Positions 1 through 64,000 of a stretch of DNA of 64,000 nucleotides are shown here, in pieces. The stretch is from assembly GCF_902459465.1 (NCBI RefSeq), contig NC_047062.1, forward strand, positions 17,236,001 to 17,300,000. The letters run 5' to 3'. Source of the DNA: Asterias rubens. Lineage: Eukaryota. Below the pieces are notes generated by a model that saw only the letters and a program-made list of their open reading frames with translations, was not told the origin of the DNA and made no database searches. Both the position numbers and the translations under genes were made by a program. Each line of letters begins with the position of its first letter. Within the stretch, counting starts at the first letter, position 1.

Positions 1-1165
1 CACACCTGCGTCTCCCAAGACGAACTCCGTGTTTTGTTTGAGGCGGTGGAGAAAGCTCTAAGAGGTGGGGCTTTCAAGATAGATAATGACCCTGACAATG
101 ATGATAACCTGGTGGTTTGGGATTTCCCCGGTGCCGTCTTCTTTACAACTACCGTCGTGACCACTATAGGTAAAACAAACAAAGTTATTGTTACTTACAA
201 TGTTTAAGAAAGTTAAAACCCTGTGAAAATAAANNNNNNNNNNNNNNNNNNNNNNNNNNNNNNNNNNNNNNNNNNNNNNNNNNNNNNNNNNNNNNNNNNN
301 NNNNNNNNNNNNNNNNNNNNNNNNNNNNNNNNNNNNNNNNNNNNNNNNNNNNNNNNNNNNNNNNNNNNNNNNNNNNNNNNNNNNNNNNNNNNNNNNNNNN
401 NNNNNNNNNNNNNTAACATCAACTACAACAACAACAACAACGACGAAGATGATGACACAACATACAACAAAAACAATAACATCAACACAGAAGAGCATAT
501 TTCAGACGGAATAAAATATATGATTGAATAATTTTATTTCAGGCTACGGCAATCTGGCACCGAAAACCTCGCTCGGACGTGTTGTGTGCATGTTTTATGC
601 AGTGGTAGGGATTCCACTCACTTATTGGTTACTATCAGCAGTAGGTGATACGTTCCAGGGCTGTTGGCGGCCGTGTCATGGCCTTATCAGACGGTGTACG
701 AAGAACATCAAAAACAACGCTCTTCGCACCACCCTAGAAGTAGCCATGATAGGGACAGTATTGTACGTCATTCTAGTGGCGCTGCCAGCTCTCCTCTTCA
801 GTTACCTGGAAAATTGGAACTTTTTCCAGAGTCAGTACTTCTGTTTTATCTCCTTGAGTACAATAGGATTCGGTGACTTTGTGCCCGCCGAGCAGACGGA
901 CTTGTCCCCACTGTACCGGTGGGTGTACAAACTCGGCACCGTAGCTTATCTCATAGTCGGTCTGAGCATTCTATCTGTGGCCTTTAAGGGATTCCTGAAC
1001 TCGCAACAGTCAACACTTAACAAGTGGAAGGCCAAAAAGGCGGCCAAAAAGCTGATGGAACTCCAGAAGCAACAGCCGCAGCAACATGCTTCCCCAAGCG
1101 CTACAATAGACACAAGTAACGGAGTGGTCAATACAACGGCTTGCTTCGATGACAGTTTAGACTGA
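1..1165 (+). CDS. Two-pore-domain potassium channel (K2P/KCNK family), paralog 1; 5' end lies outside the window
   Basis: Exons <1-169 and 543-1165 (phase-1 GT-AG intron 170-542, which contains the N gap). The spliced protein has a cap/P1 region WDFPGAVFFTTTVVTTIG|YGN, then TM2/TM3, P2 FISLSTIGFGD, TM4 and stop TGA at 1163-1165. Confidence 0.92.
234..413. other. Assembly gap (180 N) next to an (AAC)n-rich tract
   Basis: Run of N, followed by aac/aacaac repeats at about 415-490. Confidence 0.99.
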
Positions 1166-1198
1166 CAGATTCAAAATGAACTTATCACAAACCGACAT

Positions 1199-1410
1199 CA
1201 AAGGCACTGGACACTATTGGTAATTACTTACTTTATATAATTATTAGCATAAAAACTTGCTTGGTAACGAGCAATAGAGAGCTTTTGATGGTATAAAATA
1301 CTGGGAGAAACGGCTCCCTCTGAAGTAACGTAGTTTTTGAGATAGAAGTAGTTATATCTCAGTAAAATATTTGAATTGATTTGAAGTGAAATTACTTATA
1401 AGTGAAAGGA
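1199..1410. mobile_element. Partial copy of the TTAA-flanked ~390-bp MITE family (Kolobok/T2-like)
   Basis: Starts caaaggcactggacactattggtaatt and matches the left part of the 20344-20729 copy. Confidence 0.7.
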
Positions 1411-2014
1411 TTCATTTTTTTTTTAAATCGATTTAGAAAGAATACATTCCCCCATTGAAAAGCACTACGACAGTGGCAATTTGGATGTACAGAAAAAGAA
1501 ATTGCTGCCAGTTTTAACTGCCATTGTTTCCACCTTTTTTCCCCTTATACACAATGTGCGTTTTGTACATGAAAAGTGCCTTTGATGTACGCACCATTTT
1601 TATATTGGGTGCGGGAATGTGTGTTTTTTTATTTTTTTTTTTATTTTAATTGTATGTATTGCAGGTTAGGCCTAATGTATGGCAATTTATCTGGGTATGT
1701 CGCTTTAAAATTACTGTTTATTTATAAAAATGTACAAAAAGTTGGGGGAGTGTATCATATTGTTCCATTTGATTGGTTTAATGTTGAGTAATATTTTACC
1801 ATTTATTAAAGAAATCATTTGGGTTGTTGTTTTGTACCGTTTTCCTATAAAAATTCTTAACTTTAGCAAATGAACGTTGACTTTTATATTTTTAAGCCTT
1901 TATACCAAAAACAGTATGATTTTAATATGAGTCGAGGGATTGTCTATAAGTTCGCATAGGGTGAATGGTTTGTTATTCCATAATGGAGAGACAACATTAA
2001 ACATTAAGTACTGC

Positions 2015-2333
2015 TTAAAGACACTGGACACTTTTTGTAATTGTCAAAGACCAATCTTCTCACTTGGTGTATCTCAACATATGCATAAAATAACAAACCT
2101 GTGAAAATTTGAACTCAGTTTGTCTTCGAAGTTGATGAGAGATAATAATGGAAGAAAAACACACCATTGTCACACGAAGTTGTGTGCTTTCAGATGCTTG
2201 ATTTATTGACCTCAAAATCTAATTCTGAGGTCTCGAAATCAAATTCGTGGAAAATAACTTCTTTCTCGAAAGTAAGTTTTCTATATGCTTACGACTATTT
2301 TGAGTATTTACCAAAATTTTCCACTGCCTTTAA
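2015..2333. mobile_element. Kolobok/T2-like MITE, internally deleted, reverse orientation
   Basis: Termini ttaaagacactggacac...ccactgcctttaa; the interior is the reverse complement of the 20344 copy. Confidence 0.8.
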
Positions 2334-2698
2334 AGATCCCTACTTTTTTAGCATTAATGAGCAGGATAACAGTCACAATTTGCACAAAATGGCGTGGTAT
2401 TCTGGCTGGTAACTGTAGTTAGCATAATTGTGTTTTTGTTTTTGTGCTTCACCAGCTTTATTAAACTGAACCCACGTCAGAAATAACTATAGGCCCTATA
2501 TAAGAACCTTGCGCTGTAATAAAAACCCTGTGTTATTAACGATTGCGTAACCATTTGCGTCATTGTCTTAAAAATAAAGAATTCTTGAGGAAGCCACTTA
2601 TACATTTAGGTTCAATTGGACATCCGGAAAAACGCATATCAGGTAACTTTCATCACATCCCATCCCTGTACCCGTCTTCAATATTAATATAATGCTAA

Positions 2699-3134
2699 TC
2701 AAAGGGTATATGTACTTTTTCCTAACAAAAAACACAATGTCCACACATTTACATTAAACTTACACAGTTTGAAGATTATTATAGTAGAAAGCTTCCCTTG
2801 AAATTTTACTTACTGAGGTGCTGTAGTTTTTGAGAAATAAGTAAAAGTAATCATTTTCGTCTCAGTTTTAGCATGTAAAAACGTATTAACCAGTTATGCT
2901 ATGGTTTTGGTATAATATCATAACTGGTTAAGGGGATTTTACATGCTAAAATAATTTTGGTCTCATGAGACCAAAATTATTTTGTGACTTGTTTTACTCA
3001 TTTCTCAAAAACTACACAACCTTAGTTAGTAATATTTGAAGGGAAGCTTTCCACTATCATTATCTCATTATCTTCAAACCCTGTAAGTTTAATGTAAATC
3101 TGTGGACATTTTTAAAACTACCCGAATCCTTTAA
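2699..3134. mobile_element. Long-TIR foldback MITE (aaaggg...cctttaa), second TTAA family
   Basis: Arms such as aatgtccacacatttacattaaacttacacagtttgaagat / atcttcaaaccctgtaagtttaatgtaaatctgtggacatt. A fragment recurs at about 38385-38455. Confidence 0.7.
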
Positions 3135-3229
3135 CAGACATATTTCAATTTAGAGGGCAACAATAACAGTTTCCATTTAATTGATTTGATTCGGTAACAT
3201 AAACTGATTTTTTGAGCTGGTCGATATCA

Positions 3230-4150
3230 CCATTTATCTGATCCGCACTTCTCGATGATCCAGATTTTATGGATTATAAATCTGACTCATAGACACCCAC
3301 ATCTCTTGCTGATCAATATCTCTTGCTGATAAATATCTCCGGCTTATCACTATCCCTGACTTGTCGATATATCTGGATGATCCATATCTATGGTTGATCA
3401 ATATCCCTGATTGGTCCATCACTTTTTCTGATCCATATATCTGACTGAACCATACGTCAGTCTGATCCATATATCTGGCTGATCTATATAACTAATCCAT
3501 ATATCTTTGTGGTCCATAACTCTGGCTGAACCATATTTCTGAATGAACCAATCTGACTAATCGGTGACTGATCCATATTCCTGTTTGATCCATATCTACA
3601 ACTTACTTTAATATCTGTCTGATCCATATCTCTCACTGATCCATCTGACTTACCCATATAGCTGTCTGGTCCATATTTGTGGCTAGTCCATATCTCAAAC
3701 CTATCTAATTTGTCTGATCCATATTATCTCCGGCTGATCCATATCTCTGGCTGATCCAAATCCCTTCTGATCCAAATTCCCTGCGGATGATCTGTGAAAC
3801 CGTATGGCTGGATGACCAATATTTACGTCTGGCTGTAATATCTCCAGCCGTCGATTTCATCAAACTCTTCCTAACTTAGCATTAATCTTAGGACTTTATA
3901 TGTATCCGAAGACGTTATGACGATTGAACCAATCCTAAGTTAGGACTGGTTACTAGTCCTAACTCGAGATAGGATTAATTCTAGCGTTTCGTGAAATCAG
4001 CTGCAGATAATCTATATCTCTGACAGATCCGTGGCTCTTATGATCCAAATCCTTACCATACTGATCTACTTCCTCTATGACCCGTAACCCTGGCTGGATA
4101 CTCCATATCTCTGACTGATCAATCATCCATACGGCTGATCCGAAATCCTG
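3230..4150. repeat. Degenerate minisatellite (core ctgatccatatct), interrupted by a small MITE at about 3845-4005
   Basis: Many imperfect ctgatccatat(a/c)tct units. The interrupting element resembles 46466-46590. Confidence 0.75.
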
Positions 4151-4207
4151 TTAATCTTATAATCTGTAGGATTTGTAACCATGGCTGGTAATGACCAATT
4201 TAGATCA

Positions 4208-4593
4208 TTAATGAAAGTGGACACGTTTGGTAATTACTCAAACAAATTATTAGCATAAAACATTTCTTGGTGACGCGTAATGTGGAGAGGTTGATGGTAT
4301 AAAACATTGTGAGAAACGGCTCCCTCTGAAGTGCCATAGTTTTCGAGAAAGAAGTAATTTTCCACGAATTTGATTTCGAGACCTCAGATTTAGAACTTGA
4401 GGTCTCGAAATCAACCATCTAAATGCACACAACTTCGTGTGACAAGGGTGTTTTTTTCTTTCATTATTATCTCGCAAGTTCGATGACCAATTGAGCTCAA
4501 ATTTTCACAGGTTTGTTTGTTATGCATATGTTGAGATGCACCAACTGTGAAGACAAGTCTTTGAAAATTAAAAATAGTGTCCACTGCCTTTAA
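4208..4593. mobile_element. Kolobok/T2-like MITE, full length
   Basis: ttaatgaaagtggacac...gtgtccactgcctttaa; interior nearly identical to the 20344 and 56677 copies. Confidence 0.85.
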
Positions 4594-5228
4594 ACTAATT
4601 ATAAACAAATAAGAGGAAAATGTGGAAATGGAAAGAAGTGTTTGGAAAAATAAGTAACGAGTCCAAAGGTGGATGGCACCCCACTATTTCCCATGAGTAA
4701 CAGCAGTCAGACAAAAAAAAACAGGACAAGATTAGACATTCATTAACTGGTAAGTGAATTTCCTATCAAATTTGCTTGTGTAGACCAAAAGAAAAAAAAA
4801 CATCACTTAGATTTATTTCAGTCACACTATTTTTGTATATATATAACTGTAAAAACAACTTATATCTCCACGGACTCCATTACATTACATATGAATTTAT
4901 GTCACGGTTGAATGATAATAATATAAAAATTATTTTTATATGTTTGCACTTTCCTTGAGGTTTTTCAAATCCTATCTAACCTTGAAAACCTTTTTTCTCA
5001 AACAGCAGCATAATATACAGACAAAGGTAAATCGGAGTGTCTCCAAACAAATTTATAACCAGCACATTTCACAGATTTTTTTTTATTGACTATTGAAACA
5101 ATTCAGCATCTGAATATTATTATTATAAACTTGAGCGACAAAATCATCACACCCATGTAATAAACGGTCAGAGTGCGTTTCAACTGTGATCATGTGGTTT
5201 TGAATAGTGTACCCACTTTATAGAAAAG

Positions 5229-7016
5229 ATGAAACCATGGGTTAAATCCCTCGTACTTTTACCAGTCTTCCTTGGCTACATTTTCATCGGGTCCTCTTTC
5301 TTCCTTAAGATTGAGGGGCCACACCAAGTGACCGTGAGGGATGAATACTTCGACTTTCTGCGGCTGTTCGTTCAGAATAACTCGGCTTGCGGGATGTCTG
5401 TAGATGACCTTAAAGCTATACTTACTCACGTCAACGTGGCGAAAGCTGAGGGGCTGCTGCACCCCGAGACCATTTTAAATGAAGGGGTGTCCAACGTCTG
5501 GACCATGCCGAATTCCATTGTGTTTGCTTCCACGATTGTCACGACCATTGGTAAGTTTTGAAAACTGTGTGGTGTTTGCAGTAGAATGGAGAAACATTGG
5601 TTTCGAGAGTAAAAAAACAACCTGAAACTAATGACTATTTGGAAACCTATTTGTTTGGGCACTGATAATTTAAACTTATAGTTTCTTCTATGTAATGATG
5701 ACAGTTTTTCTGCAGTGGAATGTAGAAACACATTATTGGTTTCGAAAGTAAAAACCAATCTGAAACTGATGACTATTGGAAACTTATTAGTTTAGACACA
5801 GATGATTTAACCTTCGTTTCTTCTTTTTAATGATGACAGTTTTTTGCAGTGGAATGGAGAAACACAATATTGGTTTCGAGAGTAAAAACCAATCTGAAAC
5901 TGATGACTATTGGAAACTAATTAGTTTAGGCACTGATGATTTAAACTTAGTTTCTTCTTTTTAAACAAAGTAATGGTGACAGTTTTCCTGTTCGAAGTAT
6001 TTATCAGGACCATTTCCTCTAAGGTATAAACATGAATTAAATGCTCACCAGAGTATTATGAATTTCATCAAAGCTTAGCAGAGTCGCTATTTTTCTTTGT
6101 CATGCAATATTTCAAATTAGTCTTCCATTGGCAAGCATGCTTATTTAAAACATACATTTTGTGTTATCTCTGTCGTTTCACAGGATATGGCCGGTTGGTT
6201 CCTAGAACAGTTGGTGGACAAGTCTTCTGCATCATTTACGCTATATTTGGAATCCCCATGTGTTACTTCATGCTATCCGTAGTCGGCGATACCTTCCAGA
6301 GTCTCTGGCACCACTCTAAACGACTCTTCGATAAATCCCTCATCTGCATCCAAGCCAAGAAATCACGTCTGGTGATAGGTGGTCTGGTAACCTGTATCGT
6401 TATATGGACGGTTACTATTGCTCTGCCGTCTCTGGTGTTCGTGGCAACCGAACACTGGAACTTCGGTCATGCCCTGTATTTCAGTTTCATCTCAATGAGC
6501 ACCATCGGCTTCGGAGATTTCACCTTTGGGATCGAACAGAGTAAACCACTGACGACACAGCAAGACTGGATCTACAAGCTGGGTATACTGCTGTATTTCT
6601 TGATCGGTCTTAGTGTGATATCAATTGTTTACAGAGGAGTATGGCGGGCTCAACGGGCGCGATTGAAGCGGGCTGGTGCGACAACCCGTCGGTTCTTGCA
6701 GAGGGGCGGACGGTATGGAAGCTACTCCCTCGGTGCACATCCCGAGGTGTCCTCTTCGGTGGGTAGCGGTGTCCAGCTCAAAACAAGCAACGACTTGGCT
6801 GTGATTCATGAGAACTCGGAAGAAGAGGATCATATGAACGCCGCAATGGCCATGGATGCAATGGAGACGAACCGACGTCGCTCCTCTGTCTTCACAATGT
6901 CTTACACACAAGTCATGGGTTTAAACCTGGCTAACTATGACTCGGGCCATTGGTCGAACAATGACTCGCTCATAGAGGAAGAGACCAATGCAACTGTAAG
7001 CGAGCATGAATTCTAA
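5229..7016 (+). CDS. K2P channel paralog 2 (384 aa predicted, long cytoplasmic C-tail)
   Basis: Exons 5229-5550 and 6184-7016 (ATTG|gtaagt...acag|GATAT). TM1, cap Cys (SACG), P1 ASTIVTTIG|YGR, P2 FISMSTIGFGD. Confidence 0.93.
5570..5985. repeat. ~135-bp tandem repeat, about 3 copies, in the intron of K2P paralog 2
   Basis: Unit gcagtggaatggagaaac...aaccaatctgaaactgatgactattggaaac...gatgaca restarts at about 5575, 5705 and 5840. Confidence 0.85.
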
Positions 7017-7060
7017 ATCAGGAAAAAAAAACTAAACTTGAACTGGAAATTTCACTGTAA

Positions 7061-7445
7061 TTGAAGGGTGCCGTGGCATGGCCGGTGGGTTTTTTTTTAG
7101 AGCGTCGAGTTCTGATGGTTAATTCATGGGAGTGTGGGTTCGAATCCCGGCCATGACACCTGTGTCATTGAGCAAGATCTTTTACAGTTAGAATAACTGC
7201 TGCTCTTTACCCATGGGCTTAAATGGGTACCTGCGAGGGTAGAGGTTAATATTGTGAAGGAAAAAGCCTTGGAATTGGAGCGCCATGGCAGCTCAGGGCT
7301 GTATACTCCCAAGCAGGGAGCTGAGAAACAACTAAAGGAATGTTATTGGCCCAGTGAGAAGGGCAGTAGAGGTAAAGTCCATTCAGACTTTATTGTTAAA
7401 GTTGCTAATATTAGAACAAGTGATTATTATTATGCCATAAAAGCT
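7061..7445 (+). mobile_element. tRNA-derived SINE-like element (family B)
   Basis: A/B-box head (gtggcatggccgg...gggttcgaatccc) and a body shared with 24506-24790 (gctcagggctgta(t/g)actccc...gggagctgagaaa...aaaggaatgttattggccc). Confidence 0.6.
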
Positions 7446-8738
7446 GACTGAAGCTGTTGGTTTTTCAATGTCATTATGTTAATCTTAAGAACTGAGAAGT
7501 CTCCCGAACAACCGATACATCTATACTCCGCGATACTAAAATAAAGCAAGACAGTTCTCTAAGACCAAACTCTACCTGACAAGTAGATACACACATGGTG
7601 TTACCGCAAACCATATATACATTGATACCTCACCATAAAATGCCTCAAATCATATATCATGTTAATATTATTATGCATAACACTATTTCCTAATTTTGAT
7701 CAATTCTATTAATTTTATCCCCAGTGTAATCGGGGTTTGGGGGCTCGTACTGTGATTTTTGTCTTCAACATTTAAGTTAGGAATAGAATAATAGTTTAAA
7801 GTGCTCAGTTAATGTTCACTTAATCATTATGAAGATTATCTAACAAAAAAACAGCAAAAAGTGCCCCTCGTTATTTTGCTGTATTTCATCACCAAAGTGA
7901 TAATATAAATGTAATGCTATTATGAAATTTCACAACAAAACTTGCAAACCAATTTCCAGAGAGTGTATAGGGGACACATATAAAATGGTGCCAGTCTACA
8001 AAAATTAGTATGTTTCGTTTTCCTGCATGCCCTTTTAGTTTTATTTACTATAACTATTTTGTATAACTATCGATCGTGATCTCTCATAATTTAAACAACA
8101 CTCGTCTGTTACCTCTTATTTTGTGTAGTATATCAATATTTATTCATGTATTTTTTTAATTAATACAGTAATGTGATCATACTTTTCGAAAACTGTTTTT
8201 TTTTTTAATAAATGGTGCCAAACAGAAATACAGATGTGGTATTGATACAAATGTAAAATGGTTCTTGCTTTTGTTTTCGGTTTCGTGTTATACTTATTTA
8301 CTTTGAGAGGGGGCGAGTACTGTTGAGTGGTTTTCCTTTTCTGGTGCGCACATGAGCACCTGTCATCCTTGTACTACGCTAAACCCAATACTTTACATTG
8401 TGAGACCACAGGACACTAAACTGGTCCTCTGTCTTTATCCGCAAGGGCAAAGACAGACAGTTCATTGGATAAAATAGCTTCATTGGATAAACGTAAAAGT
8501 TTCTATCCTGAGTTCGTATAATATGATTGGTCCGAGGTGATTATAGTTTGTCAGCGTTTTTGTAAATAGTTCGAGTGACAGACACGTACCCCATCCCCCC
8601 CCCACACACACCCCACTGTGGCCCCATGCGCAGTCATGACGTCACACTTCATAAAGCACTTAGATTCATCTCAAAAATAATGAGGTGTTAGCAGCACTTT
8701 AGTGGATTGTATTGTGCCGCCGCACTTTGCTTACTAAG

Positions 8739-8883
8739 GTGACAAGGGTGTTTTTCTTTCAGTATTATCTCGCAACTTCGACGACCGATTGAGCTCAAAT
8801 TTTCACAAGTTATGCATATGTTGAGATACACCGAGTGAGAAGACTGGACTTTGACAATTACCAATAGTGTCCAGTGTCTTTAA
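8739..8883. mobile_element. Right-end fragment of the Kolobok/T2-like MITE
   Basis: gtgacaagggtgttttttct...caattaccaatagtgtccagtgtctttaa. Confidence 0.75.
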
Positions 8884-8940
8884 TATCAATCTTAGCTAAT
8901 TGTAAATTGAGCCCTTGATCAGTTTTTTCAGAGCTGTGTA

Positions 8941-9337
8941 TTAAAGGAACACGTTGCCTTGGATCGGACGAGTTGGTCTATAAAAAGCGTTTGTAACCGT
9001 TTGTTATAAAATGCATAATATGATTGGAAAGATGTTTTAAAAGTAGAATACAATGATCCACACAAATTTGCCTCGAAATTGCGGGGTTTTCCTTTTCCTT
9101 TGCGAACTAACATGGTCGGCCATCTATGGGAGTCAAGACTTTGACTCCCATAAATGGCCGACCGTGCTAGTCGACGAGGTAAAAGGAAAACCATGCAATT
9201 TCGAGGCATATTTGTGTGGATCATTGTATTCTACTTTTACAACATCTTTCTAACCATATGCATTTTATAAAAAAAAAACGGTTACAAACGTTTTTTATAG
9301 ACCAACTCGACCGATCCAAGGCAACGTGTTCCTTTAC
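8941..9337. mobile_element. Near-fully palindromic ~397-bp TTAA-type foldback MITE
   Basis: TIR ttaaaggaacacgttgccttggatcggacgagttggtctataaaaa / ...gaccaactcgaccgatccaaggcaacgtgttccttta. The + and - ORFs over it translate to nearly the same peptide. Confidence 0.85.
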
Positions 9338-9890
9338 TACAACAGCACCTTCAAAGTTGTTTGGTGCTTTTTGTTGACCTTTTTACTCAGTCTATTATAG
9401 CTTGAACCTCTGACATCACATTTCGAGGCTCGTGAGCCTACGTCAAGATCCTGACGGTCACGTGGTTGGGTGTGATATTATTCATTTTGCAAGAATTTCA
9501 TGCATGAACATGTACTGTATTACATGTATGCTGTGGGTAAAGACAGGGGACCAGTCTAAAACTTCACTCGTGCAATCGGATAAGAACGAGAGTGAGCGAT
9601 TGTTTCACTCGCACAAACTAGTTCTGACTGTCTTCTAAGTTAAGTAAGTGCGCAACCAAGCAGTCATGCAACCGACGAGCAATCAAGCATAATTTTGTTG
9701 TTGTAAATAACAGGTTTCGTGAGGAATTTTAAATTAATACGTCTGACATGTGCATTGGGTGTTTATGGTCTTTCTCAAAGTCTGTCGCTAGACACATTAT
9801 TTACAAATGTAAATATTTTGGCTCATTATAACTGATTGGTGTGGCATAACTAATATCATCATAGGGTGTCGTTGAGTGCCCTTTTAATAC

Positions 9891-10046
9891 AATAGACCTT
9901 TTCGCAAATACCATTGCGCAGGCGCAGACTGTTGAATGAGTTGCATTGTGGGATAGATATGGATCAAATTTGGACACCAGCTAGACCACAATGCACCTAA
10001 TTCGAAGCTTTACGCGCGCGCCCCAGTATTTGCGAAAAGGTCTATT
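9891..10046. mobile_element. 156-bp MITE with a perfect 21-bp TIR
   Basis: aatagaccttttcgcaaatac ... gtatttgcgaaaaggtctatt. Confidence 0.8.
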
Positions 10047-10574
10047 CAATTTTTAACGAGACACCCTCAAGAGTCCTCTAGATAAACCCATCGTGACGTA
10101 TAATACCAGCGCCCTTTTAGTTTTATTGCAGTGCAATGACCCCAAAGTATGCTACCAGTCACTTTACACAATTACAACGATATGGCAGTGTTTTTATTTC
10201 AGGATATCTTTATCTGGTTTCTATTCTCAATGACTATTGAGGGGTTTGTTTTATGCGTCGGTCCGGCCTGATAAATTTCGTCAGAAATGTTGTTCAAAAG
10301 GAGAACATAAAAGAGCAAAGCCCTTAAATGTTAAAAATAAGGAACAGAGAGGAATAAACTTTCGTTCCGTTAAAAGAAATAATTTCGTGGGAACGTTTTG
10401 TTTTCTAATTTGCTACATAATCTATTCATGTTTTGTTTGTTAATTGCCCTGAAGGAGCTCCATTATGATGCAATATTAATTAGTATTATATTTAAGGGGG
10501 GAAATAGGCGAAATGTTTTCACTATTGCATTAATTATATGGTTTTTATCTTACTTCAACCATATTCTTAAATTC

Positions 10575-10728
10575 TAAAGCCCGGTTCATACTTCCTGCGA
10601 ATGCGAATGCGATGCGAAATTTGATGTGATATGGGACGTCACAACTCCTCTTTCGCTGTGATACAGTGCGAACTTCGTCAACATTCGTATCGCAATCGCA
10701 TTCGCTGGACGTATGAACCGGGCTTTTA
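10575..10728. mobile_element. ~150-bp PIF/Harbinger-like MITE
   Basis: TIR agcccggttcatac / gtatgaaccgggct flanked by taa/tta. A partial second copy lies at about 12304-12360. Confidence 0.7.
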
Positions 10729-11390
10729 CACTTATCATAATGGATTGTGGTTAAACTAATCAAATTTAGTCAATACGCCACACACACGCAAACCCAGTCG
10801 TTTTGCCGGGTGTGGTAGGAGATTCCCCCGGATATTCTGCCCATCCCCCAATACGGCAAATTGTGTAAAAATTTGTTCTGATAACGCCCTCTGTTGAATC
10901 CTCCTCCTTCAGTCCATATTAGTTTTTCATGGGACAGAATCTCCGCAGACAGATTTTCTCAGGACACCGAAACGTGATTTAACAACAGAAAATCATTTGT
11001 TGCATTATTGCATTTTGTCAGAAACCGATTCACCTGTCTTGACAATACCACGAGACTCTGCAAAGCGTTACTAAGCAAGGCGAGTCCAAAAAGACCCTCT
11101 TTTTCAATGCATTTTCTATGCCTCTTCTGGTTATAGAGCCAGTTTGTGTACGTACAAACCAGGAATGTTGCTTGAAAGATGATTGATTGCGTAACAAGTG
11201 CCAATTAAAATATACAACGTTGTTTACGTCTCATAAAACCGGTATAGATAATGATTGCATGTATGGCTACCACCAAATCTGATTTTGTACGAGATGTTTA
11301 GGTTTATGGGGAAAATTTCGGCCGCTGTTCGACTTCATGTTAGTTTATTTATTGTATCGGTCAACGGTGACTGATTTTACATAGGCTCGA

Positions 11391-11709
11391 AAAAGAAAAG
11401 AAAAAAAAATTAATATTCTTTATCCCCGATGCAAATTTAACATCTATTAAATCGTTTGCAGTACCCGCTGCTAAAACATAGGATTCGAACTGCCTCTAGC
11501 TACCGGGCAACCTCGGTGGTCTAGTTGGTATGACACTGCTCCAGAATTGCAAAGGTCGTGGGTTCGAATCCCACCCGAGTAAAATGCCTGTGATTTTTTC
11601 CACAGGACTCGGGAAAGTACTGAGTATACAGTGCGACACACATCGGTGTATACGGGTAAAAAAACCAAAACAAAAACCAAAAAAATAATAATAATAATAA
11701 TAATAATAA
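11391..11709 (+). mobile_element. tRNA-mimic 258-bp repeat family, monomer insertion with (TAA)n tail
   Basis: 13-bp TSD tacataggctcga (11378-11390 / 11710-11722). Internal tRNA-like module at 11510-11582 with A box tggtctagttgg and B box ggttcgaatcc. Confidence 0.85.
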
Positions 11710-12994
11710 TACATAGGCTCGAGTTGAAAGGGTTGAGAGAAAGGACAACTAGGCCTTGTGAATATCACAAGATTATTAGAAATTACAAGTTTTAAGGTTC
11801 GTGACCAAGAGCTATAGTTTCAACACCCTTGTCAACCAAATCGGCCTTTACTATCTCATACCGGTATCCGTTGAGTATAGTATTATCTATGTCGTTGAAA
11901 TGAAAATACAAAGTGATTAAGGTAGAACGGATGGTTCGATTGACTTTAGTGGTATATTCACTTGCCTTCCACTTCTAGAGGGCCCTGGTTCGAATCTAGC
12001 TGGGGCATGTGATTTGGGCTTTCAGTCCCCAGTGTTTTCCTTGAAATAGTTTTCTGTGGTTTTCCTATACCATATAAAACTGAAACTTCCTTCCTGATCT
12101 TTTCTCCACAGGGCTCTCGGCTATCACAGTGATTTAAAAGTTTGCCTTTCTGTGAGTCCTTGGTTCAACAACCAGAATATTAAATGAAACAAAATATTAT
12201 GTGGCTGAGTACTAACGTTTAGTACATTATTATTCAGCTGTGTGGATGTTTGTAATGGTATAAACAAAACGGTTCTTCTATGTAATTTTGGATGTTCGTA
12301 TTGTAAAGCCAGGTTCATACTTCCTGCGAATGAATGCGATGCGAATTTTGACGTCACATGTAAACGAAATGCCATACGTTGCCATGCATCGTCACCAAAC
12401 GGTTACCCGTATTCCGTAACTAAACGATTTTAAAAGGAGGCAAAAAACAAGAGGGACCGGGTGTTCACATAGTACGTTCTATACACAGTCATTTGTACTC
12501 AACAAACCTAAATATTCATTGTTTCGTCACAATTTAACTCCATCTACACATAAATTATAAAGCGGAGTAGAGACATTCAAGGTCGAGTGTCGACGGAGTG
12601 ACCATGAATATCATGAGCAAACCAATGTAGAATCAAAGAATATAATAATAATAATAATAATAAAGTAGTAGTAAACGTGATATTTGTATACCGTATAATG
12701 CAGGAACCTCTATGTATTTATGGTGATTTGCATAGTTTGTCCAATCAACCGTAAAACAACACCAATACAAACCACTGGTATCCATTCAAATTAGTTACAA
12801 GTATTGATGTGTTTCGGTACACCCGCAATAATACTTGACTTTCATAAAAAGAGCTATGCACATAATATCATTTACCAGAATAAGGGTTACAAGCCAAAAT
12901 ACCATGTCATAATGTGGTCATCTGTGGACTGGTATCCTACTTATTTAAGATCAACAGAAATGTTGCAGAAGAAATGTTGTAAGTAATTGTCTGC

Positions 12995-13357
12995 TTAAAG
13001 CCATTGGACACTTTCGGTAAACAGTTATGTCCAAGGCCCACACTTCGTGTATCACAACTTCCATAACAAACCTGTGAAAATTTAGGCTCTATCGGTCGTC
13101 GGAGTCTGGAGAAAATAATGGGAAAACCCACCCTTGTTTCCGCACGTTTCGCCGTGTCATGACATGTGTTTAAAATAAATCCGTAACTCTCGATATCGAG
13201 AATTGATATTGTTTTAATGTTTTCTGAAAAAGTAAAGCATTTCATGGAATAATATTTCAAGAGAAGTCTTTCACCATTACCTTCTGTAAACCCTGTAAGT
13301 TATTTGTTAGTCTGTGAACTTTTGTTTCTCTTTACCGAAAGTGTCCAAAGGCTTTAC
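12995..13357. mobile_element. Kolobok/T2-like MITE, related subfamily
   Basis: ttaaagccattggacactttcggtaaa ... tttaccgaaagtgtccaaaggcttta. Confidence 0.8.
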
Positions 13358-13376
13358 AGAGGCCTTTTAAGAATTT

Positions 13377-13660
13377 GGGTCCTGGTCATAATAGTGTCAT
13401 AGTTGGGTCCTGGTCATAATAGTGTCATAGTTGGGTCCTGGTCATAATAGTGTCATAGTTAAGTCCTGGTCATAATAGTGTCATAGTTGAGTCATGGTCA
13501 TAATAGTGTCATAGTTGGGTCCTGGTCATAATAGTGTCATAGTTGGGTCCTGGTCATAATAGTGTCATAGTTGAGTCCTGGTCATAATAGTGTCATAGTT
13601 GAGTCCTGGTCATAATAGTGTCATAGTTGGGTCCTGGTCATAATAGTGTCATAGTTGAGT
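13377..13660. repeat. Minisatellite, 28 bp x 10
   Basis: Unit (g/a)(g/a)gtcctggtcataatagtgtcatagtt, head-to-tail with no spacers. Confidence 0.97.
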
Positions 13661-14087
13661 TGCAGAAGGAAACTGCATTGAAACAATTATTGTTCTACTT
13701 TAAGCCACGCCCATTTCAGGCAGGTCTGTATTGCAGTCTTTTCATTGGTCTGGACACCTAAAGAAATTCCTATTCCTCAACACTGTGGATAACATTGTGT
13801 GGACATGCGTAAGTCCACATCAAGTCTCTACATTATGTGGACTTCTCAAGTCCATACTTCGTATGTTAAATCATACAAACTGGCACCAATGGTTACCAGA
13901 ATCCAATAGGAATTACATTCAGCAATTTTATTATTATTTTTTTTTTTTGGGGGGGGGTGTGAAAAAAGGGTTGATTGAACTTGGCTTTCGCATACGCTCT
14001 TCAGAACCACACAATGTGTGAACGTTTGTGTGACTTTCTGTAGAATTACACACAAACATATGCCGCACTTGGAGCTGGAAATAGCGA

Positions 14088-14206
14088 GTTGAAACCAACG
14101 GTTGTTTTCAGAACCAGCCTAACTCATTGGAGATAGTCATACAGGATGTTACCGCAAACCTTTCCATATCTTTCTGATGTCAATACTTTTTATAAAGTCC
14201 AATTGT
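14088..14206 (+). mobile_element. TSD-flanked short retrocopy of the hammerhead-bearing (Penelope-like) repeat
   Basis: 14-bp direct repeat gctggaaatagcga at 14074-14087 and 14207-14220. The interior is nearly identical to 15389-15495. Confidence 0.75.
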
Positions 14207-14759
14207 GCTGGAAATAGCGACAACTTTGGGTGAGTTACAGATGCGGGGTCGTGTGACGTAATTGGATTAACAACAGGATACCGGCTACATAAATTAATCG
14301 ACTGTTTTGAGAATTTACGATATTGTACATAAACGGACAGACCAGCATGATGGAAAAATATTTATGACATTGTGAGTGAAGGAACGGGTCTGAGCGTAGT
14401 TTTTGCTGTAGTCAAACACTGGTTGGGACCTCTAATTTTCTTCGTCCATGTTGAGACTAGGATGGGAAGTAAGGAATGATAAACACATTCTTCGAAAACT
14501 AAAGTCAGTGATCTTCAAATTTCAGCTCGGCAGAGAACAACAACAACAAGCGCGGAGTGCGGATGGATGGGCCAACACGTATCGTAACAATTTGTAAATG
14601 ATGTAGGTACACAATGAAATTGAACCGGAAACAAAATTGATAACCAGGAAAGAGTTCTTGCATTGCTGATGACGTTGAGCTATGGGGAGCTAGGCCAGTC
14701 GGGAACTTTTACTACATATTATAGCTACACTTTCATAAAGAGTTGAAACGAAGACTATC

Positions 14760-16220
14760 ATGGGCTGCAAGAAAACACTCATTTTGTTTGTGTGTTGGAT
14801 TATTTACCTGTGTCTCGGTGCGTTGGCTTTCATCGCAATAGAGAAAGGAAACCTTGCGACGCAGCAGGAGGCACGTGCAGAGTTCAACGAGGCAGTCGCA
14901 GACTTTGCCCGCGAATACTCTTCGTGTGGAGTTACCAGAGACAGTCTGTTGACGTTCATGGTAAACAATGGACGGCACACCCAGACAAGAGGTGTGTTCC
15001 ACTTTAATGTAGATCCCTCGAAGGGGGTTCAAGAAGAATGGTCAATGACTAATGCGTTGGTCTTTACCTCCGAAATTGTTACTACCATAGGTGAGCATTT
15101 AGAAACTTTAATGGTGTCCAGAATAGCATCACACTTTCTCTCTCACTCTAGTAAAGGCTTTCTGATGTCTAAGTAGGATTTGAAACTTTGCATGGTGGAA
15201 ATACGATATGGAAATGGTTGTGGTAACATCATGTATAATGACTTCTATCTCTAATGAGTTGGGGTGGTTCTGAAAAAAACCGTTGGTTTCAACTCGACGT
15301 TTCGATCAGTATGCTTTGATCGTTTTCTGGAGAATACTTCCTCCTTTTCTCCAGAAGACGATCAGAGCATACTGATCGAAACGTCGAGTTGTTTTCAGAA
15401 CCACCCCAACTCATTGGAGATAGTCATACAGGATGTTACCGCAAACCTTTCCATATCTTTCTGATGTCAATACTTTTTATAAAGTCCTATTGTGCGGGGC
15501 AGACATTACACTCTTAAAACGCACATGGCCCAATTTCATAGAGCTGCTCAGCACAAACAAGTTCCACATATTGATCTAGTGTGTCTTCAACGAAAGTAGA
15601 ACAAGAAGATAAGAATGAATAAAAACGAAACTGTTTCCTATTCCTCTTTTAAAGGTCACGGCACGCTGACACCCTACACCGCCAGAGGGCGTCTCGCCTG
15701 CATTTTATACGCCCTCTTCGGCATACCACTCTGCGGCTTCATGCTCGCAGCCGTCGGTGACGCGGCACTCATCCTAGCCGATAAAATCGACGGAGTTTTC
15801 CGAAGGCGTCTCCGACTTGCTCTCCTAGTGAACGCTGCCCGTCTCTTCGTCATTGTATTGGTATTCTGGTCGATTACGGTGACGCTGCCAACGTTGATTT
15901 ACACCAGGACGGAGGGGTGGAACTGGGTCAAGGCACAATACTTCAGCTTCACAGGCATGAGTACAGTCGGCTTCGGAGACGTGAAGGTTAGCCTTCATAG
16001 ATACAAAGACTCAGTATTATTAGACTGGTGCTACAAAGGTGGCACAACCGTGTACTGCTTCCTCTGTCTTGGTATTGTCTCCACCGTCTTTAAGGTTATG
16101 TTTCGGTGGCACAAAAACCACATCCAGCAGACCAGAGCCAGATTCCGAACGTGGAGGCGAAAAAACTGCACTTCTAGAAGACGGTCCTCTAATTTAGCAT
16201 TCTTGAATACTCAGGACTGA
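14760..16220 (+). CDS. K2P channel paralog 3 (298 aa predicted), atypical P1 filter TIGHG
   Basis: Exons 14760-15090 and 15655-16220 (ATAG|gtgagc...aaag|GTCAC). Cap Cys (SSCG), P1 FTSEIVTTIG|HGT, P2 FTGMSTVGFGD. Confidence 0.9.
15172..15458. repeat. Inverted pair of Penelope-like repeat ends forming a long hairpin in the intron of K2P paralog 3
   Basis: The left arm (about 15172-15334) is the reverse complement of the family sequence in the right arm (15347-15458); loop tacttcctcctt. Confidence 0.85.
15349..15388 (+). ncRNA. Minimal type-I hammerhead ribozyme-like motif (U4A variant)
   Basis: CTC-CAGAAGA-C-GATCAG(agcata)CTGATC-GAAA-CG-TC^GAG: 3-bp stem I, 6-bp stem II, palindromic ACGT stem/loop III, GUC triplet. 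The sister copy at 46728 has the canonical CTGAAGA. Confidence 0.6.
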
Positions 16221-17110
16221 CCAAGATCCTAAGCCTCACCCTGATGTCATCCATGCCCGGAGCAGATTGGTGCCGATGATGCCGGAACTGGTCATGGTCG
16301 ATTCCTCGCAATCATCTTCCGGATGGGTTTGATTGCAAGTCGGGCTTGTGAGAGTGGAGCTGCAGCCCTCCAAACAGCTGCCCACATCACCAGTGACTGC
16401 GTTTGTCACACAGTTTGCAACCTGGCCAAATAATGCCTAACTTCTAGTCGTAGTTTAATCTGAGACATACGCATACAACATCTAAGCCTCAGTTAGCAGC
16501 TTTTAAATGTTTATCAAAATATAAAATAAACAGTACAAACAACAGTAGAACAACAATATCAGGCGTTACATACAAAAACAATACACCTTGAAAACCCTTT
16601 TCAGATTGAAAATGTCAATTACACGAAAGAAGATAGTCTTGGTTCAAACTTCCCTAGAAATTTGTTTGCCTGAACACATGCTCGGAGCGAAATAACGGTG
16701 GAAAATAACCTGGTAAATCTGCTGCCACAAATCGATCAAAAGCCTCCTATTAGATTTGGTTTGGCGAGATAAGATAAGACCCAAACTCAGCAACGGGTTG
16801 AGAACTGAAAACATTATAAGATTATTCCCCTTATTTTTCTGGTGACTCGGATGACCAATTGAGCATAAGATTTTCTTCACATGATACAATGGTCTTTGAC
16901 AGTTACAAATGTTGTTCATGAGCTTTTACCTTTGCATTGTTATCCCTTCATTGATGTTTTTATGCGCAGCAATCTAATGGGATACTTTGGGACGCAAGGG
17001 GGCAGCAGACCTACCAGGCAAATTTCCATTGTTTACATCGTTTGGAGCATGCGCACATTTCCAAGAGCTATGGATTTACCTTTTGGTAAGTGTGCTCATA
17101 AGTCTTTCAC

Positions 17111-17263
17111 TGGGTGCGTTCGTTTAGCTTCCCTGGGTCATCCCCGGTGTGTGGCGGTTTTTTTTCCAGGACGAACTTGGGTAATTATCTGCACACGTTC
17201 GTCCTGGAAAAAAAAACCGTCACACACCGGGGTCGACTTAGGGAAGCTAAACGAACGCACCCA
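17111..17263. mobile_element. 153-bp foldback MITE (GGGTGCGTTCG termini, Harbinger-like)
   Basis: Imperfect inverted arms of about 65 bp around a short loop. Confidence 0.8.
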
Positions 17264-17422
17264 TTGAAAAGTAGAGGCAAGCAAAGTAAGATGATTTTTG
17301 TACAGAAAGTTAAAAGGCAATGCTTATTATGTAAACAACAAAAATCAAGTGTTCTTTTGCCTTTTATTGGCTGTGCCGTAATATCGACATCGATAAGTAT
17401 CTGCTTTGACGATGGAGCAGTG

Positions 17423-17540
17423 TGACGTCAACGTTTGCTTAGCATTCGCAAGAACAAACCATTGACCGACTGACCGAAATATATCTTCTGCTTTGACCTC
17501 ATTCTTAATGGAGATCAATGGCACCATGGAAATGACGTCA
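17423..17540. promoter_or_regulatory. Pair of palindromic CRE sites upstream of K2P paralog 4
   Basis: TGACGTCA at 17423-17430 and 17533-17540. Sequence match only. Confidence 0.3.
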
Positions 17541-18231
17541 GATTATTAGGGCACCTATATGCCAGAGAGGTCAAGAGAGTGCCTTGCTCATTGACCCACC
17601 CTGTGCGCTGCGAGCGCGTAGACACGCCTTTCCACTGTTTCATTTTTGTTCTACACCAACCTCGACACATAAATATTGCCGCAGCAGAATAATACTAAAT
17701 CCTCTCTGGCTAACATGGGCTTCCAGTAATGATATTAATTAAACATACACATTCCTCGTGCATCATTTGCATATTATGCGAGCTTCAACCACACTCACAC
17801 ATTATATCAACAGGGCTTATACCAGCACCATGGGAGCAGATGGTAAATCGAGGTCACACGTAAAACAACAGGAACTAATAGGTTACCAAATCGTGTCAAT
17901 AACGGTCATTAAAATTATTTACCAGTTCTATATGTTTAAATAAAGAGAACAATCTGCCTGAGCCACGATACCACCAGCAGATGTCTGATTGTAGATTATG
18001 GTTATCGTGTATTTCGTGATCTGTCTCAAATCGGCATTTCAACTTTCAGCACCAGGGACTTGTTTGTGCAGTAGCTCTGGAGAGTGACCACTACACAATT
18101 ATAGGCAATTTTGTGATATCATGGTGGACACAATACCACGACACTAAAACTATGGACTTGTGTACACTTCTGTAAAACACTTAAACCAAACACTGCACTA
18201 ATATCAAACATTACTTTAAAAAAAAAAGCCA

Positions 18232-19528
18232 ATGGGGATACGAAGGAGGTACCGCACGATACTCGTATGCCTCGTGTTCTGGATCTACCTCGCACTTGGC
18301 GCGCTTTCCTTCATGGCCATCGAGCGGGAAGCAGACGATGCCGAGACCAAACTCTCTCGGCGGGAACTTTACCGCGCACTGCAAAACTTCAGCGAAGAGA
18401 ACCGGGAATGTAACGCCACGACGGAGAACCTCCGAGGGCTCATGGAACAGGCTGAGATAGCTTGGAAACTCCGGAGAGTATTCCGTACAGACACTGATAC
18501 TACGAAGGGTATAGAGCCGGTGTGGAACATCGCTGACTCGATGGGCTTCGCGCTGTCGATACTTACTACTTGTGGTGGGTATATCCGTTTTAGTGCCAAC
18601 CAGCGTGTTGTAGCCATTTTCTTAAAAACAAAAATCCTTTGGTTCTAAGTGATGGCTTTGGGTACAATTTTTCATACATAATAGAGCTTTTATACCGCTT
18701 TTTTTGCCGTACCATATATGGACTAACAGAGACTCCTTTCTTTCATGCTTGGGCACACTGAAACATCGAATTTGAGAGCAAACAAATAAACGGTAATTCA
18801 ATAGCCATGTCCCTTCCCTTTCGGTGTATGTGGATTGCTTTGCCATATTAAACAATGAATAATGCTTCATAATCAATTAGTTGCCAACTATGGTTTTCTA
18901 GTCTATCCACCCTTCTCATTTATCTGTAGGCTACGGCGAATTGGTACCCATTACAAAGACAGGACAACTCATCTGTATTATCTACGCAGCTGTTGGTATC
19001 CCGTTATGTTACTACATGATACTGACCGTAGGCAAGACTTTTCGAGATTTGTGGTTTGCAATGTTGAGCTCTTCTTGCCAGCGATACAAAATCCCACGGC
19101 GAATTTCATACTTCCTCGTTCCCGTCATAGCACTGTGGATAGTCTTAGTCGTCTTCCCCAGCCTGGTGCTGATACAGACGGAGGGATGGCCTCTTTTGAC
19201 GGCACTGTATTTCAGTGTCATGTCGCTCAGTACCATCGGCTTCGGAGATGTGATGCCGCGAAGACCGAACCCGTATTCTGCTTTTTCTAATACCATGAAA
19301 CTGATCTTCATATTTTATATCCTGCTCTGTCTGAGCGTCATGTCAATCACGTTTGCATGTATAGCCAGGGTGCTTAAAGAATTCAAATCAAAGAGGAGAA
19401 GGAAGCAACAAGATGCCAGTCAGCGAAGGAATACGTTGGAAACGAACATTGATTTTGATGAAGAAGTAGAACCATATCGGGTTTGTAACGGCGACTCTCC
19501 CGTAAGCTCCACTGGGTCTGACTCTTAG
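18232..19528 (+). CDS. K2P channel paralog 4 (313 aa predicted), atypical P1 filter TCGYG
   Basis: Exons 18232-18574 and 18930-19528 (TGTG|gtgggt...gtag|GCTAC). Cap Cys (RECN), P1 ALSILTTCG|YGE, P2 VMSLSTIGFGD. Confidence 0.9.
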
Positions 19529-19619
19529 GCCTAAATTCATCAGTAGTTAGCATGACGAGTTGGACCATATTGGACCAGTGTGTAAACATACCTGTGGATG
19601 CAAAGGTTTGGTCACTGAT

Positions 19620-19868
19620 CTGGGCCGAATTTCATAGAGCTGCAAAGCACAACAACTTGCTTAGCATGAAATTTATTCCTGTATTAAAACAGGATCACCA
19701 ATCAAATTTCCATTTGTTGCATTTTGCTTGATAATACTGTCATCATCTGTTGATTGTTGTTCCTGAAAATCACGTGGAAATTTGGTTGGTAATCCTGTTT
19801 TAATTAAGGAAGAAATTTCTGGCTAAGCAAATTTGTGTGCTTAGCAGCTCTATGAAATTTGGCCCTGG
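19620..19868. mobile_element. ~250-bp Harbinger-like MITE (GGGCC termini)
   Basis: TIR gggccgaatttcatagagctgc / gcagctctatgaaatttggccc. Relatives at about 15527, 21133-21305, 59660-59770 and 63680. Confidence 0.75.
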
Positions 19869-20343
19869 CAGGTTTGTCCTACTTAGACCTTCAATTGAAT
19901 TTATAAACATGTATGGTTGTCTAGACACCAACTTGTCTAGCCAAATGGCTTGAGACTAAGGAGATGAAAGTAGGTATGGCAAGACCAAGACCAGGGATTG
20001 GCCTCAAATTCTTCAAAAGCAGTTTTGCTATCACATCGCTAATATTAAAGATGCTATGTCAGATTTTTGGCCGATTTGACCCAAAAGATTTTGATTTAAA
20101 ATTCAATAAGTATTTTGATGAAAGTTACAAGCTTTCATTTGAGCCATTGCTCAAAAAAACTCCGCCAATTATTAGTAGCAGTGAAATAAAGTGCTCAAAA
20201 TTAGTTTTTATCGGGATCCCGACAGTGTATATCACGTGACCAATTCTTATGTGTTTTATAAGAAACGTTTTAAATTTTTGTCACGGTTCCTGACCGTTAA
20301 AAGTAAAAGTTAAACTTGTTTTCGTTAGAGCGGGTGATACTCT

Positions 20344-20729
20344 TTAAAGGCAGTGGACACTATTGGTAATTACTCGAATTAATTATTAGCATAAAACCTT
20401 TCTTGGTGACGAGTAAAGGATAGAGGTTGATGGTTTAAAACATTGTGAGAAACGGCTCCCTCTGAAGTGCCATAGTTTTCGAGAAAGAAGTAATTTTCCA
20501 CGAATTTGATTTCGAGACCTCAGATTTAGAACTTGAGGTCTCCAAATCAACCATATAAACGCACACAAGTTCGTGTGACAAGAGTGTTTTTTCCTTTAAT
20601 TATTATCTCGCAAGTTTGATGACCGATTGAGCTCAAATTTTCACAGGTTTGTTATTTTATGCATATGTTGAGATACACCAATTGTAAGGCTAGACTTTGA
20701 CAATTACCAATAGCGTCCACTGCCTTTAA
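20344..20729. mobile_element. Kolobok/T2-like MITE, reference full-length copy
   Basis: TTAA|AGGCAGTGGACACTATTGGTAATT ... AATTACCAATAGCGTCCACTGCCT|TTAA. A TTAA TSD with purine-purine termini is the Kolobok signature. Confidence 0.88.
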
Positions 20730-22906
20730 AATACCATTCACTCTAAAATAAATCTATTTTTTAATGTTTGGGGCAAAAAATCTGACATAGCATCTTTAAT
20801 GACTTATACCACAAGTTGGAATGTTTTCTCTGAAAGAAGAATAAACATGCATGTAATTCCAAAGATTTTATTAAAATAAAAGACACATAAATCATTGAAT
20901 CTCTGTCAGAACAAAAAATCTCGCTTTTATTTTGTTTCATTTATGTGTGTTTTCATGCAAAGATAAACGTGCACAGTGAGTGACTTTGAATGGACTGAAA
21001 TGATTGAGGCTATACGGTGTAACAAGCATGGGTTAGATCTAGTTCAACAAAATGGATGAACATCGACTGGAAAATGTTTGTGATTATCTCAGAAATCTGG
21101 CTAAGATAAAACATGTTACTCGTTCAGACCATGACCCAATTTCATAGAGCTGCTTAGCAGAACAAGTTTTGCTTAGTAGAAACAAATTACTCCTGTATGT
21201 ACATTGTTTGTGACTGATTCCCTGCTAAGTTTTGCTTAGCAGAAAACAGTAATAACAATTGCTAAGCACTTTTTTTTGCTTCACAGCTTTATGAAAATTA
21301 GGTCCAGTGTGGTTGATTTCCGAGTAGTTAAGCAGATAAATTTGCTAAGCACAGATACATTTTATACAGGATACCGGCTAAAATGTCACTCATGCAATGT
21401 ATCTTGTTTGTAACTGGTTCCCTTTTTTATTTTTGCTTAGCAGAACATGGTGGTAAAGTTTTGGAAGAATCTCTTTCCCTTTCTCAAATGAAACAATTGA
21501 TAGAACAATCCTTCATTAGCATGAGAATTTAAAACTACTGAATGAGATTTCAAAGTTACTTGTTGTACGTTCCTAGATTGTTTTCCTGTCTGGCCTTTTT
21601 AGTTGCTCTTGATTTGAACCTTAGCTGTAAGACCTTAACCTCCTCATCTCATACTGATCAGTTGGGAAAGAGTTTTTCTTGTAAAACTACTATTCATTTT
21701 AACGACATCAAAACATAATCAAATAATTGTCCAACATGTGAAAGGGAGGGTATACCTTTGGTAATTACTCTAAAAACTATAGACCATAAAAATATACCCT
21801 TTACCGGTACTTGATGAGAGAGCTGTAATTAATGTAGTTTTAGAGAAAGAGATTTTTCAGCCAAAAAATTTGAATCTGAGAAAGGCTTCAGGCCACTCTA
21901 TGCAACGAGGTGGGGTTTTTGTCACTACTTTCGTGCAACTTCGGTTACTACTGATTCACTCCAGGAGTCAAAATTTTCACTGGTTTGTTGGGATACACAA
22001 AATATAGGAACAATAATTCCTTCTTTTTCGAGAGTAATAAAGTTTCTTAGGGCTCATGTCTAAATGGATACTGGTCTTTGACAATTTCCAAAAGTATACC
22101 CTGCCTATAAGATAAAGTGATGGTGAATAATTTGGGTCTCTTTAAATTTGGATCACAACAATTATTGTCGGGCCTTTTTTTTCTCGTAAAACTCAGTATC
22201 TGTGTTTGCTTTTGACCCCTAGCCTATGATGTCACAAGCTAAAACAGCGCCCTCATTTATTGAAATGTAGACCTTTTATTTGCTAATTAGAGATGTGGGT
22301 AGGTGCAAACAAGCGAGCATGTTTCCATCGTTTGACCTCACTAATGGCGGCAGTCTTTTAGAGATGGAGCACCAAGAAAGATGTGTACAATGTCAACTTG
22401 ATTGAATCAAACAGTCCACCCATTTAAATCATTCAAATCATTGTTATCAAACAAACAAATGAGACTGAAGTGGAAAAATAGTCAGGTCCCTTTTCTGTGT
22501 ATAATGACGCCAGCCTTCATTTGTGCTTTTATACGCAAGGAACAAGACAGTAAAGGCAGCAGCAACGGCCAAATTTGCTGTCATTAACCATAGTTTGACT
22601 ACCATTGCCCAAACTCTGTGTAGTTTGACTACGCTAGTCGACTATTTGGAACCAACCTACCGGTCATGGTCGCATCACTGGTTACCAACAGCCGTTTTCT
22701 TAGCACAGCACAGAGTGGACCAGTTATAACAAAATGATAACGTGTCATGCGTTTAAGTCGAATGTCGTGCTGATGACATGACTACAGTCATTCACACTAC
22801 AACTTCTGTGCACATGCCCCCTTCGCACGTCACTAAACAATTAATCATTGATCCTTGCGCGAACTTGACCGTGATGGACATGCAATGTTTATGAGTTATC
22901 ATCATT

Positions 22907-25900
22907 TCACCACTCCCACTCGTAGTCACTCTCCGAGCTGTCGCTCTCCGTCCAGCTCTCCGATGAGCTCGAAGAGTCGAACGAGCCACTGCAAAAGCAC
23001 TGTCTATCCTTGACGATCACCACTGGTACGATTAAAACGTTCACTGCAGTGTTCGGAAACTGCTTCCCAAGCATCTCCGTCAGCGCCTTGACTTTATCGC
23101 TCTTGACTGCTTTTTCCGTGGTGACGTTGTAAGGGTAGAACTTCTCAGGTACGTTATAGGTGATGATGGGCACCCCCCAAATCAAAGTACGGAGACTGTG
23201 GAGGTTTGCAAGAGTTCGGCACTTTTCAGAGTTTGTTTGAATCAGCTGTTTTGGAGAGAAAAAAAACATTTTATTTTCATTTCATTTTATTTTAGTCGCC
23301 AGCAAACAGTCATAAAATACATTGAACATTTGCAAATCAAATGATCTACGGGAACAAACAATACAAGAAGACTTATGTTGACTTATTGTGAAGGCCAACT
23401 TGGACACTATACTAGCCAAGAACTCAATGGAGAGAATTGTCTTCTCTCCACAAAGAAGAAAACCCCAGAGAACTGTTCCAGAAAAAAAAACATGCAATCA
23501 TCTTGGGACTGAAAACAGAATACAAGCAGTGCCCCCAGCAGAATTCGAACCAGAGTCCTAGAGGTGGAAGGGCATGGAAGGAACCACTACGTGCTAGGCC
23601 AACCCAAACGTATAAACCAGACCACCAAGGAGGGAAAATAAATATAATTTAAAGAGGCTAATCATCCTTACTCGCAGCTTAGAGCTGAATTGTGAAAGAG
23701 CGGCTAAAACATGTTCGAGAAGCAGGCATGCAAGGGCGCCTTTGGCAGCCAGCCATATCAACCCATTATGACCATGGCGCACAGCCAGAGATCAAAGTGT
23801 TTGATTTTTCCCCAGGGAGGAAAACCGGATGGTCTGGAAAACCCTCGTGGCACAACAGAGAACCAACGAACAACTCAACTCACATATGGCCCTGGCCAGG
23901 AATCAAACCAGAAGCAAGCACTTGACGCACAAGCCAACCATGCCCCCAAAGAAATAAAAAGCATTAGTTTGCACTCACCCCAGCACTACATACTGTTGGA
24001 CACGGTCCTTGAGTGTAACCTCGCAAGCTGGCCGTGGGCCAAAATGTCAAAGAGGAAAGTTTGAGTAGACTCGTCAGGGCAGGGTTGATATCGCTTGGCA
24101 TTCTGTACATTATCAACTCCAACTTCTCCAACCTAATGGAACATCAGAACAAACTTAATTTATTTGTATCTCTTATATCTTTAATACACTAATTTATTTT
24201 TAATACACTAATTTATTAGTAACTATTTTGTATTGCCCAGTCTCACTCATGCATAACATGTCCATGTTTCCATTTTTTGTGTGTACGTAACGGTATCCAT
24301 TTCTTTAAATACGTTTCTTTTGTCTTTGTCTTTACATGGAATGAGAACAAAAAGCATTTGCTTCTTCTTTTTCCTAAATGTTAATGTCACATTATCATCT
24401 ATTTATTTTTCAATAACTGGATCAAGTTTTAATTTGTACAGGTTATTATATGTTTAACCAAGCAACTCATTCATGTATCTAAAATGAAAAAATTGAAATT
24501 ATCTAGGGTGTTATGGTCGAGTGGTTTAGAGCAAGGAATTTTAGTGGTTAAGTCATCGGAGTGTGGGTTCCTTGGGCAAGATGCTTTGTTTACTATAATT
24601 GATTCTCTTCACCCATGGGTATAGTTGGGCACCTATGGCGGTAGAGTTTGATATTGTGAATGAAAAAGCCTTTGGAGCACCACGGCACCTCAGGGCTGTA
24701 GACTCCCCAGGGAGCTGAGAAATATTAAAGGAATGTTATTGGCCCATTGACCAGGGCACTAATGTTACGCGCATTGATACAGTTATATTAAAAAACTGGC
24801 ACTACTCACTCTTTCAGCTTGCTCAGAGTCTCTGAGATATTACATGTACAGATATATAGTCCGTTAGCCAATGAATCGCCCTTACACCAGCAGCCTCCGT
24901 TCTCTAGTCTTAAACTGCGCAGTCTGGTCAGCTTGCCCAAGATCTTATACACCTGCAAGATGGCCAAAGACATACGTCGTGCATGTAAAAAAATTGTGTC
25001 AACTGAGAACTTCTGATAGTTCTCTATTATAATTAAAGTGAGGGCATTATTGTCTTTTTGTTTTAGTTCTTGATTTGAGTAAATAAGCATTATTTAGGTC
25101 CAGATTTTACTTTGTTTTGTACTAGAATTTATACATTGTACTTTTTTTCTGAGTTGCCTGGCTTGGTTGATGGTGGATAATGCACTTCCTTCTTGGGGAG
25201 TGTGTATTTGGTCTGTTGTTGTGGTTTTGAGAACCAAATGGTCAGCCACTTCGAAAGAGACTTTTTGTTAGGTATCAATGTATATTTGGTTTGCGGTAAC
25301 ACCATGCGTATATCTACTTGCTGTCCAGATTATGTTCTTTTGGAAACATGTCTTGCTATATATTCTACTCCGGGGAGTACATTTTTCTACTTTCTATATT
25401 CATACAACCTCAGTCCTCCAGTTCCCACAGTCGCCCAGTTCCAGTTCCCTCAGTTCAGGAAGTCTGGTCAAGAACTCGTAGTCCAGCGGGCAAATGCGAT
25501 TCTCATCAAGACTTGTCAGCGACTGCAGAAAAAAAATTGTTTGAAAAGATTTTGAACTTTAAAAAAAAAAACATGGATGAGATATCAACCTGACACAGTC
25601 CAAATAAATTATCTTTTTTTTCCAGGAAAATATTCTTATTCATCAAAGGAATCTTCAAATGTCAGAAAAAGTTGTTAAAGCAAGGCCCATTTAAAATATA
25701 ATGAACATAAATAGTTGATTGATAACTGAAACTTGTCGTAAACATAACATCGAAAATGCCACCGTAGCCTGGTTGGTAGCACATGGCAATTATCTGTGAG
25801 GTCTCTTACCAGCTTCTGCAAGTGTTGTAGCTTTCCCAGGCTTGCAAGCCCATCAGAAAATGACATATGAGGCAGTGCCAAGCTGTTGATGGAGCGAATC

Positions 25901-28900
25901 TTCAACACTCGCAATTGGGACAGTTTGCTCAGCTTTCCAAGGTCAAAGGTTACGTTGGGCCTGCAGGAAAAAACAAAACAACGATAGTGTTTTTTTTAAT
26001 ACAGCACGGAAGGACCACACTGAAAGAGTCTACCAAATACCTTGTCCAGGATTGATCAGAAAACAGTGTACTGAATTCTACATTGGAGAGATAGAAATGG
26101 TCCCACAAGACTAGGTTATTGGAGCACCATGCCCCAGTTTGTCCTTTTCCGAGGGTTCTCAACACATCCGTATAGAATCACCAGGTCATCACACAGACAT
26201 TTCAAAAGTAAAAATCTTAAACAGAAACCCTTGTGATGCTTCAAAAGGGGTGAAGAAGGCAGCTTTCATCAGAACCAACTTTAAGGTTTGGAAATATTTC
26301 AAGTGTTAAAACACCAACTGTATTGTAATGGTGTTTCAGTTTGGGTGAAAAAGATCACAGGGTTTCCAGATTCGGATTCCCTTGTCCATTTGGGAAATGA
26401 TTATACTAATCAGGGTAAGCAGATGCTCATAGTTGTAATTGTCCCCTAGTTTCCTCATTGGGGATCAATTTTACCCTCATCGAGGTAAGGGTTACCAAAC
26501 AGGGTAGGCATATACCTCAAGAGGGAGAGTTGTGGTGCCAAGATGCTCATGATGTTGTTGTCCAATAGTTTCGCATTGGGGATTGGTGATACCCTCATCA
26601 AGGGAGGCCAAATAGGGTAGGAGTATACCCCAATCTGGAGTTTAACTAACCTCTTTGAGAACATTCCTTCCAGCCAGTGTACTTGCAGAACTCTTAAGTC
26701 TGGTAGACACTGTGGGACCTGACTGATGACGGAGGTGGAAGCGTGGCCAAAGTGAAGGTACTGCAGCTGAGGAAGTCTCTTGATTATAGAGTAGATGTCC
26801 CTCATGTAAACGCTTCTAGTAAACTCCATCATCGTGTTGTTGTAAAAATCCTAAAAGATGGATGATTTTCATGGACAACTATAAAGATCATGGACAATTA
26901 TAAAGATAAAGAAAATGGGCAAACACATGGCCTTATAATTAATAATAAGAATAATAATAATAGCGACTTCTTTTATAGCCCTAATATATCCATCACTCAG
27001 TGACGCTCAAGGTGCTTCAATATTCAGTATTTTCCTGCAAGGTATTTTAGAGCTTTGTTTTGAAGTATGAGACCAACATGGTATTATTGATTCTTTTTTG
27101 GTCTTTTTCTTTTTTATCTAAGAGGAAATTGCCTCATTTTAAACAGATGACCAGGTTAAAACAGATATCTCCATGAACAAGTCGCACAAACTAATGATTC
27201 TCAGTGTGATGTACATTGTTTCCGCAAGGTCAAGTAGAGAGAAGTTGAATTCAAAGTTCTTTATTACTATAAGCCTGCTTTGATTGACTTACCAATGCAA
27301 TGGTTCCACGTGCTTGAAAGATTTTGACAGCTTTTGGATAGTCCTTCACTTGTGTACCTTCCAGACTCACGTTCTTCCACTGCAAAATGTAGTAAACAAA
27401 TAAATATATTAATTTTGGTTTTTACCCATACACCGATGTGTGTTAGCACTGTATACTCAGTTCTTTCCCGAGTCCTATGAAAAAATATCACAGGCAAGTT
27501 ACTCGGGTGGGATTCGAACCCACGACCCTTGCAATTCTAGAGCAGTGTCTTACCAACTAGACTACCGAGGTTGCCCGGCAGCTAGAGGCAGTTCGAATCC
27601 TATGTTTTGGCAGCGGGTACCGCAACGATATAATAGATGTTAAATTTGCATCGGGGATAAAGAATATTAATTTTGGTTTTTACCCATACACCGATGTGTG
27701 TTAGCACTGTATACTCAGTACTTTCCCGAGTCCTGTGAAAAAATATCACAGGCATGTTACTCGGGTGGGATTCGAACCCACGACCCTTGCAATTCTAGAG
27801 CAGTGTCTTACCAACTAGACTACCGAGGTTGCCCGGCAGCTAGAGGCAGTTCGAATCCTATGTTTTTGGCAGCGGGTACCGCAACGATATAATAGATGTT
27901 AAATTTAACATCTATTATTAGAATTGCAAGGGTCGTGGGTTCGAATCCCACCCGAGTAACATGCCTGTGATATTTTTTCACAGGACTCGGGAAAGTACTG
28001 AGTATACAGTGCTAACACACATCGGTGTATGGGTAAAAACCAAAATTAATATTCTTTATCCCCGATGCAAATTTAACATCTATTACAAATAAATATAGAT
28101 TAAATTACAGCATTGATTTCTGTGTGTGCTCCATCTTATCTGTTCCTTTCGAAGATGCATACTCATGTTGAGTCTGAGTCCGAGTCTTTAGTGTTGACTT
28201 TGAGTCTGATTCCTTGGTGTCGAGTCCGAGTCCGACTTCTCAGTCTCTAGTCTGAGTCCAGGTCCTCAGTGTCAACTTTGAGTCCGAGTCCTCAGTTGCG
28301 AGTTTCAGTCTGCACCCTCATCTTGATTCTGAGTATCCCACCCTTTACTGTTGACTTTGAGTCTGAGTTTTCAGTGTCAAGTTTCTGTCTGATCCCTAAG
28401 TCTCAATCTCAGTCTGAACCCTCAGTCTCAAGTCCGAGTCCGAGTTTTTAGTGTTGACTTTGAGTTTGAGTCCTCAGTGTAGAGTCTCAGTCGGCACCCT
28501 CATCTTGAGTCTGAGTACCGCCTCTTAAGTGTTGACTTTGACTCCGGATTCTCTCAGTGTCCAGTGTAAGTCTCAAGTTTCAGTCTCAACCCTCAGTCTC
28601 CATGCAGTCTGACTGCTTATAACTTGCTTTCTTTAAAAAACTAAAAAACCCAATGTACAATAATTTTAAAAATGACCAAAGTTTACAAACCAAGCTTTTA
28701 TCTGTAGACAGCTGGTTCCACATTCTGCAAACTAAGCCGACCCTCAATAGGTCACTCGCAGAGAGGTAGTTGAAGATCCTAAGCAGACAGTATTGAGGCA
28801 GTGCACTGATGTGATCACTGCCGTACACACTTGGATCATTGGTAGAGGTTGACGAGGCACCATTGGATGAACGTGTTTTCACCTGAATAGGTCAATAACA

Positions 28901-28954
28901 TCAAAGTATAAATGACTGATGGCATCTTAATAAATGGAATGAAAAAAAAAAAAA

Positions 28955-28990
<36 letters not shown>

Positions 28991-29924
28991 TTGTTAAGGG
29001 AATCAAATAGTGGGGACACTGCCTTAAGTGGCTGTTTAAAACCGGCCTGCTGCACCAGGGTTGTACTATGTGGTCGTGTGAGTAAACAAAAGATTTCCCC
29101 CCCAAAAAAAATTATAATAAAAAAATCAGATTCAACTCAATTATCGGATTGATGGTTAAGAACTCTTACCAACTGTCAGCAAAGAAAATCAGGGAGGAAA
29201 TCAGGTCATAAAGAGTGTCCTACCACAAGCCGGTTCTTTTACTCACTTTTGACTTGGTTTTCTTTCCCTTTTTTGATTTTGCTTTTTTGGTCTTGGTAGT
29301 CACTTCCGATCTGTGTGGGGGCTGTGGCTGAGCTTTGTATCTACAGACATGTGAAGAGTTTTATTTCATGTTATAATGTTATATTATGTCTTTCATAAAT
29401 CACATCAGAAAATAGTAAATTTAAACCTCTCTCATGGTTCAACTCAACTTTTTTGAGGTGCATCCATAAACTCTGATACATTATCATACACATGTTTTTT
29501 TAAATTTGCTGGAAGTCAATACTCGTCTTTCACAATAACAGTGGTACGCTGGCTACAAGCCAGTTAAAACAGACAGTGGACCAGTCAGAATTCAATCCAA
29601 ATGCTTCGGACGACTAGTTCAGTGTTGAAAAGCATCCCGATTTAATACGCAATTTAAATGATCAAGTCCAAAAGACAACAAACCAGTGACATGAAAAGCT
29701 GATTTCTCTCTCAACCCTACCCTGAAGATTTTTTGCTTGAGCTTATGAATTAAACAATCTTTGCATCTGTAATAAAACAATTACATCTTTACACTTTACC
29801 TATAACTAAGGCTTGCCCAGGGAATAATTCTCTGGTTCGGCTCAACAACTTCTGGTTCAAGTGGAGCAAGACAGGAGATCTGAGGTTTGGAGTGAGACGC
29901 TGAAAACAGCTCCCTGTTGGCCAT
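22907..29924 (-). CDS. F-box/leucine-rich-repeat protein (FBXL-type, about 532 aa predicted)
   Basis: Exons 29924-29800, 29340-29247, 28882-28691, 27379-27293, 26850-26651, 25960-25810, 25522-25409, 24952-24810 (alternative acceptor 25012), 24132-23979 and 23245-22907 join in frame. F-box LPQYCLLRIFNYLSASDLLRVGLVCRMWNQLSTDKSLW, LRR-like LxxLxxLxxLxL repeats, a Lys-rich N-terminal patch and an acidic Ser-rich C-tail. Confidence 0.82.
24506..24790 (+). mobile_element. SINE family B copy (intronic)
   Basis: Similar to 7061-7445. Confidence 0.6.
27409..28084. mobile_element. tRNA-mimic 258-bp repeat family: tandem dimer plus inverted partial unit, one insertion
   Basis: Period 258 bp (27424 vs 27682). 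Inversion junction is the 26-bp perfect palindrome at 27891-27916. 13-bp TSD acaaataaatata (27396-27408 / 28085-28097). Confidence 0.88.
28160..28610. repeat. Degenerate low-complexity repeat (gagtcc/tgagtc; gtgttgactttgagt units) in an F-box gene intron
   Basis: gttgactttgagt recurs at about 28192, 28350, 28452 and 28530; caccctcatcttga occurs twice, about 180 bp apart. Confidence 0.7.
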
Positions 29925-30445
29925 TATTTGTGATACAGATGGAGGGGCTCCTCTCTATGGGGTGGAGGTTGAAACGTCTTAATAAAGTCTTCCAAACTCT
30001 GTTTCTCTGATGATGAGGCCCAACAATTACTTACAGACGAACCTGTGACAGAAGAATTTATTAATTTAAAGTTGAAAGTTAAAATTAAACTTAAAAGTAC
30101 CACCATTTAAGAGGAAAGAAACCATTAAAATACTCAATATTCAATATTGTTTTGCACGCCATACTAGCTTCTGAATATTCAATAAAATACCAACCAATGA
30201 AAGGTTTGAAAACATATGACGCCGCTCCAATGTCGTACATGCATTGGCACTGTAAATTTAGTGTAAATAGTGGATTATCTCTCGCAACAGAAAAACAAAC
30301 CTGTAAAGATTTCAACACACTATGAAGTCACTGTAAGTGTAAGTGTCATTGTAAAAAAGTTGGATAGATGATTTTTGTTTAAATCGTTTAGTTTTTGATT
30401 GTGAATAATTTGCCTGTTATCCTACTGAAAACACATGACACCAGG

Positions 30446-30507
30446 TAGCCCCACTTGTGTGGCCAAGGATAGCTGAATCCGAATCCTTGGCCACACAAGT
30501 GGGGCTA
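30446..30507. mobile_element. 62-bp hairpin mini-transposon with 25-bp perfect TIR and 9-bp TSD
   Basis: tagccccacttgtgtggccaaggat / atccttggccacacaagtggggcta; gacaccagg on both sides (30437-30445, 30508-30516). Confidence 0.85.
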
Positions 30508-30871
30508 GACACCAGGATACATGTACTAGACTAGAGTAGTACTATATAGGCCTAGTTAGTTGCAAATCATAAATTTGTTTTTGCATAATTTGGTCAGAAT
30601 TAATGAATTAATATTTACCGATTCACGAAATGATTCTCGGGTCATGTTCAAATGGTGCAAGCGGATCAAGTCATGGAATCTGAGGTTTTATAAGCGGGTT
30701 TATTGGGCATCAACAACAATCTGTCACTTGTTTTGCAGTTCAGTGGGCGCTTCCATGTTATTGTTTTTTTGATAACAAAAACATTCTCGTTCTCACACTC
30801 GGTACATTTCTGTTTCGTGGGGGTGATGAAATTCAGTGCACAAAAAAAACGAGGTTGAAATGGACAATGGC

Positions 30872-30900
30872 TGGGGCGGGGCGGGCCGGAAAAGGGGGGT
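30872..30900. promoter_or_regulatory. GC-box cluster in the divergent F-box/TFB2M intergenic region (candidate bidirectional promoter)
   Basis: ggggcggggcgggcc between head-to-head genes. TSS not determinable from sequence. Confidence 0.35.
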
Positions 30901-32297
30901 TGGAGAAAATAATTACTGGAAAGAAGGATTGTATGTTTCACCGGTTGTAACTTTTTTAGATAGTTCTTCTCCACACAAAAGAGCATTTTTTTTGTACAAA
31001 AACTAATTGATAAGTTTATTTGCAACCCCCCCTCCTTCCCAGGCAACGCCTCTCCTTGACATCTCGTATCGTATCATGTCGTATGGAGAGCAAAGGTCAC
31101 GCACGGGTAGGGAAAATCGACCGGCTCTGCAGAATTAAAATGAACGAACGCATGATTTAAAACAGCAAGGTAAGCCGGTTTAAGAGAAAGCAATAGGACT
31201 CCTAGGAGTACAATGTACCTTTATGATTATTTTCTTTTTTTAATTGGTGCTTTCTGGTGAAACTTTGCTTCGTAGGGCCTAGGTTAGGTAGGTTTAACAT
31301 AGGTAGTGATCATAATCATTCATAGTGTGTGTGCCCAGATTGCGGACAGTCACACACGGTCTGGCTGGAGGCTATTCCTACTTTTTTGTGATTCCATGTT
31401 TTTTTACGTCAGATGTATTATTAGTTGTGACTGAGTCCGTCCATGAACCATCATCATGATCATCCTGGGCCTACCAACAAACCGCGAATCCCCAATACAA
31501 AAAATAAATATTAATAAAAAATTAATATTAAATTTATAATATAAATTATTATTAATATTATTAAATTTCACATTCGATGATCCAGCCACCATTTTGTCTC
31601 CATTATTTAATTTCAAATTAAACCTTACTTTAAAAAGTTACAAATTAATTGGGCAAGTTACTGACACTACTGAGTAGACGTGTGTGCAAGAGAGTTCCAC
31701 GATAATAATGTGCATATTTTAATTACATATGGCCCATTTCAAATGTGCTTTTTCAGTCACTCGGCCCAGCTGCTCTTATCTAATGCAAGACCACTGAGAT
31801 GGGGTCGCTGATGAGCTTGTACAAATTCTTGTTCAGGACAGTAGGATAAATACATGTACAGACCATAGTCTAGTAGTGATGCATGATGGGAGTGAGCCCA
31901 TTTAGCCCAATTGTTGTGCGTGATACCGAGTGCTGATTCATTGAAATTTGGGTTATAAAAGATCGGTGCTTGACCCAACTAATGCTGAATTAAATTTAAA
32001 CAATTTGTATTTATTGCTATCTTCCCAGGTCCTGAGAAAAATGGGGTTTCCAACTTGTGAAGGAGCTCACTGTGAGGTTGATATATCTTAGAATGAGTGA
32101 AGAGTTTTAAACAAGATACATGTAGTGAAAGGTTTTACTCATCAAGGACAATATTTTACTTACTCATTCGAATCATGGAAACATGCACTGATGACGCAAA
32201 GCATTCGTTCATGGAAGCATACACCAACAACGCAAAGCTCTGAAAGTTGATGAAGTGGTTTTGAAGTCTTTTGTTGTTCTAGCTGTAAGACTCGGCC

Positions 32298-35200
32298 ATG
32301 ATGTCATTCTCTTCGGGCAACGCAAGACTGTTGAAAGCCTGCTTATGCCATAGACTCAGTCAGTCACAAAGTAACGTTTCCTGTTCTGCTAGGACTGAAA
32401 TCCTGCGGTCACATTTAAGAAAATGTGCAGTCCCAGTTGTTGTTTTATCGCAAAGAAACTACTCAACACTAAAATGTGACAATCTTCACAACAACACTCT
32501 AAGTTTATGCAAAGTTAAAGTTTGCCAACACGCAAAGACTTCTTCCAGCCCATCTGTGCCAAAGGTCTCTCACCATAGTACCTTCTGTAGCTCATTGAAG
32601 GACCAAGACAAACTGAAATGTCGTCCCGAACTATCAGAGAGACGTTTCTATGGTGTAAGGTGGACGAGTAGTCAATCTGCTCTCGCCCTGCCTCCAGCTG
32701 AGAGCTTGGAGAAAATGAAAGACAGATATAAGTGTCTTGGGAGAAAGAAGATTCGGTTTGTACTTCATCCTGATCTTGCGGAGCTGATGGTTGATAAGGT
32801 GTTCCCTGATGGAAGCCTGGAAGAGGAGAAGGCCCTGATTATTGAGACCAGTCCGGGTGAGTGTCTACAAACAGGCCTGGAATTTCATGTTTGAAAGGGC
32901 AAGTCCATTCTCATTTTACGAAGGGCTCTTCCACTGAAAAATCTGGCTCTTCCACAGGAAAATCTTAAAGTCAATGGGAAACATTTTAAGGTGCACCAAT
33001 GCCTAGACCAGAGACCTCGGAGGCCATGACCTCTGTTGCCCCTGGTATAGGGCTTGGTGCCCCATTACAAGTTTCCCATCGACTTTAAGATTTTTCAGTG
33101 GAAGAGCCCTTGGCAAAATGAAAATGGCTTTGCCCTTTCAAAAGGGGTCGATTTCAAAAAAAATTACACACAACTGCGCAAGTCCACTTGTGAAAGGAGT
33201 TCTTGTGTTATTGGTGCACACTTTAAAATACAATAAATGTTGCGCAAGCAGACTTACAAAGTTGTGTAATTTTTTGTGAAATTGGCAGCTAGAGTTTCAT
33301 CTTTGATTGTGAGGCTATTTTCAATTTGCAAAGAGCACTTCCATTGAAAATTCTTATTTAATTCAATGGGAAAGTTTGAAAGAGGTGCCAAGACCAGGGA
33401 CAAAAGGGAGTTCATGGCCTCTTTGTATTCCAAAGGAAGTTTAAAGACTGCAGTTTGAGTTATTCTTTTTTTATAAGGCCCTTATATGTGCAATCTGGAG
33501 CATCTTATGGTTTTTCTCTTGATGTTTTATGCGAAAAAATAAACAAATACAGAGACTTGATTTTATGTAACCCTCTGTTAATCCAATATTTTTCTTCTCC
33601 CCTTTCAGGACCAGGCATTCTAACGAGGCAGCTCCTAAACTCTGGTGCCCAGAGACTGTTAGCAATGGAGCGTGAGAAGGTCTTCTTACCTACTCTAGGG
33701 AAAGTAGCCTCTCTATCCGATGGTAGACTTAAACCAATGCATGCTGACTTCTTCTCAATGCATTACCACGGTACCAGTGTCATCAAGCCACCGATTGTTC
33801 GAACTCCTCAGGTCTTTGAGGGAATTGAACCAGTACCATGGGAAGCAGGTACCCCCATTTTTTATTTTTCATATATTTTTTGTACCCTCTTTATGAATGA
33901 TACATTAGTTAAATTATGTGGAACAGAAATAAGGTTTACCTTTTAATGATTGTGCATTCGATGAAAGGCTCAAGTTCCTTGATAATTAGCTGTCATAGCT
34001 CTCTATTGGCCCAGTTCATTCTGAGCAAAATTTCATGGCTTACCGTACCCCGTTAGCAAAGAAGCGGTGTATATAGAAGCAGGGAATTCCGCGCTTATGT
34101 CAAGCGTATTTAACAAATTGGCAGAGACCTCTTTTTCTGATTTGCTTGGGTACTTCACGTTACTGGGCATTCTTCTCTTGAACAGCTTTTGCAGAAATTT
34201 CGGCACTTGCCCTGTATGTGAAGATTGTTGATTGCAAATGCAGAAATCGGCAGGAGGCAGAGTCATGAGATTGGCCATGATGCCACCACATGATCATTCT
34301 TGCCCGGCCACTTGGACACTCAGATTCCCTGTGTGTTACTGTACAGTGTTCATTCTAGGCAAAGCCTGTGACGTAAGCCACAAACAATATTTGTAACTAC
34401 ATTCCAAAACGGAATACCATCGGAAGACAGTAGTCAAATATGACATCAGTGCAAGGGATCAATAGCCAGTATTTCTTTTATTTCAAATGTTCTTATATTT
34501 CCAGACATACCCATCAAAGTCATTGGCAGCATACCTTACAAGAAAGAAAGGACCCACGCTTACATCATTACGAGCCAGTTGTTGGAGAGATTGGCCTCAT
34601 TCAAGTATGGTCGAGTTGAATTCAACATCTTCATGTCGGAGGCTTGTTACGATGTGAGTACAGATACAATACTTAGACTGTCCAGACATTTGGGGGGGGG
34701 GGGAAGGGCAGCAAGAAATTTGTTTAAAATTGTTGAAATATTTCCATTGGTGTGGAGTGTTGTGGTCGATCGGCAAGCTTACTCGAGTTCTGTTGCCAGA
34801 GGGTGGATTTGTGTCCTTGAGCAAGAAAGACACTCTTGTCCTTGAACAAGGCACTTATGTCTTTGACAAGAACCAAATTTAATTATAGTATTATTTTATT
34901 CAGTAACAAACCGCAAAGGAAACTGACTGTGCTGCTGCCTCCCAGGTTGTATCATAAACAACTGGCTACGCAGCAGTTACAGGTTGAATAGCTGGCACCC
35001 TCGAACAAAGATGTTGACCAAAAAGAGAAACTGCTTAACATCAGGGCTAGATAGCGTAGTTGAAAGAGCGCCGGTACGCTAATCTAGAGGTCACAGATTC
35101 AAGTCCTGCTCTAGTCTTTTTTTCTTTATTCGACTGAAAATTATACTAATTATTATTCTAATACAGGTTTGTTTCTGTAGTGTTATATATAACTTTTGTT

Positions 35201-38084
35201 TTCTACCAAATTCTAAACAACTGATTTACGGTTTATTTTCTTAACTAAGGTGATGTCTCAACCAGCAGGAAACATGTTCAAGTATCGAGCCCTGTCGGCA
35301 TTGATGCAGCTCAGCTGTTATATTCAACTTCTACACAAGGTTAGTGTTTAGTTTATCAGATCTTTGCTATTCAGGCCCTGTGACTGGATTGCTTTGCATG
35401 TACATTGACATTCTTTTGGAGATGGTTGCATGAAATCTTTACAAATAGTCTGTGCAAATCTTGTGCGTATTTGAGCTTCTGGGACCAAGTTATTTTGAGT
35501 TTTACGTGGGCGCGATTGTTTTTTTTTTTTTTTTTTTAATACTTTAGTTTTTATAATGTAGTTTATTAGTTTATGGCTATAAAAGTTAAATTACATTGCT
35601 GGAATAGTAAAAATGTGCAGTGAAATACATGAACAAAATAAAAAATTATCAAATCAAAGAAGAAAACCAGAGAATAAGACCATTTCTAGGAAATATGGCC
35701 AACAGTATAACTGGCCGACTGGACAACCAAAACTTGTGAACTTCTTTTCAAAGTCCTTAATATTTGTTTGTTTTCATTGATTTGTAGGAGCCACTCACTT
35801 CTTTCAATCCATATTTTAGCGGAGAACAAAATAATTCCACTTCAAATGTAAGTATCTTTTGTTTCCCTGTTGAAACCAAAGTTTGCCTGTTTTAAAACAT
35901 TATGAGTTTATGTAAACTGAACAAAACAATGGGATCTTGTTCATAAAATGTTTTCTTTAAATCTTGTGTGATGTTTGTAACTGTTCAAGTTTTGCATTGT
36001 GGAGATTTGTCTTTTTCAGATTCTAGTAGTATTGCTTTGTTCTCACACTAGACCTTGCGAGTCTTTGCAAGTCTAGTTTTGCATTGAATATATCAAATTG
36101 TCTATTTTACATTCTACTGTTTTTGCCTGTTTGTTTCTCTCTCTCTTGCTTGACTGTACAATTCCATTTTTGTGTTGCAATGAGGATTGACTGCTGGAAT
36201 AGCACCTTTATGTATAACGATTAATTGATTCATCGCCCCATTCATTCATTTATTTATTTATTACCAATTCATTCTGTTAATAATTGCCATTTTTTCAAAA
36301 TAGACTATTCAAGTCTAGCATTCAAGTGAGCATTGAATGTTTGTTTAGCGTCTTTTGTATTTAATGATTGATTGATTTCAGATTCGACTAACATTGCCTT
36401 TTTTCTCACTTCAGTCTCTAAAACTAAAAGTTTCACACAAATATAAATCTTGGCCGTGTTAAAGTAAATTTTGAACACATCATTAAAGAAATTGCTAAGG
36501 AGTTCATTGATGATTTAACAACAATTTAAGAGTGAAAAATAAAGGTTTTTGGTCACAGAAGCAAGTCAAGAGATGGATTAAAATGGTCATTTATGTAAGA
36601 CATTTATTGTGTTGAATGTATTTTTACTTGTAAACTTTAATCTCATTATTAAAAAATTAGTGAATATTTTAAAAATATTTATCAGAAACTTCTTCAGGCT
36701 TATTATAACTTTTAACTGGTGTCTTGTATAATAAGAGAAGGGGTTCTCCCCGGTGTTCCTGGCTGTGGCTGCTGAATGCACCGGAGCACCTTGTAAACCC
36801 TTAAAAAGGTGCTACATAATCGGGTCTCGGATTTCATCACTTCAATAACCTATCTTCCTGTCAAAATGTATATACTAAGCGCCTTGAGTACCTTGTTTGG
36901 TAGATACGTGTGCTAAGTAAGACTTATAGTATTATTATCTTATTATTTACTCTGTAATAGACGGCCATCTTGTTTGAAACCCTGTCTCTAATAATGGTTT
37001 TGACCTCATTCTCCAGACAAAGGACCAGACTCTTTGCCTAGTAAGGATCACTCCTAAGCGTGATCTGTTCATCAACCATCATCTGTCTCAGCAGCAGGCG
37101 TTTATCTTCGTCTACTTTGTCCGACAGTTACTTGTCAAGAGGAAACAACACCTTGCCAAGATAATAGAGTGAGTTTTCTTCCTCACTGTCTTGTGGGTTT
37201 CACTTAATAATAAGTTTTGTATATATTTCTTTATGTAAGGGCATCTCCAAGCGCTTTATAATATCATTATTTAATTCTTGCATTTTTTATATTTTCTTAA
37301 ATTCTTTGCATTATTAAATTCTAACATCGTAAAATGATTTAAACCAACTACTACCAATTTATCCAAAATTCCCAAAAAGAATTCAAGATTTTGATGCATT
37401 TCAATCCCTAGCATGCCGAGGTTTGGGTATTGTGTTGTCATAGGTACCCTAGCCAGTGCCCTGTCATTTATTTGTAAAATTAAGTTTTTGTTTTTAAGTT
37501 CTTGAACAAATTATGGCAGTCAAGTCACACACAAGTTCAAAGCTTACTTCTCATTTCTTACTTTTGGTTACAACTTGGAACGTTCAAAAGGATCACTTTG
37601 AGGTCACATAGATGGTGTAGCCAATAAGAATAGGGTCGATTTGACACCTGCCCTGCCAGCAACACTCAGTCCCAAAATTTGGCTGATTTAATCTGCCCGG
37701 GGAATTGCACAGTGTATCTTTTCTGGGTAGCAAGATTCATGCCGAAATGTGAAGGGATAATCGTCACAAGAAACAGTTAAGTGTAAAAGATGTTTGATTT
37801 TCAAATCTTCTATATTGTCGGGTTTCTTTTGCTTGTTCGACACATTCAGATCTTGGGCTCCAGGCCATGCAGATATTATCCACCAGTTTGGCTACACTGA
37901 TAAGACGCGGACGGGCGACGTTCAGCCGTCCGACCTTCTAAGAATCTACACCTCGATCTGTCAGTTAGAGAGCTTCAACGGTTCCTGGATGGGAGAAGAC
38001 GTGATTGAGTACGCCTCCAGGGCACTAGAACTTGACGAGGAAGACATCATCGAAAATATTATGAGTCAGGGCATCCAGAACTAA
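32298..38084 (+). CDS. TFB2M: Mitochondrial transcription factor B2 / dimethyladenosine transferase 2 (494 aa predicted)
   Basis: Exons 32298-32856, 33609-33848, 34505-34653, 35250-35339, 35788-35847, 37017-37168 and 37850-38084 join in frame. Basic presequence-like N-terminus, KsgA-family SAM motif IIETSPGPGILT, and PWEADIPIKVIG / YGRVEFNIF motifs that resemble TFB2M. The TFB1M/KsgA QNFL motif is absent. Confidence 0.82.
32870..33150. mobile_element. MITE-like repeat with internal inverted halves (intronic)
   Basis: caggcctggaatt... with aagggctcttccactgaaaaat / atttttcagtggaagagccctt. Relatives at about 33320-33440, 42560-42700, 44060-44170 and 47470-47560. Confidence 0.6.
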
Positions 38085-40611
38085 GGGCCAGAGTCACAGG
38101 TAGGCATTATTGTTGTATACGGACTTGCAGTATTTATATGTATAGACCCTTTCACAATGCGTAGTGCACATACACGCGCGTCTTCTGTTTGCCATTTTGT
38201 GTGTCAAAATGTGCACAAAATGATGGTACACTGGTTTACGCAGCTCCAAACAATGCGCGTTGTGAACAGGGTATATTGGCCCATTCAGAGCTAATAATTG
38301 TAGTCACATGTATTCTTAAGTGTTTTATATTGATTTGTGCTATTTTTCTTTATAACTCACTGAGATGAGCATTGTTTACGTTAAATTGGTTTACTCATTT
38401 CTCAAAAACTACAGCACCTCAAAATAAGTAATATTTTGAGAGAAGCTTTCTACCCAAACCCTTAACAGACACTCACATTGCGTACAGATGTGCACTATTG
38501 ATATTGACCAGGCAATGGGTATTATATTGCCTGGGTGGCGTTAGTCATTAGCATCTAGTGGTCCTTCCGTAGAGTTTAAGATTGTTAGTTGTATTTTGCC
38601 CCCCCCCCTCCCCACCCCCATTAGAACATTCATAATAAATTCCAGAAAACACACATGATCACATTTTTAAACTTTTATTTTGAAAAGCAGCACACACATT
38701 ATTGGTAGCTTATATCGAACAATAACACCGTATTATACTTTACTGGCAAATATAAACATTGCAAAGTTAATGGGAAATTGCAAAGGGTAAGGTGAGGTTT
38801 GTTTTACATTACAGTATTGCAGTGAAAAAGGTGCTCAAAATATTTCCATAAATTTAATCTGAAAGTCAATACTGATACCTAACATTGTACAAATTTAACA
38901 GTTCATATCAATTAGAGTAAACCATTAACTAAGAATCTACTTCGAAATAAATAAATTGATTAACTATTTATATCAAATTACAAACGATATCATTGGAAGG
39001 AATTGGTTTGAATTACTTTAAACAATGAATTCTTAACGGGAAGTCTCTACGATATTCCATAACAACAGCCCGATATTTGACGCTTGGTCGAGGTAAAGTG
39101 TGGTTTATCATTAATTTTACTCAAACACATCTTCTAACATTTGGAAGTTGACTAAAGACCCACCCCTCTCCCTCCAGAGCTATGCCCTTCGGCGAGAATA
39201 AAACAACAGGGTAATTAAGGCAATGGCAAATAATGGCTCAATTACCCTTGTTCCTTAAAGGTGTAAACGGTAAACATTCAGGATTTTTTATGAAACAGCG
39301 TGGGGCTTTTCTCAAAGAAAAGGGGCAGAGAAAATCTCAACTTACATACATATTAATTATGACAGACCAATTTCAGTACTTTACTTTAAACTATGTCATC
39401 ATGTTTGTGGAGGGGTCTCCACTGTACAAGTTTGCTGTTTAGGAGTATCAAAATCTTTACATTTTCCAGCTTTCAACATTGTGTTTTTTTTTAACTGTCA
39501 GGGAGAGATATATTATTTACTACTATAATTATTATAATTGTTATAATTTTTTTTTTACATTGCACTTGTAGTCAAAGGCAAGATCAAGATAATGCATACA
39601 TGAAGATAACAATAGAGAAAATACAGAGAATTACTAAATATAAATATATAAACTGGACTGAGGTGTCAATGCTTCCACCCCTCAAGTTAGTATTATTAAG
39701 TTACTTACACAATATAAAGCTATAACCTTTAAAGTTACTCGTTAATTATGGATAAACTCGTTGAATTACTTATTGATAAATCGGCAGTAAAATACCATTA
39801 TCGGACATAGGAAAATATACTTAATTAAATAGAAAAAACATGTCACACACGGGGGTTTCATCGGCACTAGAATTTCACACACAGGGTCCATTACTGCCGG
39901 ATTTGAAGATTCATTTCATGGCACATTATTTGACGTTTTTACCTCACAATAAGTGTTGGTTGAGTGTGAATGGGCCTTTCATTTGGAACAGAACATTGAA
40001 AAAAATAGAGAAAATAATAGTCTTATGATAATCATCTTCTACTGAATAATCTTACAACAGAAAACCAACTTTTTTTGTATGCCCTAAATTTTTCCTTTGA
40101 GAAATAATTCTCATTATAAATATGAAACAAATTCTTGTGTAGCACACATGCGCTTGTAACTAACAATCTAGCTAAATTTGAAAACTTCAAAAAATTTAAC
40201 CACTATTGTAAGTTGTAACTTGAAACTTGAGTGAAATTGTATACAGTTCACTTCAAATCATCACCATTTGTATCAATTGTTTCATGAGATTTGAATATAC
40301 CCCGCCTACTTTGTGAAAAATCAACAATAAATAGTTGTTAATGCAATAATAAATAATTAATTTTTAGAATGAATAAATAATTAACTGTTACTCTACTAGA
40401 ACAATAAATAAATATTAAATATTGCGGTAAACATTTCAAATACAAAAATAAATAGTGCGTACAAAATTATTGGATATACTTAGTGCAAGAAAAACTTACT
40501 ATTTATTATTCAGTGTAATACACTTACAATGGGGAAAACAAATTTACTGATAGCTAATGTAGCATACATGTTTTATTTTGTTTTTTGGTCTGTTTCGGTT
40601 CTGCCTCACTC

Positions 40612-43600
40612 TCAGAGTTTCTTGGTAGAACTGGCTGGAACCATCACTCTGAAAATTAATGTAAATATTGAAGGTTAGAACATGTCGGCAAACGAATCAT
40701 TGTGGTTTCAGCTCCTAAACTATGGGTTTGGAAGCGTACCTGGCACCAGGCCTCTAGGTACCAGGCAAGCTCGGTGGTCTAGTGTTTAGACATCTGCTCT
40801 AGCGTGATATTGGGTTCGAATCCCACCCGAAAAATAAGCCTTTGGAATGTTTTTTCAATAGTAATTCTCTCCCCGTCCCCCAACCGATTGGAACGCAGAA
40901 GACCATGCAATGAAAGCCAACATTGAAAGGGGGGGCACAGGGGCCCAACGAGATATGGCCGGGATAATAGCTGAATGCTAGAAATAAATCAACTGGAATA
41001 AGGCAGAGTGTTTGTGTTTTTTAGAACTGTTCGCATACCTTACTCCTCTGGTGTCATTCCGGATGTTTCTGTTTCATCCTCCATGAAGGGTTCATACGTC
41101 GGTGCCGTCTCGCATGAGTCCAAGAAACGATTCCACTTCTCTCCCGGTTTGCAGCATGTGTTGAACGAGTCCGGAGTCAACCACGTCTTGGCCAGGATCC
41201 TCTCGTTACAGCATACTTCCTCTGAGGAATCGTAAGCCGTCTGGTTACAGCAACGCCCGTAGGCTACACCGACCGTCACGGCGCTCCAAATCACAGCGGT
41301 ACCGTTGTTACTAGATGAGATGCCCTGGCAGCAAGTTGCATTCTCTGGTCTGTACAGAAGGCTTTGGCAGCATTGATAGTCATCCGTTACGTTTTCTTGG
41401 GCTCTGAGAACGTTGCATTCTTCTTCAGATATTTCTGGGTACTCTGTGCTGTCGGGAACAGTGCTTGTCTCATATGAAGAGATTGTGGTCACTCTTGTCG
41501 TTGATAGCTCATCAGGCTGCTCTGCGATTCTGGGAATGACTGTTTCAGATTCGCCGCAGTACTCTGAGCTGAGATTGTAGAGCTGGTCACCACAGCAACC
41601 ATGTTGAAGCCGATCGTAGATGACTCCTCCGCACAGTGGCCTCAGGGTTGCGTTTACAGTTGGCTGGGTACCATCACTGATCTCAGAATCCTGGTCAGCC
41701 GATGGAGAAACTATTTCATCACAATATTCAGTGGTGCGGTTGAACACAATCACTCCACAACATCCGTGAGTGGAGGGATTGTAGGCGATGCCATCACAGA
41801 TTCCCCCGATCAGTCCGCCCATGCAGGTCTCATTGGTTAGCTTGTATAGAGTACCATGACAGCAGCCCTGAGTGTTGGGATCGTAAGCCAGACCATTACA
41901 CACCACCCCTGTTGTCTTGGTAGCATCTCTCGGCATCATACGCTCCAGATGAGGTGTCCTCCCGTCAGCATTCGTGGTCGTTTCGATGCCCAGCTCCATG
42001 GCGTCTGTTCCGTTTCCGGCAACCCTTTGGGCGTGCTCCGTCTGCCTGGCATAAATCCTATGAGTCGTGTCTTCAAGACCTCTAGTTTGGATATCTGCGT
42101 CTTGAAGACCCCTAGTTTGGATGTCTGTGTCTGGGCATTGTTGTTCTCCCTTGTTGATGACGACACCGTTGCAGCATTCTTGCCATTTGGATTGGCGTGA
42201 GACGGAAGCATTTCCACAGCAGATGACACGACGGGCGTCACGTATGATGTTATTGCAGCATATTGTGTGGTCTCCATAGTCTCTTGCCTGAAGAGGAGAA
42301 GAACAAAAAATCATACTGAAACATTGCCCCTTACTTCCTTGGTTCACTTGCCTACAGGTGACCTCGATCCTGTAATATTCTCCTGTGTCACTCCACACCA
42401 TTATGTTTGGACTTGGATAAGATTGGAATGCCTGACTCAGCGATGAGCAATTCTTGGTTGGGCCTACAACCCTAAGTCCTTTCAGAATCAATTTGATGCA
42501 TCCTTTTAAGAATGATCCATCAGAGTTGTAAACAATGTGTTTCATCAGTGTATAATGCAGGCCAGGAATATGTAGACCAGGCTTTGCATTTTGCAAAGGG
42601 CACTTCCATTGGAAAATCTTAAAGTCAAGGGGAAACTTTTGAAGGGGCACCAAGGCCAAGACCAGGGGCAACTGAGGCCATGGCGTGCATGTATTTCGAG
42701 GCATGTAGTGTTTTGGGCAGAATCAAATGCTAGTATCAGTTTCTACATACCTGAATTCTACCATTGCAGCAAATCTCCTGTGACGGGTCCCTCACAACCC
42801 CTTGCCCGCAGCACTCCCCATCGGTAATAAACTTATGCAGCATTCCCTGGCAGCAGGTGTGGAGCGTCTCATCGTAGCCATCGCTCCCTCCGCAGCAGGA
42901 TTGTCCACTGGTCCTCAGTAGGGCAAACTGATGCCCGGCCGTACTACAGCACTGACGCTCGGTTGTGTCAATAGCCTGGTTACCACAGCACTGTAGCGTG
43001 GGGGCGTCGGTGTACAGGGAGTCGCCACAGCAGAGTGGCGAGGGTTGAGATGCTGGGTCGTAAGCCACCCTACCACAGCAGTGAGTTCCATGATCAACCT
43101 TGGAATACCTGCCAGTAAACAAAGTAAACGCTCATAAATAAATAAACTCCAGTAGAAACAAATTATTTCTGAGCTTTAAAAAAAAATTATGTTTTAGTAA
43201 GGGTTGTTACTTTTGATGGTACATGATTATCGTTTAAGCGAAATGTTGAGGCTGTTTTTCAAAATTACACAGATACCTGTGGTGCACTAGTGTATCCAAG
43301 AAGATCGGATTTTGCATTGGAACTGTGAGTTGGATGAGTGCTTTGGTTTTACTTTGTTTCTGATCTACATTAGCCTTTTTGAGATATGGCGGACACTAAA
43401 GGAGTGCACTGTTTGGTTTGGGTGTATACATGCAATTTTATCTGTCCTAGCATTGTGTGCATTACGAAGGTATTTCAGACTTACATGTGGCCGTCGCAGC
43501 ATATCGTGGTATCGTTTATGATGGACCTTCCACAGCAGTCTCCGTTAGCTACACCATACAGCACTCCATTGCAAACTGTCTCTATTGGACTGTGTGCAAC

Positions 43601-46600
43601 CCCATCAGTGCACAGGGTTTGTCTACTATCGGAGGAGTAAAGTTTGTCATCGCAGCAGGTCTCTGCGCCGTCGAGCAGGTCAAAGGGTCGGTTTCCACAG
43701 CACTCCATGTCTGTATGATAAGAAATGTCAGGGTTAAGAATGGATTGTATTGTAACAGACATTGGAAATGAAAACTAGATGAAGGAGAATCTAGTATACT
43801 TCAAAATTGTAATCAATGAAATGAAGGATGTTTTTATATGTAAATGGAAAGTCAAATAAGCCAGAAGTGGTTGTGTGATCCCTGGCTGTTTAAGTTTGAA
43901 TGGCTTCTGACTGGCACCCCCGAACAGAGGTATTGACAAATAGGGACACCGCCAACTTTAGGGCTTGATGACTCAGTTGACAGAGTGCTTTCATGTTAAT
44001 GCAGAAGTCGCAGGTTCAAATCCCATTCTTGAGAACTTTTCTTTGTTCAGCCCAAACATTCACATGCCTGTAAAGGGCACCGTATGAGGACATTATCAAT
44101 TTCTACTCGAACATTTCAAGGGCACCAAGGCATGGAGGCAATCCCCTTCATTGTCTCCGTAAAGTATCAGGCCTGCTTTCATTATGTATGACCCTAAAAC
44201 CTGCTCAGAAACAATAAACTAACCTGTTCCATTTGTCATAAACAGTCTCCCATTACAACAGATTTCCTCGGCCGGGTTGTATCCTCCCTCGTCCCTGCAG
44301 CATCTACCACTGCCGATAGTCGTACCCGGTGTTGCGTAAACCTGTCCGCTGCAACACGTCTGGCCGGGACCGATCAGGGTCTCGCCGCAACACTCGTTGT
44401 CTCGTGGGTTGTATGGAATCCATAGACTGGGATCGGAGCCAGTGCTGCAGAGATCTGGGTAGTTATCGATGTCACAACGGCGTCGCACCACACTGTTTCG
44501 ATAGCATGAACTGGTGTTGACGTTGTAGGCACGATTCCTACACAACCTGGACATATACATGAAAAAAATGATGCACTATGTTACATGTCATATCACCTGT
44601 GGTGTAAATAGTCTCAGGTTATTTATCTGTTTTACATAATTAGGATGTAAGACAAATTGTCTCTAGTTGTCAGCGTGCTTTACCTATACTATCTTCACAT
44701 TAACAACCTTAGTACTATTGGTATACTTCCCCTGCCCAAATGGCTCTTGCCACAGCATTCCACAGAAGACTGTGGAGACTGAGTCAACAGTACACACGCC
44801 ATTGGGTTTACTGATAGTATCAGCTTTACAGACAGAAACTCATGTGACCAATGCTAGCCTGGAAGGTTAAGGGACTTCACATGATCTTTCCGTCAAGGGA
44901 ACTCGGCAAACTCCCACAAGGAGATATAAACACCAAGCTGGCAACAGCCAATCTCTCTCATACAAACAATGGTTTAACGCCTATGATTATGAGTGATGCA
45001 TAACGATCAAGAACTTGTGATTCAGTAACTAGACGACAACACTTATTCTAGTCATTGTGAAATCAGCGTAAGCTTGGTGGAATCGAGCCCACAACCTTGT
45101 AGTTGCAAGTCCTGCAGTCTAAGCACTGGTCCACAGTGATCAGTGACAATCAGTTTACTACTACTTTATATGCTGGCTCTTAAAACATAGAAGTATGAGG
45201 GCATAGATATTAAGTTGGCATGATCATCAATCTTGATATTTACAAAGTATTCCTGATTCTTACCCAGCAACATTCTGTGGTATGTTTTCAACTCTGTTAC
45301 CGAAGCAACACTGTAGACTCGGTGCGTAAACAAAGACGCTGTTGCCGCAGCATTCTCTTGGATTTCCGTACTGGTCGTTGACGGAGAAGATTCGGCCACC
45401 GCAACACAGTTCTGAGGCGGGGTTAAACAGTTTCTGACCGCAGATTTGTTCGCCGGGCAATCTCACCAGTACATTGCCATTGGTGGTACATACCTAGACA
45501 AAAAAATCAAATAAAATATTCTTGTTAAAATTAATAATAGATAAAAACAATTAAATCAAGTAGTATGGTTTGTGTTTTTTTTTTCTTTCTCAAGGTGGAG
45601 GTACAAGGAAATGTAAGGTTTCCAGTCAAAACACCATACCTGGAAAATCGCATTTTGGATTGTGGTGGTTTTAAACAGAGTCGTTGAGTCGTTTAGCTCC
45701 TGTAATTATTTTAAAATCATGTGCTTTTGGTATGAGGTTTTTGGACAAGGTGGAGAGTTGGGGTTAAAGCGGTGGTGTAAAAAACGTATACACACATCGC
45801 TGTATGGAATTAGAACTGATTGAATCAAGTACTCACATGAGTTTCCTGGTTGTATGTTTGTATCGCTCCTCCTTGTCGTGGGCGTCCAGTGCGTAGCCTT
45901 GTTGATCTACAGACGGCATTGTCCTCATCGTGCTCCTTGGTGATTGGCTGACGTCGGGCCCTGTCACACAACTGGTTATCCTGTAGCAGTGATTCGGCAC
46001 AACATTTCATGCTGCTGTTTGGTTCTGGATAGACACCAACTGAAGGAATAAAAAAAAGAATAATAGATCAATCAGGAGAGATGTTTAGTTGTCACATTCA
46101 TTGAATGGCGCCGTGAGATTGTACACCACTTGGAATGAGGTTAAAACATACCATCTCTTCTTCCACGACAACAAGTCTGAGTCAGAGGATTATATACATC
46201 TACTGTGGTGAATCGGGTGGAGTAGCAGCAAGACAGATTCAGGCCCGTGAAGCTTTGACCAACGTGGTGACAGCAGGTTTCTTGGAGAGTGTCGTAGCTG
46301 GTGTTCCCACAGCACTGGAGGGACGGGGTTGATCGTGGTATGGTGGTGTTACCGCAGCACAGCTCAGAGGTTGTGTTGTACAGCTCTGGAATATTAAAAC
46401 AAAAAGAACATTAAGCTGTAGTTCCTGTGTACTAAGACTGGTAGTGCACGGAAAAGAACAGTTGGGTGGATTTCACAAAGAGTTAAGACTAGTCCTATCT
46501 TGAAAAGGGACGAGTGACTCGGACTAGCCTTAAGATTTTAATAACTCCAACTAGTCCTAAGTTAGGACTATCTTTAGGAAATCGATCTCAGAACACTTAT

Positions 46601-49600
46601 TGTGGTAGAGTAGGGGTTAACAACAACAATGTTTCTGGTCCACATAGCAAGCACTCTTAATTACAGGTTTCCTCAAGCATGTGATTAAGTTCACTTATGT
46701 GGAATCTTTGGTTTCATTGCCAGAATTCTCCTGAAGACAATCAGAGTCTGCTGATTTGGAACGTTGAGTCCTTAACCACCGGTTCTTTTCAGAACCAACA
46801 CCACTCAAAAGAGATATTCACATGGTGTTACCGCAAATTTCTCTTAGTTATACTTCCACCATGCAAAGTTTCAAATCCTACAGAAATAAATGATACGGCT
46901 TAAGTCACTGGCTCTTACCTCTCCCACAGCATTGCATCCCTGGCTGTCTATCATGAAGGTTTCCTTCGCAGCACACTTGATCAGTCTTGAGATACGACTC
47001 TTGCTTACAGCAGCCTTGTACTTCATTAATCTTAGGGACATGATGGATCTTTCCATAGCAACATGAGTCCAGCGAACTGCTGTATGGCGTAGCACGGCAG
47101 CAACTTCCATGACCTAAAACGAGTTCCAACAAAGGAAGTTGTTAATACATTAGTTTCAGAACCCGCTTAGTACAGAACTCATCTCAGAGCATTTGGAGCA
47201 GTCTGACAAAATGTTGGCCTCAGATCAAGCTGAGATTGAACCAGTAGATTCAGAATGCCCATGTTCCTTTACTCTCTGCATTTGAATTGTAGAGGGTACT
47301 ATAACATGATCTCTCAAAAGAAAAATGACAGGGTCTTAAATAATTCTTGTGAATGATGACAGTTTTGCAGAGGACTGGATTTGGGTTCGAATCCCACCAT
47401 AGTGATTTGCCTGTGGATGATTTTCATAAAACACAGGAAAGAGTATAAAGTGATTAATTATAATGGTAAATGTAAGGGCAAGGGCACCAAGGCATTGCCT
47501 TTTTGGTAAAGGGCACCCTGTGAGGAAATTGTAAATTTCTACTGGCGGAGCATTTCAAAAATATAATTTTCAAAAGTATAATGTTATGTTAGGTAGATTC
47601 ATCAATTACTCACCAATGTCGTATAGAACTCTGTTTGTACCAAACCCACAGCACACCTTATTGGCTGGGTTAAAAGCGTTGGTGGCACAGCACTCTGTTT
47701 CTCCATCTGTCAGATCTCTTACTGTGTCCTCGCAGCAGATTTGTGAGCGAGTGTCAAAGGTCGTTCCGCCGCAGCAGTCGTTGTAGGGAGTTTTATCTTT
47801 CTGGGCCTGGGGGGGGGGGGAGAAAAAAATTACTTATCATCTGAACCAAAGTTTTGTACAATTTTGCGAAACATAAAACTGGACAAACAAAAGCGAACAA
47901 CTGACATCCTCAACGTCAGACTTATTTGAAGCTTCAAGGAAACAAACAAATCATAATCTACATTTTGTTGTATTTCTTCATCTATTAATCACTTCTTGAT
48001 TCCTCCTGATCGCAATGAGGAAATGAATGATTCAAAATGAAACATGATATAAAGCCGACTGAATTGATCAACAGCAACGTACCTGATTACAACATCTTGT
48101 CTTTGTGGTATTGATAGCAGTCAGTCCGCAACATTCAAAGTCTCCATCTATCACTGCGTCCTGACCAATCACATGAACCTCACTGGCAGGGTTGGGCTGG
48201 TGTCGTTCACAACACATATCGGTCTCTGGATTGAAGAGCTTGTCCGCTCCGCAGCAGGACCCAAGACCGACCCTTGGGGCGTACTCTACACCGTTAAAGC
48301 AACATGTCTGATAGGAGCTGTCTATCACTGTTGAACCACAGCATACTGAATCTATTAATAGAACATAGATACCAGAGACAATCGTTTAGGATTAGGAAAT
48401 TTATCCATTTAGATACAAGAAAATTGATTGGGAAATCTATTAATTTGAAATAGATACAAGAAAATGCATTGGGATATTTATCGATACAACATATACAAGA
48501 AAATGTATCAAGAAATCTATTATGTAAAACAAAGATACAAGACAATCTATTACGAAATCTATCCATACAACATAAGTACCCAAAAAAATTATTAGGAAAG
48601 TTTTCCTCATGTATCAAACCCTCATGTGTTAAATTGAAGACTCCGTCTCTTCATATTTAAGAGCAATGTTCATAGGAAATTGTTGTGCAACTTTTGGACC
48701 TTTGTCAACAAGGGCTCAATTCATATTGTTAAGAACATTTTGCTTAAAGAGTTTCTGCTATTGATAGATGTTTATAGAAGTAACTGCAAAACAACTAACC
48801 CTTACAAGATGTTCAACATGCATGAGTGAATGTCATTTTCAGCGGCACCTCTTTCAATTGCAAAATTATTTAGTTTTTTTTTTCTTTTTCTCTTTCTTTC
48901 CGTTTGGTGTGTGTTTATATGTGTTTCCTCCAGGTGTACGCAAAACCAACAAAGTATTTGGCACCTTTGACTTTTGAGTGAGGATGATGCAAGAATGTGC
49001 AAGAGAGACTTGGGACAAGGAACTGCCATTAATTCATGAGGCAGGGTTAAGTTTCCTGTTGATAAAAACTTCCTCTTACACAACAACACTTTGGGTCATA
49101 TCACATGAGGCACTGGGATGTATAGGCTACCAGTTCTAAGCCTCCTCAATAAAGAGACGGCCATTCACTTGTTTAATTATTCACATTTACGGCGAAGAAC
49201 TAAATGTTACACTGTTCCTTCTTGAAGGCATTCTCATAACACTCTCTGTCATGTGATTGGAGGATTGTAGGTCACATGTCAACCATCTCTGTCAAGTGAT
49301 TGGAGGATTGTAGATCACATGGCATTCATCAGTTTAGCCAGTGCATAGCCTACATCACAAACCACGTAGTTTGGAACTAATCACGAAGTGACTACTGCAC
49401 ACCAAGACACCCTCAGTGGTGATGTCAGAATACAATCTTGTGTACTTTATTTATTCTGGTAGTTTTATCCACCAATCAAGTGACTAAAATCTACTTGGAT
49501 GTTATTATGAGTGTTTTGCATTTTTTTCTTTTTGCACTCTCCACCAATAGGAATAGGGAAACTGTCTGAGGTATTTATGAATACTAATTAATGGTTCATC

Positions 49601-51091
49601 AGATCATGGCATTACCTGCAGTTCTGTTGTCCAGTGTTCCCATACAGCATATCTTTGAGTCTCTATCGTACACTCGTTCCCCCCTGCCGTGTCCGCAGCA
49701 GTCGAGTGTAGGGGAACTCACATGGTCTATGATCTCATCATTACAGCAACTTTGACTCGCAGAGTCGTAGAGCGACTGGCCACCTGTAACATTAAGAAAC
49801 AACTAATAAACCACAAGGAAAAAACTGACTGGGTACATTTTAAATGATTTGGGGGTTAAACAAAGAACAAATTGACTAGAGTGGGATTGACACCAACATC
49901 CTCCGGATTAACGATGTTCCCTTTGAACACAGATGAGACTGCTGACATAGGGCTACATAGCTCAGCACGTTGAGTGCCTGCCGGAGGTCATTGGACCTAA
50001 ATCATTAGGTAACAACAGTTGGATAATATTCAGTAGCTTTGACACAGATTAAATTAATTCCCTTTCCTCTACGTTTCAATAAACACGCCAACTGTGAACA
50101 TTTCTTCAAATTAGAGCGCACAAAATTGCTACAATTTAAACACCAGTTTGGAAAGTTTAAAAACTTATTTCTTGTCAATAACATTGGTACATTAAAGATG
50201 GAAATATAATGGACAGGCATGAACTTGTATCAACTTTATAATCAGTCTGCTTTTATACTGAATAGTCATTGGGTTTTTTTACCTGTAACCAGATTTTCAT
50301 TTCTTGGGAGAATTTTTCACTTTGAGTTTAATTTGTACAAAGCATGCAGCGTCCTTTGGTTTCATTAGAGAATATGAAATGCATTTGTTTTTAGTACAAG
50401 TCAGCTTTCCACATTCCGTGCCCACCGAACAATCTGTGCTTATCAGGCAATGTTTGCAAGTTGTATTTCTCAAAAATTATATCAACAAAAATGATGATCT
50501 CATACTTAGCTTGTCCTCAAATTAAATTCTGTAACATTTCTATTAATTTTAATGTAGACTTATGTTCAATATTCTTTTGAATGTTAATAAATTGTACAAA
50601 AAAAATGATATAAAAATGGACATGGTGTGGTATGGACATTTGTGATTTCCTTGAAGTGTCATATGGGATCTTGTCCCCTGATGTGTGAACCCCCACCCTT
50701 CTGCCCCTCCATATGGTTAAATTAACATGGGCTAAAGAAAGTAGATGAAAAAGAGGGTGCCATCAAACCAAATGTCTACAAATTGGGGACAGATTGTGGG
50801 TGGAGGGGCATTTTTGTTTTTCTGTACATCAAAATTACCATCCCAACAAATTTAATGATGTTTTTTTTTAAGGATTCACTTTTTTGAATAGATTTGGAGA
50901 AAACAATTCCCCAATTTTTAATGAATAAATAAAAAATTGTGATTTGGTTGGGGCCGAATCTCCTGCCACATAGGTCTTGGCTTGCCTTCAATGATGTGCC
51001 TTTCAGTGGAAAGTTGATTGGTCTAAAAACCTGTAGTCTGGGTGATGAGTCAATCAAACTGGTTACTATGCCTACCAATCTGCCAAGATTT

Positions 51092-51131
<40 letters not shown>

Positions 51132-52894
51132 CCACATCGCTGATGGAAATCACACTGAAAGAGGTCGTTGGGTCAATCTGTCAAAATACTTACAACATGA
51201 CATAGGCGAGATATCGAATCGTATGGAGTGTAGAACACCACCGCAACACAGCTTCTCCCCTGAGTCGTGCGCTGGGCAGAGGAGGCAAACACCTGCAATG
51301 AATTTGAATAATGCATTGTTATTATTTCAACTCAACAAAATGAATTACAAAGACGGTTGTCACTATTGTTCCCTTCTTATATATTGTTTGCATCATCACA
51401 GATTGACATGATGCCCCTGTCATCCATTCATTCATTCATTCATTTTTATTTTTGTTATTAACAAACCAACTGACAGCACGAAGCTGATTTATGTGGCATT
51501 CATGGTAAAAATGTTGTTAAAAGTTAAACATAAATTATAAAATACATAGATTAGCACCACCGCAGTACGGGCGGTGGTGCATAAGTACATTTTAACATAA
51601 TGTTTTGGTGTCTGTATTAATTTATTCATACTTAAATGTATGACGTGGTTGTTGCTGTGGATGTTTTCATTTTGATCAATATTAGTTCGCTAAACTGGCA
51701 TTTATTCACATAATTGTAAATTATATATACACAAGAATAGATACAGAAAGGTGGTTAGGGTTTTTGTTTGTTGCTTGGTTGTTTGTTGGTGTGTTTATTT
51801 GTTTTACCGATAACTTTTAGAAGTATAATACTATACATGAATAGTTGCACCTTTTGTTTTGTTAAGAAGCTACGTTTTTGATATTACAACAAACAATCCG
51901 ATTTCAATGTGTATTACCACATCGTGTACTCTTTTGATTTTCCTGAAGGAAATCATTCATTACTGCACAGCGATTCCAGAAAGCCGACATAATAAGTGCT
52001 AGGTTGCAACATGGCAGCGAGGCACTTGCTACGGTGATGAAATGACTTTGAGATGATGCTAAAAAATATCAAATTAATTTGACGCACTTATTTTCAAAAA
52101 GATAAAAGTCCTCGTGAAAGTGGGGGGGGGGGGGGTTCAAGCCCCATTCTTGCGAAAAAGCCGAAACCGACATTTTATTTACAGTCTTTCAGAGCAAAAT
52201 TTGAAAAAAATGGTCAGCGGATATAAAAACAAATTGGTTCTTACATTTTCAAAGAGTATTTGCGCCAGTCAAAAACGACCGAATTCAATGCCGTTTTGAT
52301 GGAATATCATCAGAATTCAGAAATGAACCGTAAATTATCTGTAAAAGGTATACATACCGTATGAATGATATGTGACATTATCGATTGTTTTTTATTTTGA
52401 CAACAAATTGTACTTGAGCGTATAGGCCTATCAAAAAAGTGGCATTTTGCACAAATTTAACCTGACTTGTCATTTTCTTTTCCATTCTCATATAGACTTA
52501 TCTTTGGGAAAAATTATTGAATCACGGAACTGAATTTGACTTTTATAGCCAGTCTCGGCAGTTTTATATCGACACCAATTTATTATTATCAGCAATAAAA
52601 TTTTTTCACTCTTCGGTTGTTTTTTTGTTCTTTATTTTATTTTTTTATTTTTATTGCATTTGTTTTGTATAATTTCGCTCGCAAAAAGATGAGCCTTCGT
52701 TTACGTTTTCCAGAACTCGTCAACACTCATTCTGAAAGTTAATTATTCTAAAACGAGTGAACTTTTTTTCTGGGTGTGTAAAACTTGATCGTTGCCATTC
52801 TTTATGGCATTCGGTCGATTATTGTTTGATATCAGAAACTAAAAAGACGCTTACCTTGTTTGAGTAGCATCATCAATATAAGCAATAGCATCAT
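40612..52894 (-). CDS. Secreted di-cysteine-repeat protein, galaxin-like (usherin Cys-rich-region type repeats), about 1,259-1,270 aa
   Basis: Exons 52894-52855, 51292-51194, 49783-49616, 48345-48083, 47806-47614, 47113-46919, 46385-46152, 46039-45837, 45493-45264, 44546-44224, 43710-43485, 43108-42751, 42287-41044 (or to stop 41040) and 40648-40612 all join in frame. Hydrophobic N-terminus MMLLLILMMLLKQGVC, dozens of Y-(D/N)-x4-CC-G units, Thr/Ser/Glu-rich spacers, no transmembrane segment. Confidence 0.85.
46728..46768 (+). ncRNA. Second hammerhead-like motif of the Penelope-like repeat family (degenerate)
   Basis: CTC-CTGAAGA-C-AATCAG(agtctg)CTGATT-TGGAA-CG-TT-GAG; the downstream sequence matches the 15.2-15.4 kb repeat. 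Confidence 0.5.
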
Positions 52895-53178
52895 TTCTGT
52901 CTCTCTGACGATACGAAATGTTCCGAGACGCTGTGTGGTTGTTGAGCACGGTCGTGAGCAAGTCATCATTTCGGATTGGCTCGCAACCCAAACTCGAGCA
53001 AAGTGTGTATAAAAAAGTCTCAGCTCCTGAGGTTATCCAAAAGTGAAGTCAGTTCAAATAAATTTATTTATCTACGTTATTCCTTCGCTGTAGTTTGTTC
53101 GTAACTGCCGAAGCGAATTGATGATGTTGACGATTTGTTGTCTGGCTAAATTGTCTTTTGTGTTGAAAAGCGCCTGGG

Positions 53179-53186
53179 TATTTATA
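53179..53186 (-). promoter_or_regulatory. Candidate TATA box of the galaxin-like gene
   Basis: TATAAATA on the - strand, about 285 bp upstream of the ATG at 52894. Confidence 0.4.
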
Positions 53187-55024
53187 CAATACCATAGGCC
53201 AACGATAGCTCCTCCGTCAGACATTATGATGTGATCATTTGTTATTTCTAAGAAGATTGGGGTTTCACCATTATCTATTCCTATAGTTTGAAACTCTCAC
53301 TTATCAGGGCGTTATTGGACAACACTTGTTACGATGTGTTTGAAGTTAGTTGCGCCTCGTGCGCGCCGGATATCATTATTGTGCAACACCTCGCCAGCTT
53401 GATGCGCGCATCAAATGCATTGCAGTATCGATGCACCTCTATGCAATGAAACACGCATGCGCCTAATTTTAATATGGAGCGATTAATGTTAATGTCCATC
53501 TGGTTCGCGCTAGCCCTGAATCATGGGTCTATTTTTAGAAACGACTTTCCCCGTTTGATGTCGTTTTCTGGCTGTTGTGTCTGTTCAAAGTGTGAACGTT
53601 TCAGGTTCGGGAAGATGTTATAATCTGAGAGAGATTATGCAAAAGCAATCCAAGAGTGTGATAGCACGTTGTCCTGAATTGTTTCAGTTTATTTTACCAT
53701 AATTATTATGCGATGGTTCTAAAGCATTGTGCGTTGTAATGTACAGTGTTTTACTCAGTAGTACTGCAATACTGCACATGGAGTCAGTATGGTAATACCG
53801 CTGTCTAGTCAAAAAGCCTGCCAGGTTGTTCCTGGTTTCGTAATACACGCGTATATCCCATTTATGGCATGCGCTAATGGGCACTTGAAACAAAATTAGG
53901 CGTAACGGGTATCGTTAAAAGGACTACTAATTCTTTGTGTTGCAATTCGTCTGTGTCAATATCGGAAATATTTAGAATACTGCAAAGGCCTATATATATT
54001 TTGTTATTTTCGTCTCCAAAAAGCTATATAATAACTTTAAGTGGCATCGATACAGGCCTTACCTTCCCCAACATCTATTTCAAGTGAAATATCAATCTTT
54101 CTTTGGGGAAAATCTTTCTTCTGTATTTAAGGAATTCATTTTCTTTAAAAATCTTCCCAGAGTAAAAATCTTCCCAGAGTAAAACTGTATGTGGACACTC
54201 TACATTATCTATGTATAAATTTCTATATAGATTTTGAGGCATTGCATTGTAGAGGTATCAAAGTAAATGCGGTTTGCGGTATACCAATCTTTTCGATATC
54301 AACTTTGCTAATGTTGATTATTTTTGTCCTTTGGTCTTGATTTTTATTCTGCTGCGGCCGCGGGGTAGATTTGAGAGCTTCTACTCACGGATGTTCTGCA
54401 ATTCTTTGTGGTGTTTGGAAGTCGAATACGTTTGTTAATATACAAATAGTAAACTCGTAAATAAATGCTAGTATTTCTAGTATATGTTTTTTTTCTGTAA
54501 AACTGTTTAGAAATCTATTTTTATAAAGCCCTGTATTTTAAACACAATTCAGCATTTGGTGATGCTTGACATGTTTAATAAACCAATAATAATCACATCA
54601 TAATATTATACGATCATGAAATCTTATAATATCATGACGATGGAGATTGCTCAAGGTTTCAATAAATTTAATTTCACTGCTGAGAGAACAATGCGATTTG
54701 GGGAAAGCCACAGTGGGAGATGGTGTACACAGCCATTTGAAGCTGTTTACAAAAAGTACAAACAAAGAGGAACACACCCGCTCGGGGTGTGAAATGGGGG
54801 GGGGGGTGTAAAGGTTTTAACGGGCACCCACCCAAATATATTACTATACCCGCCTTGACACACATACAAGGTGTTAATTTTGAATAAAATAGTTCAGTCA
54901 GTAACTACCAAGGTGTGCAATTTTGCGACTTGTTAATTTTTCCTGTATTTAAAATTACACACAACAAGTGTCTATGATATTTTTAGAGTTGTAAATCCCT
55001 GTACGGATATTTTGTTACCATTAA

Positions 55025-56217
55025 GGGTACGTTCAGACGTGGGTTAAACTAGTCCTTAATCCAAAAGTGCTAAACTAACCCTGCGTGTGAACGCAATATT
55101 CTGGTCCGCGAGGGTTAATTTGACCCACTGAGCTGGGCTAAACTAAACCAAAAAAATTGGTGGACTAGACTAACTTAGCCCAGGTTTTACGACCAACCCC
55201 CCGCTGCGAGGCCCAGTAAACCATCGTTGGAACGCAACTGACCTGCTACTTCCGGTCTATTTTAGCCCAAATGACCGCGGCAACAAAGGTGACGTCATTC
55301 CACGTGTATGGATGGATCGGCAGCGAGTATTGGGTGGTGTCTTCATGAATCCATGGAGCTATATAATATCTCCTTGCGTCTCTCCGCTGCCTTCCCTTTA
55401 TGTTACCATTAAGTGTTGGGGCCCCGGTATTCCCCTTCGCCGAAAATGTTTGAAATGGACGTCGCACGAAAACAAGTTCTCATTTTTAGTAGCACTATTT
55501 AGTTTTTAAATTCACTTCTTCTGTGTGCAACGCTACTTTATGATAACGAACGGGTTTTGCTTTGAAGAAAGTGGCATCTAATCACAGCTAAGCCACACAC
55601 ACGGGATCGACAATTAAGACCAAAGTTTGGGTTCGAAAACTAGGTTGTATCTGGTTCCTGCCCTCAACAACTTTACGTAACAGTTATACGAGTAGCAGAC
55701 TAATGTTGAATTGAAAAACAATTTTTAACGTAACATGAGAATGTGTGTAGGCTACGACTTCTCAATGACCAAGTTGTGATATATTTACAAAAGTTCACAC
55801 TCGAAAATAATTTGAAGCTTTCAACAACAACGTGTAAATGTTTCGTTCATCGAGGGCAGTGCGGAACGGAAACTTCAGCGGGCACAATAGAATTGCGTTT
55901 GTGCTGGGGCCAAGCAAGGATATGAAGTGATTTGCCGTCCTTTAATGAATGGAATACTGATGACCATGAGGTTCGTAGAAACGATAGCGGATCGAAACCC
56001 TGTGGAAAACGCATGGACAATGTAACAAACCGGAACCAGCAAGGTAAGGTTCGCCGATGCAGACCCCAATACAACATCGTGGGCTAGTTTAGTCCGCTTG
56101 ACCAGAATAAACTCACTGTGTGAACGCAAGCCAATTTTGGACTAAGTCATGTTTATCTTTTGGACACCCGCGGTGCTCGGATTAAGGACTAGTTTAACCC
56201 CACGTCTGAACGTACCC
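55025..56217. mobile_element. 1.19-kb non-autonomous PIF/Harbinger-like DNA transposon
   Basis: ~38-bp TIR gggtacgttcagacgtgg(g)gttaaactagtccttaatcc; TAA on both flanks (55022-55024, 56218-56220); no recognisable transposase. Confidence 0.82.
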
Positions 56218-56676
56218 TAAGCAAACGGGATAATTGAGGGGGAGCACCCCCTGTTGCGATTCGATGCCCATCCTCTGTAACTACTTCTCACAGATGTATC
56301 AAATGACGAGTTGCGTTTTAAGTTAACAACAAATCAAGTGAAATCAAGAAAATTGCGCGCTCCCTCGTCAATGAAAGCGTAAAGGGCGGGATAAACAAAA
56401 TGGCGTCGATACTGAAAGAACCTGCCGTGTCTGGACAAAGTTTCAGTGAAAATCCCATCTAGTTTCCTGTTAGCTTCAAAATCACGCAATATTTCCATGT
56501 TTTTATTCTTGAAGGAATTTAATCTTTCACTTTCTGGTTTCGTTTGGAATCAGACACCAGTGTAACCAGACACCAGTTTCCGCTTTGTGATGTCATGATG
56601 AAAGTTGTCTCAAATATGTTTAAGACGATAATTTTTTACATCAGTTCAGTTCATCAATAATAACAATTCTTTACCT

Positions 56677-57084
56677 TTAAAGGCAGTGGACACTATTGGT
56701 AATTACTGAAAATAATTATTAGCACGAAACCTTACTTGGTAACGAGTAATAGGGAGAGGTTGGTAGTATAAAACATTGTGAGAAACGGCTCCCTCTGAAG
56801 TGCCATAGTTTTCGGGAAAGAAGTAATTTTCCACGAATTTGATTTCGAGACCTCAAGTTTAGAACTTGAGGCCTCGATGTTAGAACTTGAGGTCTCGAAA
56901 TCAACCATCTAAACGCACACAACTTCGTGTGACAAGGGTGTTTTTTCTTTCATTATTATCTCGCAACTTCGACGAACAATTGAGCTCAAATTTTCACAGG
57001 TTTGTTATTTCATGCATATGTTGAGATACACCAAGTGAGAATACTGGTCTTTGACAATTACCAAATAGTGTCCACTGTCTTTAA
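56677..57084. mobile_element. Kolobok/T2-like MITE, full length, with a ~19-bp internal tandem duplication
   Basis: ttaaaggcagtggacac...gtgtccactgtctttaa; ttagaacttgagg occurs twice. Confidence 0.87.
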
Positions 57085-57657
57085 TTCCACGGCAGCTTAG
57101 ATGTTGTTGGTTTAAGGCGGTTTTTGTTTATGCTCAGCTTTATATGAAATCGGTTTGACAGGGCATTTTGCGAATGATTTTAGTTCTGTCCTGCCTATAA
57201 CGTTTTCAACAATCGAAAACATGAATTGGCAATTTGCATGATTATGAAAGATTACTTGTCATCCAATACAAGCTGTGTGCACTGTGCAATAACTTGATCG
57301 GACATTATTTCTATGAGCGAAAAAGTTGCCACAAGCCCACAACATTGAATTCATATTCCATTCAGACAGAAATATTTCAAGGGATGTTTTCTGTCATCAT
57401 TAGACAGTGTAAGTTTTATGGAAATCTAGTTTTATCTTATTACCAACTATGTAATATTCCTTTAGGTAATTTTGCCTCTTCACTTGAAGTCGTTATCTAG
57501 GTCCACGTTGAGGCACATCAATTTATATAGTATTATACATGTAAATACTAATTTTTTTAAGGTTTTCCTTTTGAGAAATACAGGCATTCAATAGAAAAGT
57601 AGCGCAATTATATCGATCGGCGAAAAGCTGCTGCCAATGTGAATGCGGTTAAATTAT

Positions 57658-58045
57658 TTAATGACAGTGGACACTATTGGTAATCGTCAAAGACCTGTCT
57701 TTTCACTTGGTGTATCTCAACATATGAACAAAATATCAAACCTGTGAAAATTTGAACTCAATTGGTCGTCGAAGTTGCGAGATATAATAATTAAAGAAAA
57801 AACACCCTTGTCACACGAAGTTGTACGCTTTCAGATATTATTTCAAAATCTAATTCTGAGGTCTCGAAATCAAATTCAAATGTTTGAGTGGAAAATAACT
57901 TCCTTCGTGAAAACTACTTTACTTCAGAGGGAGCCGCTTCTCAAAATGTTGTATACTATCAACAGCTCTCCATTGCGTGTTACCAAGTAAGTTTTTATGC
58001 TAACAATTATTTTGAGTAATTACCAATAGTGTTCAGTGCCTTTAA
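57658..58045. mobile_element. Kolobok/T2-like MITE, reverse orientation
   Basis: ttaatgacagtggacactattggtaat...taccaatagtgttcagtgcctttaa. Confidence 0.82.
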
Positions 58046-58219
58046 GTGGATCGTTAAATTGAAAACGCAAAACATCATAATTGCTCACTCAGTTGATTTT
58101 CGATGACAGCTTTTAAATTCGCGTAAACTGGAATAACGCGACGTTTAAATTAACCTCTTATATTTTGCCAAAAAAATACCGGGAAATGTTGCATTGTATA
58201 ACAAAACGAAGGTCTAAGT

Positions 58220-58517
58220 GATGTTAAATTTGCATCGGGGATAAAGAATATTAATTTTTGGTTTATACCCATACACCGATGTTTGTTAGCACTGTATACT
58301 AAGTACTTTCCCGAGTCCTGTGAAAAAAATATCACAGGCGTTTTACTCGGGCGGGATTAAAACCCCGGACCCTTGCAATTCTAGAGCAGTGTCTTACCAA
58401 CTAGACTACCGAGGTTACCCGGTAGCTAGAGGCAGTTCAAATCCTATGTTTTGGCAGCGGGTACCGCAACAGTATAAGAGATGCTAAATTTGCATCGGGA
58501 TAAAGAATATTAATTTT
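58220..58517 (-). mobile_element. tRNA-mimic 258-bp repeat family: terminally redundant 1.15-unit insertion
   Basis: The ~40-bp gatgttaaatttgcatcgggg-ataaagaatattaatttt segment is present at both ends. TSD acgaaggtc(g)taagt (58206-58219 / 58518-58532). Confidence 0.85.
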
Positions 58518-60340
58518 ACGAAGGTCGTAAGTTTGATTTGTTTTCTTGAGAAAAAAACACCATTGCACATGCCGCCATCATCGCTGAGGTCAAATAATGG
58601 AACCCGCGCGCAATTTTGTTTTCCCTGTACATCCAAATTGCCATCTCAAACATTTTCCTTAATGATGTTTTTTTTAGAATTCCCTTTTTGAATCGATTTA
58701 GAAAAAGAAGAAAAAATCCCCATTGAAAAGCACTACGACAGTGGGAATTTTTATTTTCAGAAAAAAATGCAACCCGTGCATGCATCCGCGCCACACACAA
58801 CCCTCGTCCAATGAAACGAGAATTGAGCTTTTGACGTCATTAGGTGTGGTCAATTTCATGACACTGATGGTCGGCTGTTGTGTATCAGACTTATCATGAA
58901 TACAGTATTCTAGAAACTAATAAAGTATCAAAACCTGAGCTCACCTTTTCGGAAAAGAAAAACAATGCGAAACTCTGTTAGCAGTAACCGGAATGTTTGC
59001 GGGGTATCAAAGGTGTGGTTCGCAGAATGTTAGAGATTGAAGGCATCGAAAGCAATAGCGTTCGAATTCAGACTTTCTGTCATACTTATTCAAAATAATA
59101 AAACTAAAACAATGTTCAGTCGTAGCAATTTTGCAACACCAATTGTCATTTCTCAGTGATGATTGCTTTTGTTTCGTTCATAAAATAGTGTGATACGAAG
59201 TAATGAAAGTGACTTTGCAATTCACTAACCCAAACACATTCGCTAAAAAGTGTGTAATGATTACAACGAAATCATTGTTTATGACATATGGAGAAGATGG
59301 TATGGGTTCGTACCTTATATGGCCATTTTGATATACATTGTACATTGCAAAAACTGGGGTGTTAAATTGACACCATGGGTGTTGTCACACATAGCCACAT
59401 AAAAAAATTATACAGGAAGTAAAATAACACATCCATGATGTCAATTTCAACACCCTTCCAGATCTTCAAACCAACTCGAACACTAAACCGATGCTGTAAA
59501 TAGTCTGGCTCCTATCACAAAAAGTTTTTTATTTATTTATTCAATTCATGACAGAAGTTGTACAAGTTTACCCCTCTCTTTGGACGTTTATTGACCTCTG
59601 GAAACAAAGTCACTGAAGTTTTGCATAATTTATAGAGCACCTTGATCGGCTGTTCAGACCAGGGCCAAACTTCATAAAGCTGGTAAGCAGGGAAACAAAT
59701 GCTTGATAAATTTCTTTGCTTAGCAAAACAAAATAGTGGGGCAACAGTCACAGCGATGAAATTAGGTAATTTTGGCTGGTACCTTACTATACCAACACAA
59801 ACAAATCATAGAGTTGCTAGTAAGCGTATTTTATAATTCTTTTGGACACATTGACTTTCAAGCTTATCCCATTTTTATCTTAAGACTATTTTCTGCTTTT
59901 CCCCCAGAATTCTTTCGAGCGTTTCTCTTACAATATTGTCCCTTATATAGGAAACTCATAGCTTTAAGAAATAACAAATAAACAAACAAAAAAAACATTG
60001 AGAATTTTAAAGGCTACTATTTTGAAAGTCTCTTTTTAATTTGGTTCTCTGGAAAACGAATCATGATGTCTAATCTTGCAGACTCATTTAATTGACTACC
60101 AATAAACGGTTAGCTTCCTGTCCCTTCCGGCCAATGCAAGCCGATATTGCATTTTACTTTAACTGAACTGCACCCTTTTGTCGATGTCGTCATTTTCTGT
60201 TGAAATGTTTTGGATTTTTTTTTCTCACGGTGGTCTAATATTGTGTGGTTTTCCATTCCAACGGATGTATTATGTCCATGGTTATACTGAGATTTCTTTC
60301 AAATAAATGCAAGATATTTTGGGGTATTTTTTTATTTTCT

Positions 60341-60342
60341 AT

Positions 60343-60373
<31 letters not shown>

Positions 60374-62360
60374 TTTTTTTATATTTTTTTTATCTATTGA
60401 TGTGGAGTTATATTACTCCGTTTATTCAACATTCATCAGCAAAGGCATACATCAAATAAACACACTATCAAAAGACACTCCAGTAAATACTTCTAAAATA
60501 TAACAGGCACAGTAAGTAACAGAAGCTCAGAAAATAACAATAATAAACAATAAACAAAATAATTATATAGTTAAATGAATACCGTCTATTATATACAAAT
60601 ATCTACAATTTAGCGTGACTCGGGAATCACGTGGTTCGGGAAAAAAAACAATACTGACAACAACAAAAAACAAAAATTAGAAAAACATGATCATATGGGA
60701 CAAAGGAATAACTTGGCCCTTGTAAAAACAGGCAATTAGTAATTAAACTGACTTCGTCCTTAGTGGTGAAACACAAAGCATTGTTCCTAGTATAGCAATT
60801 TTTGAATGATTCTGGTTTTAACCTGTTCTTTTCCATTCGAAGAAAATATTTCAAAGATATTTTAACTGTGAGATGATGTCGATTTCTGCTGGTCTGGAAT
60901 AACTATTAAACACCTTTTTGCATCGAATATTCCAGATCAGCCTAAGCAATTTAGCAACAACGATGGCCTGAACTGGTTTTAGAGCATATCCAAGAATTCT
61001 GTTAGAGTCGTTTAAATAAAAATGTTTGTTACCTGTATATTTGCTAAGCAATCTTTCTACAAAAATCCAAGCATCCAATGTGTGAGAACAGTAAATGAAA
61101 ATATGCTCATGAGTTTCTCTTTCTACATTACAGAGCGGGCAAGATTCTTCTCTAACAATACCAATTTTAAGCAAAACATCTTTAGTTGGTAAAATTCTGT
61201 GTCTAAGTTTGTACATGAATTGCTTATCATCAGGATCCATTAAGTAGTTCTTAAAATCGCTGATCCATATCGCAGACCAATCAAGATCTTGACTAATACT
61301 GAATATTTTTTTGCCAAATTGGTTGAACTCTAGGAACGACAGTTTTTTTCCTAATCAGGTTGCCGAAGTTGGTCTTGGCTTTAGTTAAATACATCGGAGC
61401 AGACTCCTCTCCGTTATGATCTTTGATGACTAACCAATTACATAAAGGAGTAGCTGGAACTTCTCTTTTTTCTTCAACAAGGTTATAATCCACATGATGC
61501 TTAAGGCGACCTAGCATTCTACCGGCATTAATATTACGTAATGCACACATTTCAGCAATTTCTTTAGAAGAGATCAGTTTACCCTGTTTCACAATATGTT
61601 TTATCCTGTTAATACCAAAAGAGTTAAGCAAGGTACTACCAAAAGTGACGTTGTCCTTGGTGACGCTAACATTATTCCACAAAGGCATTTCTCTTGTTTC
61701 TAAAACACTAGAATGTTTACAATCCATAATACCTCCTGCTTTATCAAAGGCATCGATCACATCCAATATAAAAGGACGTGGTTTTCAGAGCTTTTTTTCT
61801 GATTGGCAAATATATACCATTCCAAGTGATCACTGGCGCTAGCTTTATTAATCCCAATAGTCAAAGAAATATTTCCATTTCCCTTGAGATGAGGGGTAGC
61901 GAGCTAGCCAGTTTAATTTGAGGCTCATTAATTTGCAGTTAATGTCAACAAGACCCATTCCACCCGAGTCTTTTGGACCAATGATGGTAGCCCTCTTAAT
62001 TTTTTCGATTTTACCATCCCAAAAGAAATTCCAGATCATACTATTCATCTTTTTCACGGTTTCCTCGGGACAGGTTAACACGCTGCCAAGGTAATTAATA
62101 CACGGCCCAATCAAAATATTTACAATAACAGACTTGCCATGATAGGTGAGATTACGTTTAGACCATTTATCTAAAGTACTACGGATTTGTGTAATTCTCG
62201 GACCCCAGTTGTCATTTGGTACGACATCATTCCCAAATATAATCCCAAGGATTTTAAGCTTATCACACCATTGGAAGTTACAAGGTTTGTCGACTCTACC
62301 CGTCCACTTACCAAGCCACATGCCTTTGGACTTGTCTACATTGAGTTTAGACCCGCTTCC
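60341..62360 (-). mobile_element. 5'-truncated, frameshifted non-LTR retrotransposon (L1/Tx1-like ORF2 C-terminal part)
   Basis: Pieces 62321-61848, 61766-61293 and 61240-60851 read KLNVDKSKGMWLG, KILGIIFG, WSKRNLTYHGKSVIVN, FFWDGK...GGMGLVD and the Zn-knuckle CPLC-x5-ETHEHIFIYC. Followed by a ~500-bp 3'UTR and a (TAAA)n tail. Confidence 0.88.
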
Positions 62361-63034
62361 CTTCCGCTTCCCTTTTTTGGGGGGGTGGGGGTATTTTAGT
62401 TGCAGGGTGCGGGAGTCACTGCCGATGAAAAAGTCTAAAACCGAGATCCAGATCTTAGGAGGTACATTAAAATAATGGCATTTCTAACTTATGATCACCC
62501 AATAGTGTTTTATATTTCCAAAGAGCTTCGACGGGAACAGTACCATATAGCACATGAGAAGTGGATCAACAAGCATGACTTGTCATTATTATTCTATTTG
62601 GAGAGACCATATACCACGATACTATTTCCAGTGTGTATTTACCAGGCAGAATTTGAAACGTCTGAATTCAGATAAAAGTTGCAAAATATTTCCATCCCTA
62701 AAATTTCCCATGCCTATAATTACCAGGTTTAATTACTTCCAGTTCTGTCCGGCAAAGACGGCAAAGACGGTGATTTATTTTTTTTTCCTCATGAAATTGG
62801 GGCATGATCTTATATTGTGGTTTTCCATCCGTGATGACCGAGGGGCATGACTCAGTAGGCCTGTTTGGTTTTGACTCATTGCGTGTCTGGCTGGCAGAGA
62901 GGTCCATTTCACCGGATCCAAAGCTCTGTTGTTGTTTTTGTTGTTATTGTGCATATGGTCTAATCCTGTCCTGACACAAATTTACATTGTTGCGACTGGT
63001 GCCCCACTCGTTTTTTGCTTAGCTAAGATACTGG

Positions 63035-63663
63035 TTAAAGGCACTGGACACTATTTATTGGTAGTTACTCAAAATCATTTTTGTTATACAAACTTTCTTG
63101 GTAACGAGCAATGGGAGCTATTGATAGTATACAAATTGTGAGAAACGGCTCCCTCTGAAGTAGCGTGGTATTTGAGAAAGAAGTAATTTCCCACTAAAAT
63201 ATTTGAATTAAATTCGAGACCTCAGCTGAGGTCTCGAAATCAAGCATCTTAAAGCACACAACTTGTGTGACAAGGGTTATTTTTCTTCGATTATTATCTC
63301 GCAAATTCGACGATTTGAGCTCAAATTTTCACACTGGCATGTGTGTTATTTTATGCAAATGTTTTGTTTTAGTTTTAGTTTTATTAAACTTTACACTGGC
63401 ATAAAAATGTAAATATACAAGACGATACATATAGAGACAATGTACCAAAAAGCTTAAAAATACCAAGCCAGTGAGTGGCGAGGAGGAACAGGTGACCAGC
63501 ACCTCTACAAAGCCGTCCTGCCACAAAGGATGTCCCCTGAAACCCACCCCATCCCAAAACATAAAAAAAATAATAAAAAAAAATAAAACGCTTAAAGGCT
63601 TGAGATACACCAAGTGAGAAGACTGGTCTTTGACTACCAAAGGTATCAAGCCAGTGCTTTTAA
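63035..63663. mobile_element. Kolobok/T2-like MITE interrupted by a ~240-bp insertion (about 63364-63600)
   Basis: Both termini present; the consensus atatgt|tgagatacacc is split by unrelated sequence. Confidence 0.75.
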
Positions 63664-64000
63664 GTTGTATTTTCGGCTGACAGCTTTATGAAATTGGGCC
63701 AAGGTAAATTGAGGAAATCTCCCCGTGTGATGAGGAAGGAAGTGAAAATGCTTGGGTGTGCATCAAATGTTTGCAAATACACTTGTTACAGATTTTTACA
63801 AATGAAGGGAAAGGAAGTGAAAACTGTTTAACTCAAACTACCAGACAGCTATACAATAGTTATAATTTCATCAAGCTGTTGAGCAGAATATAAGCAAAAT
63901 CACCTATGGCGCAGCCATGTGAACTGTGGGGTTTTTCGGCTGGCAACCTATTTCTGTTAAGCAAGATTTTTCTGTTGGTAGAATCTGTCCCATGATATGT

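What the first reader, a model, noticed from the sequence alone, without database searches (positions are those of the whole stretch)
11378..11722. tRNA-mimic retroelement whose Pol III module sits in the middle of the inserted unit
Seen: a 13-bp TSD and (TAA)n tail flank exactly one 258-bp-family unit, yet the tRNA-like part (A box, D-arm GTCT/AGAC, AGA-centred loop, T-arm GTGGG/CCCAC, short variable loop) starts about 120 nt inside. It is followed by short hairpins and a T6 run. Established: ordinary tRNA-SINEs begin at their tRNA head because Pol III starts there. Inference: the mobilised RNA is not the simple Pol III transcript but a permuted unit cut from a multimer or circle. This resembles retrozyme-like propagation, but I find no hammerhead, HDV or twister core, so the tRNA fold might instead recruit RNase P/Z or a ligase.
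Basis: partly seen in the sequence, partly recalled or inferred. Interest (0 to 1): 0.75.

Follow-up and report, generated by a model that had tools for sequence, protein, structure and literature searches.

The report
Penelope-style tandem retroposon with tRNA-like gene
This 319-base insert is an ordinary copy of a short jumping element, present in thousands of copies in a starfish genome, that carries a tRNA-like gene in mid-unit and bears the insertion scars typical of Penelope-like retrotransposons, but lacks the self-cutting ribozyme of its closest known relatives.

Summary
Identical 13-bp duplications (11378-11390, 11710-11722) bracket a 319-bp insert. Its tRNA-like module (11510-11582) starts 119 nt inside, a T6 run in a hairpin follows, and the tail is A-rich plus (TAA)9.

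Family anatomy explains the odd layout better than a "cut" circle. The unit is 259 bp (1,502 exact copies of a 29-mer). In 41 duplication-bounded inserts:
- 5' ends fall anywhere in the unit, and 29 of 41 inserts cross a unit junction.
- 3' ends fall at only two sites, 33-34 nt apart.
- Target duplications peak at 12 bp.
- 19 of 41 carry a head-to-head inverted arm.
- Counting head-to-head inserts without a clear duplication too, 20 of 21 have one long and one short terminus.

These are the published hallmarks of Penelope-like element insertion: 5' truncation, partial tandems, an inverted copy, and a ~30-bp tail at one end only.

No hammerhead or other known ribozyme is present. RNA reads show mostly copies embedded in host transcripts and no ends at the tRNA-like borders. 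The autonomous partner was not identified.

The RNase P/Z or ligase idea is unsupported.

This scan had already met this family on other DNA of the same genome (s1-180025, s1-178626).

The parts
11378..11390 (+). left target-site duplication (13 bp)
   Evidence: exact repeat of 11710-11722
11391..11409 (+). A-rich 5' start of the insert, matching the A-rich segment (unit ~205-222) of the preceding unit of the template
   Evidence: aligns to unit 209 onward; in tandem copies the same A-rich stretch precedes TTAATATTC
11416..11449 (+). 34-nt 'tail' segment lying between the two alternative 3' termini of the family (unit 226-259)
   Evidence: 3' ends of 41 inserts fall either just before or at the end of this segment
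11451..11509 (+). leader (unit 1-59), partly complementary to the tRNA-like part
   Evidence: the minimum-free-energy fold pairs it with the tRNA-like module; z-scores -5.4 and -6.6
11510..11582 (+). tRNA-like module with A and B boxes, anticodon AGA, short variable loop
   Evidence: ARAGORN; Rfam tRNA 41.8 bits
11587..11606 (+). hairpin whose loop holds the T6 run (11594-11599), a Pol III terminator-like signal
   Evidence: T6 is also present in the family consensus
11607..11657 (+). 3' body with short hairpins (unit ~155-205)
11658..11709 (+). expanded A-rich tract plus (TAA)9: the short-type 3' terminus (family consensus AAAATTAATA) with slippage
   Evidence: other short-type ends also carry variable A-rich expansions
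11710..11722 (+). right target-site duplication (13 bp)
27409..28084 (-). second insertion of the family: inverted arm (unit 93-259, long terminus) joined through a 15-bp-arm palindrome to 1.9 direct units (short terminus). Flanked by a 13-bp duplication at 27396-27408 and 28085-28097
58215..58517 (-). third insertion: unit 216-259 plus 5-254. Flanked by a 9-bp exact duplication (13-14 bp allowing one indel) at 58206-58214 and 58518-58526

Best explanation
The insert is one copy of a non-autonomous retroposon family built from a 259-bp unit. It was pasted in by target-primed reverse transcription of Penelope-like-element (PLE) type.

Shown: an endonuclease cuts both strands about 12 bp apart, at a weakly palindromic site of the form (A)AC|WA...|GTT. 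cDNA starts at one of two template sites 33-34 nt apart: within AAAATTAATA at unit ~226, or at CTATTA at unit 259. It runs a variable distance (128 to more than 1,200 nt) along a sense RNA that continues across unit junctions, then stops at a random point. In about half of the events both DNA ends prime, which gives a head-to-head inverted insert. One terminus then almost always keeps the 34-nt tail and the other lacks it.

Inferred:
- The enzyme is the RT and GIY-YIG endonuclease of a resident PLE acting in trans.
- The template is a multimeric (or rolling-circle-copied) transcript not made by Pol III.
- The tRNA-like module is a self-contained Pol III gene (A box, B box, T6) that travels with the unit. 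It is not the head of the transposed RNA, and its benefit to the element is unknown.

For: Family size: 1,502 exact 29-mers and 4,200 matches of the 3'-end 19-mer with up to one mismatch. In 41 duplication-bounded inserts: duplications of 12 bp in 20 and of 11-13 bp in 30; 3' ends 23 times at ~226 and 18 times at 259; 5' ends spread over the unit; 29 cross the 259->1 junction; 19 have a head-to-head inverted arm, and in 18 of those 19 its outer end is a canonical 3' end. Among all head-to-head inserts, with or without a clear duplication, 20 of 21 combine one long and one short terminus (p 1e-5). Target site: C at -1 in 22/34 (p 2e-8) and G just after the duplication in 18/34 (p 2e-5). Inverted/direct junctions show 0-15 nt of overlap, short fillers or palindromes. 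The published PLE hallmarks are the same four: 5' truncation, partial tandems, an adjacent inverted 5'-truncated copy, and a 30-40-bp tail at one end only; non-autonomous PLEs give multicopy head-to-tail inserts (PMC8557442; PMC3846280). In this window a mini-hammerhead-bearing PLE-type tail (15170-15456) is also head-to-head, with a 12-bp duplication and arms that end 32 nt apart. Its 33-nt tail aligns to this family's tail at 21 of 33 positions (p ~0.01). The genome holds at least 118 GIY-YIG matches, many in identical 921-aa open frames and some spaced ~4.4 kb apart in tandem. The two subfamilies differ at 8 sites, all in unit 1-134 and none in 135-259, so the 3' half is the constrained part.
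Against: No autonomous partner was shown. None of the five GIY-YIG hits on contig C1 that the lists reach lies within 5 kb of an exact 13-mer or 19-mer of this family's 3' end, or of the exact 21-mer of the hammerhead-type tail. The tail similarity is short and was noticed post hoc. The sample of about 60 loci is partly biased: the first 23 were picked with a permuted query. Twin priming by a LINE also gives inverted 5' arms. The RNA data show no dedicated template RNA.
Confidence: 0.72

Rival explanations
1. An ordinary LINE-dependent tRNA-SINE whose copies became tandem or inverted through template switching and twin priming by a LINE reverse transcriptase.
For: tRNA-like module with A and B boxes. 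A-rich and (TAA)n ends on some copies, as in SINEs whose LINE partners have microsatellite tails. Target duplications and 5' truncation also fit LINE target-primed reverse transcription.
Against: The tRNA-like part is never the preferred 5' end (2 of 41 at unit 58-60). A T6 follows it after 14 nt, so a Pol III transcript would lack both 3' termini. An inverted arm in 46% of inserts, outer ends always at canonical 3' sites, the one-long-one-short rule (20/21) and a near-fixed 12-bp duplication with a symmetric target are not LINE traits.
Confidence: 0.12
2. One reading: the tRNA-like fold recruits RNase P/Z or the tRNA splicing/ligation machinery to cut multimeric RNA into unit-length or circular RNAs, which are then reverse-transcribed by rolling circle. 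This would be a ribozyme-free retrozyme.
For: Inserts longer than one unit, up to 4.6 direct units in one event, and no transduced flanking sequence in 41 inserts, fit a pure-unit multimer or a circle. No hammerhead, HDV, twister or other Rfam ribozyme at E<=10, so something else would have to process the RNA. The unit RNA is much more structured than shuffled sequence (z -5.4).
Against: The DNA termini (unit 226 and 259) do not coincide with the tRNA-like borders (60 and 132). In the unbiased sample, 5' ends show no excess at those borders. In four RNA runs, 61-84% of the reads laid run on into unrelated sequence, and no molecule ends pile up at 27827 or 27755. RNase P/Z products (5'-phosphate, 3'-OH) are not substrates of the RtcB-type ligase that circularises retrozymes (established knowledge; the RtcB role is in PMC7229834). 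Multimeric transcripts from genomic arrays explain the same DNA data.
Confidence: 0.1
3. A DNA-level repeat (satellite, Helitron/Helentron cargo or segmental duplication) rather than a retroposon.
For: Long arrays exist (at least 14 units on C3, 7 on C4).
Against: Dispersed copies carry their own 12-bp duplications, fixed 3' ends, random 5' truncation and A-rich slippage. Helitrons make no duplications.
Confidence: 0.03

Closest known systems
Non-autonomous Penelope-like elements (e.g. the Chlamys-dependent MRC1 of Chlamydomonas; pLTR-mediated trans-mobilisation in Adineta vaga)
   Same: 5' truncation, multicopy head-to-tail inserts, head-to-head inverted arm, a ~30-bp tail at one end only, short target duplications (PMC8557442, PMC3846280)
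   Different: Here the unit carries a complete tRNA-like Pol III gene, and no autonomous partner with a shared 3' end has been shown
Metazoan non-LTR retrozymes (Cervera & de la Pena 2020; Li, Clavereau & Pollet 2026 preprint)
   Same: 170-400-nt units in short tandems, non-coding, duplications longer than 4 bp, proposed dependence on PLEs
   Different: No type I hammerhead or any other known ribozyme, and no evidence of abundant circular RNA. A tRNA-like gene sits where retrozymes have the ribozyme
tRNA-derived SINEs
   Same: tRNA-like module with A and B boxes; high copy number; retroposed with duplications
   Different: The module is internal and is followed by a T6. The element has no fixed 5' end, inserts as concatemers and inverted pairs, and has two 3' termini
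Mini-hammerhead plus histone-stem-loop PLE-type tails of the same genome (window 15170-15456, 46725-46881)
   Same: 12-13-bp duplications, head-to-head arms ending ~32 nt apart, and a 33-nt tail with a similar core (ATGCAAA..TTT.A.ATC)
   Different: Those carry a hammerhead and a histone stem-loop and no tRNA-like gene

Membership tests
PLE-type (Penelope-like) insertion / non-autonomous PLE | fixed 3' end with frequent 5' truncation | tested here: met
   3' ends only at unit ~226 or 259; 5' ends spread over the unit
PLE-type (Penelope-like) insertion / non-autonomous PLE | partial head-to-tail tandems (pseudo-LTR-like) | tested here: met
   29 of 41 inserts cross the unit junction, and 12 of 24 in the unbiased sample
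PLE-type (Penelope-like) insertion / non-autonomous PLE | adjacent inverted 5'-truncated copy, head-to-head | tested here: met
   19 of 41; outer ends canonical in 18 of 19; junction palindromes in W2, L078 and L042
PLE-type (Penelope-like) insertion / non-autonomous PLE | [quoted passage not shown] | tested here: met
   34-nt segment; 20 of 21 head-to-head inserts have one long and one short terminus
PLE-type (Penelope-like) insertion / non-autonomous PLE | 3' end shared with an autonomous RT + GIY-YIG element of the same genome | tested here: inconclusive
   GIY-YIG ORFs are abundant, but no exact terminal 13/19-mer lies near five of them. PLE 3' ends could not be fetched
Non-LTR retrozyme | type I hammerhead ribozyme in every unit | tested here: not met
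   no hammerhead or other ribozyme family at E<=10 on either strand of 27300-28200; no CUGANGA...GAAA core on reading the unit
Non-LTR retrozyme | short tandem units of 170-400 nt bounded by duplications | tested here: met
   259-bp unit, 0.5 to more than 7 units per insert
Non-LTR retrozyme | abundant unit-length circular RNA | tested here: inconclusive
   RNA reads are plentiful but 61-84% run into flanks. Short-read poly(A)/random libraries cannot tell a circle from an array transcript
tRNA-derived SINE | tRNA-related promoter head at the 5' end of the element | tested here: not met
   the module occupies unit 60-132; only 2 of 41 inserts start at 58-60
tRNA-derived SINE | no Pol III terminator before the 3' end | tested here: not met
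   T6 lies 14 nt after the module in the consensus and in this copy
genuine tRNA-Ser gene | cloverleaf above the Rfam threshold | tested here: met
   41.8-48.1 bits against a gathering score of 29
genuine tRNA-Ser gene | long variable arm of class II tRNAs and clean stems | tested here: not met
   short variable loop, T.T mismatches in the acceptor and anticodon stems; about 1,500 dispersed copies

The most novel reading that the evidence does not exclude
The tRNA-like gene functionally replaces the hammerhead of animal retrozymes. Host tRNA-processing enzymes would cut or mark multimeric transcripts so that unit-length or circular RNAs become the preferred template of a Penelope-like reverse transcriptase. 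That would make these elements a ribozyme-free class of retrozyme, which arose several times in this genome (earlier scan notes list 312-bp and 318-bp families with other tRNA-like genes).
Probability: 0.12. Interest if true: 0.8.

Novelty: new variant of a known kind. Interest (0 to 1): 0.5.

Why it matters
Penelope-like elements are the least understood retrotransposon order, and no in vitro system explains their tandem/inverted scars or the one-sided tail. A very young, short, high-copy passenger family gives hundreds of clean insertion junctions to work from. From about 60 loci it already yields three rules: a near-fixed 12-bp stagger at a symmetric AAC...GTT site, two priming sites 33-34 nt apart, and one long plus one short terminus whenever both DNA ends prime. 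These rules constrain models of the PLE integration complex. The family also shows that PLE passengers need no hammerhead, and it raises the question of why a complete Pol III tRNA-like gene is kept. The locus itself is an ordinary, probably dead copy with no sign of host function.

Tried and rejected
1. Ribozyme search. Rfam at gathering score on the whole window, and at E<=10 on 27300-28200, gave only tRNA hits.
2. Partner search by coordinates. GIY-YIG hits were compared with exact terminal 19-mer, 13-mer and hammerhead-tail 21-mer places on C1. There were no co-locations. The lists show only the first 100 places and only exact matches, so this is a weak negative.
4. ORF scans. The held loci contain no retroelement ORF, and the window ORFs are K2P channel fragments and a galaxin-like protein.
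5. Shared versus private variants within inserts, to tell a circle from an array template. Result: 109 shared against 292 differing positions. This fits a few master sequences plus decay after insertion, so it does not discriminate.
6. Apparent 5'-end hot spots. The one at unit 199-210 disappears in the unbiased sample (2 of 25) and comes from the permuted first query. The one at 128-133 is also not significant.
7. RNA evidence for a circle or for processing. None was found, but short-read libraries are a weak test.
8. An unanchored local alignment of the two tails was not significant (p ~0.09). Only the anchored tail-to-tail alignment reaches p ~0.01.
9. Paper searches for a PLE-mobilised tRNA-bearing SINE, or for starfish SINE descriptions, found none. 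Repbase and Dfam could not be consulted.

Full report
**Observation**

The window reads as animal DNA. Earlier notes of this scan name the genome the starfish Asterias rubens; I did not verify that. The whole genome is 417.6 Mb in 150 contigs.

- At the given place, the 13-mer TACATAGGCTCGA stands at 11378-11390 and 11710-11722 and nowhere else nearby. It brackets a 319-bp insert.
- ARAGORN and Rfam both call a tRNA-like module at 11510-11582 (anticodon AGA, 41.8 bits against a threshold of 29).
- A T6 run (11594-11599) sits in the loop of a hairpin 5 nt downstream of the module.
- The insert ends in an A-rich tract and (TAA)9.
- Two further insertions of the same repeat lie in the window, at 27409-28084 and 58215-58517, both on the minus strand and each with its own duplication.

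The description is correct. The tRNA-like part does begin 119 nt inside the insert.

**Family**

I defined a 259-bp unit from the tandem at 27631-27889. Copy numbers in the genome:
- a 29-mer of the T-arm occurs 1,502 times exactly (reversed control 0);
- the terminal 19-mer occurs 4,200 times with up to one mismatch.

This set is biased towards inserts with the same layout. I then added 42 loci taken in positional order from the 29-mer list, which is nearly unbiased.

**Anatomy of 41 inserts with clear duplications**

- Duplications are 12 bp in 20 inserts and 11-13 bp in 30.
- The 5' end of the sense part lies anywhere in the unit. Only two inserts start at the tRNA head.
- The sense part is 128-1,217 nt long. 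It crosses the unit junction in 29 of 41 inserts, and in 12 of 24 in the unbiased set.
- One event (L045, 12-bp duplication) brought in 4.6 direct units plus 0.94 inverted units.
- Nineteen inserts begin with an inverted arm joined head-to-head to the direct arm. The outer end of that arm is again a canonical 3' end in 18 of 19.
- Junctions between the arms show 0-15 nt of overlap, a few filler bases, or palindromes.
- No insert carries transduced flanking DNA.

**Two regularities not given in the earlier notes that I could see**

First, taking all 21 head-to-head inserts with two canonical termini (with or without a clear duplication), 20 combine one long (259) and one short (~226) terminus (binomial p 1e-5). 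[quoted passage not shown]

Second, the empty target is weakly palindromic:
- C precedes the duplication in 22 of 34 inserts (p 2e-8);
- the duplication starts with T/A then A;
- it is followed by G in 18 of 34 (p 2e-5), then T and T.

The site thus reads (A)AC|WA..|GTT with a 12-bp stagger. The same motif on both strands fits one nuclease cutting both strands equivalently, and it fits either DNA end being able to prime.

**Comparison with published work**

Craig et al. 2021 (PMC8557442) and Arkhipova et al. 2013 (PMC3846280) describe Penelope-like element insertions as follows:
- 5'-truncated;
- arranged in partial tandems;
- often with an adjacent inverted 5'-truncated copy, head-to-head, with palindromes at the junction;
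- with a 30-40-bp tail present at only one end;
- with short duplications (8-10 bp in the rotifer).

They also report non-autonomous elements that insert as multicopy head-to-tail arrays, and trans-mobilisation of foreign sequence. All four structural hallmarks are met here.

Animal non-LTR retrozymes are the nearest named class: tandem 170-400-nt units proposed to depend on PLEs (PMC7229834; preprint 10.64898/2026.07.22.740005). They are defined by a type I hammerhead in each unit. No hammerhead or any other Rfam ribozyme is found at E<=10 on either strand, so this family is not a retrozyme by definition.

It is not a conventional tRNA-SINE either. The promoter module is internal, and a T6 follows it after 14 nt in the consensus. 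A Pol III transcript would therefore end about 75 nt before the first priming site.

**Link to PLE machinery in this genome**

- The genome has at least 118 GIY-YIG matches. Many lie in identical 921-aa open frames, and several pairs are ~4.4 kb apart in the same orientation, which fits young PLE partial tandems.
I found them in this window and in the held loci.
- The copy at 15170-15456 is head-to-head. It has a 12-bp duplication (15158-15169 and 15457-15468), and its two arms end 32 nt apart.
- Another copy (L047) has a 13-bp duplication with one mismatch.
- The 33-nt tail of that element aligns end-to-end with the 34-nt tail of the 259-bp family at 21 positions. Only 214 of 20,000 shuffles score as well. 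This is suggestive, short and post hoc.
- The autonomous partner itself was not identified. None of the five GIY-YIG hits on C1 within reach of the lists lies near an exact terminal 13-mer or 19-mer of the family, or near the hammerhead-tail 21-mer.

**RNA**

Four RNA-seq runs of the same species label were laid on 27300-28200.
- Depth on the element is in the thousands, against 0-8 on the flanks.
- Both mate orientations are equally frequent.
- 61-84% of the reads laid continue into unrelated sequence. Loose ends at the unit-259 boundary have many different continuations.
- No ends of molecules pile up at the borders of the tRNA-like part.

Most of the signal is therefore copies carried inside host transcripts. 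There is no sign of an abundant free circle or multimer, though these libraries could not show a rare template or a ~90-nt Pol III product.

**Other points**

- The unit RNA is far more structured than shuffled sequence (z -5.4 and -6.6). In the minimum-energy fold the leader pairs with the tRNA-like part instead of a cloverleaf forming.
- Two subfamilies exist. The copies at 27.4-28.1 kb belong to a very young type (97-99.7% identical copies).
- The subfamilies differ at 8 sites, all within unit 1-134 and none within 135-259. For eight sites placed at random the chance of that is about 0.005 (my own calculation, not a tool output). The 3' half, which holds both priming sites, looks like the constrained part. 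The two changes inside the tRNA-like part leave the cloverleaf intact.

**Verdict**

- The specific idea of a unit cut out by tRNA-processing enzymes or a ligase is not supported.
- The best reading (0.72) is a PLE-mobilised, hammerhead-free tandem retroposon that carries a self-contained tRNA-like Pol III gene of unknown benefit.
- Whether the template is a transcript of genomic arrays or a circle remains open.
- This locus is an ordinary member of the family. This scan had already reached the same general reading on other DNA of this genome (s1-180025 for this family; s1-178626, s1-180019, s1-150451 and s1-180041 for sister families). Those are unchecked AI notes and I do not count them as evidence.
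- I found no published description of such tRNA-bearing PLE passengers, but Repbase and Dfam could not be searched.

Noticed in passing
window 15170-15456 (-), duplications at 15158-15169 and 15457-15468: Head-to-head insertion of a Penelope-type tail that carries a mini hammerhead followed by a histone-mRNA-like stem-loop. It has a 12-bp duplication, and the inverted arm ends 32 nt short of the direct arm.
   Followed up: partly
window 46725-46881 (+) and 14085-14170 (+): Two further copies of the same hammerhead plus stem-loop tail. The one at 14085-14170 carries 36 nt of the flank of the 15.4-kb copy, so it looks like a local segmental duplicate rather than an insertion of its own.
   Followed up: partly
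G000:C1:7752227-7754539: About 30 exact copies of the hammerhead-tail 21-mer at a 65-68-bp period: a locally amplified array of that Penelope-type tail.
   Followed up: no
window 524-1165, 6102-7016, 15615-16220, 18941-19528 (+): Open frames with two-pore potassium channel domains (Ion_trans_2, E 1e-13 to 1e-23). Probably exons of tandem K2P channel paralogues, so the three retroposon copies sit in or between these genes.
   Followed up: no
window 41040-42704 (-): A 554-aa open frame with galaxin-like repeats (E 2e-18).
   Followed up: no
window 11930-12110 (+): Just downstream of the finding lies another repeat with a B-box-like GGTTCGAATC and a degenerate tRNA-like stretch that ARAGORN does not call. 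Probably a different, older SINE.
   Followed up: no
window 13375-13657 and 28162-28572: A 28-bp minisatellite (10 copies, 96% matches) and a degenerate 26-bp minisatellite (16 copies). The second directly abuts the insertion at 27409-28084.
   Followed up: no
L055 1050-1098: A 49-nt non-family filler, rich in A and G, sits between the inverted and direct arms of one insert. Possibly a template switch to another RNA.
   Followed up: no
one search run table: Near-identical sequence of the youngest subfamily is held by runs of three coded species labels and by several marine plankton metatranscriptomes. The family is therefore shared by close relatives or picked up from larvae in plankton samples.
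   Followed up: no

What the first reader, a model, noticed from the sequence alone, without database searches (positions are those of the whole stretch)
15063..15665. K2P paralog 3: GHG filter combined with a Glu at the KcsA-E71 position
Seen: P1 reads F-T-S-E-I-V-T-T-I-G-H-G-T (GAA at 15072-15074, CAC at 15657-15659). Counting back from the filter glycine, the Glu aligns with KcsA E71 (usually Thr/Ser in K2P) and the His replaces Y78. Established: E71 and Y78 lie behind the filter and control C-type gating; K2P pH sensors in TASK and TWIK are histidines next to, not inside, GYG. Inference: a co-evolved Glu-His pair could give a proton-gated or selectivity-switching filter.
Basis: partly seen in the sequence, partly recalled or inferred. 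Interest (0 to 1): 0.7.

Follow-up and report, generated by a model that had tools for sequence, protein, structure and literature searches.

The report
Starfish K2P channel lacking filter tyrosine
A leak potassium-channel gene of the starfish Asterias rubens really has histidine in place of the tyrosine in its first ion filter, plus a rare glutamate behind it, and three other starfish genomes carry H, Q or E at the same site, so this is an old, maintained variant whose ion selectivity has never been measured.

Summary
Window 14760-16220 (+) holds an intact two-exon K2P gene of 298 aa in Asterias rubens. A phase-1 GT..AG intron (15091-15654) splits the first filter glycine. The spliced P1 reads FTSEIVTTIGHGT (E105 = GAA 15072-15074; H112 = CAC 15657-15659). 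P2 is the canonical TVGFGD.

It is neither an assembly error nor a pseudogene:
- A. amurensis keeps both residues, with His as CAT, a synonymous change.
- dN/dS between the two species is 0.44 (p = 0.007).
- A spliced A. amurensis transcript contig joins the two exons exactly.

New here: the genes in the same array slot (between the paralog-2 and paralog-4 orthologues) also lack the tyrosine. Patiria miniata has two copies with E...GEG and Acanthaster planci has E...GQG. An unnamed ENA contig has S...GHG.

So the Glu is old and widespread, and the Tyr site is polar but variable (H/Q/E). This does not fit a specific co-evolved Glu-His pair.

Best reading (inferred, untested): a starfish-wide K2P orthogroup with a NaK/CNG-like half filter, giving a less K+-selective, possibly pH-modulated leak. 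Rivals are a silent or regulatory subunit and a K+-selective proton-gated channel.

The scan noted this stretch before, on this same window only.

The parts
14760..15090 (+). Exon 1 coding part: M1, the two cap helices (cap Cys56 at 14925-14927) and pore helix 1 through the first base of filter Gly111
   Evidence: ORF and translation. The A. amurensis transcript contig lies unbroken on 14385-15088, so the 5' UTR is continuous with this exon. The AF2 model of the orthologue gives helices 2-27, 29-52, 60-76 and 96-108.
15072..15074 (+). GAA = Glu105, in pore helix 1 at the KcsA-E71 position (Thr or Ser in 56 of 60 K2Ps)
15091..15654 (+). Phase-1 GT..AG intron that splits the first filter Gly codon; it contains a repeat hairpin of more than 100 bp
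   Evidence: Sequence. The exact exon join 15088->15653, equivalent to 15090|15655, is seen in run X1 contig 1. Paralogues 2 and 4 and the Patiria and Acanthaster genes have an intron at the same position and phase.
15655..16220 (+). Exon 2 coding part: the rest of filter 1 (H112-G113-T114), M2, M3, pore helix 2, filter 2, M4 and the stop codon (16218-16220)
   Evidence: (Pfam Ion_trans_2, E = 4.7e-13)
15657..15659 (+). CAC = His112, replacing the Tyr of the GYG motif in filter 1
   Evidence: A. amurensis has CAT, a synonymous change.
15963..15980 (+). Filter 2, T-V-G-F-G-D, canonical

Best explanation
SHOWN. This is an intact two-exon K2P (KCNK-type, 4TM/2P) gene, the third in a tandem array in Asterias rubens. 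Its first selectivity filter reads T-T-I-G-H-G instead of T-T-I-G-Y-G, and its first pore helix carries Glu at the KcsA-E71 position. It belongs to a starfish orthogroup that occupies the same slot in the array in Patiria and Acanthaster. In all six members sequenced across the filter, the filter Tyr is replaced by a polar residue: His (CAC/CAT), Gln (CAA) or Glu (GAA). These codons form a single-nucleotide-step series from TAY. Five of the six genes have the pore-helix Glu, as does the exon-1 fragment L019. In all six, the V-T-T-I-G...G backbone of filter 1 and the canonical filter 2 (GFG or GLG followed by Asp) are kept.

INFERRED MECHANISM. The Tyr side chain normally braces the outer half of the filter (sites S0-S2). 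In the dimer, two of the four filter strands lack this brace, while the lower T-T-I-G half is intact. That is the arrangement of the non-selective NaK (TVGDG) and CNG (TIGET) pores. The channel should therefore conduct but discriminate K+ from Na+ less well, giving a mixed cation or depolarising leak, as shown for the worm K2P UNC-58 with a different filter change. In Asterias the imidazole, together with the buried Glu105, could make that leak depend on pH.
For: Gene structure and family:
- Pfam Ion_trans_2 hit.
- Best PDB sequence hits are TREK-2 and TRAAK, E = 4e-29.
- The AF2 model of the A. amurensis orthologue has pLDDT 87.8 and the M1-cap-PH1-M2-M3-PH2-M4 layout.
- All top Foldseek hits are K2P structures.

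Real and maintained:
- A. amurensis XP_071793148 keeps E105 and H112, with His CAC->CAT synonymous.
- dN/dS is 0.44, with 19 synonymous against 28 non-synonymous changes, binomial p = 0.007. Changes concentrate in the cap.
- ORFs are intact in five species.

Transcribed and spliced:
- Run X1 contig 1 skips 15089-15652 exactly and reads through M4.
- Its differences are the A. amurensis allele: 16 of 16 listed differences match, and 23 = 23 in exon 2.
- The A. amurensis genome keeps the intron.

Orthogroup:
- Synteny is paralog 2 - X - paralog 4 in A. amurensis, Patiria and Acanthaster.
- Filters are GEG twice in Patiria and GQG in Acanthaster, and GHG in the ENA contig.
- The tree gives the starfish clade 96/96*, and the six genes form one clade in the best tree.

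Mechanistic analogy:
- NaK with TVGDGN has only sites S3 and S4 and is non-selective; changing it to TVGYGD restores four sites and K+ selectivity (abstract of PMC9822992).
- A filter variation makes the K2P UNC-58 constitutively Na+-permeable (PMC11513965).
- A filter point mutation makes TREK-1 Na+-permeable (PMC5376757).
- Tobacco TPK isoforms with VHG or GHG in pore 2 are on record (PMC3694395, PMC8619664).
Against: - No current has been recorded, so selectivity, conduction and pH dependence are all inference.
- Only two of the four strands carry the change, and K2P filters tolerate non-aromatic Leu at this site in P2, so K+ selectivity might survive.
- From the classic Shaker mutagenesis (recalled, not checked here), polar replacements of the filter Tyr often give non-functional channels. 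That favours the silent-subunit rival.
- Expression in A. rubens itself is not shown. Three RNA-like runs held essentially none of the exon words.
- dN/dS is higher than in the neighbours (0.44 against 0.26 and 0.17), which indicates relaxed constraint.
- Monophyly of the GHG and G(Q/E)G groups has weak support (71/56), so the loss of Tyr could have happened twice.
Confidence: 0.4

Rival explanations
1. Silent or regulatory subunit. The polar residue at the Tyr site collapses filter 1, so homodimers do not conduct. The protein acts by heterodimerising with neighbouring canonical K2Ps (paralogs 2 and 4, or others) to damp or retune their current, or it stays in the ER.
For: - The filter Tyr/Phe is nearly invariant in P1 (57 of 60 sequences), and the residue is free to vary among H, Q and E within the orthogroup. 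Variation of that kind is expected if its exact chemistry no longer matters.
- dN/dS is raised relative to the neighbours.
- The gene sits in a tandem array of possible partners that share the cap cysteine.
- From memory: several mammalian K2Ps (KCNK7, THIK-2, TASK-5) give no current on their own.
Against: - V-T-T-I-G-x-G of filter 1 and the whole of filter 2 are invariant across all six genes. Such conservation is hard to explain for a pore that never conducts.
- The gene has been retained in both starfish orders sampled.
Confidence: 0.25
2. The channel stays K+-selective, but Glu105 and His112 form a titratable pair behind or within the filter that gates it (C-type) or switches its selectivity with pH.
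For: - Both residues are present and conserved within Asterias.
- Glu at this position controls filter gating in KcsA, and His next to the filter senses protons in TASK and TWIK (established knowledge).
- His has a near-neutral pKa.
Against: - The pairing is not specific. Glu105 occurs with Glu or Gln at the filter site in Patiria and Acanthaster, and GHG occurs with Ser105 in the ENA contig.
- The D80 equivalent that E71 needs in KcsA is Thr, Val or Leu in this orthogroup.
- In canonical filters the Tyr side chain points towards the neighbouring pore helix, not towards E71 (established structural knowledge; no coordinates could be checked here).
Confidence: 0.15
3. A decaying gene or an annotation or assembly artefact: the odd filter marks a duplicate on its way to becoming a pseudogene.
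For: - The highest dN/dS of the three neighbouring genes.
- No exon words in three A. rubens RNA-like runs.
- The RefSeq model for A. rubens lacks M4.
Against: - Intact ORFs and conserved splice sites in A. rubens, A. amurensis, Patiria (two genes), Acanthaster and the ENA contig.
- dN/dS is significantly below 1.
- A synonymous change falls at the His codon itself.
- A spliced mRNA exists in A. amurensis.
- The M4-less model is contradicted by that transcript and by conservation of M4.
Confidence: 0.05

Closest known systems
Canonical animal K2P channels (closest solved structures: human TREK-2/K2P10.1 and TRAAK/K2P4.1)
   Same: - 4TM/2P architecture, extracellular cap with an apex Cys, and a canonical second filter.
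- A phase-1 intron in the first filter Gly.
- 28-30% sequence identity over the whole core.
   Different: - Filter 1 has His instead of Tyr/Phe.
- Pore helix 1 has Glu instead of Thr/Ser.
- The residue after the filter is Thr instead of Asn, His or Asp.
C. elegans UNC-58, a constitutively Na+-permeable K2P (PMC11513965)
   Same: A K2P whose naturally diverged selectivity filter changes its ion selectivity; it is the functional precedent for the proposed mechanism.
   Different: - UNC-58's change is at another filter residue. A Cys in TxGYG is the change seen in paralog 4 of this same window, not in this gene.
- UNC-58 has been recorded; this channel has not.
NaK (TVGDG) and CNG (TIGET) non-selective cation pores
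   Same: An acidic or polar residue sits at the Tyr position while the lower T-(V/I)-G half is intact. The Patiria orthologues read TIGEG. NaK loses sites S1 and S2, and Asp-to-Tyr together with Asn-to-Asp restores K+ selectivity (PMC9822992).
   Different: - Those pores are homotetramers with four altered strands; here only two of four strands are altered.
- They are not K2P homologues at family level.
- Asterias has His rather than an acidic residue.
Tobacco NtTPK1 isoforms with VHG or GHG in the second pore (PMC3694395, PMC8619664)
   Same: The only GHG filter found in the literature search; it also occurs in a tandem-pore K+ channel.
   Different: It is a plant vacuolar TPK, the change is in pore 2 rather than pore 1, it arose independently, and no pore-helix Glu is reported.
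KcsA E71 / Kir E138 pore-helix glutamate, and the TASK/TWIK filter-adjacent histidine
   Same: Glu at the identical pore-helix position, and a titratable His near the filter.
   Different: - The KcsA partner D80 and the Kir partner Arg are absent.
- The His lies inside GxG rather than after it.

Membership tests
K2P (KCNK) two-pore-domain K+ channels | One polypeptide with M1-P1-M2-M3-P2-M4 | tested here: met
   Pfam Ion_trans_2. Full-length alignment to TREK-2, TRAAK and TREK-1. AF2 helices 2-27, 96-108, 120-162, 166-197, 201-212 and 231-305. Foldseek top 50 hits are all K2P.
K2P (KCNK) two-pore-domain K+ channels | Extracellular helical cap between M1 and P1 with an apex cysteine | tested here: met
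   Helices 29-52 and 60-76. Cys56 (TGT 14925-14927) is conserved in the orthologues.
K2P (KCNK) two-pore-domain K+ channels | Intron interrupting the first Gly codon of the P1 filter (a family hallmark, from established knowledge) | tested here: met
   Phase-1 GT..AG intron 15091-15654. The same position is used in paralogs 2 and 4 and in the Patiria and Acanthaster genes.
K2P (KCNK) two-pore-domain K+ channels | K+ signature T-x-G-(Y/F/L)-G in both pore loops | tested here: not met
   P2 is TVGFGD, which meets it. P1 is TIGHG, which does not. The gene is a K2P by descent and fold, but not by the canonical signature of P1.
K2P (KCNK) two-pore-domain K+ channels | K+-selective background current | not testable with these tools
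   Needs electrophysiology.
NaK/CNG-type non-selective filter (works-like comparison only) | T-(V/I)-G followed by an acidic or polar residue instead of Tyr, with loss of sites S1 and S2 | tested here: inconclusive
   The sequence pattern is met (TIGHG; the orthologues read TIGEG and TIGQG). Only two of the four strands would carry it, and the filter geometry is unknown.
KcsA-type E71-D80 inactivation network | A pore-helix Glu paired with an Asp directly after GYG | tested here: not met
   Glu105 is present, but the +1 residue is Thr114 (Val or Leu in the orthologues).
TASK/TWIK-type proton sensor | His immediately after G-Y-G of P1 | tested here: not met
   That position is Thr114. The His is the middle residue of GxG.

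The most novel reading that the evidence does not exclude
Starfish have kept, since before the Forcipulatida-Valvatida split, a dedicated K2P orthogroup with two NaK/CNG-like filter strands (G-H/Q/E-G plus a buried pore-helix Glu). This would make it a Na+-permeable, depolarising leak. In Asterias it would be gated or retuned by protons through His112. That would be a second, independently evolved and mechanistically different sodium-leak K2P after nematode UNC-58.
Probability: 0.3. Interest if true: 0.75.

Novelty: new variant of a known kind. Interest (0 to 1): 0.58.

Why it matters
The filter tyrosine is among the most conserved residues in K+ channels. Its natural replacement by His, Gln or Glu in genes that have stayed intact across starfish orders amounts to an evolutionary mutagenesis series at that site, set in a heteromeric (2+2) filter.

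If these channels conduct, they would show how much K+ selectivity two canonical strands can sustain. They would also add a second natural sodium-leak K2P after UNC-58, and might reveal a proton sensor inside the filter itself.

The His, Gln and Glu orthologues, together with the Ser105 variant, form a ready-made panel for testing these ideas in oocytes.

Tried and rejected
- Word-indexed protein searches found almost nothing beyond the Asterias and Patiria proteins. The exhaustive HMMER search and gene neighbourhoods were what revealed the orthologues.
- The DNA of the ENA contig carrying P0031 and P0002 could not be fetched because the file was too large. Its splice junction and codons are therefore inferred by homology, and its organism is unknown.
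- The organism of assembly GCA_014845345.1 (L019) is not named by the tools, and that contig lacks exon 2.
- Expression in A. rubens could not be settled. Reads were laid on runs X1, X2, X9 and X10. X9 and X10 showed only the intronic repeat and a little 3' sequence.
- Runs X4-X7 (kind unknown) hold 62-64% of the words of the 1.6-kb stretch and 100% of the exon-2 words. That share is close to the exon plus UTR fraction (about 65%), which hints that they are transcriptomes. I could not lay them, so this is not counted as evidence.
- The Glu-His distance could not be measured, because structure prediction returns no coordinates.
- Literature searches for Tyr-to-His filter mutants (Y78H, Y445H and similar) and for GEG or GQG filters returned only unrelated papers. 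No paper on echinoderm K2Ps was found.
- I did not run complex prediction. Dimerisation is a family property, and a pass would not separate the hypotheses.
- Rejected readings are an assembly error, a private substitution and a pseudogene; the reasons are given under rival explanations.

Full report
**1. What is in the sequence.**

The window is Asterias rubens chromosome contig C1:17236001-17300000.

- Exon 1: an ORF starting at ATG 14760 runs to 15090, where the sequence reads ...ACC ATA G|GTGAGC.
- Exon 2: after a pyrimidine-rich tract and ...TTTTAAAG, the frame resumes at 15655 with GT CAC GGC ACG and runs to the stop at 16218-16220.
- Spliced product: 298 residues, with P1 = F-T-S-E-I-V-T-T-I-G-H-G-T and P2 = T-V-G-F-G-D.
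- The stated codons are exact: GAA 15072-15074 is Glu105 and CAC 15657-15659 is His112.
- Counting back from the first filter Gly puts Glu105 on KcsA E71 and His112 on Y78.
- HMMER aligns the two residues with the Thr of FAGTV and the Tyr of TIGYG in human TREK-2.

**2. It is a K2P by descent and fold.**

- Exon 2 hits Pfam Ion_trans_2.
- The full-length A. amurensis orthologue P0003 matches solved TREK-2, TRAAK, TREK-1, TASK-2 and TWIK-1 chains, with E down to 4e-29.
- An AlphaFold2 model of P0003 has mean pLDDT 87.8 and pTM 0.79. It shows M1, two cap helices, pore helix 1 (residues 96-108, which contain Glu105), M2, M3, pore helix 2 and M4.
- Its 50 best Foldseek matches in the PDB are all K2P channels.
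- The cap cysteine (Cys56) is conserved.
- The phase-1 intron in the first filter glycine is shared with paralogs 2 and 4 and with the Patiria and Acanthaster genes.

**3. Is it real, maintained and expressed?**

Conservation in the congener:
- A. amurensis XP_071793148 (P0003, 307 aa) keeps both residues.
- Its His codon is CAT against CAC in A. rubens, a synonymous change at the very site in question.
- Nei-Gojobori dN/dS between the two species is 0.44. There are 28 non-synonymous and 19 synonymous differences, and the binomial test against neutrality gives p = 0.007.
- The replacements are concentrated in the extracellular cap and just after the filter.
- The neighbours give 0.26 (paralog 2) and 0.17 (paralog 4).
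- So the gene is constrained, but less tightly than its neighbours.

Transcript evidence:
- A 2119-letter contig of run X1 lies on 14385-15088, then directly on 15653-16214, then on 16215-16900. The intron is removed at the predicted junction, and there is no second intron.
- All 16 of its listed differences in exon 1 are the A. amurensis alleles. Its 23 differences in exon 2 equal the 23 between the window and the A. amurensis genome.
- The A. amurensis genome keeps the intron. The contig is therefore a spliced A. amurensis mRNA that, by this match, encodes Glu105 and His112.

A. rubens itself:
- Expression is not shown. Three RNA-like runs hold almost no exon words.
- One 151-nt metatranscriptome contig matches 14926-15076 exactly.
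- The sequence is not private to the assembly. Five runs from three studies (X3-X8) hold 96-100% of the exon-2 words.

**4. The wider picture: a starfish orthogroup without the filter tyrosine.**

Scan of the genome and the protein library:
- At least 12 K2P loci are found in the A. rubens genome, and only this one has GHG. The others read GYG or GFG in P1.
- Among the 150 closest cluster representatives of 1.8 billion proteins, GHG occurs only in the Asterias proteins and in P0002.

Gene neighbourhoods:
- In A. amurensis the order is paralog 2, this gene, paralog 4.
- In Patiria miniata the paralog-2 orthologue is followed by two 80%-identical genes (P0012, P0159) and then the paralog-4 orthologue. 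Both middle genes read F-A-F-E-V-V-T-T-I-G|E-G, with GAA for both glutamates.
- In Acanthaster planci the gene just upstream of the paralog-4 orthologue reads L-S-F-E-V-V-T-T-I-G|Q-G, with CAA for Gln.
- An unnamed ENA contig carries exon 1 (P0031...F-T-T-S-I-V-T-T-I-G) and exon 2 (P0002, H-G-V-M-V-P...). That is GHG with Ser instead of Glu.
- A 738-bp contig of assembly GCA_014845345.1 has an exon 1 that is 71% identical and keeps F-T-S-E-I-V-T-T-I-G.

Phylogeny (IQ-TREE, LG+C20):
- All array genes fall in one starfish clade (96/96*).
- The GHG group has support 100/98* and the G(Q/E)G group 100/100*.
- The six genes together form one clade in the best tree, but with weak support (71/56).
- Synteny plus the complementary species content make a single orthogroup the simplest reading.

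Consequences:
- Asterias is a forcipulatid, while Patiria and Acanthaster are valvatids. From general knowledge, the loss of Tyr would then predate the split of these orders, which is of Mesozoic age.
- The codons TAY, CAY, CAA and GAA form a one-step series.
- In a 60-sequence K2P alignment, position 105 is T47/S9/E3/A1 and position 112 is Y49/F8/E2/H1. Every E and H entry comes from this orthogroup.
- Position 114, the KcsA D80 or TASK His98 site, is usually N, H, D or R. It is Thr, Val or Leu in this orthogroup.

**5.

- The two residues are real and rare, and they travel together in five of the six genes sequenced across the filter.
- The Glu is the older, more conserved feature. Its filter companion is His, Gln or Glu, depending on lineage.
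- His also occurs without the Glu.
- A specific co-evolved Glu-His proton pair is therefore not what the comparative data show. With a single origin, covariation cannot be tested.
- The KcsA E71-D80 interaction cannot exist here.
- In canonical filters the Tyr ring packs against the neighbouring pore helix rather than against E71 (established structural knowledge). I could not check the geometry, because no coordinates are returned.

**6. Most likely mechanism (inferred).**

- The invariant V-T-T-I-G-x-G of filter 1 and the invariant canonical filter 2 across all six genes argue that the pore is still used.
- Removing the aromatic brace from two of the four strands while the lower half is kept mimics NaK (TVGDG) and CNG pores.
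- NaK has only sites S3 and S4 and is non-selective. It becomes K+-selective when Asp is changed to Tyr and Asn to Asp (PMC9822992).
- Natural or pathological filter changes make the K2Ps UNC-58 and TREK-1 Na+-permeable (PMC11513965, PMC5376757).
- I therefore favour a conducting channel with reduced K+ selectivity, possibly pH-modulated in Asterias (confidence 0.4).

**7. Novelty.**

- The only GHG filter found in the literature is in pore 2 of tobacco TPK isoforms.
- No paper on echinoderm K2Ps turned up.
- This is a new variant of a known kind. It is a clear candidate for electrophysiology, and nature has already supplied the His, Gln, Glu and Ser105 comparison set.
- The scan had noted this same stretch and the neighbouring paralogs on this window. 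It has no note of it on other DNA.

Noticed in passing
window 15987-16265: The RefSeq model for this gene (XP_033637778, 276 aa) splices from GDVK|GTTAGC to ...GCAG|ATT. That removes M4 and the stop codon and adds an unrelated tail. The A. amurensis transcript contig and all orthologues read straight through M4, so the A. rubens model is probably mis-spliced.
   Followed up: partly
window 15170-15604 (inside the intron): An inverted-repeat hairpin lies in the intron. Its sequence reaches word depths of 10^4-10^5 in RNA-like starfish runs, with many rearranged joints. It is therefore a very abundant, probably transcribed repeat family. Another note of the scan describes it as hammerhead-bearing.
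   Followed up: no
window 18232-19528 (paralog 4) and its orthologues L018:21205-22600 and L020:10001-13436: Paralog 4 reads TTCGYG in both Asterias species, but its Patiria and Acanthaster orthologues read the canonical TTIGYGD. The Cys therefore arose within the Asterias lineage.
   Followed up: partly
G000:C18:5034417-5039549 (L005, L007) and A. amurensis P0016: A further tandem pair from the same starfish K2P clade has an unusual P1, T-T-M-G-F-G-W, with Met before the filter Gly and Trp after it.
   Followed up: no
P0112 (Saccoglossus kowalevskii) and P0117 (Pinctada imbricata): There are other rare P1 variants among the closest K2P clusters. A hemichordate protein has the pore-helix Glu together with GLG (FATEVVSTIGLGQ), and a pearl-oyster protein has GNG without the Glu.
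   Followed up: no
window 16214/16215: A. amurensis has 32 extra bases just before the A. rubens stop codon. This lengthens its C-terminal tail by 9 residues, giving 307 aa against 298 aa.
   Followed up: partly
L018:10001-16904 (Patiria miniata): The GEG gene is tandemly duplicated in Patiria (P0012 and P0159, 78-81% identical). Both copies keep the Glu and the GEG filter.
   Followed up: partly

What the first reader, a model, noticed from the sequence alone, without database searches (positions are those of the whole stretch)
18560..18945. K2P paralog 4 has a TCGYG filter: candidate sodium-permeable, depolarising K2P outside nematodes
Seen: P1 is L-T-T-C-G|Y-G-E (TGT at 18571-18573) in an otherwise intact 313-aa ORF with a canonical P2. 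Established: this is the TxGYG x position, where TWIK-1 has Thr118 instead of Ile and gains Na+ permeability. From recall, a filter cysteine underlies the constitutive Na+ permeability reported for C. elegans UNC-58. Inference: convergent evolution of an excitatory leak channel in another phylum, adjacent to canonical paralogs it could heterodimerise with.
Basis: partly seen in the sequence, partly recalled or inferred. Interest (0 to 1): 0.8.

Follow-up and report, generated by a model that had tools for sequence, protein, structure and literature searches.

The report
Starfish K2P channel with cysteine filter
A leak potassium-channel gene of the starfish Asterias rubens carries a cysteine in its ion-selectivity filter, the rare change that lets the worm channel UNC-58 leak sodium; it arose independently in starfish, and whether this channel also passes sodium has not been tested.

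Summary
The window is Asterias rubens. The gene has two exons (18232-18574 and 18930-19528) and encodes 313 aa. Its first pore filter reads T-T-C-G-Y-G-E, with TGT at 18571-18573. The second filter is the canonical TIGFGD.

- **Splice junction:** RNA contigs of a sister species, whose differences match A. amurensis, join 18574 to 18930 exactly and keep the TGT. The junction lies in the Gly codon, as in all paralogs and orthologs.
- **Conservation:** The A. amurensis genome and protein model carry the same TGT codon. Between the two species there are 13 synonymous and 6 nonsynonymous changes (pN/pS about 0.14, P = 4e-5). The gene is therefore expressed and constrained.
- **Origin:** The Acanthaster and Patiria orthologs (100/100 clade, same gene order) have TIGYG with codon ATA. 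The Cys is therefore derived in the Asterias lineage and arose independently of nematode UNC-58.
- **Rarity:** Among 275 K2P relatives fetched, only the two Asterias proteins have TCGYG.
- **Homologous position:** The Cys aligns with the Ile of TTIGYG in solved TRAAK and TASK-2 structures.

Sodium permeability remains an inference. UNC-58 C266I and TWK-18 I>C support it; Shaker TCGYG stayed selective. I call this a new, convergent member of a known kind, of moderate interest. The scan's own earlier notes cover only this same window.

The parts
18232..18574 (+). Exon 1 of K2P paralog 4: Met1, M1 helix, cap helices (cap Cys60 at 18409-18411, followed by an N-A-T sequon), pore helix 1, and T112-T113-C114 plus the first base of Gly115
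   Evidence: ORF and translation. RNA contig X1 covers 18100-18573 and runs further 5'. The A. amurensis 312-aa model starts at the same Met. AF2 model helices are H3-56, H64-79 and H100-112.
18571..18573 (+). TGT = Cys114, the x position of the TxGYG filter of pore 1 (SF1)
   Evidence: Unchanged in sister-species RNA and in the A. amurensis genome L002. Aligns with the Ile of TTIGYG in 4rue (TRAAK) and 6wlv (TASK-2). The valvatid orthologs have ATA, Ile.
18575..18929 (+). Phase-1 intron (355 nt, GT..AG) that splits the first Gly codon of GYG
   Evidence: Joint 18574>18930 in RNA contigs X1 and X2. All three other window paralogs and the Acanthaster genes have the same intron position and phase, and the Patiria ortholog has the same donor position.
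18930..19528 (+). Exon 2: rest of Gly115, Y116-G117-E118, M2, M3, pore helix 2, SF2, M4, basic/acidic C-tail, and the stop at 19526-19528
   Evidence: 100% identical to P0001. Two Ion_trans_2 stretches in Pfam.
19232..19249 (+). SF2 filter T-I-G-F-G-D (canonical)
   Evidence: T216, G218 and G220 are invariant columns; F219 and D221 are nearly invariant.
14760..16220 (+). Upstream neighbour paralog 3 (exons 14760-15090 and 15655-16220) with SF1 = TIGHG
   Evidence: Its orthologs read TIGHG in A. amurensis, TIGQG in Acanthaster and TIGEG in Patiria.
5229..7016 (+). Paralog 2 (exons 5229-5550 and 6184-7016) with canonical SF1 = TIGYG
543..1165 (+). Paralog 1, exon 2 only (starts inside G-YGN). 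Its exon 1 was not found in the window.

Best explanation
Paralog 4 is a real, expressed, selectively constrained two-pore-domain (K2P) leak-channel subunit of Asterias. It is the last gene of an old asteroid tandem cluster whose nearest vertebrate relatives are the TALK group (KCNK5/16/17). In the Asterias lineage, the hydrophobic residue behind the S2/S3 ion sites of pore 1 changed from Ile (ATA) to Cys (TGT). This gives the same TCGYG filter as C. elegans UNC-58, by independent descent. A homodimer would carry two such strands facing each other. The most likely consequence, which is inferred and not shown, is a less rigid filter with weakened K+ over Na+ selectivity. That would give a mixed cation leak that pulls the membrane potential in the depolarising direction, the more so because echinoderm body fluid is close to sea water in Na+ (established physiology, not tested here). 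Shown: gene structure, splice junction, Cys position, conservation in two species, derived state, purifying selection, K2P fold. Inferred: altered selectivity and any physiological role. The confidence given is for the whole statement including the inferred loss of selectivity; the shown parts alone are above 0.9.
For: Gene, junction and Cys. Two pore domains in Pfam. AF2 model with pLDDT 86.3 and pTM 0.79 and the K2P element order. Foldseek top hits are TWIK-1 3ukm (TMt 0.80) and TRAAK 3um7 (0.78-0.81). Cys114 aligns with the Ile of TTIGYG in TRAAK and TASK-2. A. amurensis has the same TGT in an independent genome assembly and protein model. There are 13 synonymous and 6 nonsynonymous changes plus one in-frame 3-nt deletion; pN/pS is 0.14 and binomial P = 4e-5. 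Orthology to the Ile-bearing Acanthaster P0009 has 100/100 support. Patiria P0160 is 73% identical to P0009 and also has Ile. Gene order is conserved. In UNC-58, TCGYG C266 contributes to Na+ permeability (C266I shifts Erev from -2 to -20 mV), and TWK-18 I>C loses K+ selectivity: PMC11513965.
Against: No electrophysiology exists for this protein. In UNC-58, C266I did not restore full K+ selectivity, so other residues contribute there. Shaker with TCGYG did not conduct Na+. No rate acceleration marks a functional shift: Tajima counts are 29 vs 29 and 27 vs 25. The only A. rubens RNA run laid covered just the 3' end at low depth, so expression in A. rubens itself is only weakly documented. The wider survey is limited to 275 relatives.
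Confidence: 0.45

Rival explanations
1. The channel is still K+-selective. Cys is a tolerated small hydrophobic replacement for Ile/Val whose side chain points away from the pore, and it has at most subtle effects on gating or filter stability.
For: Shaker TVGYG>TCGYG did not conduct Na+. The rest of both filters is canonical: T112, T113, G115, Y116, G117 and TIGFGD. The gene evolves at the same rate as its orthologs and as paralog 2: 46.8% vs 48.1% identity to Acanthaster, with symmetric Tajima counts.
Against: In the one K2P tested with the engineered change (TWK-18 I>C), K+ selectivity fell. UNC-58 C266I moved Erev towards EK. The position is I or V in 62 of 64 aligned relatives, which indicates strong constraint that this lineage escaped through a three-base codon change.
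Confidence: 0.33
2. It is a poorly conducting or silent subunit on its own. It acts mainly as a modulator in heterodimers with other K2P subunits, for example cluster neighbours, and tunes their selectivity or conductance.
For: The cluster holds several subunits with unorthodox SF1 (TIGHG/TIGQG/TIGEG next door). Pore helix 1 of paralog 4 has Gly at position 105, where most relatives have Phe (39 of 64).
Against: There is no evidence of co-expression or assembly. Everything needed for a homodimeric pore is present, including the cap Cys and an intact SF2.
Confidence: 0.15
3. It is an artefact or a decaying gene: an assembly or sequencing error at the codon, a wrong splice model, or a pseudogene.
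For: NCBI's A. rubens model is N-terminally short (it starts at Met28). A. rubens RNA coverage is thin.
Against: The same TGT occurs in the window, in another DNA run with zero differences (X9), in the A. amurensis genome and in A. amurensis-like RNA contigs. The spliced full-length ORF is intact in two species, with pN/pS 0.14 and P = 4e-5.
Confidence: 0.03

Closest known systems
C. elegans UNC-58 (K2P, SF1 = TCGYG, C266; Andrini et al. 2024, PMC11513965)
   Same: The filter motif is identical, with Cys at the second position of TxGYG in pore 1. Both are K2P subunits with an ordinary second filter context.
   Different: They are not orthologous. The starfish Cys replaced an Ile still present in the Acanthaster and Patiria orthologs, so the origin is independent. 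The starfish gene sits in an echinoderm cluster whose best vertebrate hits are KCNK5/16/17. Na+ permeability and a depolarising role are shown for UNC-58 only. I did not have the UNC-58 sequence, so the comparison is at motif level.
Vertebrate TALK subfamily: TASK-2/KCNK5, TALK-1/KCNK16, TALK-2/KCNK17
   Same: These are the best-scoring vertebrate relatives, and TASK-2 6wlv is among the top solved-structure hits. The starfish protein has a Lys at the column of TASK-2 Arg224, read from the HMMER alignment. That this Arg is the external pH sensor is from my own knowledge of the literature.
   Different: Identity is only about 30-35%. Vertebrate members have TIGYG in SF1. Alkaline activation has not been tested here.
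Human TWIK-1/KCNK1 (SF1 = TTGYG, Thr118)
   Same: It carries a non-hydrophobic residue at the same x position, and that residue is linked to conditional Na+ permeability. It is the top Foldseek match of the model (3ukm).
   Different: The residue is Thr, not Cys. TWIK-1 loses selectivity only at low pH or low external K+. It belongs to a different subfamily.
Shaker Kv channel mutant TVGYG>TCGYG
   Same: It has the same substitution at the same filter position.
   Different: It is a tetramer with four Cys strands, and it stayed K+-selective (as cited). This is the main precedent against the Na+-leak reading.

Membership tests
K2P (two-pore-domain potassium channel, KCNK) family | Two pore (P-loop) domains in one subunit | tested here: met
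   Pfam Ion_trans_2 matches with E = 1.5e-27 in two stretches. SF1 is TTCGYG and SF2 is TIGFGD.
K2P (two-pore-domain potassium channel, KCNK) family | M1 - cap helices - P1 - M2 - M3 - P2 - M4 fold | tested here: met
   The AF2 model of the 98%-identical A. amurensis ortholog has pLDDT 86.3 and pTM 0.79, with helices in that order. Foldseek top hits are all K2P structures: TWIK-1 TMt 0.80, TRAAK 0.78-0.81.
K2P (two-pore-domain potassium channel, KCNK) family | Cap-apex cysteine for the intersubunit disulfide | tested here: inconclusive
   Cys60 lies between the two cap helices (H3-56 and H64-79), and the consensus of the 64-sequence alignment has a Cys in this loop. A dimer was not modelled.
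K2P (two-pore-domain potassium channel, KCNK) family | K+-selective leak conductance | not testable with these tools
   This needs electrophysiology.
UNC-58-like Na+-permeable K2P | Cys at the second position of TxGYG in SF1 | tested here: met
   The UNC-58 motif is taken from PMC11513965.
UNC-58-like Na+-permeable K2P | Common descent with UNC-58 (orthology) | tested here: not met
   The nearest relatives are asteroid cluster genes. The orthologs in Acanthaster and Patiria have Ile, so the Cys is a later, independent change. UNC-58 itself was not in the tree.
UNC-58-like Na+-permeable K2P | Constitutive Na+ permeability and a depolarising effect | not testable with these tools
   No functional data exist. 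The reading rests on analogy only.
TALK subfamily (KCNK5/16/17) | Closest sequence relationship to KCNK5/16/17 | tested here: inconclusive
   Best vertebrate hits of the Acanthaster ortholog are KCNK16/KCNK5 at E about 1e-26 to 1e-28 and 29-35% identity. No tree with all vertebrate subfamilies was built.
TALK subfamily (KCNK5/16/17) | Basic external pH-sensor residue at the start of M4 (TASK-2 R224) and alkaline activation | tested here: inconclusive
   A Lys aligns with the TASK-2 residue in the HMMER alignment and is kept in most cluster members. Function is untested, and the sensor's identity is from recall.

The most novel reading that the evidence does not exclude
A deuterostome has independently evolved a constitutively Na+-permeable, depolarising K2P channel through the same Ile>Cys filter change as nematode UNC-58. 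This would show that the Cys is a repeatable evolutionary route from an inhibitory K+ leak to an excitatory cation leak. It would also supply natural Ile-bearing orthologs (Acanthaster, Patiria) as built-in controls.
Probability: 0.4. Interest if true: 0.7.

Novelty: new member of a known kind. Interest (0 to 1): 0.45.

Why it matters
The UNC-58 study called its filter cysteine unique among more than 60 K2P channels and found none in other K+ channel classes. It also stressed that the effect of filter variants cannot yet be predicted. A second, independently evolved TCGYG K2P gives a clean natural experiment on whether the Cys is enough to relax K+ selectivity in a K2P background. The experiment is available because this gene is constrained by selection, lies in a different subfamily and phylum, and has close Ile-bearing orthologs. 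If it does relax selectivity, starfish have an excitatory leak channel derived from an inhibitory one. If it does not, UNC-58's behaviour depends on other residues. Either answer is obtainable with routine oocyte recordings.

Tried and rejected
1. **Accelerated evolution on the Asterias branch.** The ML tree gave 0.79 vs 0.34 for Asterias vs Acanthaster. Tajima relative-rate counts are symmetric (29/29, 27/25, 26/22), and identity to Acanthaster is like that of paralog 2 (46.8% vs 48.1%). No acceleration is claimed.
2. **Alternative donors.** An exon end at 18571 or at 18578 either deletes a filter Gly or breaks the frame. Neither appears in RNA.
3. **Other forcipulatid orthologs to date the change.** Word-based searches with exon 2 and exon 1 found only the Asterias cluster. 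The 50%-cluster search hides relatives that are closer than 50% identity to the query. Dating therefore stays at 'after the split from Valvatida, before the A. rubens / A. amurensis split'.
4. **Downstream synteny with Acanthaster.** The abhydrolase gene is not in the window. Asterias instead has an F-box/LRR gene downstream. Upstream gene order is conserved.
5. **Literature.** No other TCGYG K2P and no starfish K2P physiology turned up in the held library.
6. **Direct alignment with UNC-58.** No tool gave me its sequence, so position homology rests on the motif and on the solved K2P structures.

Full report
**What is there.** The window is from Asterias rubens. Exon 2 of the gene is 100% identical to NCBI XP_033637789.1, 'potassium channel subfamily K member 5-like [Asterias rubens]'. 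The gene has two exons. Exon 1 runs 18232-18574 and ends ...ACT ACT TGT G|GTGGGT. The intron is 18575-18929. Exon 2 starts at 18930 with GC TAC GGC GAA and runs to the stop at 19526-19528. The two other GT dinucleotides nearby would delete a filter Gly or break the frame.

**Splice junction and transcription.** RNA-derived contigs were laid on 18100-19650. A 1395-nt contig (run X1) and a second contig (X2), both from a sister species, join 18574 to 18930 (GT..AG). They show no base change in the TGT codon. They run at least 130 nt upstream of the ATG, and X1 runs further still. The six amino-acid differences and the one-codon deletion in these contigs are exactly those of A. amurensis XP_071792324.1 (312 aa, starts at Met1, TTCGYGE). 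The sister species is therefore almost certainly A. amurensis. The A. amurensis genome assembly has the same ACT ACT TGT G|GTGGGTAT. A DNA run labelled as another organism (X9) matches the window with no differences across the codon. The only A. rubens RNA run laid (X4) covered just the 3' end, so expression in A. rubens itself is thinly documented. NCBI's A. rubens model starts at Met28 and lacks most of M1. The ORF from 18232, the A. amurensis model and the paralogs all support the longer start.

**Constraint.** Between the two Asterias species the CDS has 13 synonymous and 6 nonsynonymous changes plus one in-frame 3-nt deletion in the acidic tail. That gives pS 0.059, pN 0.008 and a ratio of 0.14. 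The chance of six or fewer nonsynonymous changes out of 19 under neutrality is 4e-5. Intron and flanks differ by about 4-5% in aligned columns and carry indels. This is a working gene, not a decaying copy.

**Family and fold.**
- Pfam finds two Ion_trans_2 stretches.
- PDB sequence hits are all K2P channels: TRAAK, TASK-2, TREK, TWIK. In the printed alignments, Cys114 lies under the Ile of TTIGYG in TRAAK 4rue and TASK-2 6wlv.
- An AF2 model of the A. amurensis protein has pLDDT 86.3 and pTM 0.79. It shows M1, two cap helices, pore helix 1, M2, M3, pore helix 2 and M4 in order.
- Its best structural matches are TWIK-1 and TRAAK.
- The best vertebrate sequence relatives of the orthologous Acanthaster protein are KCNK16 and KCNK5. 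The cluster is therefore TALK-like, although I did not build a tree with all subfamilies.
- A Lys lies at the column of TASK-2 Arg224. Its role as a pH sensor is from recall and is only a lead.

**Origin of the Cys.** A HMMER scan of 1.84 billion cluster representatives gave Acanthaster planci XP_022103790.1 (P0009, 49% identity) as by far the closest outside protein. A search with P0009 added Patiria miniata P0160, which is 73% identical to P0009. Both read V-V-T-T-I-G-Y-G-D. In an ML tree of 46 proteins, the two Asterias proteins and P0009 form a 100/100 clade, separate from the clades of paralogs 1, 2 and 3.

Gene order agrees. In all four species the paralog-4 gene directly follows another K2P gene; this neighbour is the paralog-3-like one (SF1 TIGHG / TIGQG) in A. 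rubens, A. amurensis and Acanthaster, and in Patiria an unexamined 322-aa K2P gene with the TIGEG gene P0015 lying one further upstream. The intron splits the same Gly codon in phase 1 in the A. rubens, A. amurensis and Acanthaster copies examined, and the Patiria ortholog has the same donor position. The codon is ATA in Acanthaster and Patiria and TGT in both Asterias species. All three bases differ, which implies at least two amino-acid-changing steps.

The Cys is thus derived in the lineage leading to Asterias. It arose after the split from Valvatida and before the A. rubens / A. amurensis split, and it is independent of nematode UNC-58. I could not find other forcipulatid orthologs to narrow the date.

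**Rarity.** In a 64-sequence alignment the column holds I57, V5, M1 and C1. Among the filter motifs of 275 fetched K2P relatives, TCGYG occurs only in the two Asterias proteins. The held literature has no TCGYG K2P other than UNC-58. This is not a full census of metazoan K2Ps.

**What it probably does.** The UNC-58 paper (PMC11513965) reports the following:
- UNC-58 has TCGYG with C266 and is constitutively Na+-permeable and depolarising.
- C266I shifts Erev from about -2 to -20 mV and halves the shift seen on Na+ removal.
- TWK-18 with the engineered I>C loses K+ selectivity.
- C266I does not restore full selectivity.
- Shaker with TCGYG did not conduct Na+.

By analogy, the starfish homodimer would have two Cys-bearing SF1 strands at the S2/S3 level. 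Weakened K+ selectivity is the single most likely outcome. With sea-water-like Na+ outside the cells (established echinoderm physiology), even a modest PNa/PK would depolarise. I put this at about 0.45, a still-selective channel at about 0.33, a mainly modulatory or silent subunit at about 0.15, and an artefact or pseudogene at about 0.03. I found no rate acceleration that would mark a functional shift.

**Other lineage-specific changes near the filter.** These could matter:
- Gly105, where most relatives have Phe and the valvatid orthologs have Ala.
- Ile110 and Leu111 in place of Val-Val.
- Glu118 in place of Asp.
- GFGD-VM in place of GFGD-EQ after SF2.

**Verdict.** This is a new, convergent member of a known kind (K2P with TCGYG), directly testable and of moderate interest. 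Earlier notes of this scan (s1-178739, s1-178695) concern the same window and were checked here only as far as stated.

Noticed in passing
window 14760-15090 + 15655-16220; L002 5583-7086; L001 3853-6464; P0015: The gene just upstream (paralog 3) has lost the filter tyrosine. SF1 reads TIGHG in A. rubens and A. amurensis, TIGQG in Acanthaster and TIGEG in Patiria. This is a more radical filter change than the Cys, it is kept as 'not Tyr' across asteroids, and the residue itself varies.
   Followed up: partly
window 18077-18106 joined to 18927-18932 (run X2, loose end): One contig of the sister species joins the 5' UTR (...CACAATTA) to the start of exon 2 through a shared TAGGC, skipping the coding part of exon 1. 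The boundary has no GT..AG. It is probably a template-switch or assembly artefact, but a rare non-coding isoform is not excluded.
   Followed up: no
window 19615-19860, also about 15520-15560: A short repeated element (...TTTCATAGAGCTGC...) lies just 3' of paralog 4 and in the intron of paralog 3. Summed word depth in every RNA and DNA run jumps to 18,000-155,000 at 19608-19650, so it is a very abundant, transcribed genome-wide repeat.
   Followed up: no
window 18232-18312 vs P0001: The RefSeq model for A. rubens (XP_033637789.1, 286 aa) starts at Met28 and lacks most of the M1 helix. The A. amurensis model and the ORF support a start at 18232 (313 aa).
   Followed up: yes
window 41040-42704 (-): A 554-aa single-exon ORF rich in CC/GCC motifs matches Pfam Galaxin_repeat (E = 1.9e-18, three stretches). 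It is a galaxin-like secreted Cys-rich protein.
   Followed up: partly
window 19562-31074 vs L002 11300-21267: The region downstream of paralog 4 is collinear with A. amurensis at about 87-91% identity. In A. amurensis it carries an F-box/LRR gene on the minus strand. The valvatid species instead have an alpha/beta-hydrolase gene there.
   Followed up: partly

Follow-up and report, generated by a model that had tools for sequence, protein, structure and literature searches.

Insertions of Penelope-like elements (PLEs) are recognized by partial tandems, an adjacent inverted and 5'-truncated copy, and a tail of 30-40 bp that is confined to one end (PMC8557442). The transposition cycle of PLEs has been called enigmatic, the one-sided tail and the tandem and inverted structures being ascribed to "still undefined features" (PMC8557442). 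A hammerhead motif is found in the pseudo-LTR of canonical PLEs whose endonuclease is C-terminal, and non-autonomous PLE derivatives with multicopy head-to-tail insertions are known, e.g., MRC1 and the non-autonomous Chlamys elements (PMC8557442). Metazoan non-LTR retrozymes, which are defined by a type I hammerhead, are thought to depend on PLEs (PMC7229834, PMC2770079, bioRxiv 10.64898/2026.07.22.740005). Here, we report that positions 27396-28097 of the window, i.e., the whole 64-kb stretch of Asterias rubens DNA that was analyzed, probably represent a single retrotransposition of a non-autonomous 258-bp repeat via PLE-type target-primed reverse transcription. A single insertion of this kind, with the Penelope-type tandem-plus-inverted architecture, had been claimed in an earlier sequence-only reading of the locus; the claim is now supported by regularities that hold across the repeat family and by an active PLE resident in the same genome. 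The insertion consists of the following parts:

27396-27408, no strand: left TSD copy, ACAAATAAATATA, the final 3 nt of which can be assigned equally to the element start
27406-27663, minus strand: unit 1, covering unit positions 1-258, with the minus strand as RNA sense
27664-27906, minus strand: unit 2, partial, unit positions 1-242, with an extra T within the T-run at position 199
27889-27918, no strand: perfect 30-bp palindrome at the head-to-head arm junction, arms 27889-27903 and 27904-27918, no spacer
27904-27918, plus strand: short 3'-terminal fragment, unit positions 242 to 225, including the shared AAATTT
27919-28085, plus strand: inverted arm, 167 nt, unit positions 134 to 1 and then 258 to 226
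28085-28097, no strand: right TSD copy, 13 bp

The two copies of the 13-bp TSD flank the whole element, and the proposal that one such pair encloses two head-to-tail 258-bp units plus an inverted unit of about 0.65 was borne out, with 1.93 units and an arm of 167 bp. The direct repeat of period 258 at 27406-27906 amounts to 1.9 copies (1.93-1.94 units) with 98% matches, and the outer (left) end of unit 1 is the "tail-less" terminus, unit position 1. Units 1 and 2 differ at four sites, including T4 versus T5 at position 199, and post-insertion change or reverse-transcriptase error must therefore be assumed; the substitutions of unit 1 at positions 57, 72, and 92 are absent elsewhere in the genome. 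Unit 2 terminates in the hexamer AAATTT, which is self-complementary and forms the center of the palindrome, the latter reading unit positions 225-239 in both orientations. A perfect palindrome of 26 bp had been announced for this junction; the palindrome is there, but its real size is 30 bp, with the 26 bp contained within it. The short fragment at 27904-27918 stops at the canonical terminus, and the right arm then skips from unit position 225 to 134. The inverted arm matches the reverse complement of 27631-27797 at all 167 nt (100% identity to unit 2) and closes with a 33-nt tail (28053-28085) at the canonical 3' terminus, so that the right outer end is unit position 226.

The family to which this insertion belongs is young, with about 1,000 copies, many of which are 99-100% alike; an exact 29-mer from the element end occurs 1048 times in the 417.6-Mb genome. 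All family searches used exact patterns, the insertion census comprises 44 parsed insertions, and the unbiased sample was drawn, in chromosome order, from the exact 29-mer matches and numbers 24 independent insertions. Most of the 44 insertions share a fixed end at unit position 222-226, and the opposite end varies across the unit, as expected from 5' truncation. The mode of the TSD is 12 bp, and an exact shared boundary word of at least 8 nt is found in 29 of the 44 insertions, as compared with 3.5% of mismatched-flank controls (n = 2000); the TSD of the window is thus not a product of chance. An inverted arm lies within the same TSD in 11 of the 24 insertions of the unbiased sample (46%), and both arms are enclosed by a TSD of 10-13 bp in all 16 scorable tandem-plus-inverted insertions. 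In 16 of 19 cases, the second arm has its outer end at unit position 1 +/- 9 (P = 4e-17 versus a uniform spread). This terminus reads ...CCAAAATTAATAT| and is followed by unrelated flanks to which it has no microhomology, and it falls 33 nt short of the main terminus (226). Please note that the 33-nt "tail" is present also between tandem units, i.e., in every unit.

The genome also contains arrays of 3 to 12 or more units, with unit-to-unit identity of 100% in many of them (L016, L013, and L021), and arms of 3.8 units (L016) and 4.7 units (L064) are each enclosed by one TSD pair (12-13 bp). Fragments of 18-23 nt that end at the canonical terminus and are joined to arms were found in the window and at L070 and L076, and the arms are in some cases joined by fold-back on a hairpin or palindromic motif of the element. 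Contigs and reads run out into unique flanks at the same pair of termini in DNA runs with three organism labels and in a single RNA run, the loose ends being at 27405/27407, 27628-27630, 28051, and 28087.

An autonomous PLE with RT and GIY-YIG domains is present in this genome and, judging by the sequence of its copies, recently active. There are 118 GIY-YIG matches, many of them within 921-aa open frames that combine RVT_1 with a C-terminal GIY-YIG domain; the copies are about 99% alike and include partial tandems and one inverted piece, and their TSDs are 10-11 bp. No copy of the resident PLE lies within the 64-kb window. The best GIY-YIG match, L031, was rejected as a PLE, as it has short ORFs only and no BLAST match to the PLE reference, and was taken as a putative host-gene exon. 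The 3' end of the PLE reads ...CATCTACCCTATTCATTAT(AT)n and that of the repeat ...AACATCTATTAT(A); the terminal motif CATCTA...ATTAT(A) (about 6-10 nt) is the sole sequence that the two have in common. BLAST of the unit and a tail-motif search over 19 PLE loci revealed no further similarity beyond chance, and the partnership is therefore circumstantial. L049, the single PLE insertion examined among those with an inverted piece, has the full 3' end on both sides. We infer that the PLE is the driver of the repeat.

The order of events might be as follows. Briefly, a staggered cut about 12-13 bp apart would produce the TSD. One nicked strand would prime cDNA synthesis at the canonical 3' terminus (unit position 226), which would give the right arm, and the other nicked strand would use another fixed priming site, unit position 1, which lies 33 nt upstream, and copy about 1.94 units to give the left arm. 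The cDNA ends would then meet and join on the self-complementary AAATTT, leaving the 30-bp palindrome. Snap-back self-copying was considered as the only mechanism and rejected, since the arm without the tail is often the longer of the two (window, L006, and L064). An arm of more than one unit needs a longer-than-unit RNA, a circular RNA that is traversed more than once, or an enzyme that switches repeatedly between unit-length RNAs, and our data are compatible with all three.

Compared with published PLEs, the repeat shows the same frequent 5' truncation, head-to-tail multicopies, and an adjacent inverted 5'-truncated copy in one TSD, and it has a tail-like segment of about 33 nt at one insertion end only and a similar terminal ...ATTAT(A) motif; its TSD size (12-bp mode) is also like that of the resident PLE (10-11 bp). 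It differs in that it has no ORF, no wider 3' similarity to the resident PLE, and no hammerhead motif, and in that it carries a tRNA-like pol III module. The presence of the 33-nt "tail" in every tandem unit makes it only analogous to the published extension, which is found once. The likeness to retrozymes is in the short unit (of the 150-450 bp class), which is non-coding, moderate to low in GC (44%), tandem, dispersed, and TSD-flanked, and whose RNA is also predicted to fold strongly; however, the type I hammerhead was found on neither strand of the repeat, and without it there is no visible basis for self-cleavage to unit length and circle ligation. The schistosome Sm-alpha SINE-like element is similar in its tRNA-derived part and tandem organization (PMC7229834, PMC2770079, bioRxiv 10.64898/2026.07.22.740005).

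Every unit holds the tRNA-like module on the minus strand (Rfam tRNA 48.1 bits against a gathering score of 29; ARAGORN agrees):

27499-27571, minus strand: tRNA-like module of unit 1, with an A-box-like TAGTCTAGTTGG and a perfect B box GGTTCGAATCC
27757-27829, minus strand: tRNA-like module of unit 2, by Rfam and ARAGORN

The module occupies unit positions 166-94, i.e., mid-unit and about 107 nt inside the element, and is followed in each unit by a T6 run 13 nt past its 3' end (in unit 1 at 27480-27485, A6 on the plus strand). Insertions start upstream of the module, their 5' ends clustering at unit positions 1-24 (15/40, P = 1e-6). The unit RNA is predicted to be unusually structured, with an MFE of -88.7 kcal/mol (z = -6.2). 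With the module in mid-unit and no hammerhead, the repeat is neither a canonical SINE nor a retrozyme. No ribozyme was found when Rfam was run on the dimer region at E <= 10 and on the whole window at gathering scores, tRNA being the only match. Rfam also failed on the hammerhead-like CUGAAGA...GAAA motif of the resident PLE, however, so that its negatives for minimal hammerheads weigh little and the absence of the hammerhead rests on the motif search, in which the core CUGANGA (one mismatch allowed) followed by GAAA was not found on either strand of the unit. Read by eye, the unit has CTGA once (sense strand, inside CTGAGTA) and TTGA on neither strand.

In one random-primed RNA run, family reads are on both strands and 81% of them extend into unique flanks, indicating co-transcription with neighboring sequence. 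Neither discrete multimeric or circular transcripts nor pile-ups of read starts or ends were seen in this run. Please note that reads across a back-junction cannot reveal circular RNA, since tandem DNA yields an identical junction.

The sequence-only reading had gone further and taken the template to be of at least trimer length or a circle copied in rolling fashion; this is plausible. Serial template switching between unit-length RNAs would yield identical DNA and fits the locus equally well. One possibility, to which we would give rather less than an even chance, is a long linear multimeric RNA (at least 2-3 units) that came from a genomic tandem array and was copied from both nicks. The arrays of 3 to 12 or more units could be read through, the RNA reads that run into flanks (81%) are in line with such co-transcription, and the left arm here extends over 1.94 units, with arms of 3.8 units at L016 and 4.7 units at L064 within single TSD pairs; a heterogeneous multimer would also allow the T4/T5 difference between units 1 and 2. 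Against it stand two insertions with rare variants. At L064, the T5 variant is present in every unit and in both arms, while the genome has 17 matches with T5 versus 791 with T4, and all T5 matches outside L064 are single copies. At L050, the 82T/93A variant, with 3 genome matches, is likewise found in all units and both arms. No source array with the variants of L064 or L050 exists in the assembly, and iterated copying of a unit-length template is thus favored, at least sometimes. The substitutions of unit 1 are unique to the locus and therefore uninformative on a mixed (heteromultimeric) template, to which they lend no support. The T6 run after every tRNA-like module would, in addition, stop pol III in each unit.

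The template may instead have been about one unit long and copied repeatedly, either as a circular RNA in rolling fashion or by serial switching, in which the enzyme reaches the end of an RNA and resumes at the start site of a further one; we regard this, too, as tentative and below even probability. The rare variants common to all units and arms of L064 and L050 speak for it, although they cannot separate circle from switching, as do the 100% unit identity in many arrays (L016, L013, and L021) and the 18-23-nt fragments (window, L070, and L076), which show re-initiation at the start site. The unit RNA is strongly structured, like viroid-like circles, and animal retrozymes have been proposed to be mobilized by PLEs in rolling-circle fashion (PMC7229834; bioRxiv 10.64898/2026.07.22.740005). 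On the other hand, no hammerhead or other self-cleaving ribozyme was found that would create unit-length ends, the RNA run is free of any pile-up of read starts or ends, and the two units of the window differ at four sites.

A more specific form of repeated copying, which we consider unlikely, is that of a hammerhead-less counterpart of retrozymes, in which a structured RNA of about 258 nt would be copied repeatedly (as a circle or by switching guided by terminal redundancy) by the telomerase-related RT of the PLE. Synthesis would begin at two precise internal starts 33 nt apart, one per nicked strand, and the tRNA-like module would replace the ribozyme as the handle for processing or ligation (RNase P, RNase Z, and tRNA ligase).

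L1 twin priming, reportedly described by Ostertag and Kazazian in 2001, leaves an inversion with junction microhomology or a small duplication in one TSD pair, the 3' ends of both arms facing outwards. Its second priming site lies inside the element at a variable position set by microhomology, and the arms derive from neighboring stretches of a single RNA that do not overlap. If the repeat were an ordinary LINE-dependent SINE inverted in this classical manner, which we consider improbable, then its tRNA-related module, its TSDs and 5' truncation, and the inversion with junction microhomology in one TSD would all be accounted for, and it does resemble tRNA-derived SINEs (SINE2) in its A/B-box tRNA segment, high copy number, TSDs, and 5'-truncated copies. 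However, the tRNA segment of the repeat is central, about 107 nt inside the element and with the T6 terminator after it, and insertions start upstream of it. The element end reads ...AACATCTATTAT(A), with no A-rich, poly(A), microsatellite, or simple-repeat tail, and nothing in it is recognizable, as far as its sequence tells, as a LINE-like tail. Head-to-tail multimers are common, both tandem and inverted insertion forms occur, and inversions at 46% of the unbiased sample are about twice as frequent as in L1. The earlier label of a twin-priming signature holds for the inversion and the small junction duplication in one TSD but is not fully supported in its L1-defined sense: the second arm begins at one fixed site, unit position 1, with no microhomology to the flank, the arms overlap in unit coordinates, and some junctions fold back on hairpins of the element.

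A monomer insertion later reshaped by stepwise tandem duplication and local inversion, or a structure produced by misassembly at a palindrome, is very improbable: the four differences between units 1 and 2 do mean that the array is not brand new, unequal exchange can lengthen arrays of more than one unit, and PLE-type structures are known to trouble assemblies (PMC8557442), but the same architecture with two canonical outer termini and an enclosing TSD recurs at at least 16 independent loci, a sub-unit arm has no internal direct repeat to expand from, inverting part of one copy would not give two outward-facing 3' termini, and all 167 nt of the inverted arm are identical to unit 2.

The insertion lies in an intron, close to the following exon:

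27293-27379, minus strand: host exon of an F-box/LRR gene, with the acceptor AG at 27380-27381

The acceptor reads ...ttttgcag|TGGAAG on the minus strand, and the exon begins at 27379. The distance of about 30 nt to a splice acceptor of the F-box gene, given in the sequence-only reading, is confirmed, the insertion point being 29 nt upstream of the exon. The F-box itself (Pfam F-box-like, E = 3.6e-12) is encoded by a minus-strand exon at 28589-28882, and RNA reads from a close relative cover 27273-27395. An empty allele was not recovered among the joints listed from short-read contigs, which break at the repeat; in one contig, X6, the left flank is covered up to 27395 and is followed by 42 letters unlike the window, which is no more than suggestive of an empty allele. 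The insertion thereby puts a perfect inverted repeat of 167 bp, a potential double-stranded RNA hairpin, 29 nt upstream of the splice acceptor of the F-box gene.

Full-length PLE insertions are long and hard to assemble. The family reported here is short (258 bp), young, and abundant, so that whole events can be read directly, i.e., TSDs, both termini, junctions, and abortive fragments, and this makes it a good natural data set for the integration of the poorly understood PLEs. Four rules emerged: each arm has its own precise terminus, the two lying 33 nt apart; the TSD is 12 bp; fold-back junctions are placed on hairpin or palindromic motifs; and 18-23-nt fragments are marks of renewed initiation at the start site. 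As the family shows, a non-autonomous element of PLE style can lack the hammerhead and bear a tRNA-like pol III unit instead, which blurs the boundary between SINEs and retrozymes. If the hammerhead-less retrozyme reading is true, then the integration rules of PLEs would be written, to the single nucleotide, in about a thousand young insertions.

The compound structure of about 2.6 units that the sequence-only reading had described at 27396-28097 is confirmed by a pair of target-site duplications (TSDs), a direct repeat with a period of 258, a palindrome, and an inverted arm:

27396-27408 and 28085-28097: TSD copies, ACAAATAAATATA, bounding the whole structure
27406-27906: direct repeat, period 258, 1.9 copies, 98% matches
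27889-27903 / 27904-27918: perfect palindrome of 30 bp without spacer
27919-28085: inverted arm of 167 bp, exact reverse complement of 27631-27797
27499-27571 and 27757-27829, minus strand: tRNA-like segments, one per unit (Rfam, ARAGORN)

The unit was numbered 1-258 along the plus strand from 27406, with the minus strand of the left part taken as the "sense" of the element. In these coordinates, the plus strand reads antisense 1 to 258 and then antisense 1 to 242, followed by sense 242 to 225, a jump, sense 134 to 1, and then 258 to 226. AAATTT, its own reverse complement, forms the centre of the palindrome, and the spacer between the 167-bp perfect inverted repeat arms (27631-27797 and 27919-28085) is 121 nt.

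BLAST with the unit located at least 1735 candidate places in the genome (417.6 Mb, 150 contigs), and an exact 29-mer from the element end occurs 1048 times vs 0 for the reversed control. Our census comprises 44 independent insertions that were parsed, i.e., 23 from the best BLAST matches, 19 from 29-mer matches, and the two other family copies in the window; the 29-mer matches, taken along chromosome order (19 of the 44), served as the unbiased sample. An exact word of at least 8 nt is shared at the two boundaries in 29 of the 44 insertions, compared with 3.5% of 2000 controls in which the left flank of one locus was paired with the right flank of another. TSD length has its mode at 12 bp, and some of the sequences are not AT-rich, e.g., CATACTGGGTTC and ATGTCTCAGCTA. 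An inverted arm is present in 11/24 insertions of the unbiased sample, and a 10-13-bp TSD encloses the entire structure in all 16 scorable tandem-plus-inverted insertions. These family-wide counts indicate that the AT-rich TSD in the window is real and that the compound structure is a single insertion, as had been proposed. On chromosome 1, 29-mer matches grouped by eye form 78 clusters, seven with tandem and six with opposed matches. Two loci 5.3 kb apart, L051 (C1:934740) and L052 (C1:940095), have identical flanks, TSD, and tandem-plus-inverted insertion; this pair is a segmental duplication postdating the insertion. The window also holds two older family copies, each just over one unit and about 93% identical to the reference unit: ~11401-11670 (270 bp, minus-strand unit orientation) and ~58215-58517 (303 bp, with a 9-bp TSD, ACGAAGGTC).

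No empty allele was recovered when short-read contigs and joints of the runs were compared with the window. A contig from X6, a DNA run under another organism label, spans 27150-27395 and then continues with 42 letters unlike the window stretch, and the depth at 28093-28133 is about that of the left flank; both would fit an empty site, without being proof of one.

Across the 44 insertions, one terminus is constant, at unit position 222-226, with the sense strand reading ...AACATCTATTAT(A), and the opposite end is variable, a pattern characteristic of 5' truncation during target-primed reverse transcription. The arm ending at position 226 carries a 33-nt terminal segment (258 to 226), termed here the tail. 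In 16 of 19 cases, the terminus of the opposite arm falls at position 1 (±9) of the unit (P = 4e-17 vs a uniform spread) and reads ...CCAAAATTAATAT before passing into flanks with nothing in common among loci; the second start site is therefore fixed and not determined by microhomology. The window insertion obeys this two-terminus rule, with position 1 at its left end and position 226 at its right end, and position-1 ends were found in a few simple insertions too (loci L020 and L074). The 5' ends cluster at unit positions 1-24 (15/40, P = 1e-6), with smaller groups near 160-189, ~80, and 239-242.

DNA alone cannot separate a multimeric RNA, a circular unit, and serial switching between unit-length RNAs as the template. 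A long multimeric RNA transcribed through an array is conceivable if somewhat doubtful, and the same applies to a circular unit copied round and round and serial switching between unit-length RNAs, taken jointly. In favor of the latter two, every one of the four full units at locus L064, and its inverted arm as well, has the rare T5 variant of the T-run at position 199, which is outnumbered in the genome by T4 (17 vs 791 matches); each T5 match outside L064 is a single copy. Similarly, both units and the inverted arm of locus L050 carry an 82T/93A haplotype with three genome matches. That an array should be uniform for a rare variant when the assembly contains no array that could have supplied it implies multiplication of a single unit on at least one occasion. 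However, the two units of the window differ at four sites, namely three genome-unique substitutions inside a 36-nt stretch and, at the fourth site, T4 in unit 1 vs T5 in unit 2, and the RNA run contains no discrete species and has reads on both strands, 81% of the reads over the repeat continuing into unique flanks (one RNA run).

Short microhomologies underlie some of the inner junctions, e.g., AAATTT with the T-run at loci L051 and L070. Another type is the fold-back, where the two arms break off at one shared unit position on a self-complementary element motif; the motifs are AAATTT (window), the T-arm hairpin (L006 and L063), and a hairpin at unit positions 66-86 (L022). Fragments of 18-23 nt ending at the canonical terminus are joined to arms in three places (window, L070, and L076); that of the window is 27904-27918 plus the shared AAATTT. 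They resemble initiation that aborted and then began afresh from the same site. Since the tail-less arm frequently exceeds its partner in length (window, L006, and L064), snap-back copying of a single cDNA is not a full explanation.

An F-box gene on the minus strand, with its F-box exon at 28589-28882 (Pfam F-box-like, E = 3.6e-12), carries the insertion in one of its introns. The distance of the insertion from a splice acceptor of this gene, put at about 30 nt from sequence, was measured as 29 nt upstream of the acceptor of exon 27293-27379, which retains its native pyrimidine tract and AG; this exon is covered by RNA reads of a related organism. In the pre-mRNA, the arms can pair as a perfect hairpin of 167 bp, which could place a long stretch of double-stranded RNA at least 29 nt upstream of the acceptor. 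In the same intron, just downstream of the insertion, is a 26-bp minisatellite (28162-28572, ~15.8 copies, 63% matches, unit like CTCAGTGTCGAGTCTGAGTCCGAGTC).

DNA-run contigs with three organism labels diverge into unique sequence at the same two unit termini, as do RNA reads of the related organism, with loose ends in the window at 27405/27407, 27628-27630, 28051, and 28087, indicating that the family and its termini are common to close relatives. DNA runs X6 and X10, which bear two other organism codes, contain the 258-bp family at very high word depth and ≥95% identity; the unique flanks of the window locus are missing from X10, which again points to a family shared among close relatives.

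The tRNA-like segment scores 48 bits with Rfam tRNA (gathering score 29) and was also called by ARAGORN. It is mid-unit (positions 166 to 94), and a T6 run 13 nt beyond it would limit a pol III transcript to ~100 nt. The unit RNA (27631-27888, minus strand) is strongly structured, its minimum free energy being -88.7 kcal/mol vs -61.9 ± 4.3 in shuffled controls (z = -6.2). The fold of lowest energy pairs the T-arm of the tRNA-like module with the upstream segment AGGAUUCGAACUGCC, and the unit RNA could thus switch between a tRNA-like and an extended fold.

Insertions of Penelope-like elements (PLEs) are highly 5'-truncated, often partial tandems, often with an adjacent inverted 5'-truncated copy, and have a 30-40-bp tail at one end only (PMC8557442). 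The genome has 118 GIY-YIG matches, many inside 921-aa open frames; copies of the resident PLE are ~99% alike, with partial tandems, an inverted piece, and TSDs of 10-11 bp. The TSD and the tandem/inverted architecture, together with this resident PLE, support the Penelope-type insertion suggested in the sequence-only reading. The 3' end of the PLE, ...CATCTACCCTATTCATTAT(AT)n, resembles ...AACATCTATTAT(A) of the repeat, and sequence comparison found no similarity beyond this short terminal motif; the putative partnership therefore rests on architecture, TSD size, and co-activity, not on a shared tail, and the resident PLE fits as a candidate driver of the 258-bp repeat. Animal retrozymes, which are 150-450-bp tandem repeats with a type I hammerhead, presumably depend on PLEs (PMC7229834; bioRxiv 10.64898/2026.07.22.740005), and schistosome Sm-alpha has both a tRNA-derived part and a hammerhead (PMC2770079). 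In contrast, the 258-bp unit has no Rfam ribozyme match at E ≤ 10 and no hammerhead core on either strand, and retrozyme identity is rejected. Two other window repeats (14050-14240 and 15160-15470), which had been flagged from sequence as carrying hammerheads, are a different family, with no similarity to the 921-aa PLE and no Rfam hammerhead at gathering score. A canonical SINE is likewise rejected by the mid-unit position of the tRNA-like module, the T6 run after it, and insertions that start upstream of it. The element is a hammerhead-free, PLE-style non-autonomous repeat with a tRNA-like module, i.e., a variant of a known element type.
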